From positions 15,705 through 79,704 of the forward strand of contig CAZAKN010000004.1 in NCBI GenBank assembly GCA_964486065.1: a stretch of DNA of 64,000 nucleotides, read 5' to 3'. The notes beneath the pieces are model-generated. The model was not told the origin of the DNA. It saw only the letters and a program-made list of their open reading frames with translations, and searched no databases. How positions within the stretch are numbered: the first letter of the stretch is position 1; each line of letters begins with the position of its first letter. The translations under genes and the position numbers were made by a program. The DNA is from an uncultured Gammaproteobacteria bacterium. Its GTDB lineage: Bacteria; Patescibacteriota; Patescibacteriia; UBA11705; JABHMO01. Below are positions 1-64,000 of this stretch, piece by piece.

Positions 1-3
1 GAA

Positions 4-468
4 GTGAAGCTGGTTTATAATGTTGAAACGGGCGGTCATGAATTATGCGCTCTGAATCTAAATGATCAGAACGACAACAAGGTTCTGGTTTTATGGAAGA
101 TCTTTTCCGGTAAAAACGGCTTGGCCAGATTTCGCTTCAGCGATGAGGTAGAAGTGATTTCTCGCGTGGATTTGGAACAAGCCGATTTCGCGCGTCGCGG
201 TTTTGCTCCGCACGAGCTTTATGAAGAAAGATCTTATCTTTTCATGCTTGTTCCGGGACAAGGGTTAATCGCTGAAGCTGATGGACGAGGAATAAAACCT
301 TATCCTTACAGAGCCATGCTGCATTATTCACAAAAGCTACAATTGGAATTGCATTACTTTAAACTGAAAAAAAATTTGAGCGACAATCCCGAAGTCAGAG
401 AATCAGACTTTTATTTGCGAGCCATGGGAGAAAGCGGTGAAGTTCAGATTATCCCCAAACATGCATAA
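4..468 (+). CDS. hypothetical protein (may continue upstream of window; GTG start at 4)
   Basis: ORF track 154 aa; followed by a clear intrinsic terminator; no recognisable motifs. Confidence 0.4.
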   Translation: MKLVYNVETGGHELCALNLNDQNDNKVLVLWKIFSGKNGLARFRFSDEVEVISRVDLEQADFARRGFAPHELYEERSYLFMLVPGQGLIAEADGRGIKPYPYRAMLHYSQKLQLELHYFKLKKNLSDNPEVRESDFYLRAMGESGEVQIIPKHA

Positions 469-497
469 CCCCTTGTCAAAGACAAGGGGTTTTTTAT
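469..497 (+). terminator. rho-independent terminator
   Basis: cccttgtc-aaa-gacaagggg stem followed by T-run (ttttttattt). Confidence 0.6.
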
Positions 498-519
498 TTA
501 AGTAGAAAGTTGAAAATTA

Positions 520-1761
520 CTATTCGCCTCGTAACGCGTCAATCGGATTGAGCAGAGCGGCTTTGCGGGCTGGGTATAAACCGAAAATAAGTCCGACGAT
601 TATTGACATGCCCACGGCCAAAATCATGCCTTGCCAAGAAATTGAAAAAGTCCAATCAAAACCCTGCGAGCGGGCGATAATGGAGACCAGATATGTTAAA
701 CCGCCACCGCAAATAATACCGACTAGACCGCCCAGAGAAGTTATGATGATTGATTCCCATAGGAATTGCCATAAAATATTGGAATAGGTGGCACCTACTG
801 ATTTGCGCAGACCGATTTCATAAGTTCTTTCAGTGACTGAAACATACATGATGTTCATAATGCCCACGCCACCCACGATAAGTGAAATTGAGCCGAGTAA
901 AACCAGTAACAATTGAATACCGATAATAATGGTATCCAACATTTGCATGGCTTCTTGCATGGTGGTAACCGCGAAATCATCTTTGTCCGGATCGCTGATA
1001 TTGTGGAGATCACGCAATGTGTATTCAATGTCAATGGCGGTTTCCTCGGAATAATCCGGGTCATGAACTTGTGCCAAAATGAAACTGACATAATCAATCC
1101 CCAAAATTCTTTTTTGTAAAGTACTGACGGGTAGGATGACCATATTGTCCATGTCAAACATAAGTGAAGCACCGCGTTCTTTTATGACACCGATTACTTG
1201 AAATTTTTCATTTTTAATCTTTACATATTTACCGATCGGGTCGGATTGTCCGAATAAACGATCAATCACTTTCGGACCGAGTATCGCGACTTTGGCAAGA
1301 GAGTTATTTTCTTCTTTCGTGTAGAAGCGACCATAATCAATTTCACTTTGATCAATATTAATGAATTCCGATCCCACGCCGAAAAGCATGGTTTTTTTTA
1401 TTTCACCTTGATAACTGATGATTTCCTGTCCCATGACCGCGGAATAATGCCGAGCGATATTGGGATGCTTGGCTATTTCTTCACCATCACTTTTTTTAAG
1501 TGTAGTTATAACGGTGCCTCCCACCATACTGAACGCGTTTTCCGTGGAAGTCTGTGAAACCGAAGGAACTTTTACTTCAATTTGAATATAGTTTGAACCG
1601 AAACCTTCAATCTCCGCCAAAATAAAATCGGAAATGGCCGCGCCGGTTGATAGAACGGTGATTACCGCAGTTATGCCGATAACAATGCCGAGCAGAGTTA
1701 AAGCACTGCGTCCTTTGTTGCGTTTCAGACTGCGAACAGCCAATCTGATATTTGCTTTCAT
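520..1761 (-). CDS. ABC transporter permease, FtsX/MacB family
   Basis: 413 aa; N-terminal TM, large periplasmic loop, C-terminal 3-TM FtsX-like region; adjacent to a second permease and an ABC ATPase. Confidence 0.8.
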   Translation of the reverse strand: MKANIRLAVRSLKRNKGRSALTLLGIVIGITAVITVLSTGAAISDFILAEIEGFGSNYIQIEVKVPSVSQTSTENAFSMVGGTVITTLKKSDGEEIAKHPNIARHYSAVMGQEIISYQGEIKKTMLFGVGSEFINIDQSEIDYGRFYTKEENNSLAKVAILGPKVIDRLFGQSDPIGKYVKIKNEKFQVIGVIKERGASLMFDMDNMVILPVSTLQKRILGIDYVSFILAQVHDPDYSEETAIDIEYTLRDLHNISDPDKDDFAVTTMQEAMQMLDTIIIGIQLLLVLLGSISLIVGGVGIMNIMYVSVTERTYEIGLRKSVGATYSNILWQFLWESIIITSLGGLVGIICGGGLTYLVSIIARSQGFDWTFSISWQGMILAVGMSIIVGLIFGLYPARKAALLNPIDALRGE

Positions 1762-1764
1762 AAA

Positions 1765-3000
1765 TTATTCGTATCTTAAAGATTCAATAGGATCCAAGTT
1801 GGCCGCTCTGCGAGCCGGATAAATGCCGAAAAGCAAACCGATTCCAATACTGACCGAACAAGCCAGAATTATTGATCCGGGCGTAATGACGAAATCCCAA
1901 TCATACCCCGCGTTGCGAACCAAAATCGCTACCAGCAGAGAAAAAAGCACGCCGAATACGATACCGATAATCGCACCGAATAGCGAAATGAGTACGGTTT
2001 CCGTGAGAAATTGGGTAATAATGTGCGAGCGTTTTGCTCCCACGGCTTTGCGCAAACCAATTTCCTTGATTCTTTGCGTGACCGAGGCCAGCATGATATT
2101 CATGATGCCGATCCCGCCGACAATTAAAGAAATCGCGGAAATGGCGGTTAAAAATAAAGTTAACGCGCCGGTTACCGAACCCAATGACTCTATGGCTTGA
2201 TTGGAATTGCCCACATTGAAATCATCTTTGGCGGGATTATCAATATTATGTCTGTCGCGCAGGAGTTCAGTGATTTTATCAACCGCGATATCAATGTTTT
2301 CCTCGGAATTTGCTTTGGCTCGGATATAGCCGAGAGAATTTATTCCCAATAATTTTTTCTGTACATTACCGACCGGTATAAAAATCATATTGTCCACATT
2401 TTGAAAACCGGAAACACCTTTCGGCTCCATTACTCCGATAACGCGATAGCGTTGTTTACCTACTTTGATTTTTTCACCGATCGGGTCTTCGCCATTAAAC
2501 AAATCCTCACGCACTTGCGAACCTAGAACCGCCACATTGGCTTCGGATTTTTCTTCTTGTTCAGTGAAAAAGTGTCCGTTTACCACCGTGCTTTCCGTTA
2601 CTTCGGGATAGCCGGCTGAAGTTCCGGTAATACCGGCTTGTGTTTTATTATTATTCCAAACCACGGTTTCATTGGCCGTAACATAAGACGCCGCGGCGGA
2701 AATTTCAGGAATTTGATCTTCAATGGCTTCACGATCTTCATCAGTTAAAGTGGTGATAACAATACCAAAGACCGCGGCTGGCGGGCCATCTTCCTCGGCT
2801 TTACCCGGTAAAATACCGATTAAATTAGTGCCGACACTGCGCAATTGATTTAGGATCAAGCTTTCCGCGCCCGCTCCGACCGAAAGAACGATGATAACCG
2901 AAGAAATACCTATGATCATGCCGAGCATAGTTAAAAATGAGCGCATTTTGTTTGCGCGCATATTTTTTAACTGAGTTTTAAAACCTGATCTGATCAGCAT
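1765..3000 (-). CDS. ABC transporter permease, FtsX/MacB family (paralog of 520..1761)
   Basis: 411 aa, same architecture as 520..1761 (MRANKMRSFLTMLGMIIGI... C-terminal FtsX-like TM bundle). Confidence 0.8.
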   Translation of the reverse strand: MLIRSGFKTQLKNMRANKMRSFLTMLGMIIGISSVIIVLSVGAGAESLILNQLRSVGTNLIGILPGKAEEDGPPAAVFGIVITTLTDEDREAIEDQIPEISAAASYVTANETVVWNNNKTQAGITGTSAGYPEVTESTVVNGHFFTEQEEKSEANVAVLGSQVREDLFNGEDPIGEKIKVGKQRYRVIGVMEPKGVSGFQNVDNMIFIPVGNVQKKLLGINSLGYIRAKANSEENIDIAVDKITELLRDRHNIDNPAKDDFNVGNSNQAIESLGSVTGALTLFLTAISAISLIVGGIGIMNIMLASVTQRIKEIGLRKAVGAKRSHIITQFLTETVLISLFGAIIGIVFGVLFSLLVAILVRNAGYDWDFVITPGSIILACSVSIGIGLLFGIYPARRAANLDPIESLRYE

Positions 3001-3002
3001 AT

Positions 3003-3731
3003 TTATTTTTTTATGCTTTCGCCATTTTTGGTAAAAATACGATTTTTAACTTGTTCATCGCTTTCCACCACGCCATCTCCCAAACGAATTATTCGTGTCG
3101 CGTGGCGGGCCGTATCATATTCATGAGTTACCAGAAGGATGGTGATGCCTTGCCGATCAAGGTTTTGCAAAGTGGTCATGATTTGCCCGGCGGTTTTGGA
3201 ATCAAGATTACCTGTCGGTTCATCGGCAAAAACAACTGATGGTTTGTTGACCAAAGCACGAGCAATGGCCACGCGTTGTTTTTCACCACCGGAAAGTTGA
3301 TTGGATAAATAATCAATTCTATCGCTCAAGCCCACTGTGGCCACGGCTTTTTTTACAATCTTCGGATGTTCGGCGGGAGGTCTTTTGCTATATGCCAGTG
3401 GCAGAGCGACATTGTCATAAACCGAGGTTCTGGGTAACAAGTTGAAAGATTGAAAAATAAAGCCGATCTCGCTATTGCGCAGTTCGGCTAATTCATCCTC
3501 GCTTAATTTTTCCGTATGTTTACCGTTGTATTTATACTCACCTTCGGTGGGACGATCCAAGAAGCCGAGAATATTCATAAGTGTGGATTTACCCGAACCT
3601 GAACGCCCCATAATGGCTACGAATTCGCTTTTTTGTATTTCAAAACTTACTCCGTGCAAAACTTTGGTTACCACACCATCATTTTCAAATTGTTTTTTTA
3701 TGTTTTTTATTTCAATCAAAGGAAAAGGCAT
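3003..3731 (-). CDS. ABC transporter ATP-binding protein (MacB/LolD-type)
   Basis: Walker [13 protein letters not shown] signature [15 protein letters not shown], Walker [14 protein letters not shown]-loop. Confidence 0.9.
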
Positions 3732-3733
3732 AT

Positions 3734-5602
3734 TTAATCCAAATTTTTTTCATAAGTTACAATTCTTTGACCTTGTTCCAAACCGGAAGTTATTTCCACG
3801 AGTCCGTCATCCGCTCGTAGGCCTGTGGTAACTTCCACTTCTTCCGGTGAGCCCATTTGAAAAAGCTTAACCCATTTTTTACCGTTTTTTTCAATCACCG
3901 CGCGACGGGGAACATGTAAAGCGTCTTTTCTTTCATCGGTATGAATTGTTACATTGGCGGTCATGCCCGGTTTTACGCCATTGATTTTATTGTCCGGTTT
4001 TATTTTAACTTGGTAGTAAATCACATCCTGAATAACCGTCTGCGCCGGATCAATATTGATCACCGTGCCGGCATAAACAAAGTCATCCCCGAAAGCGTCA
4101 AAATCAATATCAACTATATCATTCAATTCAATTTTGGCGATATCGGTTTCGGAAATATCAACATTGATTTCAAAATTATCCAAAGAAACCATACTCAAGG
4201 CAGTCAATGAAGTGGTAATCTTGGCGTTCAACTGTTCACCTTGTTCATAATTTATTTTCGTAATCGTGCCGTCCATCGGCGCTTTTAAATAAGCATGATT
4301 TAAATTATTTAAAGTTAAATCGCGAGCCGCGCGAGCTTGGTTGACTTGGGCTCTTTTGGCGGCAATATCAACTTCTCGCGGATCGGCTGTTTTTAATCCC
4401 AATTCCGCTTCATTGATATTGATTCCGGCTTGACCGGCTTGCAGATTATTTTCCGCCGTCAGTAATTGCGTTTCACGACCGGCTAATGCTAATTGATAAT
4501 TGGCTTCGGCAATGGCCAAATAATTTTCAGCCGAATCAAGATTGGCCGAAGCCGTATTGATAGCCGAATTTTGGTTGATTCTACCGTTTTTCAAAGCTTG
4601 ATCGGCTGATTTAACGGAATTTAGAGCCGCCGATATGGAAATTTGTTGATTGCTGATATTTGTTTTCAAACCGTTCAAAGTGCTTTCAGGTAAATTATTG
4701 ATTGAAGTGGTGGTGTTGACCAAAACTGTATAAAACTTTTTTAATTCATCAAACATATCATCTAAAGCGGTTATGCCCGCGGTTAACGCGTTATCCAAAT
4801 TTTGATCATCTAAATCGTTTTTGGCTACTTCATAAGCGACGTTCGCTTGTTCAAGGCTTTGTTCAGCGCGCGCGCGAGTTTTCCTTTCCGCGATTTGTGA
4901 GCCGGTATTTTTCACTCCCAGATAATCTTCATAATCATTTTCGTCAGCGATTTTTTCCACTTCATGCAGAGCGATATCCGCGTCGGCCAAGGCCTTGTCC
5001 AGCGAGGTTAAGGCGGAGCTGTTTAAATTTTTAATGTTTTGCTCTTGCAGAGTGCTGACATCTTGGAGGTTTTGCTCCGCATTGGCCAAATCGGCGCGAG
5101 CTTTGTTCAGTGAGGATAGGGAAGTGGCAACTTGTTTATCAAGCTCGGTTTGTAATCTTGTTAAAGATTCAGAGGCGTTCTCATAATCCAGACGCGCTTT
5201 GACCAATGATTGTTCACTAATATTGATTTCTTCATCACGCAGACCGGCCAAGGATTGATTGAGCAAGGCTTGAGCTTGCGCCAGATTGGCTTCGGCTTGC
5301 GCCACCTGCAAATTCAAATCCGAAGTGTCAAGTATCATCAAAGTTTGTCCTTGAACAACTTTTTCACCGACCACCACGCTTACGGTGGCAACAGTGCCGG
5401 TTATTTCAAAATTAAGATCAATTTCTCTGGCCGGATCAATACTGCCGGTGGCTTCCACGGTTTGCTTTAAATCTCCCATTTTTACCGTGTCGGTGGTGTA
5501 TTCCACTGCCGGGGCTGAGTCTTTGAATACAAAAATCATAACAATTGTCAAAATTGTTACCATAAGCCATAGCCACCAGTATTTTTTCACTAAATTCAGC
5601 AT
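3734..5602 (-). CDS. efflux periplasmic adaptor subunit (HlyD/MacA family)
   Basis: 622 aa; N-terminal TM anchor, very long coiled-coil (Q/A/L/N-rich) region, C-terminal beta-barrel/MP domains; heads the operon with the ABC ATPase and two permeases. Confidence 0.75.
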   Translation of the reverse strand: MLNLVKKYWWLWLMVTILTIVMIFVFKDSAPAVEYTTDTVKMGDLKQTVEATGSIDPAREIDLNFEITGTVATVSVVVGEKVVQGQTLMILDTSDLNLQVAQAEANLAQAQALLNQSLAGLRDEEINISEQSLVKARLDYENASESLTRLQTELDKQVATSLSSLNKARADLANAEQNLQDVSTLQEQNIKNLNSSALTSLDKALADADIALHEVEKIADENDYEDYLGVKNTGSQIAERKTRARAEQSLEQANVAYEVAKNDLDDQNLDNALTAGITALDDMFDELKKFYTVLVNTTTSINNLPESTLNGLKTNISNQQISISAALNSVKSADQALKNGRINQNSAINTASANLDSAENYLAIAEANYQLALAGRETQLLTAENNLQAGQAGININEAELGLKTADPREVDIAAKRAQVNQARAARDLTLNNLNHAYLKAPMDGTITKINYEQGEQLNAKITTSLTALSMVSLDNFEINVDISETDIAKIELNDIVDIDFDAFGDDFVYAGTVINIDPAQTVIQDVIYYQVKIKPDNKINGVKPGMTANVTIHTDERKDALHVPRRAVIEKNGKKWVKLFQMGSPEEVEVTTGLRADDGLVEITSGLEQGQRIVTYEKNLD

Positions 5603-5794
5603 ATTTTATTTTATTTATTGTACCATTTTTTGACGTTTTTTATAAGTTTTGCTTGTGGAAAGATTATGTGTTGGAAATACGATAATTTGTTAATTGTCAA
5701 AACGGGTTTTCCGTGGTAGTTTTGAGATAGGAGAAGTTCATTTCAAACGGTCAAAGTCGTGAAGACAAGGCCACCAACACTAAGGAGACAAGTC

Positions 5795-6631
5795 ATGAGC
5801 ACAAGTCAACCCAAAGGTCTGTGGACGATGCCTTTCAGCAAAATCGCTTCCTGCTTGGGAGCCTTGAATAAGCAAGGCGTAACACCCGAGCAATTCGGAA
5901 AACTGGATTCGGATCCTGATTTTGTCAGACAAATCGCGGAAAGCTTTAAATCCTCGGGCCGGCAACTCTCGGAAAAACAGGAGTTGAAATATGATTACCC
6001 CAAAGGGTTTTGGCACAGGCAACCTGCGGATCAAGTATATGCACATCTGCAAGATCTGATTTTTTTAGATTTTAAAACTATTGATGATTCTCGTGTACAA
6101 GATCTTTGTTCAAGAAAATTGCCTAACGCGTCGGAAGCATGGGCAGTGATTCCCAAAACACCTTTTATGTCTGAAGATGGTTTTCAAACATATTTGTATA
6201 TTATGAACGAAGCAATACGCCAAGGATTGATGGTTGTAAAGGATATTGATCTTGAAAATCTGCTAATGCGGATTCCGAAATCCACAATTAAGTCAATTCT
6301 TACATTGAAAGAGAAACAAAAAGGAGACTTTTGCGTGATGCCGTATCAGTTCGGTAAGCGCTGGCTCGCGTCAAACAAGTCTTTGTTTAAAAATGAAGAT
6401 TGTTTGCCCAGTGGGGAATTCATTCTTGTTTTTCATCAGCTTTTCGCTCTTTTTCTAACGCATCATCATCGTTTGACTAATGATGAGAATTGTTTGGGCG
6501 TGTTTTGTTATGGATTAACCGTTGATGGGAAACAAATCGGTTTTACGCGAGAAAATGATCAGTTGACTTTGCGACCGGTGGAAGATCACGAGCTGGATCG
6601 TTTCGGTGTTCCGACCGGATGGATCATTTAA
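5795..6631 (+). CDS. hypothetical protein, paralog A (C-terminus ...FGVPTGWII)
   Basis: ATG at 5795 preceded by AGGAG RBS (track start 5759 is an upstream GTG); shares N-terminal T.EQF...P....IA, central W.AVPK and QxGxRW motifs and the identical C-terminal GVPTGWII with 6746..7621. Confidence 0.6.
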   Translation: MSTSQPKGLWTMPFSKIASCLGALNKQGVTPEQFGKLDSDPDFVRQIAESFKSSGRQLSEKQELKYDYPKGFWHRQPADQVYAHLQDLIFLDFKTIDDSRVQDLCSRKLPNASEAWAVIPKTPFMSEDGFQTYLYIMNEAIRQGLMVVKDIDLENLLMRIPKSTIKSILTLKEKQKGDFCVMPYQFGKRWLASNKSLFKNEDCLPSGEFILVFHQLFALFLTHHHRLTNDENCLGVFCYGLTVDGKQIGFTRENDQLTLRPVEDHELDRFGVPTGWII

Positions 6632-6640
6632 AAAACAAAG

Positions 6641-6665
6641 CTCCCGCCAAAGGCGGGGGCTTTTT
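6641..6665 (+). terminator. rho-independent terminator
   Basis: ctcccgcc-aaa-ggcggggg stem + TTTTT. Confidence 0.65.
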
Positions 6666-6745
6666 GATTATTGACAAACGATATTTGTGCTGATAAATTA
6701 AATTGAATTGTTCATTGAAAAACCGATTATACCAAGGAGGAGGTT

Positions 6746-7621
6746 ATGTTTGAAGATATTATGGAAAAATTGGCACAAGAAGACGAGTATTGCGTTGGTA
6801 ATTTAATCAGATTTTTAGGGGAACATGGTTTAACCATGGAGCAGTTTATACGAACTCCCAATAATCCCGAGCTGATTGCCAAAATTGCTCAATTGATCAG
6901 GGACGAAACGGAAAAAGATGAAACTTTCATCAAATACGCCAGCTGTCAACAACATTGGTTGATTAAACAGCTTGAAAGATATAAAGAGTATTTTCCGCAT
7001 TTGGATGACTCTTACGCTCTGGATTTTTGTTATAAAGATAATTTACGAGTTATGTCCGAGAAGTGGTGCGCGGTTCCAAAACCTTTAAAAATCGCTGATA
7101 CTTACGCTGAAGCGATTTTGAAAATTTTGGAATTGATGAATGTTCCATTTGATGTTGGTGAATCTAACTGGCTTAATTTGGAGGATGCTTACAAGGACAG
7201 CTATTTGTCGGAAGAAGAATGCGCCAAAAGAGGAAGAATTCATTTTATTACCAGTGAAAGCTATGAACATTTCAGCAAACTTGATAAATTGCCCGGAGAT
7301 TTTTGGTTGTTTCCCGGACAACTTGGAATCAGATGGCAAGGAGCGTCAATTGAACAGGTTGAAAGATACAAAGAACCGAATGAGCATATAATGGGGATTT
7401 ACGAATTTGCCGCTTTAATGTTGATACACCCCATAATGATTCGCGGACCAAGAACTTTAGGTGTCAGATTAGCCGCTGAAATATTCGGTTATTCGGGTAG
7501 TCAAAAGTTATATAAGGTTATTAAAAATTCCGTACACCTGAAGAACAGCGCCGTTATAAGGGATTCTCAGAAGAATTCCAAGCACATAACCATGGGCGTT
7601 CCGACCGGCTGGATTATTTAA
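6746..7621 (+). CDS. hypothetical protein, paralog B (C-terminus ...MGVPTGWII)
   Basis: AGGAGG RBS; own promoter-like TTGACA-17-TAAATT upstream and own terminator; paralogous to 5795..6631. Confidence 0.6.
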   Translation: MFEDIMEKLAQEDEYCVGNLIRFLGEHGLTMEQFIRTPNNPELIAKIAQLIRDETEKDETFIKYASCQQHWLIKQLERYKEYFPHLDDSYALDFCYKDNLRVMSEKWCAVPKPLKIADTYAEAILKILELMNVPFDVGESNWLNLEDAYKDSYLSEEECAKRGRIHFITSESYEHFSKLDKLPGDFWLFPGQLGIRWQGASIEQVERYKEPNEHIMGIYEFAALMLIHPIMIRGPRTLGVRLAAEIFGYSGSQKLYKVIKNSVHLKNSAVIRDSQKNSKHITMGVPTGWII

Positions 7622-7630
7622 AAATCAAAA

Positions 7631-7657
7631 GCCCCCACCAAAGGCGGGGGCTTTTTT
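7631..7657. terminator. rho-independent terminator (A-run upstream, T-run downstream; probably bidirectional, also serving gatB on the minus strand)
   Basis: gcccccacc-aaa-ggcgggggc stem flanked by A-run and T-run. Confidence 0.6.
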
Positions 7658-7668
7658 GATTGTATGGA

Positions 7669-9198
7669 TTATTTATTTAAAAGTTTTTCTAAAAGTTTCT
7701 CGGTTTTTTGCGGATTAGCTTTGCCTTGAGTTTTTTTCATGACCGCACCCAAGAAAAATTTGATCAGTGGCTCTTTGCCGGCGCGATATTCGTCCGCTTG
7801 TTCGGGATGTGCGTCTATGACTTGTTTGGCGATTTTTTCCAATTCTTTATTATTGTCAATTTGTGATAAATCTTTTTCATCCATAACATGGCTTGGATCA
7901 GCTCCTGTTTTGGCCATTTCCGGCAAAATGATCTGCGCTGCGGAACTGTTTATTTTATTTTTAAAAATCAAGGTAATGAATTCAGCGAAGTTTTCCGCGG
8001 TAATTTTATTATCTTTAAATTTGATTTTTAATTCATCCAGCAAAGGAATCAGTTTATTGATCAACCAATCGGCGACCAGCTTGGCCAGCTTTTTTTTGTT
8101 TTTATTCCAAATCTCTTCAGCTGTGCCACTTTCCACATGTTGCAACCAATTTTTCAGCTCACTGATAACTTGTTCCGCGTAGTCGGCGAGAATAGTATCG
8201 CTTGATAAAATTTTAGCGTTAACCGGAGTGAATTCATATTCATCAATAAAACGGCGTCGCTTCATTTGAGGCAATTCGGGTAAAGTTTGTTTTATTTCCG
8301 CCACATCTTCCGGCGCGATATTCAAAGGCGGGATATCGGGTTCGGGAAAATAGCGATAATCAGCTTCAGCTTCTTTGTCTCTTTGCGCCACGGTTTCTTG
8401 CAGTTTTTCATTCCAGCCACGAGTTTGTTCCAGCTCGGGAGGAGTATTGTTTTTCCAGAGTACGGATTGTCGCTTGATTTCAAATTCCAAAGCTTTTTCC
8501 AACGCGTTAAAAGAGTTGATATTTTTAATTTCCGTTTTCGGATAAAGTTTATTGTCGCCTTCGGGGCGCAAAGAAATATTCGCGTCACAGCGAAGTTGAC
8601 CGAGTTCCATGTTAGCTTCGGAAATATTGAGCTGTTTCATGATCAATTGCAGTTCGCGGGCGAAAGTTTTCGCTTCATGAGGTGAGCGCATATCGGGGTA
8701 AGTTACGATTTCAATTAACGGCGCGCCACCACGATTGAAATCAATCAAACTTTTGTTTTTTTCATGTAAAGATTTACCTGAGTCTTCTTCTAAATGCAAG
8801 CGTAAAACACGGATTTCTTTCAGATCATCTTCATCGGTCAGTGAACCGGCCAGACCGTCAGTCGCCTTGAAATTTATTATCAGTCTTCCCTCCGAGGCCA
8901 GCGGTTTATCGTATTGGGAAATTTGATAACCTTTCGGCAGGTCGGGATAAAAATAGTTTTTGCGATCAAATTTTATAAAATCGGCAACTTTGCATTCCAG
9001 AGCCAAAGAGGCTTTAATGCCTAGGCGCAAGGCTTCTTTGTTTAATGTCGGTAAAGTGCCGGGATGTCCCAAACAAATCGGACAAACATGTTGATTTGGT
9101 TTCGTCGCCGCGAATTTATTCTTGCAGGCGCAGAACATTTTTGTTTTTGTGTTCAGCTGGACATGGAATTCCAGCCCGATTATGGTTTGCAATTTCAT
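7669..9198 (-). CDS. gatB: Asp-tRNA(Asn)/Glu-tRNA(Gln) amidotransferase subunit B
   Basis: N-terminus MKLQTIIGLEFHVQLNTKTKMFCAC... and C-terminal GatB/YqeY domain; 509 aa. Confidence 0.9.
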   Translation of the reverse strand: MKLQTIIGLEFHVQLNTKTKMFCACKNKFAATKPNQHVCPICLGHPGTLPTLNKEALRLGIKASLALECKVADFIKFDRKNYFYPDLPKGYQISQYDKPLASEGRLIINFKATDGLAGSLTDEDDLKEIRVLRLHLEEDSGKSLHEKNKSLIDFNRGGAPLIEIVTYPDMRSPHEAKTFARELQLIMKQLNISEANMELGQLRCDANISLRPEGDNKLYPKTEIKNINSFNALEKALEFEIKRQSVLWKNNTPPELEQTRGWNEKLQETVAQRDKEAEADYRYFPEPDIPPLNIAPEDVAEIKQTLPELPQMKRRRFIDEYEFTPVNAKILSSDTILADYAEQVISELKNWLQHVESGTAEEIWNKNKKKLAKLVADWLINKLIPLLDELKIKFKDNKITAENFAEFITLIFKNKINSSAAQIILPEMAKTGADPSHVMDEKDLSQIDNNKELEKIAKQVIDAHPEQADEYRAGKEPLIKFFLGAVMKKTQGKANPQKTEKLLEKLLNK

Positions 9199-9206
9199 AT
9201 TTTTAT

Positions 9207-10190
9207 TTAGTATTTCAAAAAATCCAGTTCCGATTTTAGTAATGTCATGATTTCTTCAGCCGGACCGGAATTGATTTTTTGTAATTTTTTAAAAGAATTC
9301 AAGTTTAACGAAATGATCGCCAGTTGACGGAAAGTGCGGGGAATTATATAAAAATTTTGAGTTTCAAAATAATAATTTTTGATTTTTTCCATAACGGTCA
9401 AATATGCTTCATGATGCGCGGAATTGATGATTTTACTAGGAGTGTTGAAGCCGAGGCCGGCGTTCGGATTTTGCAGAAGTATATTGAATTCCGGAGCTAA
9501 CAGTGTTTCCAAAGCGTTTAAATCATTGATTATTTTTATGGTGCAGAAAATATGATTGGTGATGATTTTCGGCAAAAGAGAGATTTGATCTTTTTCAAAA
9601 ATATTTTCCAAAATTTCTCCTTTTTTAGCGAAAGACAGAAATTCAACTTTGTCGGTTATCCGAGGAAGCGGATCATAATCATTTTGGAAAAAATTGTAAA
9701 ACAATAATTTATTTTCAAAAGAATTATCAATATCCAAAATTTGCAATTGGTTTTTCCTCGCGTCATATTCATGTCGTTCAATTTCCATTTCAGATAAATT
9801 ATTTTGTTTCTCCGGTTCAATTTTTAGTTCTTTAGCGGCGAGTTCCGCGATGGTTCTTAATTCAGGAAAAAAACTTCGGCTGGCGATTAAAACAAGATTT
9901 TTAATTGTTTCGGGCGTGCCGGCGAATTCAGCGTTTATGAGCCGCCCGCAGGGCCACACATCTTTCAAAGTTGTTTGTTTTCGCAAATGACGCAATTCAT
10001 GTAACAGGCTTTGGTATTTATGATCGTTTTGTAAATTATCGCCCGCGTAAAATTGATCGGTTGTTTTTTTAATTTGATAAAAGCAATTAACGCGTCCCGC
10101 CAAAAACAAAAAAGCAAAATGCGAGATGTTTTCCAGCTGCAGTTTGCCGAGCGACCCCTCCTTGGTGTAATGCAGGCTTGGCTCAGCCAT
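9207..10190 (-). CDS. hypothetical protein (first gene downstream of kinase in dTMP operon)
   Basis: 327 aa ORF, tightly coupled (4-nt gaps) to flanking genes; no motif recognised. Confidence 0.5.
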   Translation of the reverse strand: MAEPSLHYTKEGSLGKLQLENISHFAFLFLAGRVNCFYQIKKTTDQFYAGDNLQNDHKYQSLLHELRHLRKQTTLKDVWPCGRLINAEFAGTPETIKNLVLIASRSFFPELRTIAELAAKELKIEPEKQNNLSEMEIERHEYDARKNQLQILDIDNSFENKLLFYNFFQNDYDPLPRITDKVEFLSFAKKGEILENIFEKDQISLLPKIITNHIFCTIKIINDLNALETLLAPEFNILLQNPNAGLGFNTPSKIINSAHHEAYLTVMEKIKNYYFETQNFYIIPRTFRQLAIISLNLNSFKKLQKINSGPAEEIMTLLKSELDFLKY

Positions 10191-10193
10191 AAT

Positions 10194-10748
10194 TTATTGC
10201 GCGTATTTTTTTATCAGCTTGTCAATTTGCGCGTAAGTTTCACGCAAATCATCATTATTGTCCACGAATTCGTCGGCCATATCCAGAATTTTGGGAATAT
10301 CCGTTTCTGTTGAAAGGGCTTCATCTTTTTGAAACTGTTCGCGCGTTTTAGTTTCATCGTCCAAGTTTTCTCGTCGTTCGGTTAAGCGTTTGTACCGAAT
10401 TTCAGGCTTTGTTTTTACTCCCACCAGCACGAAATTGGACAAAGTTTTCAAAGCCTCCACATCTTCCAGCGTGCGTATGCCTTCCACGATAACAATTTCT
10501 TTGTCGCTGTTATTGATATCTTTGAGCATGGCTTGACTTAAAATAGCATTTCCGAGAGAATCGCGCAAAGCCACGGACAGTTTTACCAAATTTTTCCTGC
10601 TGATATCGGTATGCAATCTACTCAAAGTGTCTCTTAAAATTTGTGAAAACTTAAATGCTTCAACATCATAATTTTTTTTGATATATTCGGTGCAAGAGGT
10701 TTTGCCTGAGGCGGGGAGTCCGGTGAAGCCGAAAATAACTTTTGCCAT
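10194..10748 (-). CDS. P-loop nucleotide kinase (dNMP/dephospho-CoA-kinase-like)
   Basis: Walker A GLPASGKTS near N-terminus, ~180 aa, located in thymidylate synthesis operon. Confidence 0.55.
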   Translation of the reverse strand: MAKVIFGFTGLPASGKTSCTEYIKKNYDVEAFKFSQILRDTLSRLHTDISRKNLVKLSVALRDSLGNAILSQAMLKDINNSDKEIVIVEGIRTLEDVEALKTLSNFVLVGVKTKPEIRYKRLTERRENLDDETKTREQFQKDEALSTETDIPKILDMADEFVDNNDDLRETYAQIDKLIKKYAQ

Positions 10749-10765
10749 AATTGTTTTATTATAAA

Positions 10766-11758
10766 TTAATAACCACCGACATTGGCGATTTCCGCTTTCA
10801 GCGGTGGATGAGGATCATAGCCCTCCAAAGTGAAATCCTCGTATTTGAAATCATTGATATTTTTAATTTCCGGATTAAGTTTCATAATCGGTAAAGGACG
10901 AGGTTCGCGAGCAAGTTGTTCTTTGCATTGTTCAAAATGATTGGAATAAATATGAACATCGCCGAAAGTATGAACAAAGTCTCCCACTTCCAAACCGGTA
11001 ATTTGCGCCACCATTTGCAAAAGCAAGGCGTAGCTGGCGATATTGAACGGTACGCCGAGGAAAGTATCGGCGCTTCTTTGATAAAGCCCCAAATTTAATT
11101 TGTTACCATCCGTAACGGCAAATTGATAAGTTGTGTGACAAAATGGAGGAACTTCGTTTTTGTTTTTTTCTGATGCCATGGCGTAGATGAAGTCCGGATT
11201 CCAAGCGGAAACCACATAAGATTTACGGAACGGTTTATCTTTTAACCCATCAATCACCCAGCCAAGTTGATCAATTTCTCGTCCATCGCTGGCCGGCCAA
11301 CGGCGCCACATCCTGCCGTATATTGTCGTTAAATCTCCCCATTTTTGCACAAAAGGATCATCCGCCGGCAAATCTTTCAGTTTGGCGATAAATTCTTTTT
11401 GTTCCATGTCTTTGGTCGGATCATTGGCCAAGCAATATTTATGATATTTTTTCCAAGCCCATTCATCCCAGATATGAACATCACGATCAACCAAATATTT
11501 AATATTTGAACTACCACTTAAAAACCAAATCAATTCTTCAATAATACCGCGAATAAATGTTTTTTTTGTAGTTAAAAGAGGGAAGCCTTTATTCAAATTA
11601 AAACGAATTTGTCTGCCAAAAACCGAACGAATATATGGTGGTTCCACACCTCTTTGTTTATATTGTTCCAAAACTTCCGGAGTGAAAAATAATTTTTTGT
11701 CACTGCCATTATCCATGATGTCTTGCAGTAAGTTTAAATATTGTTGTTCAGGATGCAT
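10766..11758 (-). CDS. thyA: thymidylate synthase
   Basis: conserved ThyA segments incl. ...GVPFNIASYALLLQMVAQ... and C-terminal ...HTFGDVHIYSNH... Confidence 0.9.
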   Translation of the reverse strand: MHPEQQYLNLLQDIMDNGSDKKLFFTPEVLEQYKQRGVEPPYIRSVFGRQIRFNLNKGFPLLTTKKTFIRGIIEELIWFLSGSSNIKYLVDRDVHIWDEWAWKKYHKYCLANDPTKDMEQKEFIAKLKDLPADDPFVQKWGDLTTIYGRMWRRWPASDGREIDQLGWVIDGLKDKPFRKSYVVSAWNPDFIYAMASEKNKNEVPPFCHTTYQFAVTDGNKLNLGLYQRSADTFLGVPFNIASYALLLQMVAQITGLEVGDFVHTFGDVHIYSNHFEQCKEQLAREPRPLPIMKLNPEIKNINDFKYEDFTLEGYDPHPPLKAEIANVGGY

Positions 11759-11854
11759 AGTATTTGAAATTAGGAATTTGATATAAGAAATTTGAACGGG
11801 TTTGGTAATTAGAGGCTGAAACTGAGAGATTTTAATTTCACCGATTACATTTTG

Positions 11855-12403
11855 TTATACTTGTGTTTCCATTCTTTCGGTGGCAACGCGACCACCTTGC
11901 CATTGTCCGCGATATTGATTGCCTTCACCAAGCACTTCGTGAAAAGTGATATGAACAACTCTGGCACCAAAAGAAACGGTTATGTTTGATTTACCCAGAT
12001 TGCAAATACCAAAAGTCAATTCGCCGGAATAACCGGGTTGAACTATACCGTTGAACAAACCCAAACCGGAACGGAAAAGTGTGGTTCGTGGGAAAATAAT
12101 ACCGGAAACAGTAGTAGGTAAATTAACTTTTTCCATGGTTTTGATTAAATAATATTTTCCGGGTTCAAAAGTAAAAGAGTTTTCCCGTTCAGATTTTGTT
12201 TCATCATTTTTTGCTACAAGTTTTACATTTGGTGTATCTCTTTCTTCCACGCCGAGGAAACCGTCGCCTTCCAATTCATAAACTTCGCTCATTCGTAAAT
12301 CAAAGCCGGCACCTTCCGGATTGTTTTTTTCCCGATCGCAAAGATTTTCTACCAAATTATTTTTTTTTACCAATTCGTGAAGTGTTTTTATGCCCAAGAT
12401 CAT
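11855..12403 (-). CDS. dcd: dCTP deaminase / dUTPase-superfamily protein
   Basis: GFDLR..., PRTTLFRSGL..., IVQPGYSGELTFG motifs typical of dCTP deaminase. Confidence 0.7.
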   Translation of the reverse strand: MILGIKTLHELVKKNNLVENLCDREKNNPEGAGFDLRMSEVYELEGDGFLGVEERDTPNVKLVAKNDETKSERENSFTFEPGKYYLIKTMEKVNLPTTVSGIIFPRTTLFRSGLGLFNGIVQPGYSGELTFGICNLGKSNITVSFGARVVHITFHEVLGEGNQYRGQWQGGRVATERMETQV

Positions 12404-12421
12404 ATGTGTATAATTAATTGA

Positions 12422-13015
12422 TTATTTTCCGCAATTGGCGCAAACCGGAGGTTGTGAATCACTTTCTTTTACTTCGCCCGTGGTATTGGCCAATTTTTCT
12501 TCATCAAAATATAGTTTCCCATCATATTTGCGAATCAGAATATCGCTTTTTTCCGCCAATTCCCATGCTTCATTTTCCGCCACATTATCTTTACCTCCTT
12601 TGGTAATTCTTTTATATTCAACTAAATACACTATTTCTTTTACACCGGCATTATTCAAGGATTTCATACAGTCATAACAAGGGAAAAGCGCGGTATACAT
12701 GGTCGCGCCTCTTAATCTAGTTGTATCTTGGCAATTGATAATGGCGTTAACTTCCGCGTGAGCGCCACGACATCTTTTCAATTCGCCGGTTTCCGGATCA
12801 CCATCCACTTTGGCGCAACCGACTTCAATGCAATGCACATCATTTTCTGTGGGACCGTTGTAACCAACGGAGATAACGCGATGATTTTTATCCACCAAAA
12901 CCGCGCCGGCTTCATGGAATTTGCAAGCCGCTCTTTTGGTCATCAAATATGCTAAGTTCATGAAAAGTTCGTCCCATGAAAGTCTGTTTTTCTTTGGATT
13001 TTCTAAGTTATACAT
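12422..13015 (-). CDS. dCMP deaminase (CMP/dCMP-type zinc deaminase) with C-terminal zinc ribbon
   Basis: HAEVNAI and PCYDCMK zinc-binding motifs; C-terminal CANCGK. Confidence 0.8.
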   Translation of the reverse strand: MYNLENPKKNRLSWDELFMNLAYLMTKRAACKFHEAGAVLVDKNHRVISVGYNGPTENDVHCIEVGCAKVDGDPETGELKRCRGAHAEVNAIINCQDTTRLRGATMYTALFPCYDCMKSLNNAGVKEIVYLVEYKRITKGGKDNVAENEAWELAEKSDILIRKYDGKLYFDEEKLANTTGEVKESDSQPPVCANCGK

Positions 13016-13033
13016 ATAATTTAAGTAAAAAGT

Positions 13034-13618
13034 TTATTTTTTAACTCTATAAAGTAGGTTAATTGTATTATTATTCATTTTTTTTATTTCCATAAGTTCC
13101 AGATCAAGTTCAGTATCCACTTGGTCAAAAATACGCATACCCGATGCGAAAATCTTTGGTTCAACGGTGATTTGGATTTCATCAATCAGATTTTCTTTCA
13201 AAAACAAAGAATTGACAAAAGTACCGCCACAAATTAAAACTCGTTCAAAACCACGATCTTCCAATTCTTGTAAAATCGGTTTTAAATCACCTTGTTTATG
13301 CTCCAAAAGTCCGGGTTGATTATCACGATTTTCACGCGTTAACACAATATTTAAACGGCCGGGCAGGGGAGAACCGATAGCGTCATAAGTGGCTTGTCCC
13401 ATGATCATGACGCCGGCTTGTTTGGAAGTTTGTTTGAACAATTCTTTATCTTCTTTGGAAGTCCATTGCATGGGATTATGTTCGGGATTTTTGGCGATTA
13501 CGCCGTCAGCGCTCATCACCATAACCAATCTGGTTTTCATATTTTTCGTAAATAAAAAGTCAATTACAGGTATGAATATTTTAGCAAATTTGGGCGTTGG
13601 AAGCAAAACTTTTGACAT
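13034..13618 (-). CDS. dihydrofolate reductase family protein (alternative start at 13540)
   Basis: RibD-C/DHFR-like: MVMSADGVIAK..., GQATYDAIG..., NIVLTR; sits in thyA operon. Confidence 0.65.
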   Translation of the reverse strand: MSKVLLPTPKFAKIFIPVIDFLFTKNMKTRLVMVMSADGVIAKNPEHNPMQWTSKEDKELFKQTSKQAGVMIMGQATYDAIGSPLPGRLNIVLTRENRDNQPGLLEHKQGDLKPILQELEDRGFERVLICGGTFVNSLFLKENLIDEIQITVEPKIFASGMRIFDQVDTELDLELMEIKKMNNNTINLLYRVKK

Positions 13619-13694
13619 TTTTTCAAATATGGCATAATATTAAATGTTCACCATAACATCATTCGTTCATTTAAGCATCAAAAGGTAGAGCGTC

Positions 13695-13919
13695 ATGGAA
13701 AAAAACGAAAAAATTTGTCCCTTTGTTACTGGTAATGTGCCATGCGAAAAAATTCGTTTGATTTGTGATAATCCGGAATGTAAGCAACCGGTTTTGTGCG
13801 AATTTGATGAGGAAGCAAAGACTTGCTTGGTGCGAGGTCATTACAAAATCAATCAATGGGCAGTTTTGTGCGATAAATGTTATCAAGATTTTCGCAAAAA
13901 ACAAAAAGGCTTTGCCTAA
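13695..13919 (+). CDS. small Cys-rich hypothetical protein (74 aa, 10 Cys)
   Basis: ORF followed immediately by an intrinsic terminator; CxxxxxC / CxxC spacing suggests zinc-binding. Confidence 0.45.
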   Translation: MEKNEKICPFVTGNVPCEKIRLICDNPECKQPVLCEFDEEAKTCLVRGHYKINQWAVLCDKCYQDFRKKQKGFA

Positions 13920-13935
13920 CGGCAAAGCCTTTTTT
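13908..13935. terminator. rho-independent terminator (bidirectional: + small ORF and - rplA)
   Basis: ggctttgcc-taac-ggcaaagcc + TTTTTT. Confidence 0.6.
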
Positions 13936-13948
13936 AATACGAGTGTAA

Positions 13949-14626
13949 TTAAATTTGAACTTTGATTCCCGGTCCCATGGTTGAGCAAACAGTCAGATTT
14001 TTGACATAAATACCTTTCATGGCTTCCGGTTTGGCTTTTTCCACGGCTTCATTTACGGCATTGAAGTTTTCCAGCAATTCTTTTTCATTGTTTGCGGTTT
14101 TCCCAATGGCGATGTGCAGATTGGCTGAATCATCATTTTTAAAAGCCATTTTCCCTTTTTTTAATTCACCGATGGTTTTGGCCAAATTGGTGGTGATGGT
14201 GTCGTTTTTCGGTGAAGGCATCAATCCTTTCGGTCCCAGAATTCTGGCCAAAGGCGCCAAGTTTTTCATGATTTCCGGAACGCCCACGGCGATATCAAAA
14301 TCCATTTTTCCGGTTTTGATCAATTCCGCGATTTCTGGTTCGGTGTAAACAACATCCGCGCCGGCTTCTTTGGCATCGGATTTTTTATCTTCCGGCACGA
14401 AAGCCGCCACTTTTTTGGCTTTGCCGAAAGTGTGAGGCAAAACCACGGTTGAGCGGACTTGTTGGTCACCTTTCTTCGGATTTATGCCCAAGCGGTAATG
14501 TAATTCAACCGTTTCGTCAAATTTTTTCTTGCCGAGATCTTTTACCAGTTTTAAGGCTTCTTCTACCGGATACATTTTTTCTTTGTCAAAATGTTTCATT
14601 AAGTTGTTAATTCTTTTTGATGGCAT
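13949..14626 (-). CDS. rplA: 50S ribosomal protein L1
   Basis: ...FDETVELHYRLGINPKKGDQQVRSTVVLPH... typical L1. Confidence 0.9.
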   Translation of the reverse strand: MPSKRINNLMKHFDKEKMYPVEEALKLVKDLGKKKFDETVELHYRLGINPKKGDQQVRSTVVLPHTFGKAKKVAAFVPEDKKSDAKEAGADVVYTEPEIAELIKTGKMDFDIAVGVPEIMKNLAPLARILGPKGLMPSPKNDTITTNLAKTIGELKKGKMAFKNDDSANLHIAIGKTANNEKELLENFNAVNEAVEKAKPEAMKGIYVKNLTVCSTMGPGIKVQI

Positions 14627-14769
14627 ATTGTTTCATTATTTATAATTAATTATGAAAAAAACGGGGCAGACACGACCCGTTTTTTTATAACAAAATTTGC
14701 TATTATATCGGATCGTGGTGCGCGCGATGAATTGTTTTATAAATTCATCTCCCACAATTTTCAAATTTT

Positions 14770-15192
14770 TTAATCTACTATTTTAACGCCCATTTGTCTG
14801 GCGGTACCTTTCACTATTTTCATGGCCGCTTCAATATCATTGGCGTTTAAATCAGGCATTTTTACTTCCGCGATTTCTCTGACTTTATCTTTGCTCAATT
14901 TGCCGGCGGTTTCCGTCAAGGGATTATGAGCTCCTTTTTTAATGCCGGTAGCTTTTTTAATCAATTCCGAAGTCGGAGGAGTTTTCATGATAAAGTCAAA
15001 ACTTCTGTCTTCAAAAACCGTAATCACCACCGGAACAACATCGCCTTTTTTATCTTTGGTGGCGTCATTGAAACGATTACAGAAATCTTGAATGGCAATG
15101 CCGTGTTGGCCCAGTGCCGGACCGACCGGCGGAGCCGGGGTAGCGCCTCCCGCAGGGATTTGCAGTTTAATTTTAGTCAATTCTTTAGGCAT
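14770..15192 (-). CDS. rplK: 50S ribosomal protein L11 (start at internal MPKEL; longest ORF extends to 15231)
   Basis: [25 protein letters not shown]... L11 signature. Confidence 0.9.
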
Positions 15193-15308
15193 ACATTTTG
15201 CGCCCGGGTATCTCGCTTGGCGATTATTCAATCAACTTCGCGAAAATCCAAGCAACAATTATTTATCTAATGTCGGTAAGATTAGGTTAATTTTCCATTT
15301 TTGTCAAG

Positions 15309-15854
15309 TTAGATCTTTTTCACTTGCAAATAATCAAGTTCCACTGGAGTCTCTCTGCCAAACATGGAAACCAGCACTTTGATTTTACCTCGTTCTTCGT
15401 CAACATCAGCGACCTTACCTTCAAAGTTTTTAAACGGTCCATCGGTGATTTTAACCGGGGTATCCACTGTAACATCAATGGTGTATTTGGGTTCTTCCAC
15501 GCCCATGCGTTTTTGCAGAGATTTGACTTCCTCGTCGGAAACCGGAGTGGGAGTGGTTCCCGTGCCGATAAAGCCGGTAACATTTGGCGTATTGCGAACC
15601 ACATACCAAGAATCATCGGTTACGATCATTTCCACGAAAACATAACCTGGAAAGATTTTTTCAGTGGTAATTTTTCTTTTGCCGTTTTTGATTTTGATTT
15701 TTTTTTCGGTGGGGATCATGATATTGAAAATCTTGTCTTCCATGTCCATGGATTCAATTCTTTGTTTAAGATTTTCGGCCACATTTTCCTCGTATCCCGA
15801 ATAAGTATGTATAACATACCAGCGTTTGCCTCGTTCGGCGACTTGTTTCGGCAT
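15309..15854 (-). CDS. nusG: transcription termination/antitermination factor NusG
   Basis: NGN domain WYVIHTYSGYE... and C-terminal KOW (FEGKVADVDEERGKIKVLV). Confidence 0.9.
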   Translation of the reverse strand: MPKQVAERGKRWYVIHTYSGYEENVAENLKQRIESMDMEDKIFNIMIPTEKKIKIKNGKRKITTEKIFPGYVFVEMIVTDDSWYVVRNTPNVTGFIGTGTTPTPVSDEEVKSLQKRMGVEEPKYTIDVTVDTPVKITDGPFKNFEGKVADVDEERGKIKVLVSMFGRETPVELDYLQVKKI

Positions 15855-15885
15855 ATTGATTTATCTTATTTATTTTATTTTTATT

Positions 15886-16077
15886 TTAAACGAATAAAGC
15901 CAAAACTTTTGAAAAAGCGAAATCCAGCGCGCCCAAAAAAGCGGCGGTGAATAAACTGACGCTAACCACGATCATGGTGTGCTTTAAAGTTTCTTGCTTG
16001 GTCGGCCAAGTAACCTTTTTCAATTCGGTTTTGGAATCAATTAAATACTTGATTAAGCGATTATTTTTGATAGACAT
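15886..16077 (-). CDS. secE: preprotein translocase subunit SecE
   Basis: 63 aa, ...ELKKVTWPTKQETLKHTMIVV + single TM; precedes nusG as usual. Confidence 0.8.
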   Translation of the reverse strand: MSIKNNRLIKYLIDSKTELKKVTWPTKQETLKHTMIVVSVSLFTAAFLGALDFAFSKVLALFV

Positions 16078-16226
16078 ATAAGCTGTTAATTAAGCTATTT
16101 TAAAAAGGCCTTTTGGCCTTGATCAAATATATTGTAAAGGATTTTATTGTTTTTTGCAAGAGATAAGGTAAATAAAAACTTTTAACACGGTTATGAGTAC
16201 AAATCGTAAATTATGCTTTACTCGCC

Positions 16227-18377
<2,151 letters not shown>

Positions 18378-18504
18378 TTACAAATACATACTATCACGGT
18401 TTAGTATTTTTGTGAATATTTTTTCTTAATATCAAGATATGAAAGTGTGCATAAATTCCAGTGTCTTTTGTTTATATAACTCGCTTTTTGTGATATAATT
18501 AACT

Positions 18505-19419
18505 TTGTACAAAAAACAAAAACAACGCGAAAGTCGCGAAAATAGCATGACTGACATTTATAAAAATTTAAGTGAAAAGGAAATGAAATTGGGGTATTGG
18601 TTTGTTACGAACAAGATCTTGCTGAGACGCATGGTCATAGTTGTCTTGTTGATATTTACCATTTCCACCATGTTTTACGGTTTATTTGGTTTGATCAAAC
18701 ACTATCTTTGGAGTAGCGGTGATATTGAAAAATCAATCAACCGAATCGGACAGCCGAAATTGAATTATGAATTATTGGTGGAACTGAACACGCCCCAATC
18801 TTTAACCATTAAAGATCCAGCGGTTATCAAATCCAATGGAACTTTGAATTTGGCTGTGGAAGTGTTCAATCCCAATGCCAGCTGGTTTTTGGAGTCATTT
18901 GATTATTATTTCAAATCCGGCGCTCAAGAAACGGAAAAACGCACGGATTTTGTTTTGCCGGGACAGAATAAAATGTTGTATAAATTGAATTACTCTGATC
19001 AGCCGACTTTCAATAATCCGCAGTTGGTGGTGGAAAATCCGCGTTGGCGCAAGGTGGCCAATTATCGCAGTTTGGAAGAGAAGTTTATTGATTTCCGGAT
19101 CAGCGATGTGGTTTTGCGTCGTGAACAAAGCTCAGATGGTTCCGTAAGTTTTACCAACTTGCAATTTGAAATCAGCAATCTCACGGCTTTCAGTTATTTT
19201 GAACCGAAATTTACGGCCATGATTTACAAAGGTAATCGTCTGGTGGGGATCGCGCCGATATTTTTGCAAGAACTGAATTCCGGGCAAAAAGTGCGCAAAA
19301 ACATAAATTTTTTCATGTCTTATGATCCGAACGCTAAAGTTTTGATTGAGCCGGACATAAATATACTGGCTCCGGACTCGTTCAAGGCGGTGGGTTTTGA
19401 TTCCGGAGAACTTAAATGA
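18505..19419 (+). CDS. hypothetical membrane-anchored protein
   Basis: 304 aa; single N-terminal TM (IVVLLIFTISTMFYGLFGLI). Confidence 0.5.
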   Translation: MYKKQKQRESRENSMTDIYKNLSEKEMKLGYWFVTNKILLRRMVIVVLLIFTISTMFYGLFGLIKHYLWSSGDIEKSINRIGQPKLNYELLVELNTPQSLTIKDPAVIKSNGTLNLAVEVFNPNASWFLESFDYYFKSGAQETEKRTDFVLPGQNKMLYKLNYSDQPTFNNPQLVVENPRWRKVANYRSLEEKFIDFRISDVVLRREQSSDGSVSFTNLQFEISNLTAFSYFEPKFTAMIYKGNRLVGIAPIFLQELNSGQKVRKNINFFMSYDPNAKVLIEPDINILAPDSFKAVGFDSGELK

Positions 19420-19493
19420 TGAGTTGCCCTGCGGGCGGCTGATTGCGGAGAATCGTATAAATGTTAAAATAACGGAGGGAAACCTCTGTTTTT

Positions 19494-20597
19494 ATGTTGA
19501 ATCATATTGTTAGGAATTTAAAAAAGTTTGACTGGGTTTTGTTGGCCGCGGTTTTTTTGTTATTTTGTCTCGGACTATCGGCGATTTACAGTGTCAGCTT
19601 GAGTGAAACGGATAATGACTTTTCAGATTTCAAAAAACAATCGGTTTTCGGTTTATTGGGTTTCGCGGTTTTGCTGATTTTGGGATTGAAGAATTATTCT
19701 TGGCTCAGAGTTTACAGTAAAACCATTTATACCATAGCTTTACTGTTACTGATTTTGGTTTTATTTATCGGGACGGATATTCGTGGCACTCGCGGTTGGT
19801 TTTCCGTTTTTGGCTTGGGCATTCAGCCCGTGGAATTGGCCAAAGTGGCGTTATTGATTTCCTTGGCAAAATTTTTCAGTAATCGTTTTTATCAATTCAA
19901 AGTTTGGAAACATATTTTGATCGGGTTTTTTCTGACAACAATTTTCGCAGTCGCGGTCATGCTACAACCTGATCTGGGGTCGGCCATGGTTTTGATGGGA
20001 TTGTGGCTTGGTTTGCTGGTTTTGTCGGGAACACCGAAAAAATTCCTGATATTTTTGTTGATCATATTCGTTGTTACGGCTTTGTTGGGATGGCAATTTT
20101 TCCTGCAAGATTATCAGAAAGACAGGATTGTTTCATTTATCAATCCCGAAGCTGACCCCCGCGGTAGCGGTTATAATGTTTCTCAATCCGTAATCGCCAT
20201 CGGATCCGGTGGCGTGTGGGGCAAAGGGTTGGGCTTCGGTTCGCAGAGTCAATTGCGTTTTATTCCGGAAAGTCGGACGGATTTTATTTTCGCGGTGATA
20301 GCGGAAGAATTGGGTTTTTTCGGCGTGAGTTTGATGCTTTTTTTGTATGGGGTAATTTTTTATCGTCTTTTTCTCATCGCTCGTTCGGCTTACAATGATT
20401 TCGGCTTATATTTGGTTGTGGGTGTGATTATTCTATTGTTTTTGCATTTGATAATTAATGTGGGGATGAATATGGGAATTATGCCGGTTACCGGTTTGGC
20501 TTTGCCGTTTCTCAGTTATGGCGGTAGTTTTTTAATGATTTGTTTGGTTTTGATCGGTATAGCTCAAAGCGTGAGAGTTCGCGGTCGTTTTAACTGA
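19494..20597 (+). CDS. SEDS-family peptidoglycan glycosyltransferase (FtsW/RodA)
   Basis: 10-TM profile, conserved ...PDLGSAMVL..., ...SDFIFAVIAEELGF..., ...LSYGGSS-like C-terminus. Confidence 0.85.
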   Translation: MLNHIVRNLKKFDWVLLAAVFLLFCLGLSAIYSVSLSETDNDFSDFKKQSVFGLLGFAVLLILGLKNYSWLRVYSKTIYTIALLLLILVLFIGTDIRGTRGWFSVFGLGIQPVELAKVALLISLAKFFSNRFYQFKVWKHILIGFFLTTIFAVAVMLQPDLGSAMVLMGLWLGLLVLSGTPKKFLIFLLIIFVVTALLGWQFFLQDYQKDRIVSFINPEADPRGSGYNVSQSVIAIGSGGVWGKGLGFGSQSQLRFIPESRTDFIFAVIAEELGFFGVSLMLFLYGVIFYRLFLIARSAYNDFGLYLVVGVIILLFLHLIINVGMNMGIMPVTGLALPFLSYGGSFLMICLVLIGIAQSVRVRGRFN

Positions 20598-20692
20598 TTT
20601 ATTTAAAATAAGAAAAAATAATCCATAAATCATCACTTATTAACTCTTGACTAAAAGCTTATTTTTGTTATGATTACCGCATAATTGAATCT

Positions 20693-21013
20693 ATGAACTC
20701 AAATTTTCAAAACTCTTTAAAAGCCATCAGTGAATGTCCGGTTTGTCGCAAAAAACATTTTGCCGCGGATATTAAATTGATTGAAGAAAATGAAAACGGA
20801 CATTTATTGCATATTCGTTGCAAAGAATGTCAAGCCGCTTTGTTGGTGTTGGTTTCTTTGTCCGAGAGTGGCATGAACTTGATCGGCGTATTAACCGATT
20901 TGAGCGGTGATGAAGTAAAAAAATACTTGGATTCACCGACCATAGATTCAGAACAAATTTTAAACTTATACGAAAAATTCAATAATAATAAATATCTTGA
21001 AATAATCAAATAA
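20693..21013 (+). CDS. small zinc-ribbon hypothetical protein
   Basis: CPVCRKK...24 aa...CKECQ; 106 aa. Confidence 0.45.
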   Translation: MNSNFQNSLKAISECPVCRKKHFAADIKLIEENENGHLLHIRCKECQAALLVLVSLSESGMNLIGVLTDLSGDEVKKYLDSPTIDSEQILNLYEKFNNNKYLEIIK

Positions 21014-21014
21014 T

Positions 21015-21689
21015 ATGATTTACGAGTTAAAGGCAAAAGCCAGAAAAGCGGGGGAGGGAGCTGATGATCCCAAAATTGTTCCGGGTGTTGTTTACGGTCC
21101 GGATGTTAAAGAAAATATTTTAATTTATTTGGACGCGGTGGAATTTGATAAAATTTATGAAGAAGCCGGTTCCAGTGCTATCATTAAATTACAAGTGGAA
21201 GGGGATGACACCGAGCGAGAAGTTTTGATCAAAGCCGTTCAGAATCATCCGGTAAAAGAACAATATTTGCATGTTGATTTTTATCACATTAAAAAAGGTC
21301 ATAAGATTGAGGTGGAAGTTGAATTGGAATTCTTCGGAACTCCGCCGGCTATTAAAACTCTTAACGGTATTTTGGTAAAACAGATTGAAGAAGTTAAGGT
21401 CAAATGTTTGCCAAAAGATATTATTTCCGAAATTAAAGTTGATCTGAGCGGTTTGAAAACTTTTGATGATAAAATTTTGGTCAGAGATTTACAAGTGCCG
21501 GAAGCCGTGGAAATTTTGGAAAATGAAGATGTTTTGGTCGCTGCGATCAGTGAACCTCGCAAAGCGGAAGAAGAAAAGCCGGTTGAAGAAGAAGGTGCGG
21601 CAGGGGAAGGTGAAGCCAAAGAAGGAGAAGACAAGCCCGAAGGAGAAGGGAAAGAAGGCGAGAAAAAATCCGCTGAAATTAAAAAATAA
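21015..21689 (+). CDS. rplY: 50S ribosomal protein L25 / general stress protein Ctc, with acidic E/K-rich C-terminal tail
   Basis: N-terminus ...KAKARKAGEGADDPKIVPGVVYG... characteristic of L25/Ctc. Confidence 0.85.
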   Translation: MIYELKAKARKAGEGADDPKIVPGVVYGPDVKENILIYLDAVEFDKIYEEAGSSAIIKLQVEGDDTEREVLIKAVQNHPVKEQYLHVDFYHIKKGHKIEVEVELEFFGTPPAIKTLNGILVKQIEEVKVKCLPKDIISEIKVDLSGLKTFDDKILVRDLQVPEAVEILENEDVLVAAISEPRKAEEEKPVEEEGAAGEGEAKEGEDKPEGEGKEGEKKSAEIKK

Positions 21690-21711
21690 TTGGCTTAAAA
21701 TAAAGCAAAAA

Positions 21712-21735
21712 CAGTCGCCGATAAGCGACTGTTTT
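21712..21735 (+). terminator. rho-independent terminator
   Basis: cagtcgc-cgataa-gcgactg + TTTTT. Confidence 0.65.
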
Positions 21736-21811
21736 TGCTTGTATTGATTGACAAAAAGGCGGTGATGTAGTAAATATGATATAATAATTTTAATTGAAAT
21801 AATTTATATTT

Positions 21812-22981
21812 ATGCAGAATGAACAACAGCATCATAACCATGAACAGAAGCGGGAAACGGAACATAAACATGATTCAGCGCCCGAACATTCTCATGCGAC
21901 CAATGATGCCCCCAAAGAACAACTTTATGAAGATTTGACTTCGGAATTGAAAAAACCGAATAAACGCGGTTGGCAACCTTATGTTATCGGTTCTGTCGCT
22001 TTGATTATTGTCGCTGTGGTGGTTTTTTTCCTAATCAATAACCAACCGGCTGAAGCTCCGGAAGCGGAAAGTGAACCGGAAGCGGAAGTTGTTTGTGAAA
22101 CTTTGCGAAAAATTGACGGGACTTGTTATGAAGGCGAAAATGAACCCGGAGTTTACGCGATTATGATTGACAATCATTCAGTGGCCAGACCTAGTAGCGG
22201 ATTAGCCGAAGCTTCACTTGTTTACGAAACCTTGGCTGAAGCGCCGATTACCAGATTTTTGGCTTTTTATTCAATCGATCAAGAAGTTGAGGAAATCGGT
22301 CCGGTGCGTTCCGCCAGGAAATATTTCGTGGAATGGGCTGAAGAATTTCAAGCTCCGTATTTTCATGTGGGAGGTAGTCCGGAAGCATTGTTAATGTTAA
22401 AAAGCTATGATTATGATGTGAACGAATTTTATAATGGTAACATTTTCTGGCGTGATAACAGCAAGGTTCGTCCGCACAATACTTATACTTCTTCGGAAAA
22501 AGTTTTAAGCTTTTTCAATAAACAAGGCTGGGAACCGAATAGTGATTTTGAAATGTGGTCTTACGGGGAAGAATTGCCCCTTGAAGAAAGAGTTGCTTCA
22601 CAAAGCGTAAAAATTGATTTTACCAATCCTTATTATAATGTGAAATGGGTTTATAACGCGGAAAATAATCATTATGATCGTTATGTCGGAGATGAAAAAG
22701 TTGAAGAGCAAGACGGTGATAATTTATCAGCTAAAAATATTATCGTGGTTTACGCCGAAAGCAGAGTAATTGATAATCTGGGACGCCGAAAAACTCAAGT
22801 TTTGGGCAAAGGTGAAGCCGTTGTTTTCACGCAAGGACAAGCGATTGAAGCCGAATGGCGCAAAGAAAAACCTGAAGACAGAATCAGATTTTATGACAGT
22901 GAAGGAGTGGAAATTTCTTTATTAGCAGGGCCTACTTGGTTGGAAATAATTCCAAATCATTACGAAAAAGCCGAATACTAA
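21812..22981 (+). CDS. DUF3048-like secreted/lipoprotein-type protein
   Basis: N-terminal TM; MIDNHSVARPSSGLAEASLVYE...PITRFLAFYS resembles the DUF3048 (YerB-like) family; my recollection only. Confidence 0.45.
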   Translation: MQNEQQHHNHEQKRETEHKHDSAPEHSHATNDAPKEQLYEDLTSELKKPNKRGWQPYVIGSVALIIVAVVVFFLINNQPAEAPEAESEPEAEVVCETLRKIDGTCYEGENEPGVYAIMIDNHSVARPSSGLAEASLVYETLAEAPITRFLAFYSIDQEVEEIGPVRSARKYFVEWAEEFQAPYFHVGGSPEALLMLKSYDYDVNEFYNGNIFWRDNSKVRPHNTYTSSEKVLSFFNKQGWEPNSDFEMWSYGEELPLEERVASQSVKIDFTNPYYNVKWVYNAENNHYDRYVGDEKVEEQDGDNLSAKNIIVVYAESRVIDNLGRRKTQVLGKGEAVVFTQGQAIEAEWRKEKPEDRIRFYDSEGVEISLLAGPTWLEIIPNHYEKAEY

Positions 22982-22997
22982 AGGGTTTTTTAAAAAA

Positions 22998-23023
22998 CAT
23001 CTCTCGCGGGAGATGTTTTTTAT
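22998..23023 (+). terminator. rho-independent terminator
   Basis: acatctc-tcgcgg-gagatgt + TTTTTT. Confidence 0.7.
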
Positions 23024-23090
23024 TCGGTTAATTTCCAAGTATTCTTCGTAACTTGCTTGCCTCGGCGGATTATAATACAATTTAAAAACT

Positions 23091-23540
23091 ATGGAACAAC
23101 AAACAAAACAAACCGTTGCTTTAATCGCTTTGATAATTATTTTCACCGCGGGAGTTTTGATTTACGGTTGGAATCGCATGAGAGGAATTGATTCCGCGCG
23201 AGTTTCCGGAGAATTTGAAATCAATGAATTTATGAAGCAAGTGATGCCTTCAGCCCCTGATTCACCCAAAGATGAAGAAATTTCTTTGAAGTGGGACAAA
23301 TATTTAAATTTAAGTTCGGGTTATGTGTATTATGATGAGGCTTTTGCCGGTGCGGAGGAAGAAAGTTTGCCGGAAAATATTCGTCAATTCATGCAAGAAA
23401 ATGGTTTACCGATTGTTGATATTGAGATAGTCAATGATTCCGCGTTCGTGGCCAGAACAAAAATTTCTCCGGCTTGGGAAAAGGAAAAACTTGATTTAAT
23501 CGCAGAAAAATATGCTAATTTGATTTATGTTAAAAAATGA
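23091..23540 (+). CDS. hypothetical membrane-anchored protein
   Basis: 149 aa, N-terminal TM; overlaps thiI start by 14 nt. Confidence 0.45.
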   Translation: MEQQTKQTVALIALIIIFTAGVLIYGWNRMRGIDSARVSGEFEINEFMKQVMPSAPDSPKDEEISLKWDKYLNLSSGYVYYDEAFAGAEEESLPENIRQFMQENGLPIVDIEIVNDSAFVARTKISPAWEKEKLDLIAEKYANLIYVKK

Positions 23541-24726
23541 ACCGACAATTGATTATTTGGTGGCGCATTATGATGAAATAACTTTAAAACGAGGTAATAA
23601 AAGTTTTTTTGTGGGGCGACTTCTGGATAATGTCCGACAAATTCTCGGTAAAGGCTTTGAAATTGAAAGTGGTGCCAATAAATTGGTAATTAAATTGATT
23701 GATAAAAAATTTGATGAAGTCGCTTCAAGATTGAAAAAAGTTCCCGGTATTGCCAATCTGGCTCCGGCTGTGAAAGCCGAGCCGGACATGGATTCAATTA
23801 ACCGCGCGGCTTTGTTTATATTCAAAAAATATCAGCCCGCGACTTTTAAAATGGAAACCAGTCGCACGAATAAGCAATTCGCTTTGACTTCACCTGAAAT
23901 CAGCCGACAAGCCGGCGGATACATTCTCAGTAAATTTGAAGTTAATCAAAATATTAAAGTTGATGTGAAAAATCCGGAATTGGTTATTAAAATTGAATTG
24001 GAAAAAAGTTCGGCTTTGATTCTCGGTAAAAAAGAACAAGGCATGGGTGGTCTTCCTGTGGGAACCGCCGGCAAAGCGATTTGTTTGCTTTCAGGCGGAA
24101 TAGACAGTCCGGTGGCCGCTTTTCAAATGATGCGCAGGGGAGTGAAAGTTAATTTTGTGCATTTTCACAATCAAACCATCAATAAACAAAATGTAAAAAA
24201 CAAAATCAGAAACTTGGTAAAAATTTTGGCGGAGATTCAAGGTGAAGCAAAACTTTATATCGTGCCTTTCGCGGAATTGCAAAAGCGAGTGATCGCCGGT
24301 ACTCCGGCTGAACAGCGCATGATAATTTACAAAAGACTTATGTTTAAGCTCGCACAAATAATCGCCAAACGCTTGAAGGCCGACGCTTTGATCAGCGGTG
24401 ACAGTTTATCTCAAGTCGCTTCACAGACCATGGATAATTTAAAAGTTATTTATCAAGCCGTGGACATGCTCCATTTCGCTCCTCTAATCGGTCAGAATAA
24501 GATTCAAATTATGAACGAAGCGCGACTTATTGGTACCTACCAAGCGTCTTCCGAACCATATGAAGATTGTTGCAGTTTACTTATTGCCAAACATCCGGAA
24601 ACGCACGCCAAACTTCCGCAAATTTTACAAATTGAACAAGCTTTGGCTTTGGATGAGCTGATTGATGAGACCGCTCGGGCCGCGGAGGCCGAAGTTATAA
24701 AACCTGATTTTAAAATTGACAAATAA
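23527..24726 (+). CDS. thiI: tRNA 4-thiouridine(8) synthase / tRNA sulfurtransferase
   Basis: THUMP-like N-terminus; PP-loop LLSGGIDSPVAA. Confidence 0.85.
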   Translation: MLKNEPTIDYLVAHYDEITLKRGNKSFFVGRLLDNVRQILGKGFEIESGANKLVIKLIDKKFDEVASRLKKVPGIANLAPAVKAEPDMDSINRAALFIFKKYQPATFKMETSRTNKQFALTSPEISRQAGGYILSKFEVNQNIKVDVKNPELVIKIELEKSSALILGKKEQGMGGLPVGTAGKAICLLSGGIDSPVAAFQMMRRGVKVNFVHFHNQTINKQNVKNKIRNLVKILAEIQGEAKLYIVPFAELQKRVIAGTPAEQRMIIYKRLMFKLAQIIAKRLKADALISGDSLSQVASQTMDNLKVIYQAVDMLHFAPLIGQNKIQIMNEARLIGTYQASSEPYEDCCSLLIAKHPETHAKLPQILQIEQALALDELIDETARAAEAEVIKPDFKIDK

Positions 24727-24800
24727 AAGATTTTCAGTTAATAATAAAAAGTCGCATGCAGGGTGCGACATGTTCATTAACTTCTGCGAAAGGGAATGCA

Positions 24801-25037
24801 ATGGGAAGAAGAACAGCGAAAATGTGGTTGGGAGTTTTCCGACAAAGCAATGGTGATTTCCGTACTTTGTTGACGAATAGGGGTAAACCTCAAAAAAAGG
24901 CCAATGAAAAACAGATATTTATCATCACCAGTAGTGGTCTTGACGAGGACAGCGCCAAAAGTGCTTTGCTGAACAAGGCTCAGAAAAAGCTGAACGAACA
25001 AAAAATCCCAACCAACATCTTGGTTAATTTGGTGTAA
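24801..25037 (+). CDS. possible small basic protein (78 aa); alternatively a non-coding transcript
   Basis: ATG at 24801 with AAGGGA 6 nt upstream; transcript bounded by hairpin at 24744-24762 and a strong terminator at 25066-25092; no recognisable domain. Confidence 0.3.
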   Translation: MGRRTAKMWLGVFRQSNGDFRTLLTNRGKPQKKANEKQIFIITSSGLDEDSAKSALLNKAQKKLNEQKIPTNILVNLV

Positions 25038-25065
25038 TTCCACCAAACGAACTGAGTTTTTCGCG

Positions 25066-25092
25066 AGGAGTCAAATAAGACTCCTCTTTTTA
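25066..25092 (+). terminator. rho-independent terminator
   Basis: gaggagtc-aaataa-gactcctc + TTTTTATTT. Confidence 0.75.
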
Positions 25093-25224
25093 TTTGCCAA
25101 ATTTTTATGAATTGATAAAATACATTGGCTTTAAGTGATTTATGAAAAATTTGGCTTAATTTAGGTGAATAGTTAATTTTATTTTAAAAATCAAGCAAGA
25201 AATCTCTTTTTTATAGTTTTACAA

Positions 25225-25253
25225 TTGACAAAATCTCAGTATTGTGCTAATGT
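25225..25253 (+). promoter_or_regulatory. sigma70-type promoter for glycosyltransferase gene
   Basis: TTGACA (25225-25230) - 17 nt - TGc-TAATGT extended -10 (25245-25253), ~25 nt upstream of ATG. Confidence 0.55.
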
Positions 25254-25278
25254 TTAACATTGAATATTGAGTAAATTT

Positions 25279-26439
25279 ATGAAAATCGCATTAATCGGAC
25301 AAAAAGGAATTCCCATGAAATTCGGTGGCATTGAAAAACATGTTGAAAGATTGGCTGTGGGCTTGGTCAAACGCGGACATGAAGTATATGTTTATACCAG
25401 ACCGTGGTATACCGCGCCGAGCAAGAAAAAATATCAAGGAGTGAAATTGATCAGTCTTAAATCTTTGAATACCAAACATTTGGATGCCATTTCACATACT
25501 TTGTTTGCCACTTTGCATGCTTTGCGCCAAGATTATGATATTATTCATTATCATGGCGTGGGGCCAGCATTATTGGCCTGGATTCCCAGAATTTTCAAAC
25601 CCAATACAAAAGTGATTTCCACTTTTCATTGTATTGATAGATTTCATCAGAAATGGGGTTTGCTCGCCAGATTGGCTTTGCATTTGGGTGAATTGGCTTC
25701 GGTTAAATTCAGTCATGATACGATTACGGTTTCTCGCGTTTTGCAAAGATACAGTTCGGATAATTATCGTACCAATACGATTTATGTTCCGAATGGAGTT
25801 GATTTACATAAATCAGTTAAACCTCAAATTATTAAAAAGAAATACGGTTTGCAAAAAGGAAATTACCTTTTGTTTATTTCTCGTTTGGTTAGACACAAAG
25901 GTGCGCATTATTTAATTGATGCATATAATTCACTTAAAACCGATAAAAAATTGGTGATTGCCGGAGGTTCGGCTTTTACTGATGCTTATATTGAATTTTT
26001 AAAGAAAAAAGCCCAAGGAAATCCCAATATTATTTTTACCGGTAATGTAGAAGGCGAAAGTCGCGAGTGGCAAGAGCTTTACGCAAACGCACATATGTTC
26101 GTGCATCCTTCGGAAAGTGAAGGTTTGCCGGTGGTTGTTTTGGAGGCATTGAGCTTTGGCTTGCCGGCTTTGGTTTCCGATATTCCGGAAAATATGGAAG
26201 CCATTGAAAATGGTGAATTTGGTTTTTATTTTAAAAACAGAAGTGTTAAAGATTTAAAAAATAAAATAGCCAAATTATTGAAAAATCCGCGTAAACTTGC
26301 CAAAGTCGCGCAAACCACGCAAAATCATGTAGCGGAAGAATACAATTGGTTGGATATTTGTCGTGGCGTGGAAAAAGTCTATGAAGATAGTTTGCAAGAG
26401 CAAAAAGTAAAAGCAAAATTGAAAACCGTTAAAATATAA
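25279..26439 (+). CDS. glycosyltransferase family 4 (GT-B, group 1)
   Basis: MKIALIGQKGIP... N-terminal GT4 domain; C-terminal ...HPSESEGLPVVVLEALSFGLPALVSD... E-x7-E motif region. Confidence 0.8.
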   Translation: MKIALIGQKGIPMKFGGIEKHVERLAVGLVKRGHEVYVYTRPWYTAPSKKKYQGVKLISLKSLNTKHLDAISHTLFATLHALRQDYDIIHYHGVGPALLAWIPRIFKPNTKVISTFHCIDRFHQKWGLLARLALHLGELASVKFSHDTITVSRVLQRYSSDNYRTNTIYVPNGVDLHKSVKPQIIKKKYGLQKGNYLLFISRLVRHKGAHYLIDAYNSLKTDKKLVIAGGSAFTDAYIEFLKKKAQGNPNIIFTGNVEGESREWQELYANAHMFVHPSESEGLPVVVLEALSFGLPALVSDIPENMEAIENGEFGFYFKNRSVKDLKNKIAKLLKNPRKLAKVAQTTQNHVAEEYNWLDICRGVEKVYEDSLQEQKVKAKLKTVKI

Positions 26440-26460
26440 TTCCAATAAGTATAATAAAAA

Positions 26461-26487
26461 CTCCTCGTTTATAGCGAGGAGTTTTTA
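26461..26487. terminator. bidirectional rho-independent terminator
   Basis: aaaaactcctcg-tttatag-cgaggagttttt. Confidence 0.7.
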
Positions 26488-26511
26488 TTTATCTCCACTG
26501 AATTATGCGCA

Positions 26512-26814
26512 CTAATGATCGTTATTTTTCTTTATCAATTCCGGATGAGGACTGTATTTTTTGTTATTTATTTTCCATTTATCCACGAATTGACCAAGTC
26601 CTTTTTTGTTCATTTTATTGTTGATGGTGGTTTTATCTTGTGACCACGCCAGCAAACTTTCAAAATTCAGTTTGTAGCGTCCTTTGACAATGATATATTT
26701 GATCTCTTGATTTTTAATGGCGCGACGAATGGTTTGCTGTTCCACGCCAAAAAGTCTGGCCGCTTCGGATATGGAAACGCGGATTGGGAAAATAGGTTTT
26801 TCTTGATTTTGCAT
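26512..26814 (-). CDS. helix-turn-helix DNA-binding protein (excisionase/MerR-like small HTH)
   Basis: ISEAARLFGVEQQTIRRAIKNQEI typical HTH; 100 aa. Confidence 0.5.
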   Translation of the reverse strand: MQNQEKPIFPIRVSISEAARLFGVEQQTIRRAIKNQEIKYIIVKGRYKLNFESLLAWSQDKTTINNKMNKKGLGQFVDKWKINNKKYSPHPELIKKNNDH

Positions 26815-27135
26815 ATTTTTGAATAGGATAGTCTATACAAACAGGTATATTTATACGATAAAAATTTTATATGATTTTGTCAAAGGATTGCGAAATATAT
26901 TATTTTGTGGTGTTGATAACTTTGGCATTTACTTTTGAGATTATATGTTTTATAATCTAATTATGTGCTTAATTTAGGAAATACGGTTTAAGCACGATTT
27001 TTAATTTTATTTATTAATTAACTCCGGGGGATAGTTAAATATTTTAATTATGCTTAATTTTTATGTTACGAAAGTAATTTTATTTCCGTATTTGTAACAT
27101 AATCTTAATTAAATCGTCATAATAAGTGAGGCAAA

Positions 27136-27690
27136 ATGGCCAAGATTTCATTAAAAGAAAAATACCTGATATACAAAGTGCGCCAGAATAAAGATCCGGA
27201 AGCTTACGGCGAACTTTACGACTTTTATGTAGAGAAAATTTACAGATTTATCTATTTTAAAGTCAAAACCAAAGAAGAAGCGGAGGATTTAACTTCGGAA
27301 GTATTTTTAAAAACTTGGGAATATATCAAGGGCACCAATAAAAAAATTGAAAATTTGAACGCCTTGTTTTACAGAGTTGCCAGAAATAGAGTTATTGATC
27401 ATTATCGCAGTAGAAGACAAGATGAAGTTTTGACAGATCAAGAACAAATGGCTCGGATTGAGGAAAAAAGAGATTTAATGAAGCAAGCCGAAGCTAAAGT
27501 TGAATTGGAACGAGCGGAAGAGTATTTGGCTCAATTAAAAGATATTTACAAAGAAGTGGTAATCCTGCGACATGTGGAAGGATTTTCCATAAAAGAAATA
27601 GCGGAAATTACACAAAAAACTCCGGGCAATGTGAGAGTTGTCCTGCATAGAGCGGTGAGCGCTCTTAAAGAGTTAAATGATGAAAAATAA
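27136..27690 (+). CDS. RNA polymerase sigma factor, ECF (sigma-70 region 2/4) family
   Basis: region 2 ...FYRVARNRVIDHYRSRR..., region 4 HTH ...GFSIKEIAEITQKTPGNVRVVLHRAVSALK. Confidence 0.85.
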   Translation: MAKISLKEKYLIYKVRQNKDPEAYGELYDFYVEKIYRFIYFKVKTKEEAEDLTSEVFLKTWEYIKGTNKKIENLNALFYRVARNRVIDHYRSRRQDEVLTDQEQMARIEEKRDLMKQAEAKVELERAEEYLAQLKDIYKEVVILRHVEGFSIKEIAEITQKTPGNVRVVLHRAVSALKELNDEK

Positions 27691-27742
27691 GTGAGAGAGG
27701 GACTTGCAATTTTCCAAATTGTAAATCTCCGCATTTTTCCAA

Positions 27743-29152
27743 ATGATTAAAATATTGGATCAAATTAAGGATCTTAGGAATATTAAACCCAATAAGGACT
27801 GGGCTCGCGCCGAGCGTGAAGTTTTGTTGTCGCAGATAACAAAACAGTCTTCGGCTCAACCCCGGTCTTTTTTGGTTGATGGATATTATTTATTGAAAAG
27901 TTTCATACCGGGGAATTTATTGCAGTTTTTGGCTAGGCCGATCGGAGTTTTTTTAATCGCTGTTTTAATAATTTCCGGTAGCGGTATTTTAAGTGTCAGC
28001 GCGGCTAAAAACAGTTTGCCCGGAGATTTGCTTTACAGTATTAAATTAGCGACGGAGAAAGTAACTGTAACTCTGACCAAAGATGAAAAGAAAGCGGAAA
28101 AACATATTGAATTCGCCGCCAATAGAGTTCAGGAAATTGAGGAAATAAATTTACAAGAAGATAATAAAGAAGATAAAAGGGAAAAAATAACCGTGGCGAC
28201 CGAAGGTTTAACCAAAGAAATGTCCAAAGTGAAAGAGGTTCTAGAAACTTCCAGGAAAAATCAAGATGCTAAAAAAGCCGGTGAAATCGTAGAAGCCGCG
28301 AAAAATGTGGATCGCAAGGCCGAAGAAATAAAACAAAAAATTGAGCATAGTATGATAACTTTGGCGAGTCAGGATGAAGAAATTTTACAGGATTTGGGAG
28401 AAGTGGAAGATTTGGTGGGTGAAATACTGGTTGTTGTCGTAGATGTTTTAGTTGAAAAATATGATAAAGGAGATGTGGAATTGAATGAAAAAGAGTTAGT
28501 GGAGTCAATCACGGAAATAATACAATCCATAAAGGAAAACATGACGGAAATAAATAATAAAAAACAAAAAATTGAAAAGCTGGCGGAAGAAAAATGGCTT
28601 GATAAAGAGAATGAAACAACTGTCAATGAAACCACTTCAGATTCCAATGAAGTGAGTTTAGAGGGAGAAATTGAAGCTGTTGAAGATGAAGATAAGGTGA
28701 AAGAAGAGATTGATAAACAAGAAATCGCGGAAGACGCGGAGGAAATGAGTGAAAGTCAAGATGATGATGAAAAAATCGATCAATTGGTCAAGGAGGCTGA
28801 AGAATTAGTAAGTCAAGGAGATATGACTAATGCAATGAACAAAATAAAACAAAGTAAAGTTTTGGTAAAACAAATCAGAAAGGTGGCTCGCGATATTGAA
28901 ATTGAAAAACAAGAAGCGGAAAAGGAAGAAAGTGTTGAACTAGCTGAAGAAACTGCCACAGAATCGGAAACTGTTGAAATCAATGAATCAAACGACGAAG
29001 ATTCAGATATTGAAAATGGAGAAACAGAACAAGAACCGAGTGAATCGGAAGCTGCTTCAGTTATTTCGGCAAGCTCTTCGGTAGGTGTGGAACAAGCGGA
29101 AGAAGCCTCTTCAGCAAATGAAGTTAAAAACCAAGAACAAGCAAAATATTAG
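27743..29152 (+). CDS. anti-sigma-like membrane protein (DUF5667-like) with long acidic C-terminal tail
   Basis: immediately downstream of ECF sigma; single TM (IGVFLIAVLIISGSGILSV) then LPGDLLYSIKLATEKV... domain seen next to sigma factors; highly E/D-rich C-terminus. Confidence 0.5.
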   Translation: MIKILDQIKDLRNIKPNKDWARAEREVLLSQITKQSSAQPRSFLVDGYYLLKSFIPGNLLQFLARPIGVFLIAVLIISGSGILSVSAAKNSLPGDLLYSIKLATEKVTVTLTKDEKKAEKHIEFAANRVQEIEEINLQEDNKEDKREKITVATEGLTKEMSKVKEVLETSRKNQDAKKAGEIVEAAKNVDRKAEEIKQKIEHSMITLASQDEEILQDLGEVEDLVGEILVVVVDVLVEKYDKGDVELNEKELVESITEIIQSIKENMTEINNKKQKIEKLAEEKWLDKENETTVNETTSDSNEVSLEGEIEAVEDEDKVKEEIDKQEIAEDAEEMSESQDDDEKIDQLVKEAEELVSQGDMTNAMNKIKQSKVLVKQIRKVARDIEIEKQEAEKEESVELAEETATESETVEINESNDEDSDIENGETEQEPSESEAASVISASSSVGVEQAEEASSANEVKNQEQAKY

Positions 29153-29356
29153 ATAATAATCTCGGACGCGGGTGAGTTTATGTTACTCGCGGCCGAACTT
29201 ATTATCTAAATCCTAAATACTCTTTAGGTTGTGGGAGTCTTAAAAGGTCGGGCGAGACAACTCGCGACCCTCACATAAATTAAAATAATGGGAAACGGGT
29301 TTATCAGTTAAATATTATTATTTGATTGTATGGATCAAGTTTCCGGAGATTAATTT

Positions 29357-32300
29357 ATGAGAAAATTATTATCTATCGCTCTAGTATTTACTACAGTACT
29401 ATGGGCAATGGGATTTGGCGCTTTTATCCCGGTCGCTTCAGCTACTGCCAATTTGGAAGCAGGTGATTTGATTAAGGGTAGCCACGCAGCCGTTTATTAT
29501 TATGCGACTGATGGGAATAGATACACTTTCCCGACCCAGTCAACTTACATGACTTGGTACACCGATTTTTCAGGTGTAAAAACAATTACTGATGATGAAT
29601 TGGCAGCCATTGATTTGGCCGGTAATATCGTTGTCAGACCCGGTACCAATTTGGTTAAAATCCAAAGTGTGCCGAAAGTTTTCGCTGTTGAACCTAATGG
29701 AATGTTAACTTGGGTTGAAACAGAAGAAGTTGCTGAAGCTCTTTATGGTGAAAACTGGGCTCAGAGAGTTATTGATGTTCCGGATGGCTTCTGGGTAAAC
29801 TACACAGATTCAGGAGAAGCTTTGGACGGAACTGAATTCCCTGAAGGATCTTTGATCCAATATGAAGGAACCAGCGATGTTTATTATGTAAGTGGTGATG
29901 GCACTCAAAGAAGAATTGCCAACGAATCCGCTTTTGACGCCAATGGTTTCCAATGGGATTATATCTTAACCGCTCCTTCAGGCCTTGGTTTAACCGATGG
30001 TCCTGAAATCAATGGTTATGATGAAGATCTTTATGATCCTTCACAAGGTGGTGGAGCCGGATCAATTCCTCCGGCATCAGTTGGAGGTGCTTTGACCGTT
30101 TCTTTTGCCGGTGATAATCCGATGGGAATGGCTATTCCTGCCAACAGCACAGCTGAATTCGTAAAATATGATTTGATGGCCGGCAGTGATGCTGTAAAAA
30201 TTAACGCTATCAAGATTTCAGCCGGTGGTTTATCAACCGCTACAAACATCAAAAATGTAACTTTGTATGTTGCTGGTTCAAAAGTTGGTTCAAGCAAGAA
30301 TATTAATTCTTCCAAGGAAGCAACTTTCAATTTCTCTGATCCTATCATGATTTCGGCAGGCGCAACCAAAGAATTGGTTGTTAAAGCTACAGTTATTGCG
30401 AATGGTTATTACGCTTTGGGTATTAATGAAGCAAGTGATATTACCACTAATGCTTCAAGCTTGAACGGTTCTTTCCCGTTGATGGGTAACAGCCATCAAG
30501 CTGCAGCCAACTCAGCTATCGGTTCAGTTGAAGTTGATGGTGTTGATACCGTTTCTAATTCTAATGTCGCTTTTGGTGAAGATGATGTATTGGTCGCGGC
30601 TTTTGATTTGACTGCCAAAGAAGAACCGGTATTGTGGGAATCTATGCGCATGCGTAATGGTGGAACCAATGATGACGAATTGATCAATAATTGTAGAATC
30701 TTGGTAAATGGTGATGAAATCGCCACAGGTGATTATTATGATCGCTATTTAGAAGCTGACTTGAACAATTATCGTATTGATAAGAGTGATAAGGTTAATG
30801 TGGAAGTTTATTGTGACATGGGATTGGGCAATGTAGGAAATAAAGTTATTTTCTATGTTAAAGATCGTGATGATTTCGCTTTCTTGGGCGAAGATTACGG
30901 TTTTGGAGTTCAATTCGTTGACGGTTCATCTACCGCTAAAGCTTGGAATAATTCAGGTACCGGTTTCAGCAATACAACCAACGCTAAAAACATTACTTTA
31001 ACCGCGGGCAGTGTATCCATGGATATGGATAAATCAGCTACTCCGGCTAAAGATGTTAAACCTGATACCAGTGATGTAGTATTGGCAACTTTCTCTATTG
31101 TTTCCAATGGAGAAAACGCAACCATTAATTCAATTGCGGATGCCGGAGCAACCAAAAAATTCAGATTGGAAGGTAGCGGATTACAAACTGCTGAAATTGA
31201 AAATGTGGAAATGAGAGATGTGGCTACAGGCGCTCTGTATGATATCGCAGCAACTTTTACCACTGATCATTATACATTGTCAATAACTGATGAAATTTCA
31301 TTGGCTAAGGGAGTTGAAAAGACTTATGAAATCAGAGCTGATTTGACTGATATTATTGACAATACAAATACCGTTAAAGTAGTTTTGGATTCAGGTGCTA
31401 TCTCTATTGAAGGCGATACTTCCAGTGCCAACTTGCAAGGAGAAATTACGCCGAGTAATGTTTCTTCAGCCATTACAACCGTTAAAGATGCTTCTTTGAT
31501 TCTTTCAGCAACTTCTTTAACCAGTAAAACAGTTGTATCTAGTACGGAAGATGTTGTGGTTTATCAAGCTACTGTTGAAGCGGGTAATGCTGATGATGTT
31601 AAATTGAAAAGTTTGAAATTAACAACTGATACAGCTGACGCTAGAACTTTTGATGATGCTAATATCAGTGAATTGAAATTGTATCTGGATGGTGTATTGC
31701 TAAAAACTTCTTCAAATGACATTGTGGAAGCTGCTGATGCTACATCCTCAGGTACAATTACATTCAATTCTTTGTCAACAACCAATGATGCCAATGTGAT
31801 TGAAGCAGGTGAAACTGTTAATTTGATGGTTAAAGCCAGCTTTTCATCAAGTTTCACACTAACTGGAGATAAGAACTGGCTTTTGAAAGTAAATGCCTCC
31901 GGTGATCTTTCCGCCAGATCGGTAGTGGGTAACAAGGTCGTGCTACCTACAGGTTCAAGTCTTACTGCTACTTCCAGAACGGTTACTTTGGCTGAAACCG
32001 GTAAGTTAAAGGTTGATTTGCAAACAACCGGAACCAAGGTTGATGAAGATTCCTATTTGTTAGCCGGCAGTGAAACCGAAGCTGACAAATATTTGGCTGA
32101 ATTGGTATTTACCACTCAAAACGAAGCTGTTAAAGTTAAGACTTTAACTTTGACTGATAGCGGTTCAGCAACCGGTGATGATATCGCCAAAGTTAAATTG
32201 GTTGAAGGTGACGGAACCGTAGTGGCTGAAAAAGTTCCAACTTCTAATGGAAGTGTTACTTTTGATCCGTTTGATGTGGTATTCCCGGCAGACGAAGCAA

Positions 32301-33025
32301 CTTCATTGTACTTGGCTATTGAAGCCAAAGGTATGAATGTTAACGGAGATCCTACCTCAACTGCGAATTATGGTGCTACCATGAGTTATAAGATCAGTGC
32401 CGTAACAGCTGAAGGTTACTCAGGAACAGCTTTGACTGTAGGGGCTGCAGGTGACGGAAGTCCTTCTTTTGAGGAATACGATGATACTGATGCTTCAAAG
32501 CAACATATCGTTGTAGGTTCTGTATTAAAATCATTGGAAAATGATATGGCCAACGGTACCTTAACCGGTGGAGACGGTAAGATTGTCGGCAAATACAACT
32601 TGGTATTTGATAACGGCTCAAACAGAACTTCCGGTAATTCCGAATTGAAAGCTCAATTGAATGAAGCTGTTTTCGCAGTTGCTAAGAGTGACGCTGTTAG
32701 ATTAGCGACAGTATCCATGTATGTTGAAGGAACAACTACTGAAGTAGGTACAACCGCTAATACATGTAATGCTGCTGGTACAAGCTGTACGCTTACTTTT
32801 GCTTCAGATAGATTGAACAGTTTGGCTGAATCAGGTCTGGTTGACGGTGAAGTAGTATTGGTCTTGAAAGGTAATATTGTTACCACTACTGATCAATATT
32901 TGCAAACTTCAATCTCTGACTTGAGTTCAGTCTTTAACTATAATGGTAATCATGGTACCGGTTCTGACTTGACTAACATGTTGTTAGGCAAGACTAGTGA
33001 ATCAGGTGCTACTCTATCTAACTAA
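29357..33025 (+). CDS. giant secreted T/S/G/A-rich repeat surface protein (putative S-layer/adhesin-like)
   Basis: 1222 aa, signal peptide MRKLLSIALVFTTVLWAMGFGAFIPVASA, repetitive Ig/beta-sandwich-like low-Cys composition. Confidence 0.6.
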   Translation: MRKLLSIALVFTTVLWAMGFGAFIPVASATANLEAGDLIKGSHAAVYYYATDGNRYTFPTQSTYMTWYTDFSGVKTITDDELAAIDLAGNIVVRPGTNLVKIQSVPKVFAVEPNGMLTWVETEEVAEALYGENWAQRVIDVPDGFWVNYTDSGEALDGTEFPEGSLIQYEGTSDVYYVSGDGTQRRIANESAFDANGFQWDYILTAPSGLGLTDGPEINGYDEDLYDPSQGGGAGSIPPASVGGALTVSFAGDNPMGMAIPANSTAEFVKYDLMAGSDAVKINAIKISAGGLSTATNIKNVTLYVAGSKVGSSKNINSSKEATFNFSDPIMISAGATKELVVKATVIANGYYALGINEASDITTNASSLNGSFPLMGNSHQAAANSAIGSVEVDGVDTVSNSNVAFGEDDVLVAAFDLTAKEEPVLWESMRMRNGGTNDDELINNCRILVNGDEIATGDYYDRYLEADLNNYRIDKSDKVNVEVYCDMGLGNVGNKVIFYVKDRDDFAFLGEDYGFGVQFVDGSSTAKAWNNSGTGFSNTTNAKNITLTAGSVSMDMDKSATPAKDVKPDTSDVVLATFSIVSNGENATINSIADAGATKKFRLEGSGLQTAEIENVEMRDVATGALYDIAATFTTDHYTLSITDEISLAKGVEKTYEIRADLTDIIDNTNTVKVVLDSGAISIEGDTSSANLQGEITPSNVSSAITTVKDASLILSATSLTSKTVVSSTEDVVVYQATVEAGNADDVKLKSLKLTTDTADARTFDDANISELKLYLDGVLLKTSSNDIVEAADATSSGTITFNSLSTTNDANVIEAGETVNLMVKASFSSSFTLTGDKNWLLKVNASGDLSARSVVGNKVVLPTGSSLTATSRTVTLAETGKLKVDLQTTGTKVDEDSYLLAGSETEADKYLAELVFTTQNEAVKVKTLTLTDSGSATGDDIAKVKLVEGDGTVVAEKVPTSNGSVTFDPFDVVFPADEATSLYLAIEAKGMNVNGDPTSTANYGATMSYKISAVTAEGYSGTALTVGAAGDGSPSFEEYDDTDASKQHIVVGSVLKSLENDMANGTLTGGDGKIVGKYNLVFDNGSNRTSGNSELKAQLNEAVFAVAKSDAVRLATVSMYVEGTTTEVGTTANTCNAAGTSCTLTFASDRLNSLAESGLVDGEVVLVLKGNIVTTTDQYLQTSISDLSSVFNYNGNHGTGSDLTNMLLGKTSESGATLSN

Positions 33026-33056
33026 CTAAGACTAGTTTAGATTGGACAGTTACCAT

Positions 33057-33092
33057 AGAAAACCGTTCCCGCCGTAAGGCGGGGCGGTTTTT
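33057..33092 (+). terminator. rho-independent terminator
   Basis: cccgcc-gtaa-ggcggg(gcgg) stem + TTTTTGTTTT. Confidence 0.6.
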
Positions 33093-33392
33093 GTTTTATA
33101 AATAAAGCTATGAGTTATCCACATTTTTAAAAACTTGTTGAAGAAATTCAACAAGTTTTTTTAGTTAACTGATTTTTTTTGTAAAAATTAAATGTTTTTT
33201 TGTTGATAGTTTTTGTCAAAATCTGTTTTTATTTGAAGATTGTGTTTGCCATAATAAATGTAGAAGCGTTGGGGGATTGAGGAGATGTTTACAAAATAAA
33301 TAATTGCGAATCTCACCTTCCGCAAGTCAGAATGCAATAAATAATTTCAAGCGGTTGAAATTATAAATTAAGCTCTTAGAAGCAAAAAATGT

Positions 33393-34115
33393 ATGACTAA
33401 CAAAAAAACAAACAAACAGCCGGAAGAAGCTGTTCAAGAAAAAAATGAAAAAAAGTTTGACAAACCGTTCAAGCAAAAAGGAGGCATTTATTTTCATGCG
33501 GGAGCGATTATCGGTCGCAAGAATGTATTTGTTACCAATGAGTACATTGATCTTTTGGTCAATGCAATTAAATTGGCTGAATTGAAATTTGATGTAAAAA
33601 ACATCGGATATTTAATCATGCCGAACTTTTTCTATTGGATGTTTAAATTGAGTGATAATCAGGATAATCCCGGTCGCGTTTACGGTGAAGTGAAAAAAGA
33701 TGTGGGAGGTGAAATTATCAAGTATTTACTGGAGGAAACAAGAGAAAGTAAGCAATTTGACTTGGTGGATTTATTCAAAAATGCTGAAACCGTCGGGCGT
33801 TCCAATCCTCAAAAAATTCTTTGGACATTTGAAGAACATGGTAAAAGGTTCAAAGAAACAAAAAGATTTCGCGTCTGGGCGCCGAAAACCGAAGTGCGTT
33901 TGATTGATTCAGCGGAAGTTCTGCAACAAAAACTGGAAGTGATGATGAAAGCTCCGGGTAATGATCGTTGGCAATTGGTGAAAGATGGCAGAGATTATCC
34001 TTATCTTTACATAGATGAAGAATATTTGGACGGTGGAAAAGCGGAAGAAGAAAATAAAGAAAAAACTTATGTGCCGGTAACCGAGCCGGCCGGTAATGCC
34101 ATGGCAACCGCTTGA
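33393..34115 (+). CDS. IS200/RAYT-like (HUH, COG1943-type) transposase-related protein with degenerate HuH motif
   Basis: YLIMPNFFYWMF aligns with the MxNHxHLLx HuH motif of RAYT/IS200 proteins but both His are replaced (F,Y); GRSNPQKILWTFEEHGKRFK resembles the GRSGxLWQxRFK block; C-terminal ...DGRDYPYLY resembles the ...dYpwSS tail. Confidence 0.4.
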   Translation: MTNKKTNKQPEEAVQEKNEKKFDKPFKQKGGIYFHAGAIIGRKNVFVTNEYIDLLVNAIKLAELKFDVKNIGYLIMPNFFYWMFKLSDNQDNPGRVYGEVKKDVGGEIIKYLLEETRESKQFDLVDLFKNAETVGRSNPQKILWTFEEHGKRFKETKRFRVWAPKTEVRLIDSAEVLQQKLEVMMKAPGNDRWQLVKDGRDYPYLYIDEEYLDGGKAEEENKEKTYVPVTEPAGNAMATA

Positions 34116-34176
34116 TTGAATACTTAAAAACTAATTCCGCCGCGGGCATACCCGCGGCGGAGAAAGGAGGACCTTT

Positions 34177-36429
34177 ATGAAAACATTAAAAAATATATCA
34201 GCCATAGTGATAATATCATGTTTAATTCTCGGATTACCGGTGTCTGCCGGCGAGGGCGGGAATTCACAGCTGATACAAAACACTTTCCATGATAGCCAAG
34301 TTCAGCAATACTATTTCATTAATTGCGGGGAAGAGTGTGAAGCCGTATTTGAACAAATGGGTATGTTTATGGGACAAGGAATATCCGCGCCCGCTGAAAC
34401 TGATGATGAGCAAGAGGAAGAGAATTTGACAGACTTGGAAATCGGCGAAAATCCTTTTGAAAACGAGAATTCACAAACTGAAGAAGAACCAAGTGAAGAT
34501 AATCTTCCAAGCGAAGAAGATGATAATTTAAATCAAGGAAACGAAGAACAAGACAATTCTGAAAGTGAAGAAAGTGAAAGCCCTCCGCAGGAGCCTGAAG
34601 AACTTGAAGAAAATGAACCGGAAAACTCGGTCGTCGTTGGTTATCATGATTTGCGGATAAACGAATTTATGCCCGATCCGGAGAGTGGAGCTGATGAATT
34701 GGTGGAGATTTACAATACTTTGGAAACAGCGGTTGATTTGACCGGTTGGGTGGTGGAAGAAGGTGGTGGCAAACAAACCGATCTTAGCGGAGAAATCGTC
34801 GCTGGCGGATATGTGGTGGTTGAGAGAAAATATCTGAATAATTCCGGTGATATCTTGTTTTTACGCGACGCGGAAGGGACCATGATTGATCAAGTTACTT
34901 ATGGTAATTGGGATGATGGTATTATTGAAGATAATATTCCCGCGCCGAAAAAAGGAAATACAATAATTCTGCATCAAGGAGAATATAAGGAAACAATTAT
35001 CAGCAGTTTTGGCGAGATGAATGTTTACACGGCAAAACAAGATTCTTCAGACGCTAATCAAGAATCGGACAATAATGATCAAGAGACGACGGATCCGGTT
35101 GATAATTTGCAAGAAGATGAGGTTATTGAAAACAACCAAGATGCTGAAGAGCAAGACGGCGCGGAAGATGATTTGCCGGGCGTGGAGCAGGAAGAAGAGG
35201 AAGTAAATAATGATCAACAAACTGTAAATTACGACTATTCGGATGAAATCGCGATCAGCGAATTGCTACCCAATCCCGAGGGTAGTGATGATTCTGAATG
35301 GATCGAATTACATAATATGGGTGAAACAACCGTTAATTTAAAGGGTTGGAGCCTGGATGACGGCGAAGGGGGAAGCTCCCCCTTCACCGTGGAAGAAGAT
35401 TTGTTTATTGAAGCCGGACAATATTTGATAATTGACAGAGCCATGAGCGGGTTGGCATTGAATAATTCCGGTGACGCGTTGAGATTGATGGATCCTGACG
35501 GTGTAATAGTTTCCGAGTATACTTATGTGACTTGTCATGAAGGGAAAAGCTGGGCTTGGATAAATTCGGAATGGATTGAAACCATGGATATTACTCCCGG
35601 AGCGGAAAATATTGTCAGCGTGCAAACCGCGGAATTTTTAGACGAAGCTTCTGATAATCCGGAGGATTATGATGAATCAACATATTTGACGGTCAATCTT
35701 CAAGAGGCGCGGAATTTACCATTACAAAGTAAAATTGTAACTCAAGGACAAGTTTCCGTTTTACCCGGAGTTCTGGGCAAGCAGATTATGTATGTCAGCG
35801 GAAGCGGTATGCAAGTGTATTTTTCCAAAGCTTTGTGGCCGGAATTGTCTTTGGGCGACAGAATATCTTTGAAAGGTAGTTTATCTGAATCCCGAGGAGA
35901 GAGAAGAATTTTGATCAAAGAAACACAAGATATAGAAAAAATAAGTGGTGGCGAGCTATCGCCACCACTGGAAATCTCTTTGACTCAGGTGGGTGAAGAA
36001 TATGAAGGCAATTTGGTTAAGGTCAAAGGTGAAATTATTGAAAAAAACGGTTCAAAACTTTATTTATTAAGCGGATCTGAAGAAGCTGTCTTGAAGATCA
36101 AAAAAGGCACGGAAATTAATTTGGCTTCATTTGAAAATGGCGATGAGATTGAAGCCGTGGGAATAGTCAGCCAATATGATGAGAATTATTTCGTTTTGCC
36201 TCGCCGGCAAGAAGATTTGGTCAATATAACCAAGCAAAATTTGCCCGTAGTCGGAGATTTGGCGGAAAATGAAACCATTGCTTCAGAACCGATTAAATTA
36301 CAGGCTCGTTGGGTTTTGGCGGTTTTAGCCGTGGGATTATTGTTCGTTAACGCGATTTATGCCTATAAGAACAGAGAAAAACTATTCACTTTGCTCAAAT
36401 TAAAACTTAATTCAGCGGATTCCGATTAA
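34177..36429 (+). CDS. lamin-tail-domain (LTD) surface protein, two LTD repeats, C-terminal TM anchor
   Basis: signal peptide; acidic linker; two LTD-like repeats (LRINEFMPDPESGADELVEIYN...GW... and ISELLPNPEGSDDSEWIELHN...GW...); C-terminal TM VLAVLAVGLLFVNAIYAY. Confidence 0.65.
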   Translation: MKTLKNISAIVIISCLILGLPVSAGEGGNSQLIQNTFHDSQVQQYYFINCGEECEAVFEQMGMFMGQGISAPAETDDEQEEENLTDLEIGENPFENENSQTEEEPSEDNLPSEEDDNLNQGNEEQDNSESEESESPPQEPEELEENEPENSVVVGYHDLRINEFMPDPESGADELVEIYNTLETAVDLTGWVVEEGGGKQTDLSGEIVAGGYVVVERKYLNNSGDILFLRDAEGTMIDQVTYGNWDDGIIEDNIPAPKKGNTIILHQGEYKETIISSFGEMNVYTAKQDSSDANQESDNNDQETTDPVDNLQEDEVIENNQDAEEQDGAEDDLPGVEQEEEEVNNDQQTVNYDYSDEIAISELLPNPEGSDDSEWIELHNMGETTVNLKGWSLDDGEGGSSPFTVEEDLFIEAGQYLIIDRAMSGLALNNSGDALRLMDPDGVIVSEYTYVTCHEGKSWAWINSEWIETMDITPGAENIVSVQTAEFLDEASDNPEDYDESTYLTVNLQEARNLPLQSKIVTQGQVSVLPGVLGKQIMYVSGSGMQVYFSKALWPELSLGDRISLKGSLSESRGERRILIKETQDIEKISGGELSPPLEISLTQVGEEYEGNLVKVKGEIIEKNGSKLYLLSGSEEAVLKIKKGTEINLASFENGDEIEAVGIVSQYDENYFVLPRRQEDLVNITKQNLPVVGDLAENETIASEPIKLQARWVLAVLAVGLLFVNAIYAYKNREKLFTLLKLKLNSADSD

Positions 36430-36496
36430 ATGTGCATAAAGTCTTAGTTAAAGGTTGCTAAATGTGGTATAATAAAAAAGAACTTAATTTAGATAA

Positions 36497-39238
36497 ATGG
36501 CCACTAATTTTGGTAAAATAGTGTCTCTTTTTGTGAATAGACTTAAACACATTTTTGAGTTTACGACTTTTTATGTTTTGAAATACAAAAAAAGTTTAAT
36601 TTTTGTATTACTTTTATTGATTATCGCCACAAGCTGGTTTGGTTTTTCGGAAACTCCTTTGGCTCATGCTGCAGATGGTGGCGGTAAAGGCGATATTGAA
36701 ATTATGGGCTTGAAAATCACCTTGGATGATGTTTTGGATGTTGTAAATCGTTTATTGTTCGTGGTGGCCTATGCTTTAGGTTGGGTGGCTTCATTTTTAT
36801 TCGGAGCGGTGGTTTATGTTGCTTCTTTTCAAGAAATTGTTGATTCTTTGGCCGTTACCAGAGCTTGGACTTTGGTTCGCGATTCCATGAACATGTTTTT
36901 TGTGATTATTCTTTTGGTGATCGCTTTCGCGGAAATTTTACAAATTAAACAATATTCCATAAAAGCTGTTCTGCCCAAGGTTTTGTTGGCCGCCATTTTG
37001 GTTAATTTCAGCAAGCTGATTTGCGCCATTGCCATTGATTTCGCTCAAGTGGTGATGATGACCTTTGTTAACGGTTTCGCGCAAACCGCCGGTGGAAATT
37101 TGGCTTCAGGTCTGGGTTTGACTCGGCTGATGGAATTGAATACTTCCAGCCAATGTGAAGCTAATACCGATATGACATGGACGCAATTAACCGGCTTGGT
37201 ATTGGCGGTTTTTTATTTAGTAATGGTAGTGGTTGTGGTGATGTTTATTTTGTTGATCTTGGTTTTCAGGATCGCCGCTTTATGGCTTTTGGTGGTTTTA
37301 TCTCCGGCTGCTTTTATTTTTCACGCTATGCCTTCGGGAACCAAAATGAAAAACAAAGCTAATGAATGGACGGATAAATTCGTAAATTATGTGTCTATCG
37401 GTCCCATCATGGCGTTCTTTTTGTGGATGTCTTTATTGGTAATGGGTAATGCCGGCGGAGTTATACAAAAAGATAAAAGTTTGGAATTTATTTGCCAGCA
37501 AGGCGCGACGGGTATGCAGGGTTTTGATCAATTCACCAGTTCCATGGTTGGTTTGGCTTTGTTGGCGGCCAGTTTGTTGGCGGCTCAGGAAGTCGGTGGA
37601 GTGGCCGGGCAGATTGCTTCAAAAGGATTGAGTACGGCTAAAAAAGTGGCTACTTCCATGCCTTTATCAGTAGCAAAGTTTGCTGATGATAGAACAATGG
37701 GGTTACGAAATAAAGCGATCGGTTTTAGAGAGCAAATGAGAGCCAAGAGTGAGAGAAGAACCGCCTCACAAAAAGAAGCCGGCGCGGGATTGTATGCTAA
37801 AAAAGAAAGATTGGTGGCCGGAGCCAAGGAAAAAATGCATGACCTTAAAGAGGGGACATTGAGTTTGGCTGGTTTGGACACGGGTTCCAGAGCCTATCGT
37901 AAGGCTATTGCCGAAGGAGCTTCCGAAGAAGAAGCTCAACAAGCAAAAGAAAGCGTCAAGAAAACCAGAAAAAGCATGGTGGGCTTGGAAAATAAAACTA
38001 CAGCTTCAGCCATAGAGTCAAGTAGAAAAAAGAAAGCTATGGAAGAAGCTGAAAAAAATCTCGCCGCCATGGGATTGGATACCAAGGAAGACAGGCAACA
38101 AGCATTGTCATCAGGTCAAGTTAAAGGTGAAGAATTTAAGGCTTTGAATTTGAAAATGGCGGAAAAAGGAGAATTTGAAACAAATGAGCAAGTGGCTAAT
38201 GCGCGCAAACAGTTGTCCGGAGATGATTTGAAAGCATTTGAAGATAATCTGAAGAAAAACCAAAAATCAATGTATTACTCCAAAGAGGATGGAACGATTG
38301 ATGAAACAAAAATTGAAAAAGATATTGATAGCGGAGATTTGGATATTAGAAGATTTTCAGTTGATGATTTGGGCAACGAAGATTTGATGGTTAGCATCGC
38401 CAATCAAATGGGAGCAGGTAATTTGTCAAAATCATTGGCCAAAGCTGGAGAAAGAAGTGATAATCACAATGAAGCAGCTCAAACATCAATGAAAGCGGTA
38501 CTTGAACAAGCCAAACAACAAAAAGGTGAAAATCCTGAAGAATACGAAAAAGCGCAAAAAGCTTATGCCGGGATGACGGGAGATATAAAAGAAGCGTTTA
38601 CCGGAGATGATGGTGAAATTGACACCATTCAATTGAAATCATATTTGGCGGGAGCATCACAAAAACAATTGGAGAAAACTAAAATTGATGAAAGTGATAA
38701 TAACACAATGCAAGCCTTTGCCTCCGCGATTCAAAGATCAAGTTTGAAGCGTTTAGCCAGATCAAACGAGGGGCAAGCCCATAATTTGATGAATACCGTG
38801 ATTTCGCAAAAAATAGACAGCAATCCCGATGATCCGGCATTGGTTAAAATTGCTTCAGATCATGATATTTCAGCAATTTTAACTGAAGAAAATTCGAAAA
38901 AAATAAAACAAATGGAGATAAAAGTAACAAAGGAAAAGAGTGAGGCTACGGGACAAAGTCGCCAGATTGATAATAAGATTTCCGATTTTGCCGGAGAAAA
39001 AATCGCTTCTGCCATGAAGTTTGAAAATAAACCGGCCTCCGCTTTCAGCGATCAGGACATTGACCAGTTGAAAAATCAGGTTATGAATCAGCTTAAAGGA
39101 GAAATGAAAGATAATATGAAGATTGAGGAGGAAGAAATCAATAAAATGGAAAAAGAATTGGATGAAAAAATCGCGCAAGCCATGCAAGAAGCCAAAACCA
39201 AGGCGGAAAGACAAGCCTCGGGCGGAACCCAAACATAA
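36497..39238 (+). CDS. VirB6/TrbL-like polytopic membrane protein with long charged C-terminal domain
   Basis: 913 aa; >=7 predicted TM helices in the first 400 aa, then hydrophilic K/E-rich coiled-coil-like tail; located in the cluster with PrgI-like and VirB4-like genes. Confidence 0.5.
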   Translation: MATNFGKIVSLFVNRLKHIFEFTTFYVLKYKKSLIFVLLLLIIATSWFGFSETPLAHAADGGGKGDIEIMGLKITLDDVLDVVNRLLFVVAYALGWVASFLFGAVVYVASFQEIVDSLAVTRAWTLVRDSMNMFFVIILLVIAFAEILQIKQYSIKAVLPKVLLAAILVNFSKLICAIAIDFAQVVMMTFVNGFAQTAGGNLASGLGLTRLMELNTSSQCEANTDMTWTQLTGLVLAVFYLVMVVVVVMFILLILVFRIAALWLLVVLSPAAFIFHAMPSGTKMKNKANEWTDKFVNYVSIGPIMAFFLWMSLLVMGNAGGVIQKDKSLEFICQQGATGMQGFDQFTSSMVGLALLAASLLAAQEVGGVAGQIASKGLSTAKKVATSMPLSVAKFADDRTMGLRNKAIGFREQMRAKSERRTASQKEAGAGLYAKKERLVAGAKEKMHDLKEGTLSLAGLDTGSRAYRKAIAEGASEEEAQQAKESVKKTRKSMVGLENKTTASAIESSRKKKAMEEAEKNLAAMGLDTKEDRQQALSSGQVKGEEFKALNLKMAEKGEFETNEQVANARKQLSGDDLKAFEDNLKKNQKSMYYSKEDGTIDETKIEKDIDSGDLDIRRFSVDDLGNEDLMVSIANQMGAGNLSKSLAKAGERSDNHNEAAQTSMKAVLEQAKQQKGENPEEYEKAQKAYAGMTGDIKEAFTGDDGEIDTIQLKSYLAGASQKQLEKTKIDESDNNTMQAFASAIQRSSLKRLARSNEGQAHNLMNTVISQKIDSNPDDPALVKIASDHDISAILTEENSKKIKQMEIKVTKEKSEATGQSRQIDNKISDFAGEKIASAMKFENKPASAFSDQDIDQLKNQVMNQLKGEMKDNMKIEEEEINKMEKELDEKIAQAMQEAKTKAERQASGGTQT

Positions 39239-39250
39239 TAAAATCAATTT

Positions 39251-40840
39251 ATGCCGGAAAAGAAAAACACAAAAAACAAAAATAATAAAAAAAATTCCAA
39301 TAGCGGATTGAGTGAGGAATTGGCCTTTTATTTGAAATCACCGATAGCCGCGGAAATAAACGCGGGCATTGCGGCGGAACATGAATTAACGGTGGGGCAA
39401 TTGGCACGCATGACCGAATTGATCAGCTCGGTTTATGATAAAAAAATGCCTCCCGCCAATTTGCCTGAAGCTTTAAAAAATTCTTTGGAAATTGAACAAA
39501 AGAAAGCGCAAAAGATCGCCAAAGAAATCGCCGGAAAAAGATTATTGGTGGTTGATGAGTTGGCTTTTGGCGGACAAATAGCGAAATTGCTACAAGAGTG
39601 GGGAGGACAAGGCACTGATTATGAAAAACTGATTGAAGAATACAGGGATCAAGTTGAAAGAGATAAACAAAAGGCGGAAGATGAAAAACTGAATCAAGAA
39701 TATGAACAAATGATGGTGGAAAAACAAGAACAAGCCGAAGAGGCGGTTGAAGATGTGGGTGAAAAATTAACCGATGCTTTGCTCAGTAATCCGGAAAAAG
39801 AAAAAAAACAATTGAAGGATTCCATGAAATCCGATTTATTGTATTTATTGACCACGGATGATTATAAACTGAAAGCCGAATTGAATTATCGTATCGCTTT
39901 TTTGGTGGCCGCTGATGATGAAGGCAAATTTGTTCGTGATTTAACGGATGAATTGTATAAAAACAAAGAAATTTTAACTGAAACAAAAGTGCAAATGAAA
40001 GATGAGAAGTTACCCGGTACGATCGGAAATTGGCTTAAAGATTATGTTGCTTATGTGGGATTGGAAGAAACTGTTAGCAGTATCAAAAAAGCTCAGTATT
40101 TCACGGAAGCTCCCAATGCTAAAAAACTAAAACAAGAAGAGAAAAACAAATTGGATAATTTACTGGATTTTTTCGTTAATTTACAAAAAGTATATACCAA
40201 TATAAGTAAATACGATTTGTCGGAAGTTCAGATTTTACCGATCAGCGAAGCTGAACGAGCCAAATTTATCGCGGAAATTGAACAAGCCGAACAAAAGAAA
40301 ATAACCAAGACAAGTAAAGTGAAAAAAACTACGGACCAAGCGCAAGAAGATAAGCAAGAAATTGACATTGGCGCCATGTATGAAGGCGATCCTGATGAAA
40401 GATTGGCGATTGATAAGCATAAGAAAGATTTGATCATGGAAACGCGCAAAGAGTATCATAAAATCGCCGATAAATTGGAAGATTATTTATTGCGTCGTAA
40501 AAGAGTGCCGATTTTGGCGTCACTTGAACTTTTGGCCGAGATCGGAGCGTTGGATAATTTGCTGGCCAATGATCAACGATATCAAGACTTTTTGTTCGGT
40601 TATTTGAAGCGCAATAATATGTCCAAATTACAAGATGAATTTAAAGCCAATCCATATCAAAGTCGTTTTTTAAAATTTTTTCTTCGTTTCGTGTTGGAAG
40701 AACGGCTGGGTATTCGCGAGGAAGAAGCGGCTCGTATCGCCGCTAAGCTTAGCATGATTTTCCAAGAAAAGGGCGCTGAGGAATACGGCGAAATGGCTTA
40801 TTTGGATTTGGCGGAAGGTAAATTTAAATGGAGTGAATAA
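39251..40840 (+). CDS. hypothetical protein (T4SS-like cluster)
   Basis: 529 aa, K/E-rich; translationally coupled (8-nt overlap) to next ORF. Confidence 0.5.
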   Translation: MPEKKNTKNKNNKKNSNSGLSEELAFYLKSPIAAEINAGIAAEHELTVGQLARMTELISSVYDKKMPPANLPEALKNSLEIEQKKAQKIAKEIAGKRLLVVDELAFGGQIAKLLQEWGGQGTDYEKLIEEYRDQVERDKQKAEDEKLNQEYEQMMVEKQEQAEEAVEDVGEKLTDALLSNPEKEKKQLKDSMKSDLLYLLTTDDYKLKAELNYRIAFLVAADDEGKFVRDLTDELYKNKEILTETKVQMKDEKLPGTIGNWLKDYVAYVGLEETVSSIKKAQYFTEAPNAKKLKQEEKNKLDNLLDFFVNLQKVYTNISKYDLSEVQILPISEAERAKFIAEIEQAEQKKITKTSKVKKTTDQAQEDKQEIDIGAMYEGDPDERLAIDKHKKDLIMETRKEYHKIADKLEDYLLRRKRVPILASLELLAEIGALDNLLANDQRYQDFLFGYLKRNNMSKLQDEFKANPYQSRFLKFFLRFVLEERLGIREEEAARIAAKLSMIFQEKGAEEYGEMAYLDLAEGKFKWSE

Positions 40841-42083
40841 TATGTCCGACAAAAAACAAATTAAAGGTTATGCTTTGGTCCGTGACAAGGATGGTGTTTT
40901 AAAATATTACAAGGACGGCAAGTTTTTTACCAAAAAAGAAATTCAAGAAGCCGTTGCGCGGAGCTCAAAAAAAGAATCAGAAAATTCGCCGAAAAAAGTT
41001 TTAAAACCGGTTTTAAGCTATCAAAAGAAATCAGAACCGAAAAAGAAAATTGATATTGAAGAGGCTTTGGAACAAGATTGGGCAGAACTTAATTCCGGCT
41101 CGGATTTGACCAAAGCAAGAGAAGAAGATAAAAAAAATATTGAAAAAAAAGTCCAAGAAGTCATAAAAAGATTGAAGATTTCTTTTAGCGATGAAAAGAT
41201 CAAACAAAGATTTATCAATATTTTGATCACTTATTTCCGAGGCATCAGATCCCGCAAAGAAATAGAATATGCTTTGGCTTTGCCCAAGATGAGTGGAGGT
41301 TTGGAAATATCGGGAGAAAAAGCTCGCCTGATTGGTAAGGTTTTGGAAAATTATCAAGAAGAAGTTCATAATGGCAGAAAAAAAACCGTGGAAAAAGTGG
41401 AGCAAAAGCCGATAGTGAGAAAGGAAACCGTTGATTTGCGCCACCGAATCGCGCCACCGCCACCGGCTGTAAATAGGGAAAAAAATGATGGCTTAAAAAA
41501 GTTGGATCAATTGATCAAGCAAGAGAGCGCCCAGCAATATGTTTTCAGCAAAAATAAGGTAAAATCGGTTTCTGAGCCGGCGGAACGCTCATCTTCTATT
41601 AAACAACAAACAAAAAACAAAGAATTGTCGCGAAATAGTCGTATTGAAAAACAAAAAATGAAAACCATGATCAAACCGAAACCGGAAAAACCTTCCTTAA
41701 AACAAAGTGACGCAAAAGAGCGACCGGTGATGAATGATGTAAAAAGAGCTTCGCGATATTTGACCGGACCTTTGGAAGAATTGGAATACATGGATTTAAA
41801 AGGTTTTCGTTTACTTGGAAAAACCAATGACGCGATGATTGACGCCATGAAAAACAAGTTGAATATACTGGTCGAGCAATCATTGCCCCAAAAAATACAA
41901 GGAATCAAAGCATGGAGAAGATCCCCGGTTTTTCAATTGTATTTGGACATGAATTTACAAGGGATTCGTGAAGATAAATCTTTGCAAGAAGTGATTGAAG
42001 CGCGACAATTCGCCAATCAAGAAACGCTTTCTTTGAGCGAATATGAAACAATTGGTCAATTAAACACCATTTACACCATATGA
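40833..42083 (+). CDS. hypothetical protein (T4SS-like cluster)
   Basis: 416 aa, lysine-rich; overlaps neighbours by 8 and 4 nt. Confidence 0.5.
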   Translation: MNNMSDKKQIKGYALVRDKDGVLKYYKDGKFFTKKEIQEAVARSSKKESENSPKKVLKPVLSYQKKSEPKKKIDIEEALEQDWAELNSGSDLTKAREEDKKNIEKKVQEVIKRLKISFSDEKIKQRFINILITYFRGIRSRKEIEYALALPKMSGGLEISGEKARLIGKVLENYQEEVHNGRKKTVEKVEQKPIVRKETVDLRHRIAPPPPAVNREKNDGLKKLDQLIKQESAQQYVFSKNKVKSVSEPAERSSSIKQQTKNKELSRNSRIEKQKMKTMIKPKPEKPSLKQSDAKERPVMNDVKRASRYLTGPLEELEYMDLKGFRLLGKTNDAMIDAMKNKLNILVEQSLPQKIQGIKAWRRSPVFQLYLDMNLQGIREDKSLQEVIEARQFANQETLSLSEYETIGQLNTIYTI

Positions 42084-42550
42084 AGCAGTTTTTAGTACCG
42101 CAATTTATTGATGTGGAAGACAAAATACTTGGGCCGATAACCATGAGGCAATTTATTTTAATGTTAGTATCGGCGCTTTTATTGTTTATTTTATACAAAT
42201 TGCTTTCATTTTTTTACTTTATCGCGGCCGGACTTTTGGATTTGGGAATGTTCGCGACTTTGGCTTTCGCCAAAATTAATGGTCGTCCGATTCATTTTTT
42301 TCTGTTGAACTTTTTGCAAACTTCACGAAGACCCAATTTTCGCGTTTGGAGTAAATCCGCTTTCGTGCGTGATGTGCAAGATGAAAAATCGGAGATTAAA
42401 GAAAAAACAAAACAAAAGAAAAACAAAGAACCTATTTCAGGATCACGATTGCAAGATGTATCATTGGTTGTAAACACGGGAGGGTTATATGAAGGAGAAA
42501 ATGAAGATTTTACCGCGGAAGAAAGATTAAAAGAAAAGCCTATCGGTTAA
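42080..42550 (+). CDS. PrgI-family (VirB3-like) small membrane protein
   Basis: N-terminus VPQFIDVEDKILGPITMRQFILMLV + two TM helices matches the Gram-positive PrgI pattern (vPkdl..K..fgLTkRQ). Confidence 0.55.
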   Translation: MKQFLVPQFIDVEDKILGPITMRQFILMLVSALLLFILYKLLSFFYFIAAGLLDLGMFATLAFAKINGRPIHFFLLNFLQTSRRPNFRVWSKSAFVRDVQDEKSEIKEKTKQKKNKEPISGSRLQDVSLVVNTGGLYEGENEDFTAEERLKEKPIG

Positions 42551-42577
42551 TATATTTAAAAATGATATTAGTTTCAT

Positions 42578-43258
42578 ATGCAAGATAAAAAATTGGCGGG
42601 CAATAAAATTCAGCAATCCACTCAGCTGTTCATGGATATTGCCGAAATTAAAAACGATACCGTTATTTTAAAAAACGGAACTTTAAGAGCGGTTCTCATG
42701 ACCTCCAGTATTAATTTCGCTTTGAAATCAGACGATGAGCAAGAGGCGTTGGTTTCCAGTTATGTCAGTTTTTTGAATTATCTTGATTTTCCTATCCAGA
42801 TAGTGGTGCAATCGCGCAAATTGGATATCGGTAATTATTTAAACCGTATTTCCGAAGCGGAAAAAGAATTGACCAATGATTTATTAAAAAGAGTGGTGGT
42901 TAATTACAAAGCATATGTTAAAGAATTGGTTGATTTGGGTGATATTATGACCAAGCAATTTTTTATCGTAGTGCCTTACAGTCCGGTGGAAAATAAATCC
43001 GAAGGATTTTGGTCCAAGTTGGGAGCGGTTTTCACTCCCGCGAAAATAGTGCGTTTAAAACAAGAAAAATTTAAAAAGTATTCGCATGCGTTGGATCAGC
43101 GCGTCAATCATGTGAAAATGAATATTTCCAGCTTGGGATTGACCACGGCCAGATTGGACACGCAAAGTTTGATAGAGCTTTATTACAATGTATATAATCC
43201 TCATTTGGCACAAACGCAAAAAATGGTGGATACGGATAAATTGCGAATAGAAGAATAA
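42578..43258 (+). CDS. VirB4/TrsE-like conjugative ATPase, N-terminal domain fragment
   Basis: ...RAVLMTSSINFALKSDDEQEALVSSYVSFLNYLDFPIQIVV... matches N-terminal region of Gram-positive VirB4 homologs; ends at TAA in same frame as next ORF. Confidence 0.65.
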   Translation: MQDKKLAGNKIQQSTQLFMDIAEIKNDTVILKNGTLRAVLMTSSINFALKSDDEQEALVSSYVSFLNYLDFPIQIVVQSRKLDIGNYLNRISEAEKELTNDLLKRVVVNYKAYVKELVDLGDIMTKQFFIVVPYSPVENKSEGFWSKLGAVFTPAKIVRLKQEKFKKYSHALDQRVNHVKMNISSLGLTTARLDTQSLIELYYNVYNPHLAQTQKMVDTDKLRIEE

Positions 43259-43270
43259 TTCAAATATTAT

Positions 43271-45175
43271 ATGTTTAAAACATCGGATATTAATAAAAAA
43301 TCTCTGCTTTCAGAAAAAAAAGAAGAAAAACCAGAGATTAAGGAAGAAGAAAAACAAAAACAAATCGCTCAAAAATCAGCAGAATCGCAAAAAGCTTTGG
43401 AGCAGGAAAAAACATATCGCAAAGGTATAACTTCGGTTTTGGATATTGTCGCGCCGGATGCAATGGAAATAAAACCCAGTTTGATCCATCTCGGCGATAG
43501 GGTGGCCAGAACTATGTTTATTATGGGGTATCCGAGATATATTTCCGTGGGCTGGTTTTCACCGATTTTGAATTACAGTGCGGCTCTTGATGTGAGTATG
43601 TATTTTTATCCCATGGAATCGGAAGTGGTTTTAAAACAGTTGAAAAACAAAGTTGGTATTTTGCAGGCGACTTTGGCCACGGACGCGGAAAAAGGCGCTC
43701 CTCGCGACCCATTGAGAGAAACCGCTTTGCGTGATATTGAAAAATTGCGTGATGATTTAACTCAAGGTATAGAAAAATTTTTTCAATTCGGTTTATACAT
43801 CACTTTGTATGAAAAAGATGAAGAAAAACTTGATATGCTGACAGCGGACATTGAATCTTTGTTGGGATCAAGGTTGATTTTTTCCAAACGCGTGCTTTAT
43901 CAAGCCGAACAAGGTTTCAATTCCTGTATTCCGCTCGGTAATGATGAGCTTATGATTACCGCCAATTTGAATTCTTCTCCCATTGCCGCGTCTTTTCCTT
44001 TTATTTCTTCCGATTTAACTTCTGATGAAGGAATTTTGTTCGGAATTAATCGTCACAATAACAGTTTGATAATTTTTGATCGTTTTTCTTTGCAAAACGC
44101 TAATGCTTGCGTTTTTGCGACTTCCGGTGCCGGTAAAAGTTATACCATTAAATTGGAAGTTTTGCGTTCCATGATGCTTGGTACGGATGTTATCATTATT
44201 GATCCGGAAAAAGAATACAAAAATTTATGTGACGCGGTGGGCGGAACTTATGTAAATATTTCTTTAAATTCGGATGTGAAGATCAATCCTTTTGATTTAC
44301 CTCGCAAAGTCGGAGATATGTCAACGGAAGATATTATCCGTAGCGCGGTTATTTCATTGAAAGGACTCCTGAGAATCATGCTTGGCGAGTTGACCTTTCA
44401 AGAAGATTCTTTGCTGGATCGCGCTTTGATTGAAACTTACGCCAAAAAAGACATCACCGCGGACAGTGATCTGTCAAAAGTGGAACCGCCGACCATGATT
44501 GATTTGTATCAAGTTTTGGATGGCATGGAAGGCGCGGATGATCTGGCTTTGCGACTTAAGAAATTCACGGATGGAACTTTTTCCGGTTTGTTCACTTCGC
44601 CGACAAATGTGGAGATGAATAATCAATTGGTTATTTTTTCAGTTCGTGATCTGGAAGACGAATTGCGTCCCATGTCCATTTATTCAATTGTCAATTACAT
44701 TTGGAATGTGGTGCGTTCGGAAATGAAAAAAAGGATTCTGGTGATTGATGAAGCTTGGTGGCTAATGCAACATGAAGATTCAGCCAGATTTATTCACGCT
44801 TTGGTGAAACGGTGTCGTAAATATTATCTCGGTGTTACCACCATTACACAAGATGTTAATGATTTTTTGCTTTCACAATACGGTCAAGCCATTGTTACTA
44901 ATTCGGCCATGAAAGTTTTACTTAAACAATCCAACGCCTCCATTGATCTTTTGCAAAAGACTTTTATGTTGACCGAAGGTGAGAAATATTTACTGTTGGA
45001 AAGTAATGTGGGTGAAGGCATCTTTTTTGCGGGTAATCGTCACGCGGCCATTCGCGTGGTGGCTTCAACCTTGGAAGATCGTCTGGTAACCTCCGATCCG
45101 CGACAACTTTTGGAAGAAGAAAAGCGTAAAAAAAAGAAAAAACAAGAATTGGAAGAAGCCGAAGGCGCGGTTTAA
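43271..45175 (+). CDS. VirB4/TrsE-like conjugative ATPase, central + ATPase domain
   Basis: ...HLGDRVARTMFIMGYPRYISVGW...; Walker A FATSGAGKSYT; Walker B ILVIDEAWWLM. Confidence 0.8.
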   Translation: MFKTSDINKKSLLSEKKEEKPEIKEEEKQKQIAQKSAESQKALEQEKTYRKGITSVLDIVAPDAMEIKPSLIHLGDRVARTMFIMGYPRYISVGWFSPILNYSAALDVSMYFYPMESEVVLKQLKNKVGILQATLATDAEKGAPRDPLRETALRDIEKLRDDLTQGIEKFFQFGLYITLYEKDEEKLDMLTADIESLLGSRLIFSKRVLYQAEQGFNSCIPLGNDELMITANLNSSPIAASFPFISSDLTSDEGILFGINRHNNSLIIFDRFSLQNANACVFATSGAGKSYTIKLEVLRSMMLGTDVIIIDPEKEYKNLCDAVGGTYVNISLNSDVKINPFDLPRKVGDMSTEDIIRSAVISLKGLLRIMLGELTFQEDSLLDRALIETYAKKDITADSDLSKVEPPTMIDLYQVLDGMEGADDLALRLKKFTDGTFSGLFTSPTNVEMNNQLVIFSVRDLEDELRPMSIYSIVNYIWNVVRSEMKKRILVIDEAWWLMQHEDSARFIHALVKRCRKYYLGVTTITQDVNDFLLSQYGQAIVTNSAMKVLLKQSNASIDLLQKTFMLTEGEKYLLLESNVGEGIFFAGNRHAAIRVVASTLEDRLVTSDPRQLLEEEKRKKKKKQELEEAEGAV

Positions 45176-45196
45176 AAAATAATTGATTTTATATAT

Positions 45197-45787
45197 ATGC
45201 ATTGGACATTTATTTCCCGTAAAAAGAAAATAATTTTAATCACGGCGACTGTTTTGTTGGTGGTGGCTTTGATTTTAGCTGTGATCATGAATTCGGAAGA
45301 CATGGAAAGCGAAAAACATGGCTCCGAAGGAGCCGGTACCGTTAGGCAAGCTTTGCCCGGAGAATCGGAAACTTTGACAGCCAGACCCGTCCCCGTTCAA
45401 GAGAAACAAGAGGCTTCGCTTAAACAGCAAGTGAAAAATTTTATGGAGAGATACGGCACTTATTCCAATCATGCCGGATTTGCCGGTTTGTATGAATTGG
45501 AGCCCATGATGAATAGTAAGATGCGCGATTGGTTTTACAATTCATATTTACCGAAACTAAGACAAGATCATCCGATTGACGGATTTTATTACAGTGTCAG
45601 TACCATGGCGCCGTCCATTGAATTGTTGCGAGAAGAAGAAGGTCTGAAAGTTTACAAAGTCTCCACGCAACGCACGGAAATGATTCAAAAAAACGAAGAC
45701 ACTTTTATTCAAGACGCGGAATTAACCATGGTAGAGCAGTCGGGAACTTGGTTGGTTGATGGTGTTTTCTGGCAAGGAAAAAGGTAA
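45197..45787 (+). CDS. hypothetical membrane-anchored protein (possible VirB8-like)
   Basis: N-terminal TM then ~160-aa soluble domain; position after VirB4; no motif. Confidence 0.4.
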   Translation: MHWTFISRKKKIILITATVLLVVALILAVIMNSEDMESEKHGSEGAGTVRQALPGESETLTARPVPVQEKQEASLKQQVKNFMERYGTYSNHAGFAGLYELEPMMNSKMRDWFYNSYLPKLRQDHPIDGFYYSVSTMAPSIELLREEEGLKVYKVSTQRTEMIQKNEDTFIQDAELTMVEQSGTWLVDGVFWQGKR

Positions 45788-45789
45788 AT

Positions 45790-46491
45790 ATGGATTGGCG
45801 AAAAACATTGGATTCAATTTTGGATTATGTTTTTCCTAAACAGTGTTTCGGATGTGGCGCCGAGGGAGAGTATTTGTGTAAGGATTGTTTCACGCGAATT
45901 GAATATTTGCGTCCGGATCAATGCTATTTTTGTGAAAAACCGGGCTTTGAAAAAGGTATTTGTCCGGCTTGTGCCGAGCAAACTAATGTTAAGTTGATTG
46001 TACCGGCTTGTGCTTACACGGATACGGCGGTAGGGCAATTGGTGGAAAGTTTCAAATATAATTTTATGGAGAGCGCGTCCATGATTTTAAATAAAGTTTT
46101 AGCCACTCAAATTGAAAATTTAAGATTGAAAAACCATATTTACGGAATTCCCGTCGTGCCGATCCCTTTGCATAAAAAAAGATATCTTGAAAGAGGTTTC
46201 AATCAAAGCGAAAAATTGTGTGATTTTTTAACCAAACGCTATGACTCGCGATTAAAAAGCGAATTGTTGCAAAGACAAAAATACACGGCACAACAGGCTA
46301 AATTGAAAAGAAAGGAAAGATTGGCCAATTTAAAAGATTGTTTTGCGGTCAATTTGACGGAAAAAATACCTGAAAGCGTTATCATCGTTGATGATGTTTT
46401 AACTACGGGCGTGACTATGCGCGAAGCGTCTCAAGCTTTGAAAAAAGCGGGAGTGAAAAACATTATTTGTTTGGCGGTTTGCCATGGATAA
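45790..46491 (+). CDS. comFC: ComF-family competence protein (double zinc ribbon + phosphoribosyltransferase domain)
   Basis: CFGCG...CKDCF...C..C...CPAC N-terminal ribbons; C-terminal PRT motif VIIVDDVLTTGVTM. Confidence 0.8.
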   Translation: MDWRKTLDSILDYVFPKQCFGCGAEGEYLCKDCFTRIEYLRPDQCYFCEKPGFEKGICPACAEQTNVKLIVPACAYTDTAVGQLVESFKYNFMESASMILNKVLATQIENLRLKNHIYGIPVVPIPLHKKRYLERGFNQSEKLCDFLTKRYDSRLKSELLQRQKYTAQQAKLKRKERLANLKDCFAVNLTEKIPESVIIVDDVLTTGVTMREASQALKKAGVKNIICLAVCHG

Positions 46492-46510
46492 AAATAAAAA
46501 TGAATATATT

Positions 46511-47590
46511 ATGAAAGTTTTATTTACCGGCGGAGGCACGATCGGCGGAGTCAGTCCGCTTATCGCCGTAAAAAATGATTTACAGGAAAAATATCCCGAC
46601 ATGCAAAGTTTGTGGATAGGTTCGGAGCATGGCGTGGAAAAAGATTTTGTTAAAAAACAAGGCATTGAATACCGCGCCATAAAAACAGGTAAGTTGAGGA
46701 GATATTTCAGTTGGCAAACTTTTGTGGAGCCATTCCGTATTTTTTATGGGACAATACAAGCTCGTAAAATTATAAAAAATTTCCAACCCGACTTGATTTT
46801 ATCAGCCGGCGGATTTGTTTGCGTTCCCGCGGTTTTGGCGGGCAATTGGTTAAAAATCAAAACCGTGGTTCATCAGCAAGATGTTCGTAAGGGTTTGGCC
46901 AATAAAATCTTGACCCGCTTCGCCACCAAGGTAACAGTTACTTTTGAAGATTCAATGAAAGATTTTCCGGAAAACAAAACCGTTTTGACGGGCAATCCGG
47001 TTCGTCAAAATATTTTCCGAGGAGATCGCGAGCAAGCTTTGGCGAAGTTCAATTTACAAAAAGATTTACCCACCTTGTTTATTTGCGGTGGCAGTCTGGG
47101 AGCGCAAAAAATCAATGAACTGATGACCGAAAGCATCACTCGCCTGATTGAATTTTGTCAGATCGTGCATTTGACCGGCAAAGATAATTTGATTGAATGG
47201 GTTGACCGAGACAAATTTTCCAAAGCGGACAGATATCACGCCTATGAATTTTTCAATGAAGAAATGCCCGATGCTTACGCGATCGCGGATTTAGTGGTCG
47301 CCCGAGCGGGACTTTCCACTTTGACCGAATTAACCGCTTTGACAAAACCGGCGATTATTGTGCCCATCCCGAATAATCAACAAGAAGATAATGCCAATTA
47401 TTTTGTCAGTAAAAACGCGGTCATGTCTTTGTCGCAAAAGTCCGTAACGGCGGATGAATTCGTGGAATTGATCCATGATTTGTTTGATACTCCCAGCAGT
47501 TTGCAAAGGTTGAGCAATAATATTAAAGATATGATGCCACGAAACGCCAATGAGAATTATTTAAAATTGATTGAAGATTTAATGCAATAA
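46511..47590 (+). CDS. murG: undecaprenyldiphospho-muramoylpentapeptide beta-N-acetylglucosaminyltransferase
   Basis: MKVLFTGGGTIGGVSPLIAV... N-terminus and GT28 C-terminal domain (...GGSLGAQKIN...); longest ORF starts 46484. Confidence 0.85.
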   Translation: MKVLFTGGGTIGGVSPLIAVKNDLQEKYPDMQSLWIGSEHGVEKDFVKKQGIEYRAIKTGKLRRYFSWQTFVEPFRIFYGTIQARKIIKNFQPDLILSAGGFVCVPAVLAGNWLKIKTVVHQQDVRKGLANKILTRFATKVTVTFEDSMKDFPENKTVLTGNPVRQNIFRGDREQALAKFNLQKDLPTLFICGGSLGAQKINELMTESITRLIEFCQIVHLTGKDNLIEWVDRDKFSKADRYHAYEFFNEEMPDAYAIADLVVARAGLSTLTELTALTKPAIIVPIPNNQQEDNANYFVSKNAVMSLSQKSVTADEFVELIHDLFDTPSSLQRLSNNIKDMMPRNANENYLKLIEDLMQ

Positions 47591-47595
47591 TAAGA

Positions 47596-50202
47596 ATGTC
47601 AAAGCAGTTTTACAATCTAAACAAAGAACAATCTTTGAAAAAATTAAAAAGCTCAAAAATCGGTCTCAAGCAAAGCCGGATAAAGGCGCTTCGCAAAAAA
47701 TACGGTCCCAACGCTTTGCCGAAAGACAAGAAGATGAGCTTTTTTAGAATATTTTTCCGTCAATTCGCCAGTGTTTTGATTTATATTTTATTGGCGGCGA
47801 GCGGAATATCCGTTTTTTTGCGAGAATGGGTTGACGCCACCGTGATCGGATTGGCGATTTTGATCAATGTGATTGTCGGATTTATCCAAGAAGCCAAAGC
47901 GGAAAAATCATTGGAAAAACTTCAAGAAAATTTGCGTCAAGAAGCCAAAGTTTTGCGTGACGGGCGTGAAGTATTGATTCCGGTTGAAAATATCGTGCCC
48001 GGTGATATCTTAATTTTGGAAGCGGGGGATATGGTGCCGGCTGATGCCAGAATTATTCAAGACATTCATTTGGAAGTCAGTGAAGCGGTTTTAACCGGAG
48101 AATCAGAACCTCAAGCCAAGCATTCACGCAAATTGAAATCAACCGAGGTTATTCTGCCCGAGCGGGATAATATGGTTTTCAAGGGAACCTTGGTTTCCTC
48201 GGGCAAAGGGCAAGCCGTGGTTGTGGCCATCGGTTTGAACACGGAATTGGGCGCGATCGCCAAAATTCTTAAGCAAAGTAAAGACCGATTGACGCCTTTG
48301 CAAAAAAAAATGAATAATTTCAGTAAGATATTGGGTCTGGCGGTTTTGTTTTTCGCTACCATCATTGTTGCCATCGGTTTGTATAAAGGACAAGATTTTT
48401 GGGAAATATTTTTAGTGGCGGTGGCAGTGGCGGTTTCAGCGGTGCCCGAAGGTTTGATGGTGGGAATTACCGTTATTTTGGCCGTGGGTATGCAGAGAAT
48501 TTTGAAAAGAAAGGCTTTGGTACGGCGCTTGGTGGCCACGGAAACGCTGGGATCCACATCCGTGGTTTGCGTGGATAAAACCGGAACTTTAACCAAAGGT
48601 GAAATGGAAGTCAGAGAATGGATTACGGCCGGCGCTTCTTTCACTCAAAGCAAGAAACATAAAATGAAGCCGGAAATTGAGATTATGATACGCAACGCGG
48701 TTTTGTGCAACGATGCCGCGGTTTCCGATGGAGATTTGATTATTGGTAGCGCGACCGAGGCGGCTATCGTTAGGGCGTCCGAAGACGCGGGGATTGACAT
48801 TGATTCTTTAAAAAAAAGAAATCCTCGGGTGGAGGAGCGACCGTTTGACTCAAAAGAAAAAAGCATGATTACGGTGCATAAAGACGGTAAACGGTTTCTT
48901 CATATTCAAAAAGGCGCGCCGGAAAAGATTCTTTCTTTGTCGGACAGGTATATTAAATCCGGCAAGCCGGCCAAGCTGAGCCCCGCGCAAGCGGAAAAAT
49001 TTCAAAAGCAATTTAATAAATATAGCAAGCAAGGTTATCGTCTTTTGGCGGTGGCGTATAAATATGAGGAAGATAAAAAAATCACGAATACGAAAAATTA
49101 CATTTTTCAAGGATTTATAATTATTCGTGATCCCATGCGTGAACAGGTGAAAAATACGGTCAAGCTGGCCAAGGAGGCGGGGTTACGCACGATTATGATT
49201 ACCGGCGATCATAAATTGACGGCGGTGGCCATCGCGCGAGAGGCGGGGATTGACGCGCAAGCGGATAAAATAATGGAGGGTTCGGAAGTTGACGCTTTGA
49301 GCGACGCGGGATTGAAAAACAAAGTAAAAAAAATAACCGTTTACGCCAGAGTTTCACCGGAACATAAATTACGCATTGTTAAAGCTTGGCAAGCTCACGG
49401 GCAAGTGGTGGCCATGACGGGTGATGGGGTGAATGACGCGCCGGCTTTGAAAATCGCAGATATCGGTATTGCCGTGGGTTCGGGAACCGATGTAACCAAA
49501 CAAACCGCGGATATGGTGCTTTTGGATAGTAATTTTTCCGTGATTATTGAAGCGATCAGACAAGGCCGTTTGATATTTCAAAATATAAAAAAATTGATAG
49601 TGTATTTATTGGCGGACGCTTTCAGTGAGGTGATCTTGGTGGTCGGTAGTTTGTTCATGGGGTTGCCTTTGCCGATTACTGCGGCGCAAATCCTCTGGAT
49701 TAATATCGTGACTGACGGTTTCCCGGCCATGGCTCTAACGCAAGAAAAAGCGCATGAAGATGTGATGAAAGAAAAACCGCGCCCCAGAGAAGCGAGTGTT
49801 TTGGACACGGAGATGAAAGCTTTGATTTTTATTATCGGCGTGGTAACGGATCTTGTTTTACTCGGTTTGTTCTATTATTTGTATAATTTTACCGGTCATG
49901 ATATCGCTCATATCAGAACCATAATTTTCGCCGCTTTGGCCTTGGATTCTTTGCTTTATGTGTTCAGTTGTAAAAGTTTGAAAAAAGGCATTTGGCAAGT
50001 GAATATATTTGACAATAAATATTTGTTGGGTGGCGTGGCTCTGGGGTTGGCGGTGCAATTGTCGGCCATGTATGTGCCGGTTTTGCGAGAAATTTTTGAA
50101 TTATCACTTTTGAACGCCGGCGAATGGCTATTGATCGCGGGCTTGGCCGTATTTAAATTGATTTTGATAGAAATAACCAAACATCATTATAATAAAAAGT
50201 AA
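47596..50202 (+). CDS. cation-transporting P-type ATPase (type IIA, Ca2+/Mg2+ family)
   Basis: DKTGTLT phosphorylation motif, TGDGVNDAPALK hinge, 868 aa with 10-TM topology. Confidence 0.9.
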   Translation: MSKQFYNLNKEQSLKKLKSSKIGLKQSRIKALRKKYGPNALPKDKKMSFFRIFFRQFASVLIYILLAASGISVFLREWVDATVIGLAILINVIVGFIQEAKAEKSLEKLQENLRQEAKVLRDGREVLIPVENIVPGDILILEAGDMVPADARIIQDIHLEVSEAVLTGESEPQAKHSRKLKSTEVILPERDNMVFKGTLVSSGKGQAVVVAIGLNTELGAIAKILKQSKDRLTPLQKKMNNFSKILGLAVLFFATIIVAIGLYKGQDFWEIFLVAVAVAVSAVPEGLMVGITVILAVGMQRILKRKALVRRLVATETLGSTSVVCVDKTGTLTKGEMEVREWITAGASFTQSKKHKMKPEIEIMIRNAVLCNDAAVSDGDLIIGSATEAAIVRASEDAGIDIDSLKKRNPRVEERPFDSKEKSMITVHKDGKRFLHIQKGAPEKILSLSDRYIKSGKPAKLSPAQAEKFQKQFNKYSKQGYRLLAVAYKYEEDKKITNTKNYIFQGFIIIRDPMREQVKNTVKLAKEAGLRTIMITGDHKLTAVAIAREAGIDAQADKIMEGSEVDALSDAGLKNKVKKITVYARVSPEHKLRIVKAWQAHGQVVAMTGDGVNDAPALKIADIGIAVGSGTDVTKQTADMVLLDSNFSVIIEAIRQGRLIFQNIKKLIVYLLADAFSEVILVVGSLFMGLPLPITAAQILWINIVTDGFPAMALTQEKAHEDVMKEKPRPREASVLDTEMKALIFIIGVVTDLVLLGLFYYLYNFTGHDIAHIRTIIFAALALDSLLYVFSCKSLKKGIWQVNIFDNKYLLGGVALGLAVQLSAMYVPVLREIFELSLLNAGEWLLIAGLAVFKLILIEITKHHYNKK

Positions 50203-50213
50203 ATAATAAGTAT

Positions 50214-50753
50214 ATGCTTGGAATAAAAGATTTCAATCTGCGTGAAGGGGAGCGCATTAAAAAATTGGTAAAACATCATCGTATTGTTTTGATTCCCGGA
50301 CTGGTGATCAGTTTTTTAATTTTAATTTTGGATTTTTTCTTATTTTTTTGGCTTATGTTGCAGGGGTGGTGGGGAATGGTTTTGTTCGCGTCGGTGGTTT
50401 TCGCGGTGGTTTTTTATGTTTCTCGTTTGATATTTTTATTTAATAACAATTTGTTGATTATTACGGATCAAAGGATTTTGGATTTTGAACAAGTCGGATT
50501 TTTTAAAAAATTTACCAATGAATTCGGTTTTTACGAAATAAATAAAGCTCATTCGGTAACCAAAGGTGTTTTCGGGACGATTTTTCGTTATGGCAGTTTA
50601 AAGTTGGATTTACGCAATAAAACCAATGATTTTGAAATATTCAAAGTTCCCAAACCGGACAAGGTGCAAAGCGTGATAAATGAATTGGTGGAAAGAGAAA
50701 CACGGAGTTTTGATCGTGAAGCAATTCGTCAGGACGAGACCGGTGAAGCATAG
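50214..50753 (+). CDS. bacterial PH-domain (YdbS/DUF304-like) membrane protein
   Basis: two N-terminal TMs followed by ~100-aa beta-rich domain; pattern of the membrane-flanked bPH_2 family. Confidence 0.45.
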   Translation: MLGIKDFNLREGERIKKLVKHHRIVLIPGLVISFLILILDFFLFFWLMLQGWWGMVLFASVVFAVVFYVSRLIFLFNNNLLIITDQRILDFEQVGFFKKFTNEFGFYEINKAHSVTKGVFGTIFRYGSLKLDLRNKTNDFEIFKVPKPDKVQSVINELVERETRSFDREAIRQDETGEA

Positions 50754-50849
50754 AAAACGAAACATTATTATTCATTACATTCCATATTTTAAAGCTATGC
50801 AATGTAAGCCAATGTTCCGTGTTTAACGAATCTATGCTATAATCTTGTT

Positions 50850-51266
50850 ATGAAGAAAAATGCCTTAAATAAGGATAAAAAATCGTTTTTTTCCAGATTC
50901 GCGGTGGTTTTTACTGTTTTGGTTTTTGTTATCTTTATCAGTGGCATTATTCGCGAGGCTTGGCGGATTAGAAGTTTTAATAATGAAATAGATGAATTGC
51001 AACAAGAATTGGAAAATTTAAAAATGGATAGGCAAGAATTTCTCAGTTCCATTGATCTTTATGAAAGTGAATTGTTTGTGGAGCAGGAAGCGCGAACCAA
51101 ATTTAATTTGCAAAAGCCCGGAGAGGAAGTGGTGGTGATTCCCGTTGATGATCAAGATATTGTCGGCGCTTTGGGGGATAAAACCAAACCGCAGAATACT
51201 GAGCCGAAAAATTTAAGAGAAAGAATGAGTAAGAATTTAAATGATTGGTGGGCGTATTTCTTTTAA
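50850..51266 (+). CDS. FtsB/DivIC-like septum formation initiator
   Basis: N-terminal TM then coiled coil ...IDELQQELENLKMDRQE... and conserved-like ...ARTKFNLQKPGEEVVVIP. Confidence 0.55.
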   Translation: MKKNALNKDKKSFFSRFAVVFTVLVFVIFISGIIREAWRIRSFNNEIDELQQELENLKMDRQEFLSSIDLYESELFVEQEARTKFNLQKPGEEVVVIPVDDQDIVGALGDKTKPQNTEPKNLRERMSKNLNDWWAYFF

Positions 51267-51383
51267 ATTGTCCGAATAAACTTCGGAAGTAGCAATTGAT
51301 AAAATTTAAAATAAGCTTTAGCGGTCGTTGCTCGCTTTGATTGACGCTCCGCGTTAAAAATAAATAATACGAATAAATTTTTT

Positions 51384-52391
51384 ATGAATCAAGAAGAAAA
51401 TCAATCTCGGGAGGGAGAAGAAAAAAAACAAGTTAAAACCGAACGATTTAAACAAAACAGTTTTGTTAAATTTTTAAAAACCGGCAAAGGTTTGGCTTTG
51501 GTGGCGATTGTCAGTGTGTTATTGGTGGTGATTTGTTTCGTCGGTGCTGTCGGTGTGGGGTATTATAAACTCGGTTGGCGTAGTTCTTTCGTTAGTTCGG
51601 TTATGAGCGCTTTGCCTTATCCCGTGGCTTCGGTTGATGGACATTATGTTTATTATGATGATTGGCGTTTTGAAATTGAAGCGGTTCAACATTTAAATAA
51701 TGCCAGACAAGCGGGTTTGACGGACGAACAGATTGAAAGTGATGTGATGAATAAGTTGATTGATGATGTGATTTTGAAAAAATTGGCCGGTAGATTTGGT
51801 GTTACGGTGAGTGAGCAAGAAATTGATGAACATGTGGCCAAGCTGGCGGAACAATCCGGCGGAGAACAGGCATTCAGAGCCAGTGTGAGAGATTTTTTCA
51901 ATTGGGATTTGGAAACATTCAAAAAACATGTTTTGCGCAGTGAATTGCTGGGACAAAAATTGGTGGAACAAGCACCTCAAAGCGAGGAAGCTTTAAATGA
52001 AATCAAAGGCCAAGCCGAGGATATTTTAAATAAAATAAAAAATGAAGAAATGTCATTTGAAGTGGCGGCCAAAGAATACAGCGAAGATGCCGGTTCGGCG
52101 GAAGAAGGTGGAGATTTGGGTTGGTTCCCGCGCGGAGTGATGGTGCCGGAATTTGAAGAAGCGGCTTTCGCTCTGGAACCAGGACAAGTCAGTGAATTGA
52201 TCCCGACTCAGTTCGGATATCACATAATCAAATTGGAAGATCGTCGCAAAGTGCAAGACGCGGAAAGCGGTGATGAAGTTGAAGAAATCAAAGCGCGACA
52301 TATTTTGATCCGTAGCAAAACTTTTTCCGATTATTACACCGAATATCGTGATTCCATCAAAATACGCAAATTTGTTGATTTGCAAAAATAA
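51384..52391 (+). CDS. PpiC-type peptidyl-prolyl cis-trans isomerase (PrsA/SurA-like), membrane-anchored
   Basis: parvulin domain ...[38 protein letters not shown]...[11 protein letters not shown]. Confidence 0.75.
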
Positions 52392-52433
52392 AAAAGCTCT
52401 CCGCAGGAGAACTTAATCAAATAGCCGAATTTT

Positions 52434-52509
52434 TGGAGCCACCTGTGGGACTTGAACCCGCAACCTACGGTTTACGATACCGTTGCTCTACCAATTGAGC
52501 TAAGGTGGC
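52434..52509 (-). tRNA. tRNA-Thr (anticodon CGU), CCA encoded
   Basis: minus-strand read GCCACCT-TA-GCTC-AATTGGTA-GAGC-A-ACGGT-ATCGTAA-ACCGT-AGGTT-GCGGG-TTCAAGT-CCCAC-AGGTGGC-T-CCA; perfect 7-bp acceptor, one C-A mismatch in T-stem. Confidence 0.8.
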
Positions 52510-52568
52510 TCGGAAAAGCCGGTTATGAAGTGATTTTAGCAAAAAATTTTTCAAAAAACAAATGCAAT

Positions 52569-53249
52569 ATGATTAAATTCAGAAATGTTACCAAACATTA
52601 TCCGCCGGATACTTACGCGCTCAAGGGCGTTAATTTGCATATTGAGCCGGGTGAATTCGTGTCTATCATCGGTCAAAGTGGTAGCGGGAAAAGCACGCTG
52701 GTTAAACTTCTGACCGGTGAGACCAAGCTGACGCAAGGCAGTATAATTCTGGGTGGCTGGGATATTTCCAATATTAATTATTCGGAAAGACCGATTTTAA
52801 GGCGACAGATAGGCGTGATTTTTCAAGATTTTAAACTTTTACCGCAGAAAACCATTTTTGAAAATATCGGATTTGCTTTGGAAGTGTGCGGATCTTCTCG
52901 TCGCAAGGTGCGCGCCATTGTGCCACAAATATTAAAAATCGTGGGATTGTGGGGGAAAGCGGAAAGATATCCTTATCAAATTTCAGGAGGCGAGCAACAA
53001 CGCGTGGCGATCGCTCGCGCTTTGATTCATCGTCCGAAGATTTTGGTGGCGGATGAACCGACCGGTAATCTTGATTTGAACAATACACGGGAAATTATAA
53101 ATTTACTCAAGAAAATAAATGAATTGGGAACTACGGTGCTGATGGTAACTCACAATAAAGAAGTTGTTAATATGCTTAAGAAGCGCGTGATTACCATTGA
53201 TCGCGGAGAATTGGTTAGCGACAAAAAGGTCGGTCGTTATGTTTTGTAA
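52569..53249 (+). CDS. ftsE: cell division ATP-binding protein FtsE
   Basis: MIKFRNVTKHY..., Walker A GQSGSGKST, signature [15 protein letters not shown]; followed by ftsX. Longest ORF (52452) overlaps the tRNA and is rejected. Confidence 0.85.
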   Translation: MIKFRNVTKHYPPDTYALKGVNLHIEPGEFVSIIGQSGSGKSTLVKLLTGETKLTQGSIILGGWDISNINYSERPILRRQIGVIFQDFKLLPQKTIFENIGFALEVCGSSRRKVRAIVPQILKIVGLWGKAERYPYQISGGEQQRVAIARALIHRPKILVADEPTGNLDLNNTREIINLLKKINELGTTVLMVTHNKEVVNMLKKRVITIDRGELVSDKKVGRYVL

Positions 53250-53284
53250 ATCAAAATAAAAACAAATAATTATTTTCACAAGAT

Positions 53285-54199
53285 ATGAATTATTCATTTT
53301 TCCGAGCTCTTAAATTCGCGTTCCAGGATTTTTGGCGCAATATTTGGCTATCTTTGGTAACCATTACGGTTCTGGTTTTGGCTTTTTTGTCGGTTAATAT
53401 TTTGATTTCTTTGCAAGCTGTTTCCAAGGAGATCGTGGCGTCCGTGGAAGAAAAAGTTGATGTCAGCGTATTTTTCAAAGCTGAAGCGGAGCGCGCGGAA
53501 ATTGATAATTTCACCGAAAGATTAAAAAGTATCCCCGAAGTTAAAGAAACTCGTTTTATTTCTCGGGAAGAAGCTTTGAATAAGTTTAAACAAGATCATC
53601 AAGATGAACCCAAGTTGTTACAAGCCATTGAAGAGTTGGAAGAAAATCCATTGGTGGATGTTTTGGTGATAAAAGCAAATTCAATTGAAGAATATAATCA
53701 AATATTGCCGGTTATACAACTGGAGGAGAATCAAGCCTTGATTGAATATCAAGATTTCACGGACCACCAAAAAATTATTGAGCGCGTAAAAATTATCAGT
53801 AATAAAGTCCGGCAAGCCGGTATAGTATTAACCGCGATTTTCGCATTTATCGCCATTTTAATCGTTTATAACGCCATTAGAGTTAATATTTACATACACA
53901 AAGAAGAAATTGGCGTGATGCGTTTGGTTGGCGCCGGCAACGGATTTATCAGATCGCCGTTTATTTTGGAAAGTTTTATTTACGCCACTGTTTCTTTGGT
54001 GGTGTCTTTGGTCATATTATACGCGACTTTCGGCGCGATCAGTCCTTACATCGCTGAATTCTTAAAATCTTATGATTTCAATTTAATCGCGTATTACAAT
54101 CAAAATTTCATCAAAATTTTCGGAGTGCAATATTTGGCTGTTTTACTTTTGACCATTATCAGCTCAGGATTGGCGATCGGCAAATACATGCGAGTGTAA
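53285..54199 (+). CDS. ftsX: cell division permease FtsX
   Basis: N-terminal TM, periplasmic domain, C-terminal 3-TM FtsX region; directly after ftsE. Confidence 0.85.
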   Translation: MNYSFFRALKFAFQDFWRNIWLSLVTITVLVLAFLSVNILISLQAVSKEIVASVEEKVDVSVFFKAEAERAEIDNFTERLKSIPEVKETRFISREEALNKFKQDHQDEPKLLQAIEELEENPLVDVLVIKANSIEEYNQILPVIQLEENQALIEYQDFTDHQKIIERVKIISNKVRQAGIVLTAIFAFIAILIVYNAIRVNIYIHKEEIGVMRLVGAGNGFIRSPFILESFIYATVSLVVSLVILYATFGAISPYIAEFLKSYDFNLIAYYNQNFIKIFGVQYLAVLLLTIISSGLAIGKYMRV

Positions 54200-54265
54200 T
54201 CTTTACAAAGCCTTGATATTTTGCTAAAATCTGCCATATTGAATATTGAAAAGATGATTATTTAT

Positions 54266-54356
54266 GGAGAGGTGGCTGAGTGGTCGAAGGCGGCGGTCTT
54301 GAAAACCGTTGAGGGTTCATAGCCCTCCGTGGGTTCGAATCCCACCCTCTCCGCCA
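54266..54356 (+). tRNA. tRNA-Ser (anticodon UGA), long variable arm, CCA encoded
   Basis: GGAGAGG acceptor ... anticodon loop CTTGAAA ... GGTTCGAATCC T-arm ... CCTCTCC-G-CCA. Confidence 0.85.
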
Positions 54357-54480
54357 AAAAAAGGTGCGAAAAATTTAATTGTGTCGCGACTAGTTCGGCG
54401 TTATCAAACAGTTAAGTCGGTTCATGGCGCAACTCGGAAAGCCAAGTATTTAGGGAGTTAAAAGATTAAATTGTATTATA

Positions 54481-54507
54481 AGACGGTGTAAGCCGTCTTT
54501 TTTTTTG
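54481..54507 (+). terminator. rho-independent terminator
   Basis: agacgg-tgtaag-ccgtct + T9. Confidence 0.7.
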
Positions 54508-54552
54508 CTAAAATGTATAAAAAATATTATGATATGAATATTGCAAGAATAT

Positions 54553-54641
<89 letters not shown>

Positions 54642-54881
54642 TTTTAATATTTTTGTTGTTGGCTCCGCTAGGGGAAGGAAAGAAATGTTAAGTTGATGAA
54701 ATATATAGTGTAAATGAGTTAGACGAAATGACGCTCACTTACATTGTGCAAAATAATTACATCGCACAACAGCGTGTATGAGATTAAGAAAAATGTGCGT
54801 TAATAGTATTCCAAAGTTGCACTTACTTTGCCATTTTTCCAAAATAAAAACCTCTTAAAAAATAATAATTAAATAAACTTT

Positions 54882-55442
54882 ATGTCACAAACAACAAAAA
54901 TTATACTTGCGGTAATCGCAGTTGTGATAATGGTGATTTTGGCTGTGTTGATCGCCGGTCAAACCGGTTTCTTTGCAAAAGATAAAATTATTGAAAGCGA
55001 TCCATTAATTTATTCCGTGGAAGGTATTGCTGCTTCTGTTAATAAAAAAGCGGTTTCTTTTGATTATACCGCGGAACAATTAGTCGCAATGGCGCGAGAA
55101 TGCGGTCATGATATTGATCAAGACTATATCAATGATTTGGTGGCCAAGTTCGCCGGAACCGATAAACTTGTTTATGAATTTGAATATCAAGGCGAAAGTC
55201 AAAATCCCGACACTTACACGGTTACATTATTGCCAAACAAGCCCGATTACGCTTCATTTGAGCAGTTTGAAAAAGATTTTGATATTTGTTCAGCGGGTGA
55301 AGATGCTTATCCGCATATGTTGAATGATGATTGGCTTGTTTTTGTCAGTTCATGCGGGACAGGTTATGAGGACGATTCCGGTAAACCGGTCGGTTGCCAA
55401 GAGATCCGTGAAGCTGTTGAATCAAGTTTGAAACTGAAATAG
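54882..55442 (+). CDS. hypothetical membrane-anchored protein
   Basis: 186 aa, N-terminal TM; terminator 55511-55535 downstream. Confidence 0.45.
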   Translation: MSQTTKIILAVIAVVIMVILAVLIAGQTGFFAKDKIIESDPLIYSVEGIAASVNKKAVSFDYTAEQLVAMARECGHDIDQDYINDLVAKFAGTDKLVYEFEYQGESQNPDTYTVTLLPNKPDYASFEQFEKDFDICSAGEDAYPHMLNDDWLVFVSSCGTGYEDDSGKPVGCQEIREAVESSLKLK

Positions 55443-55577
55443 TAATAGGGAATAGGTGATAGTTTTACCGTTATAAATTTACCAATTATAATTTGATAAA
55501 TAGCAATTAAGGAAACGGAAAACCGTTTCCTTTTTAATTAAAAAAGCTCGCGCGAAGACGCGAGCTTTAAAATCTGT

Positions 55578-56006
55578 TTAGAAAGCAGGCACATTGAAGA
55601 TTTCCGGTGGGGCTTTCGTGAGCATGCAGGTGGCCGGAGCTTTCATGTCGGGATTGTCAAGGAAATAGTATTCTCCGATCCAGATGTCGCCTACTTTTTT
55701 GGCGAAAACATATTGAATCCTTTCATCCAAGTGGAGGTATTTCTTTATGAATTTCAGCTGATTGTTTTTTAAAACAATATTTGAAAGTTTTGCCTCTCCG
55801 TGAATATCGTGAGTTTGTCCTTGCCAGTTGTCAAAAGGAAAATCAAAGGCGCTGGCATTGGCGTCGGGAATGATGCCTTGAAACATGAATCGGTACGGTG
55901 TGTCAACATTCACGAAACCGGCCACATTACCGTTTTCGTCCAAATCAGGATACATTTCCGACATCAGTCGTTGAAAGAAAAAACCTTGGATGAAATATGC
56001 TTTCAT
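55578..56006 (-). CDS. hypothetical protein
   Basis: 142 aa ORF with minus-strand terminator hairpin at 55547-55566. Confidence 0.45.
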   Translation of the reverse strand: MKAYFIQGFFFQRLMSEMYPDLDENGNVAGFVNVDTPYRFMFQGIIPDANASAFDFPFDNWQGQTHDIHGEAKLSNIVLKNNQLKFIKKYLHLDERIQYVFAKKVGDIWIGEYYFLDNPDMKAPATCMLTKAPPEIFNVPAF

Positions 56007-56130
56007 GAGAATCTCCCACTATGTTTGGTTAATGAACAGTGATGAAACCTTACATAAATGATGAATAAATGTCAATAATGTGGAGGTATTTTTGCGCTAA
56101 ATAATTGCTGTTTATTTAAGCGCGTTCCGC

Positions 56131-56160
56131 TTTATGTTATAATAAAGTTGTAATAATATT
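56131..56160 (+). repeat. 28-nt direct repeat, left copy (TTTATGTTATAATAAAGTTGtAATAATA); right copy at 63456-63483
   Basis: 27/28 identity between the two copies; each contains an extended -10-like TGTTATAAT. Confidence 0.6.
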
Positions 56161-56165
56161 GAAGC

Positions 56166-56195
56166 CCAGCCGTATGTTCGGCTGGGCGTTTTTAT
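56166..56195 (+). terminator. rho-independent terminator immediately after left repeat copy
   Basis: gcccagccg-tatgtt-cggctgggc + TTTTT. Confidence 0.6.
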
Positions 56196-56392
56196 ATACT
56201 AAAAAACCGGCAGATAACCGAGGAGCATAGAATGGTGTATATAGGTCATTCTACAACGGATTCAAGAGAGTATTTATTTCTTGGAGAGAGATAAAAAATT
56301 CCCTTGAGTTTGTTGTTGCTCCGCGAATGTCTACCGGCTTCGCGAATAGTTTTATTTGTTATACCATATATATTTATAAAATTCATTCCAAA

Positions 56393-56472
56393 TTTTCCGT
56401 TTCGGCCTTTTGGCCTCATCAGTGCTGATACACATCAGCAGACAGAAGGAAGTTTTTTGTTGAGAAACTTCC
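56393..56472 (-). ncRNA. type III hammerhead self-cleaving ribozyme (copy A) plus conserved 5' hairpin
   Basis: minus-strand: GGAAGTTTctcaacaaaAAACTTCC-TTCTGTC|TGCTGA-tgtgta-TCAGCA-CUGAUGA-GGCC-aaaa-GGCC-GAAAC-GGAA; canonical core, G10.1-C11.1, GUC cleavage triplet. Confidence 0.85.
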
Positions 56473-56617
56473 GAAAACTCGTAATCCAATCCCGAAGTGC
56501 GTTCGGGACACCGGTAACCCTACCGGATTTGAAAGAACGATGCTTCTGAGTTGACCTCCACTCTGAAGCGGTAGAGGAGTGTTCTGTTAAAGGTCAAACA
56601 CATAAAACCTTTCAGAT

Positions 56618-58741
56618 CTAGTGGCTACCCCATTTTAGCTTCAAGGCGTCCAGGGCGGATTCCATGCTCTGGTCATCGGTTTCATCCGAATCTTGAGCCG
56701 TGTTATCCGACACCTTGCCTTTGGCGCTACAGGTCGAGCAGGTGATTTCGAGCGTTCCGCCGGACTTGTATGACCGCATCTCACTCTTGGTCACTCGCTC
56801 CTTACATCCGCAGGTGCACTTGAAGTAGCGACCGCCGATGAAGGTGAAGTTACCATTATCTTGAGTCGTTTCCTTAATGTGCTCTGCCAATTCTTCCTCC
56901 GCGAACTTCCTTAGGCGAAGATTGATGTTCCACCCGCCCCACTTTTCGTAGGCGAGAGCTTCAATCATGCCGTTGGAGGTGCGCTTGGATGCGACGACCT
57001 GTGCGTCGCGACCTTCCGTGTACTGATCGAACGGCTTGTTCCAGTTCACCAGTCGGGAGATGCGATGATCATCCTGACAGATCTGGATACCGTATTCGCC
57101 AGTCATGGAGAGGTAAGTGCTTTCGTCGTAGACGAGCTTCTCACCGCAGGCCGGACAGTAGGGGAAAGCACTTGCGGCTTCGGCGATCACTTTGGCCTGA
57201 CGCTCGGCAGCCTCGGGGTCGAGTCCGAAGGAATTCTCGGTGGTACCGATATCCTCCAATTCGATCCGTCGGACAGCTTCGCGCTGGGCTTCGGTGAGAC
57301 CGTTGACGGGCATCTTCGCCACGATGAACTCGCTGGAGCCGGCGATGTCTCGCATAGTCCCGCAAGACCACTTGAGAGCCAGCTCATCCTCGTTAACATA
57401 GTTCCAACGATAGTTGCCATCGCTCTTGTAACGACATACATCATCGGAATCACGATCACGAAGCGATCCATCGGGTCGGATGACCCAGCCATCACCATTG
57501 CCACTCATACCGCCTCGGCGATGCCACGTCTCGAAGTTGATCAGGATTTCTCCACCATCCACTCGAGCCTGACGCTGTGCGATCCGGTCTTGCGCCTGTT
57601 GCCAGACAGTTTCGACCTTCTCACTCTTCGCTTTGGCGTCCGCGTATGATCCAACGGCCAGTGCTTCTTCAGCCTCTTGGATGAGCTTGCGTGCCTCCTT
57701 GATCTCCGAGTTGACGAAGCCCTTGTCGTCGAGGGAAGCGATCTTCCCTTCGAGAGTAGTCTTCGCTTCTTCGACGATCGCCTTGGTGCTCTCGTGCTCA
57801 CCGCCGATCTCGGTCTTCGCCGCTTCCATCGCCACCTTGAGTGCCTCGATCTTCTCCTCGATGTTATTCGAGGTCAGACCTTCGGCGTGCTCGCGAACGA
57901 GTTGCTCGTAACGGCCTTGGAGCGCATTACCCAGATCGGTGAAAGACCACCTGACATACCAGCCGGAGCTCTTCTCCTGCCACGGCTCCTCTTTAGGTAC
58001 TGCGAGGTTTTCCTCCACGGCTTTCTTCATGATCCCCTCGAGAGACTTTTGAGTTTCCTCAGTTGCCTTCTCTTGGGAATCTGCCAAGAAGATCTGCCAT
58101 TTGAAATACCCCGAGTACTTCTTGAGGCCGACGAATCCATTGATTGGGTCGCCGTTACCGTTTTCCGTACGGGTAATCTCGATGCTCGAGCCCACGCGAT
58201 CCAGCCAGCCGATGACCTTTGCAGTATCACTCGTATAGCTGGTTTCATGTTCACTGCGAGCCTCCGACCAGGATCGTTCGATCCGCGACTTCTCGAGCTT
58301 TTTCACCAATTCCGCGAAGGACTTGGCAGAGTGCCCGGAGCAACGAATCTCCACAGTGCGTCCGCTTGGGAGAATAACCGCTTCGACGGTCGTCTTGCGA
58401 GCGAATTCTTCCTCGACCGAGGTGCGGACATAAGTCTCACGGTAGTACTCCTTGCCGTACTCGATTTCCAGCGTAACGCCTTCAATCTCGACGGTATTGG
58501 GGTTATCAGTGATGACTAACTGCACCAGCTTGGGGTCAAGTTGCGGAAGTTTGAGGCTCTCGAAGTCAATCACTTCCATTGCAGAGCGTGCGCCATTAAG
58601 TCGTAAGACCAGCCAATCGCGCCATTCCGAATGTGTCATCAACTTGAAAATCTCTTTGCCCGCCCGAATGTTGAGCTGGCGGGCTTTTTCTTGTATCTGG
58701 CGGTTCTCAGTGATGACCGCCTGCAACATTTTTTGAGGCAT
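56618..58741 (-). CDS. large hypothetical protein with C-terminal Cys4 zinc-ribbon motifs (G+C-rich island)
   Basis: 707 aa; CPACGEK...CQDDH and CTCGCKER...CSTCSAKGK clusters near C-terminus; codon usage clearly G+C-rich unlike rest of window. Confidence 0.6.
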   Translation of the reverse strand: MPQKMLQAVITENRQIQEKARQLNIRAGKEIFKLMTHSEWRDWLVLRLNGARSAMEVIDFESLKLPQLDPKLVQLVITDNPNTVEIEGVTLEIEYGKEYYRETYVRTSVEEEFARKTTVEAVILPSGRTVEIRCSGHSAKSFAELVKKLEKSRIERSWSEARSEHETSYTSDTAKVIGWLDRVGSSIEITRTENGNGDPINGFVGLKKYSGYFKWQIFLADSQEKATEETQKSLEGIMKKAVEENLAVPKEEPWQEKSSGWYVRWSFTDLGNALQGRYEQLVREHAEGLTSNNIEEKIEALKVAMEAAKTEIGGEHESTKAIVEEAKTTLEGKIASLDDKGFVNSEIKEARKLIQEAEEALAVGSYADAKAKSEKVETVWQQAQDRIAQRQARVDGGEILINFETWHRRGGMSGNGDGWVIRPDGSLRDRDSDDVCRYKSDGNYRWNYVNEDELALKWSCGTMRDIAGSSEFIVAKMPVNGLTEAQREAVRRIELEDIGTTENSFGLDPEAAERQAKVIAEAASAFPYCPACGEKLVYDESTYLSMTGEYGIQICQDDHRISRLVNWNKPFDQYTEGRDAQVVASKRTSNGMIEALAYEKWGGWNINLRLRKFAEEELAEHIKETTQDNGNFTFIGGRYFKCTCGCKERVTKSEMRSYKSGGTLEITCSTCSAKGKVSDNTAQDSDETDDQSMESALDALKLKWGSH

Positions 58742-58819
58742 TCGTATCTCCTTTCGTGCCCGTGTCCCGCAACCAACTCTTGCGAGTGGTGCGGAACTTG
58801 GGCGTGGCAGGGTTTTTGG

Positions 58820-60766
58820 TCAGATACACATTTGACCGGCGAGCCAGTCGGCAAAAACCTCGGCCGCCTTCTCATGCTCCGGCGTCGCGACCTGCTCTTC
58901 TTTGACCTGCTGGCCGTTGAAGTGGGTGCGAGTGGTCGAAATGCATGAGTCCTTCTCGCTGTCGAATTCGGGGTTGAGCCCTTCCTCGGTATAAGCAAGC
59001 TGGGGAGCGACTTCGGCGAGCCATGCCGGATCGACTTTCGACGCCAATTCGATAAGACGCAGAGTTAGCATGCCTCTGCTCGTCTTGATTTGGAGGTCAA
59101 AAGGCTTCCCGACCAGCCATTTGGCGTTGCGGACAAGTGAAGCTGTCCCCAGTTCACGGTCAACTGTTTCACCATTTCGGTAAACATTGTATTGCCCGTG
59201 ATACAGGTGATCAACCATTCCCGCGCAGACAGCCTTGAGGATGTCCTCGCGTTTTCCGGTTGAACCGAATCGGAAGTACTTCTTGACGGCATTGGCGAGA
59301 TGATGTCGGATTTCTTTTGCCCGGAAATATTTCCGGATGCCGATACCTTTCTCGCGCATTTCGTCTTTCGACATCGAATTAGCCAACTGCCAAACGGCGA
59401 GTTGACCCATGACATCGGACTCATTTTCATGAGTCACCATGTATCTCCAATCCGGCCTTTCCGGACGGTTGCGACTCGGAGGCGGAACGGTAATTCCGCT
59501 TACTTCCATGATGGCTGCGACTGTCAGAACATCGTCTATGACGCCGAGCCGATCAGCTTCTACTAACATCCGAGCATACTTCACCGAAACAGGAAGGCGG
59601 TTTACCAGCCTGCCGATGGGCGTAACTTCCCCGGACTCAGTCATGCAACCGAGCCCGATCAGCGTCTGCCTGGCATCCTTGATATCCGACTTTGAGGGTT
59701 GATGGAAAAAATCCATCTCCTCCATGTCGAATCCGGCAATCGCTAAACGCAGAACAGTCTGATCAAGGCGTTTGCGCATGATTTCTGCGACCGGAAACTC
59801 ACGACGCGAACCACCGCAGTGGTCGATGTAGATTCCTTCTTTAGTCCGACCGGCGCGTCCTTTTCGTTGAGTGGCATCAGCGATGGAAATTGGCTTGAGA
59901 TACAAGCCTTCAACGCCATCCACCAGCTCGATTCGGCGCTCCATTCCGGAATCCACGACCGCATCGATGTCGTCGATCGTCACACTGGTCTGCGCGACAT
60001 TCGTCGACACTACGCATTTCGGACGGCCGTAATGTTTGAAACACTTGGCCTGATCCTCCGGCGTGAGTTGTCCGTGGAGAGGAAGGATTTCCGCATCCAC
60101 TCCCGTTTCTTTGATCTCGAAGATCGTCTCTTCGATTTCCTGCTTGCCCGGTTGGAACACTAGGACGTTCCGACCCTCGCGAATGAGTGCCGTTACATCA
60201 TCAACCAACCGATATGCAGGTTTACGGGATTCCACCGGGAAGAGTCGACCGGGAACCGAGATCACCGGCGCGCCGTTGTAGTAGGCGGACAGCTTTTCGG
60301 CTTCCATGGTTGCGCTCATAATCACAACCTTGAAATCGACGCCTTCCTGGATCTGATGCTTGGCCCATGCCACGAGGACTTCCATATTCTCGTTCCATTC
60401 ATGGACTTCGTCCAGAACCAGTACGCCTTTGTTCTGCCCCATCAGTTCGCGCACCAGCGCAAGTCCGTCGGTGCAGAACAAGCAACGGGTTGCAGGCGAG
60501 TCCTGCCGATCCACCGCAGTGCGGTAACCGACAGTGCCACCAAGATCCTTGCCGATTTCTTCGGCTACGCGCTGTGCCACCGTTCGGGCGGCCAGTCTGC
60601 GTGGCTGGGTCACGACAAGATCGTAACCTTCATCCAGCAGGTACTGGAGCACTTGCGTGCTTTTCCCTGCCCCGGTTTCGGCCGTGATGACGGTTACAGG
60701 ATTTTTGCGAACCGTTTCGACGATTGTCTTGCGGAACGCAGAGATAGGAAGTTCTTGATTGTTCAT
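58820..60766 (-). CDS. DEAH-box ATP-dependent helicase (HrpA/HrpB-like)
   Basis: motif I TGAGKSTQV, Ia VVTQPRRLAARTVAQR, DEVH (LVLDEVHE), SAT (MSATM), motif VI QRKGRAGR, HA2-like C-terminal region. Confidence 0.85.
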   Translation of the reverse strand: MNNQELPISAFRKTIVETVRKNPVTVITAETGAGKSTQVLQYLLDEGYDLVVTQPRRLAARTVAQRVAEEIGKDLGGTVGYRTAVDRQDSPATRCLFCTDGLALVRELMGQNKGVLVLDEVHEWNENMEVLVAWAKHQIQEGVDFKVVIMSATMEAEKLSAYYNGAPVISVPGRLFPVESRKPAYRLVDDVTALIREGRNVLVFQPGKQEIEETIFEIKETGVDAEILPLHGQLTPEDQAKCFKHYGRPKCVVSTNVAQTSVTIDDIDAVVDSGMERRIELVDGVEGLYLKPISIADATQRKGRAGRTKEGIYIDHCGGSRREFPVAEIMRKRLDQTVLRLAIAGFDMEEMDFFHQPSKSDIKDARQTLIGLGCMTESGEVTPIGRLVNRLPVSVKYARMLVEADRLGVIDDVLTVAAIMEVSGITVPPPSRNRPERPDWRYMVTHENESDVMGQLAVWQLANSMSKDEMREKGIGIRKYFRAKEIRHHLANAVKKYFRFGSTGKREDILKAVCAGMVDHLYHGQYNVYRNGETVDRELGTASLVRNAKWLVGKPFDLQIKTSRGMLTLRLIELASKVDPAWLAEVAPQLAYTEEGLNPEFDSEKDSCISTTRTHFNGQQVKEEQVATPEHEKAAEVFADWLAGQMCI

Positions 60767-60795
60767 TTTTTCTCCTTTGTACCCTTGGTTTTTAC

Positions 60796-60810
60796 CGTGG
60801 GCGTAAAGTT
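60796..60810 (-). promoter_or_regulatory. conserved 15-nt upstream motif AACTTTACGCCCACG (minus-strand sense), copy 1, ~30 nt upstream of helicase RBS
   Basis: identical 15-mer also at 61144-61158 at the same distance from the 91-aa gene start, followed in both by CAAGGG...AAGGAG. Confidence 0.45.
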
Positions 60811-60840
60811 TGTGTATTTCGGTGGCTTCGGCACTGCGCC

Positions 60841-61116
60841 TCAGCTCACCATCTCTTTGAACTGCTCGTCTCCGTAGTCCCTGCGAATCATTGCAAGGAA
60901 CCTGGTGGCTTTGGCGTACTCACTGGCCAGACGAGCACCGAAGTGCTTGTCGGCGAGGTCGAACGCCTTTTCGTACGCCTGTGTCGGCGTCTCATTGCCA
61001 GCAATCTGGACGAACTGCTCGCACAGCTCCTTGTCAGACAGCTGGAGGATGGCCGAAGCTCTCCTCTCCAAGTCTTGTAGCTCCCGATTGGGAGACCTGT
61101 CCTGAGACTTCATCAT
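60841..61116 (-). CDS. hypothetical small protein (91 aa; island)
   Basis: ORF with AAGGAGG RBS; G+C-rich codon usage like neighbours. Confidence 0.45.
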   Translation of the reverse strand: MMKSQDRSPNRELQDLERRASAILQLSDKELCEQFVQIAGNETPTQAYEKAFDLADKHFGARLASEYAKATRFLAMIRRDYGDEQFKEMVS

Positions 61117-61143
61117 TCACCTCCTTGCCCTTGATCTTGCGAT

Positions 61144-61158
61144 CGTGGGCGTAAAGTT
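61144..61158 (-). promoter_or_regulatory. conserved 15-nt upstream motif AACTTTACGCCCACG, copy 2 (preceded by TTGACA)
   Basis: see 60796-60810. Confidence 0.45.
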
Positions 61159-61213
61159 GCCTATGTTGTCAAAGATACGATCCCAGCATTTAACAAGCTT
61201 TAGATACTGGGGA

Positions 61214-61294
61214 CTTTCTGTTTCGTCCTTTCGGACTCATCAGCATGGACAACACATCCATGGACAGAAGCAAGTTTTTTTGAGAGAAACTTGC
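61214..61294 (-). ncRNA. type III hammerhead self-cleaving ribozyme (copy B) plus conserved 5' hairpin
   Basis: minus-strand: GCAAGTTTctctcaaaaAAACTTGC-TTCTGTC|CATGGA-tgtgttg-TCCATG-CUGAUGA-GUCC-gaaa-GGAC-GAAAC-AGAA; every helix differs from copy A by compensatory substitutions. Confidence 0.85.
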
Positions 61295-61427
61295 AAAACT
61301 CTTTGTAATCATCTCGAGAATAAGTCTCGGAATCCTCTCCCCCTAGAGGGAATTTTTAATTGCGCCTTTATTTATCCTTGAGGAAAGGGGAAAGGCTAAA
61401 CCTTGTTCGAGTTGATAGTATTGGTGG

Positions 61428-62345
61428 TTAGCCGAGCCGGGACTCGAGCGCCGGGAGGATCGTCTCGTTCCAGACCTTCTCGTTGCAGTGCAGGAGAAAG
61501 GCCACGTTCGAGAGCAGACCCGCCTGTGGCGACGTTTCCGTCCCTTCGGGCACGAGGTTACGCAGATCGATCTCGTCCTGATGCTTGCGCACCACAGCGA
61601 GGGAGTACTGCGTACCGTGACCGCCCGGCTTGCCCGCGATCGGACCGAAGTCCTTACGAACGACCGTGACCTTGGCGCCTTCCGATTCCATCCCACGCGT
61701 GAGCGTGTTCAGATCGGAGCGCTCGGCGCCCACCGAGTCGATGAGGACGACACCCGTGCAGGGCTTGCTCATCTTCTCGGCAAGCAGTCGCTCGGCCTCG
61801 GCCACACCGGCCTCGTACTCCGCCACGCGTCCCTCGAGGTTCGCGCGCGCCTCGGTGTCACCCGAAGCGGCCTTGACGAACGAATCGAACAGCTCGTTTT
61901 TCGCGTTTTCGCTTACTTCCGGCCGCTCTTTGTTGAAGGGGGGCAGGGTTGCGAGAGCGCGGACGGCCGTCCAACCAAGCTCCGTCAGCGTCTCCGCGGA
62001 CTGCTTCGGCCGGACATCGAATACTTCGGCGTCGTCATCCATCCCTTCGTACGAGACACCCACGGCCTTCATGGCCGCGACGAGACCATCGTAGTCGGGG
62101 TCGGCGACGATCACGTCGTAGTCCGAGAACTCTCCAAGCGTGATCAGGGTCGCGCATCCGGGAGCCGTTTTGCGGTCGACGATCTGGGCATTGTCACCCA
62201 AGATCTGCTCGATGGTGTCGGCGGCCTCGGGGTTGCGACCCTCACCCTTGTGGTGGTCACGGATCGTCACGGAGATCCCTTTCTCGACGAGCGACTCGAT
62301 GGTCGCCACGAGATCGGGGGTGGCGCCGGTGTCCACGAAGAGCAC
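61428..62345 (-). CDS. hypothetical protein (305 aa, GTG start; island)
   Basis: long G+C-rich ORF; start uncertain (an ATG with good RBS at 62454 is in another frame). Confidence 0.45.
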   Translation of the reverse strand: MLFVDTGATPDLVATIESLVEKGISVTIRDHHKGEGRNPEAADTIEQILGDNAQIVDRKTAPGCATLITLGEFSDYDVIVADPDYDGLVAAMKAVGVSYEGMDDDAEVFDVRPKQSAETLTELGWTAVRALATLPPFNKERPEVSENAKNELFDSFVKAASGDTEARANLEGRVAEYEAGVAEAERLLAEKMSKPCTGVVLIDSVGAERSDLNTLTRGMESEGAKVTVVRKDFGPIAGKPGGHGTQYSLAVVRKHQDEIDLRNLVPEGTETSPQAGLLSNVAFLLHCNEKVWNETILPALESRLG

Positions 62346-62747
62346 CTTCTGAGCATCGGCCCGGAATGGCCTCGAGTACGTTGGCGGAATCGCTGGCGGA
62401 AAAGAATTTGGAGAAAAAAACGGTCGTGGTGTTGATGGTGGTCTGGATCATTTCTGATCTCCTTCCGTAATTGTGGCCGTGGTTTCTAACCTTGGCCAGA
62501 TTTTTGGATTGTCCTCTACATAGTGCACCATGCACCAGATTCAGACGTACCACTCCCCATGAGTAGCGTTCTGACTACAGTATTTCCCAGCACTCGGTAT
62601 TATTCTCAATACATATCTCGTAAAAGTGATTATTGTTAACACTTACGAAATAAATGAAAAAATTACTGAGTGCTGGGTGAATATAAGCAGAAAGCTACTC
62701 ATGGAATTTTAACCAGCACTCAACTTAGTCCTAAATTTGCTTTATAA

Positions 62748-63008
62748 TATAGATGTATATATTACTTCTATGTCTTACAAAACAAACAGGGTTTATATTA
62801 TGGCTCAACGAATAATCTGAAGCGTCGTCTTAAAGAACATAATCTTAAACAATCTCAAGGTTCGCAATGGAAACTTGTTTATTACGAAGCGTATTTGTCA
62901 GAAACAGACGCTCGTAATCGTGAATCTCAGATCAAACATCATGGTCAAGCCAAAAGTTGGCTCAAGGAACGAATTAAGAATTCCTTGTCCAGCATCTCAC
63001 GGATGTGA
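62748..63008 (+). pseudogene. GIY-YIG nuclease-family small protein, apparently lacking an in-frame start (frameshifted N-terminus)
   Basis: frame-0 translation ...YYFYVLQNKQGLYYGSTNNLKRRLKEHN...WKLVYYEAY...ESQIKHHG... matches the small GIY-YIG family; ATG at 62770 (MSYKTNRVYIMAQRII*) is in a different frame. Confidence 0.5.
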
Positions 63009-63455
63009 GTGCTGGAGGTAAGACCAAGTTGAGTGCTGGTTGTACCTCATTTTAAAAGAACATCTGTGATTCCCCGCGTGGCTAGCAATAAAAAAAGGTA
63101 ATAAATGTTGTAATGCTCTTCAATGCGTCGGAGAGTACCACAACACTTACTACCTTTATATTATATAACTGACCGAAATCGGTTATAAAATAAGTGTGTA
63201 TGTTTGCAATGTTTACCCTGCACTTTTATAGTGCACGGGTCTCTCTCCAGCATTGCTTCCTCATTTATATACGGAATGAGGAACTAGTTTTTAAATCTTT
63301 CATCTTGATTTTGAATTATATAATATTTACGCATTCTTGTCAAATCTTCGGGGTAATGTATACATACCTTTTGTATTTTTTGCACTAAAATAAGGAATTA
63401 TTATTGTGAAGGGGAAATTCAGGATTGCCGAATTTTATTAAACGAGATTATATAT

Positions 63456-63483
63456 TTTATGTTATAATAAAGTTGGAATAATA
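63456..63483 (+). repeat. 28-nt direct repeat, right copy; doubles as promoter (-10 TGTTATAAT) for downstream AhpD-like gene
   Basis: see 56131-56160; -10 lies ~30 nt upstream of ATG 63499. Confidence 0.6.
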
Positions 63484-63498
63484 AATAAAAAAGTAATT

Positions 63499-64000
63499 AT
63501 GTCTCTTCAACCCATTGTACACTTGGTGGCGGATGATGAAGCCAAAAATCAGGCCAAAGAAATTTATGAACAAATAAAAAAGTCCACCGGCAAAGTCCCG
63601 AAATGGATGCGAGTAATGGCCAATTGCGAAGATACCTTACACGGTTTTTTCTTGTTATTTAAATCGGTTATGGATGATGCGCCGACCGATAAATTGCTTA
63701 AATGGAAAATAGCTTTCGCGGTATCGGAAGTCAATAAATGTGAGTATTGCGTCAGTGTTTCCAAAATGCAGTTGAAAAATTTGGGATTGAGTGAAGAAGA
63801 AATGACAGGCATGGAGAAAGCCGGAAATGAAAAAGAACGCGTTGCGCTGGAATATGCCGAAGCCACGGCCAAATGCGCTTATAAAATTGATCCTGAATTG
63901 ATAAAAAAGATGAAAGAAAATTTTACTGATGAGCAAATTGTGGAAATTACCAGCGTTGTCGGTTTGTTCAGCTATATCAATCGTTTCAACGACGCATTAC
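63499..64000 (+). CDS. carboxymuconolactone decarboxylase / AhpD-like family protein (3' end beyond window)
   Basis: ...KWKIAFAVSEVNKCEYCVSV... CMD-family core with CxxC; ORF open to end of window. Confidence 0.65.
   Translation, partial: MSLQPIVHLVADDEAKNQAKEIYEQIKKSTGKVPKWMRVMANCEDTLHGFFLLFKSVMDDAPTDKLLKWKIAFAVSEVNKCEYCVSVSKMQLKNLGLSEEEMTGMEKAGNEKERVALEYAEATAKCAYKIDPELIKKMKENFTDEQIVEITSVVGLFSYINRFNDAL

What the first reader, a model, noticed from the sequence alone, without database searches (positions are those of the whole stretch)
62581..63045. GIY-YIG nuclease remnant with frameshifted start, embedded in five copies of the 10-mer TGAGTGCTGG / CCAGCACTCA
Frame-0 translation of 62748-63008 gives a recognisable small GIY-YIG protein (...FYVLQNKQGLYYGSTNNLKRRLKEHN...WKLVYYEAY...) but has no start codon. 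The nearby ATG at 62770 starts MSYKTNRVYIMAQRII* in the -1 frame. That points to a one-nucleotide indel near 62788-62800 or programmed frameshifting. The gene is surrounded by the motif CCAGCACTC (62587-62595) and TGAGTGCTGGG (62667-62677). Together with CCAGCACTCA (62713-62722), these form an inverted pair 35 nt apart. Two direct copies of GTGAGTGCTGG follow at 63005-63015 and 63029-63039, overlapping the stop codon. Such small GIY-YIG ORFs are often selfish or mobile, and the repeated 10-mer may be their recognition site or a regulatory operator.
Basis: seen in the sequence. Interest (0 to 1): 0.55.

Follow-up and report, generated by a model that had tools for sequence, protein, structure and literature searches.

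The report
Small nuclease gene inside hairpin repeat
This is not a frameshifted gene remnant but an otherwise intact small GIY-YIG nuclease gene (its start codon reads ATA instead of ATG) enclosed by a conserved inverted repeat, one copy of a hairpin-bounded cassette that occurs across many bacterial phyla, often at helix tips of ribosomal RNA genes, with gene-less hairpin relatives beside it.

Summary
All five copies of TGAGTGCTGG (≤1 mismatch) in the 64 kb lie in 62587-63039, and 62757-63008 encodes a complete single-domain GIY-YIG protein (Pfam E=3.4e-11).

The frameshift reading is wrong. The whole domain is in one frame. All 23 aligned homologues start with Met exactly where the window has ATA (62757-62759). 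dN/dS against the nearest relative is 0.10.

The 10-mers are the cores of nested inverted repeats. A 23-nt pair (62711-62733 / 63019-63041) brackets the ORF, and there are two ORF-less hairpins (62586-62677 and 62989-63015).

The same bracket, core (C)CCAGCAC…GTGCTGG(G) with compensatory variants, surrounds about 75 of 82 homologous genes from many phyla. At least 28 sit, co-oriented, at helix tips of 23S/16S rRNA genes. ORF-less hairpins with the same ends occur in 23S rRNA, in RNase P RNA P12 and between genes.

The closest described system is Ssn nucleases with flanking SRM/NTS hairpins (Chenal 2025), but the published SRM consensus does not match here.

Best reading: an Ssn-like nuclease nested in its cognate, probably mobile, hairpin element. 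This would be a new variant of a known kind. The mechanism is inferred, not shown.

The parts
62557..62704 (.). 148-nt compound hairpin. The outer stem is 62557-62573 / 62688-62704 (CCATGAGTAGCGTTCTG / CAGAAAGCTACTCATGG). Its loop holds the motif-bearing hairpin listed next.
   Evidence: Inverted repeat I4. ssDNA fold -34.3 kcal/mol, z=-9.4. The outer stem is conserved in the nearest relative L003 (1-68 and 152 onward), but the interior 62573-62681 has no counterpart there.
62586..62677 (.). ORF-less hairpin element of 92 nt with the family termini CCCAGCACTCGG ... CTGAGTGCTGGG (arms 62586-62608 / 62655-62677).
   Evidence: ssDNA fold z=-6.4. It has the same termini and size class (73-103 nt) as ORF-less hairpins in L053, L028, L012 and 32 metagenome hits. 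It is absent from L003.
62711..62733 (.). 5' arm of the inverted repeat that brackets the gene (AACCAGCACTCAACTTAGTCCTA), containing motif copy 62713-62722.
   Evidence: I1. Homology to unrelated genomes (L004, L006) begins exactly here. The same arm is found upstream of about 75 of 82 homologous genes.
62743..62748 (+). TATAAT -10-like box, 8 nt upstream of the start codon position. This implies a leaderless or near-leaderless transcript that starts inside the element.
   Evidence: Invariant in window, L003, L004 and L006. A TATAAT-like box within 24 nt of the start is present in 11 of 50 free-standing units. It was not called by the two-hexamer scan, so promoter function is inferred.
62757..63008 (+). 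GIY-YIG nuclease ORF of 83 codons plus TGA. The first codon is ATA where all aligned homologues have ATG. It is single-domain and related to Ssn and UPF0213.
   Evidence: Pfam PF01541 E=3.4e-11. Alignment A1. 103 homologues of 74-144 aa, most of them 80-90 aa. dN/dS 0.10 against L003. hhalign to SRM-flanked Ssn-type proteins gives 97.3% probability. PDB 1zg2 matches at E=1e-10.
62984..63018 (.). 35-nt segment (net +33 nt, in frame, relative to L003) carrying a mini-hairpin CCAGCATCTCA-cggatg-TGAGTGCTGG (62989-63015). It supplies the present stop codon (63006-63008) and a new C-terminus (SSISRM).
   Evidence: Alignment with L003. ssDNA fold -11.6 kcal/mol, z=-5.6. Comparable 30-nt mini-hairpins occur in L012 and L028.
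63019..63041 (.). 3' arm of the bracketing inverted repeat (TAAGACCAAGTTGAGTGCTGGTT), with motif copy 63030-63039. The ancestral in-frame stop TGA (63030-63032) lies inside the arm.
   Evidence: I1. Homology to L004 and L006 ends here. The stop codon lies inside the right arm in 50 of 69 distinct units.

Best explanation
The locus is one free-standing copy of a hairpin-bounded nuclease cassette.

Anatomy. A single-domain GIY-YIG endonuclease gene of about 83 aa, related to the Ssn site-specific ssDNA nucleases and to UPF0213, lies in the loop of a long inverted repeat. The base of that repeat has the conserved sequence (C)CCAGCAC...GTGCTGG(G). The 3' arm contains the stop codon. In this lineage a TATAAT box inside the element drives a probably leaderless mRNA. 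Beside and inside the cassette are two gene-less hairpins with the same ends (92 nt and 27 nt).

Proposed working, by analogy with Ssn/NTS (inferred, not shown). When the DNA is single-stranded, the two arms pair. The nuclease recognises the conserved stem base and nicks next to it. This drives copying or relocation of the cassette and, in trans, of the gene-less hairpins.

When transcribed, the same stem closes the insert off as a helix extension. This is why relatives are tolerated at helix tips of 16S/23S rRNA and RNase P RNA, as IVS-like inserts. The rRNA-borne copies carry a Shine-Dalgarno sequence and use the host transcript.

The window's copy has ATA in place of the start ATG. It is probably a recently silenced or weakly expressed copy, not a frameshifted remnant.
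For: Shown: identity of the gene. Complete GIY-YIG domain in one frame. Met of 23/23 homologues aligns with the ATA. dN/dS=0.10. Sequence identical in a second assembly.

Shown: motif and repeats. All motif copies are confined to 450 bp and form nested inverted repeats with strong fold signals.

Shown: a discrete module. Between unrelated genomes, homology starts and stops at the repeat ends.

Shown: conservation of the bracket.
- About 75 of 82 homologous loci from Patescibacteria, Omnitrophota, Bacillota, Cloacimonadota, Gammaproteobacteria, Verrucomicrobiota and others have a 13-31-nt bracket.
- In 61 distinct units, pairing begins exactly at core position 0. Watson-Crick pairs are at most 30/61 outside the core and at least 55/61 inside.
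- Some pairs are invariant (C:G 61/61), and there are two-sided compensatory changes such as CCCCGCAC/GTGCGGGG, CCGAGCAC/GTGCTCGG and CCCGGCAC/GTGCCGGG.
- Core identity is 0.80, against 0.395 at third codon positions and 0.29 in the flanks.

Shown: many insertion contexts. Units sit at 23S H25, H45, H63, H68 and H98, at 16S h17, and next to the 23S 5' end. All 28 are co-oriented with the rRNA and have a Shine-Dalgarno sequence before the ATG.

Shown: gene-less hairpins with the same ends.
- Three further ones in a single 23S gene (L028), and others in L012 and L053.
- 32 metagenome hits where 0.5 are expected.
- Insertions in RNase P RNA P12.
- Two in the window that the nearest relative lacks.

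Analogy. Ssn genes are flanked by hairpin repeats that the enzyme cuts as ssDNA (PMC11893778). SRM-flanked Ssn-type genes recovered here have the repeats in the same inverted arrangement and are homologous to this family (hhalign 97.3%, E=2.7e-11).
Against: - No biochemical activity is known for this clade. Cleavage of the stem base is inferred.
- The published SRM consensus gives 0 hits in the window and none near 82 loci.
- The family is as close to UPF0213 as to Ssn-type proteins, so cd10448 membership is unresolved.
- No empty site was found.
- No target-site duplication is evident.
- Multi-copy cases within one genome are rRNA-operon copies, not independent insertions.
- G:T outnumber A:C mismatches in the stems (25 vs 8, p=0.005), and orientation in rRNA is strict. 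Both fit an RNA-level role for the stem, which could be its only role.
- In this 64-kb window the motif is not dispersed.
- The core was located by best match to a consensus, which inflates its apparent conservation somewhat.
Confidence: 0.62

Rival explanations
1. RNA-only role. The inverted repeat exists to form an RNA stem: an intervening-sequence-like helix cleaved by RNase III, or an mRNA-stabilising 5'/3' clamp. This stem makes the insert harmless in stable RNAs and releases the nuclease mRNA. The GIY-YIG protein has a cellular job unrelated to the repeat, and the hairpins spread by recombination or other enzymes.
For: - All 28 rRNA-embedded units are co-oriented with the rRNA and have a Shine-Dalgarno sequence.
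- Sense-strand G:T wobble is in excess (25 vs 8).
- Units occupy the classical IVS sites H25 and H45.
Against: - RNase III needs no specific sequence, yet the stem base is more conserved than second codon positions across phyla.
- In the window's lineage the TATAAT lies between the 5' arm and the start codon, so the 5' arm would not be in the mRNA.
- Most gene-less hairpins are intergenic, not in stable RNAs.
- The related Ssn enzymes cut exactly such flanking hairpins as ssDNA and do not act on RNA.
Confidence: 0.2
2. Autoregulatory operator. The nuclease, or a catalytically silent form of it, binds the repeated 10-mer on both sides of its own gene to repress transcription. The extra copies are additional operators.
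For: The 5' arm lies where a -35 region would be, upstream of the conserved TATAAT. The motif copies cluster only around the gene in this window.
Against: - The same repeat brackets promoter-less copies inside rRNA genes.
- Identical termini occur on hairpins far from any GIY-YIG gene: only 2 of 31 loci have one nearby.
- Compensatory changes preserve pairing between the arms, which an operator does not require.
Confidence: 0.07
3. One reading: a GIY-YIG pseudogene with a one-nucleotide indel near 62788-62800, or programmed frameshifting from the ATG at 62770.
For: No canonical start codon in frame, and an ATG in another frame at 62770.
Against: - The family consensus MYYFYVLQN... is matched in frame from the ATA onward.
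- The Pfam match starts at profile position 2.
- Starting at 62770 and shifting frame would delete the first conserved Tyr strand.
- The nearest relative has ATG at the ATA position and no length difference there.
Confidence: 0.03
4. Classical GIY-YIG homing endonuclease of a group I intron, or a free-standing phage-type HEG, with the 10-mer as its homing site.
For: Weak NCBIfam similarity to group I intron endonuclease over the first 35 residues (E=0.006, far below cut-off).
Against: - The protein is 83 aa with no DNA-binding domain.
- There is no intron or other Rfam family at the locus.
- Insertion sites are many and unrelated.
Confidence: 0.02

Closest known systems
Ssn family of site-specific ssDNA nucleases with NTS/SRM hairpin repeats (Chenal et al. 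2025, Nat Commun, PMC11893778)
   Same: - Single-domain GIY-YIG protein of about 80-100 aa.
- The gene is flanked on both sides, in inverted orientation, by a hairpin-forming repeat (architecture NTS-ssnA-NTS). This was confirmed here on SRM-flanked genes L124 and L182.
- Repeats also occur without the gene.
- The repeat sequence varies with the protein lineage.
- Profile-profile homology is 97.3% probability.
- The stem sequences look alike (TCCCGCG in NTS; TCCCGCAC or CCCAGCAC here).
   Different: - The published SRM consensus does not match here (0 hits).
- Each flank here is not a hairpin on its own. The two flanks pair with each other, so the gene sits in the loop, and the stop codon is part of the stem.
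- Many relatives are inside rRNA genes, which that paper does not describe.
- Membership in cd10448 could not be tested, and UPF0213 is equally close.
- The repeat is not dispersed in this window.
Intervening sequences (IVS) of 23S rRNA (helix 25 and helix 45; excised by RNase III), including ORF-bearing IVSs such as Coxiella (S23p)
   Same: Relatives of this cassette occupy exactly H25 (E. coli 540-553) and H45 (1164-1185), as well as other helix tips. The inverted repeat extends the host helix.
   Different: - The window's copy is not in an rRNA gene.
- The ORF is a GIY-YIG nuclease, not S23p.
- The stem base is conserved in sequence across phyla.
- The same hairpins occur in RNase P RNA and between genes.
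GIY-YIG ORFs in non-intron insertions of CPR rRNA genes (Brown et al. 2015, as cited in Tsurumaki et al.; Tsurumaki et al. 2024, PMC11270868)
   Same: Same kind of protein, and the same observation that these inserts are neither group I nor group II introns and sit at variable helix tips.
   Different: That work does not report the bracketing inverted repeat ('inverted repeat' and 'hairpin' do not occur in its text). It also does not report the conserved core, the non-CPR hosts, the free-standing copies or the gene-less hairpins.
REP/REPIN elements with RAYT, and IS200/IS605 (ssDNA hairpin-dependent HUH transposases)
   Same: A small gene flanked by inverted copies of a short palindromic repeat. 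Gene-less hairpin doublets lie in intergenic, often convergent-gene, positions. Dependence on ssDNA hairpins is proposed.
   Different: The enzyme fold differs (GIY-YIG, not HUH-Y1). No dispersed high-copy repeat was seen in this window. Transposition has not been shown.
UPF0213 proteins (BH0048, PDB 1zg2; EF2693, PDB 1ywl; E. coli YhbQ)
   Same: Closest solved structures by sequence (E=1e-10 and 1e-7). Same size, single GIY-YIG domain.
   Different: No repeat association is known to me for UPF0213. The C-terminal half (WKLVYYEAY...HGQAKRWLKERI) is specific to this clade.

Membership tests
Ssn nucleases with SRM repeats (Chenal 2025) | Single-domain GIY-YIG protein of about 80-100 aa | tested here: met
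   83 codons. Pfam PF01541 is the only match above its curated cut-off and covers profile positions 2-74 of 78. Homologues are 74-144 aa, mostly 80-90.
Ssn nucleases with SRM repeats (Chenal 2025) | Belongs to the cd10448 clade | tested here: inconclusive
   CDD is not available here. hhalign to three SRM-flanked Ssn-type proteins gives 97.3% probability, E=2.7e-11, 26% identity. Similarity to UPF0213 is equally strong (E=1e-10).
Ssn nucleases with SRM repeats (Chenal 2025) | Gene flanked 5' and 3' by hairpin-forming repeats | tested here: met
   23-nt inverted repeat around the ORF plus two hairpins with the same core. Conserved in about 75 of 82 loci.
Ssn nucleases with SRM repeats (Chenal 2025) | Repeats match the SRM consensus HGTCWYN(0-2)YYVSBRHN(0-5)WNVSBRGN(0-2)RNCYNB | tested here: not met
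   0 matches in the window. 3 matches in 82 loci, none within 300 nt of the ORF. Positive control: the regex finds the repeats next to L090, L124 and L182.
Ssn nucleases with SRM repeats (Chenal 2025) | Site-specific cleavage of ssDNA only, next to the repeat | not testable with these tools
   Needs purified protein and oligonucleotide substrates.
rRNA intervening sequence (IVS) | Located at the tip of an rRNA helix, replacing the loop | tested here: not met
   No rRNA gene in the window. Met by 28 related loci at H25, H45, H63, H68, H98 and 16S h17.
rRNA intervening sequence (IVS) | Excised by RNase III, giving fragmented rRNA | not testable with these tools
   Needs RNA end mapping in a cultured host, for example Deferribacter thermophilus (L046) or Desulfofundulus thermosubterraneus (L047).
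GIY-YIG homing endonuclease (I-TevI type) | Nuclease domain joined to a DNA-binding domain, and residence in a self-splicing intron or phage gene cluster | tested here: not met
   Single domain only. No intron model matches. The context is a cellular chromosome.
Insertion sequence / MITE | Terminal inverted repeats that delimit the unit | tested here: met
   Homology between unrelated genomes begins and ends at the repeat ends. Pairing starts at core position 0.
Insertion sequence / MITE | Target-site duplication and presence/absence polymorphism | tested here: inconclusive
   No direct repeat is evident at the unit ends. The empty-site scan found nothing. However, two gene-less hairpins are present in the window and absent from the nearest relative.
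REP/RAYT | HUH-Y1 (RAYT) transposase flanked by REPs | tested here: not met
   The enclosed protein is GIY-YIG. Only the architecture is alike.

The most novel reading that the evidence does not exclude
Hairpin-bounded GIY-YIG cassettes form a cross-phylum family of mobile elements with autonomous (nuclease-encoding) and non-autonomous (27-100-nt hairpin) members. All share the stem base CCCAGCAC/GTGCTGGG, which the nuclease recognises. They colonise the tips of helices in 16S/23S rRNA and RNase P RNA, so they would be the source of one class of rRNA 'intervening sequences'. They also colonise terminator-like intergenic positions. On this reading they are a sister system to Ssn/NTS in which the nuclease gene rides inside its own target hairpin.
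Probability: 0.45. Interest if true: 0.8.

Novelty: new variant of a known kind. Interest (0 to 1): 0.62.

Why it matters
If the model holds, it connects three literatures that are currently separate:
- the newly described Ssn ssDNA nucleases and their hairpin repeats;
- the long-unexplained origin and horizontal spread of rRNA intervening sequences at helices 25 and 45;
- the GIY-YIG ORFs noted in CPR rRNA insertions.

It would define a simple selfish element in which a roughly 250-bp nuclease gene sits inside its own target hairpin. Such an element can live inside essential structured RNA genes because its inverted repeat merely lengthens a helix.

Practical consequences:
- The conserved core with lineage-specific compensatory variants offers a ready catalogue of nuclease/site pairs for ssDNA tools.
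- Several cultured hosts (Deferribacter, Desulfofundulus, Methylomicrobium, Methylotuvimicrobium) make the model directly testable.

For annotation, it shows that a 'start-less' small GIY-YIG ORF next to repeats should not be dismissed as a frameshifted remnant.

Tried and rejected
- Frameshift or indel hypothesis: rejected by the alignment.
- tRNA or tmRNA at the GC-island border, or a known RNA family at the locus: none. Only sub-threshold miRNA-precursor hits, which merely reflect long hairpins.
- Published SRM regex: no hits.
- NCBIfam: only a sub-threshold group I intron endonuclease hit.
- tblastn against plasmids, to find SRM-flanked relatives: a single Planktothrix hit, not useful.
- Supplementary data of the Ssn paper: not held. 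Bona fide Ssn-type genes were instead recovered from viral contigs through the NTS pattern.
- Empty-site search in metagenomes, with the window's flanks joined: 0 hits.
- Idea that multi-copy genomes prove transposition: rejected, because the duplicate loci are rRNA operon copies.
- Idea that all roughly 100-nt hairpins sit in stable RNA genes: rejected. Only 5 of 31 loci do, and the rest are intergenic. About three quarters of the raw metagenome pattern hits are compatible with chance or assembly palindromes.
- PHROGs and PADLOC on the neighbouring GC-rich island: nothing specific.
- Literature searches for GIY-YIG with hairpin, IVS or RNase P: nothing beyond the two papers cited.
Full report
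**Setting.** The window is a cellular chromosome of about 39% G+C. It encodes GyrB, GatB, a P-type ATPase, a TraG/VirB4-like ATPase, and DUF5667 and LTD proteins. The closest GIY-YIG relatives are from Patescibacteria/CPR metagenomes. The finding lies at the right edge of a foreign-looking island of 55-65% G+C, roughly 56.4-62.45 kb. A Logan assembly of another run (L002, SRR7048224) is identical to the window over 54882-64000. The junctions and the locus are therefore not a one-off assembly chimera.

**Check of the observation.**
- TGAGTGCTGG (≤1 mismatch) occurs five times, all in 62587-63039 and nowhere else in 64 kb.
- The ORF translation is as quoted, and Pfam recognises a nearly full-length GIY-YIG domain (E=3.4e-11, profile 2-74 of 78).
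- Correction: the last copy is TTGAGTGCTGG.
- Addition: there is a sixth, degenerate copy at 62989-62999.
- The copies are not isolated 10-mers. They are the cores of three inverted repeats: 62711-62733/63019-63041, which encloses the ORF; 62586-62608/62655-62677; and an outer pair 62557-62573/62688-62704 that encloses the second.
- The region folds far better than shuffled controls, as RNA (z=-11) and as ssDNA (z=-5.6 to -9.4).

**The gene is not frameshifted.**
- Aligned with 23 homologues, the window sequence is collinear from the first residue. All 23 begin with Met exactly at the window's ATA codon (62757-62759), followed by the consensus YYFYVLQN.
- The nearest relative (P0001 on L003, 84-87% aa identity) has ATG there and no length difference nearby.
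- The ORF keeps every invariant residue of the family (Y, Y, YxG, R27, H31, E47 and others).
- It shows dN/dS=0.10 against L003 (dS=0.63).
- The only lesion is one base at the start codon. If the mRNA is leaderless, as suggested below, ATA would probably silence it. One other locus has CTG at this position (L062), so a weak near-cognate start cannot be excluded. A base-calling error cannot be excluded either without reads.

**The inverted repeat is a conserved, sharply bounded feature of the family.**
- In four unrelated genomes, nucleotide homology begins at CCAGCACTCAA and ends at TTGAGTGCTGG. Outside these the flanks are unrelated.
- A scan of one genome per GTDB species found 564 loci encoding relatives, and 80 were retrieved. 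About 75 of 82 loci have a 13-31-nt inverted repeat around the ORF.
- Anchored on the core, 61 distinct units show Watson-Crick pairing in at most 30/61 at positions -3 to -1 and at least 55/61 at positions 0 to 13.
- There are invariant pairs (position 1, C:G 61/61; position 5, 60/61) and two-sided compensatory changes at positions 0, 3, 4 and 8-13.
- Mean pairwise identity of the 8-nt core is 0.80. This compares with 0.71 at second codon positions, 0.395 at third positions and 0.29 in the immediate flanks. Caveat: the core was located by best match to a consensus.
- The stop codon lies inside the 3' arm in 50 of 69 distinct units. This explains the T-N-A variability of the core. In the window the ancestral in-frame TGA is at 63030-63032.

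**Where the cassette lives.**
- Rfam and BLAST against E. coli rRNA show that at least 28 of the 82 loci are inside or abutting rRNA genes. The cassette replaces the tip of a helix:

| Site (E. coli numbering) | Loci |
|---|---|
| 23S H25 (540-553) | 13 loci from at least five phyla |
| 23S H45 (1164-1185) | L038, L039 |
| 23S H63 | L043, L077 |
| 23S H68 (1866-1875) | L036, L051, L076 |
| 23S H98 (2789-2821) | L028, L047, L053, L071 |
| 16S h17 (452-480) | L059, L084 |
| 16S 5' domain | L086 |
| Position abutting the 23S 5' end | L023 |

- All 28 are co-oriented with the rRNA. They carry a GGAG-type Shine-Dalgarno sequence before the ATG.
- Free-standing CPR copies, including the window's, instead have TATAAT 6-9 nt before the ATG.
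- H25 and H45 are the classical sites of RNase III-excised intervening sequences (established knowledge; PMC11270868).
- Stem mismatches are biased towards G:T over A:C on the sense strand (25 vs 8, p=0.005).

**Gene-less hairpins with the same ends.**
- One Bacillota 23S gene (L028) has the nuclease unit at H98 plus motif-bearing hairpins at three other helix tips, including H25 and H45.
- L012 and L053 have further examples in 16S, in 23S and in the 23S-5S spacer.
Many hits are compatible with chance (my estimate). However, 32 carry the extended family ends CTCAA...TTGAG where about 0.5 are expected. These are 73-103 nt long, with unrelated interiors.
- Five of the 31 loci place them in stable RNA genes: 23S, and the P12 helix of RNase P RNA. 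The others are intergenic, often between gene ends. Only 2 of 31 have a GIY-YIG gene nearby.
- In the window, the 92-nt hairpin (62586-62677) and the 27-nt mini-hairpin lie in segments that the nearest relative L003 lacks. The mini-hairpin sits in a net 33-nt, in-frame insertion at 62984-63018 that creates the present stop codon. Everything around these segments is homologous to L003. This is the best evidence here for turnover of the hairpins.

**Comparison with what is known.**
- Chenal et al. (2025, PMC11893778) described Ssn. These are single-domain GIY-YIG proteins (cd10448) that bind a hairpin repeat (NTS/SRM) and cut ssDNA next to it, but not dsDNA or RNA. Their genes are typically flanked by the repeat ('NTS-ssnA-NTS', likened to an IS or to REP/RAYT).
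- I recovered three such SRM-flanked genes from viral contigs. In two (L124, L182) the repeats flank the gene in inverted orientation, as here. In the third (L090) both detected repeats lie on one side. They are homologous to this family (hhalign 97.3%).
- However, the SRM consensus finds nothing in the window or near the 82 loci. UPF0213 structures are equally close. In this clade the two flanks pair with each other rather than each forming its own hairpin. The Gammaproteobacterial members (for example L061) are intermediate, with a roughly 100-nt hairpin on each side.
- Tsurumaki et al. (2024, PMC11270868) noted GIY-YIG ORFs in non-intron rRNA insertions of CPR bacteria, but not the repeat.
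- I found no paper linking these observations. Subscription-only literature was not searchable.

**Mechanism, and what is shown versus inferred.**
- Shown: the anatomy; its conservation with covariation; the sharp boundaries; the diversity of insertion contexts; the co-orientation and Shine-Dalgarno sequence in rRNA; the existence of gene-less derivatives; and homology to Ssn-type proteins.
- Inferred: (i) the nuclease recognises the conserved stem base, probably in ssDNA, and nicks beside it; (ii) this drives spread of cassettes and hairpins; (iii) the RNA stem makes inserts neutral in structured RNAs and may be cut by RNase III; (iv) the window's transcript is leaderless and the ATA copy is silent or weak.
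- The main rival is that the stem works only at the RNA level and the nuclease is unrelated to it. I rate this at about 0.2, because sequence conservation of the stem base is not explained by RNase III and because most gene-less hairpins are not in stable RNAs.

**Verdict.** The finding is real and more interesting than a decayed gene. It is a member of a widespread but only partly described system: a new variant of the Ssn/hairpin-repeat theme, with a link to rRNA intervening sequences. The 'recognition site / selfish element' idea is supported by comparative evidence but not demonstrated.

Noticed in passing
window 56131-56150 and 63456-63475: An exact 20-nt direct repeat TTTATGTTATAATAAAGTTG (expected 0.02 by chance) brackets a 7.3-kb segment. 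The segment contains the GC-rich island and the hairpin/GIY-YIG locus. The second copy is the promoter region of the CMD-family gene (ATG 63499). The first copy is followed by a terminator-like hairpin (about 56163-56190). This looks like an att-type duplication around an integrated element, but no integrase was recognised.
   Followed up: partly
window 56400-62450 (minus-strand ORFs 56618-58741, 58820-60766, 60841-61116, 61428-62345): An island of 55-65% G+C in a 39% G+C genome. It encodes a DEAH/HA2 helicase (648 aa) and three proteins with no Pfam, PHROGs or PADLOC match (707, 91 and 305 aa). It is also found on a separate 4.6-kb contig from another run (L001). Its function is unknown.
   Followed up: partly
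window 61215-61270 (-): A type III hammerhead ribozyme (Rfam RF00008, 49.1 bits against a gathering score of 48.5, E=9e-8). It lies between the 305-aa and 91-aa ORFs of the GC-rich island, on their strand.
   Followed up: no
window 62345-62451 (-): A strong SD+ATG (GGAAGGAGATCAGAAATG, ATG at 62451) opens a frame (MIQTTINTT...) different from that of the 305-aa ORF, which starts at GTG 62345. This suggests a possible frameshift or mis-assembled start in the island's first gene.
   Followed up: no
window 63094-63157: Another long imperfect hairpin (26-nt arms, 81% complementary; ssDNA z=-4.3), downstream of the cassette and without the CCAGCAC motif. It is not conserved in L003.
   Followed up: no
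L212:1448-1550 and L268:337-438 (metagenome contigs): Bacterial RNase P RNA genes (class A) carry a hairpin of about 100 nt with ends CCCAGCACTCAA/TTGAGTGCTGGG at the tip of P12. L268 has a second hairpin, with variant ends CCCGGCACTCAAC/GTTGAGTGCCGGG, near the 3' end of the gene.
   Followed up: partly
L028:1-3370 (Bacillota MAG, 23S rRNA gene): One 23S gene carries four motif-bearing insertions (211-309; H25 594-624; H45 1243-1340; and the nuclease unit at H98, 2963-3273). A group II intron lies downstream of the 5S gene.
   Followed up: partly
L090:2723-3493, L124:881-1306, L182:7785-8165 (IMG/VR contigs): Ssn-type GIY-YIG genes associated with NTS-like repeats (CGTCATTCCCGCG...GCGGGAATCCAG) occur on contigs classified as viral. 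In L124 and L182 the repeats flank the gene in inverted orientation. In L090 both detected repeats lie on one side of the gene.
   Followed up: partly
window 43271-45175 and neighbours: A TraG/VirB4-like P-loop ATPase sits within a long co-directional gene block (19-56 kb) with strong positive GC skew. This may be a type IV secretion or conjugation-like cluster.
   Followed up: no
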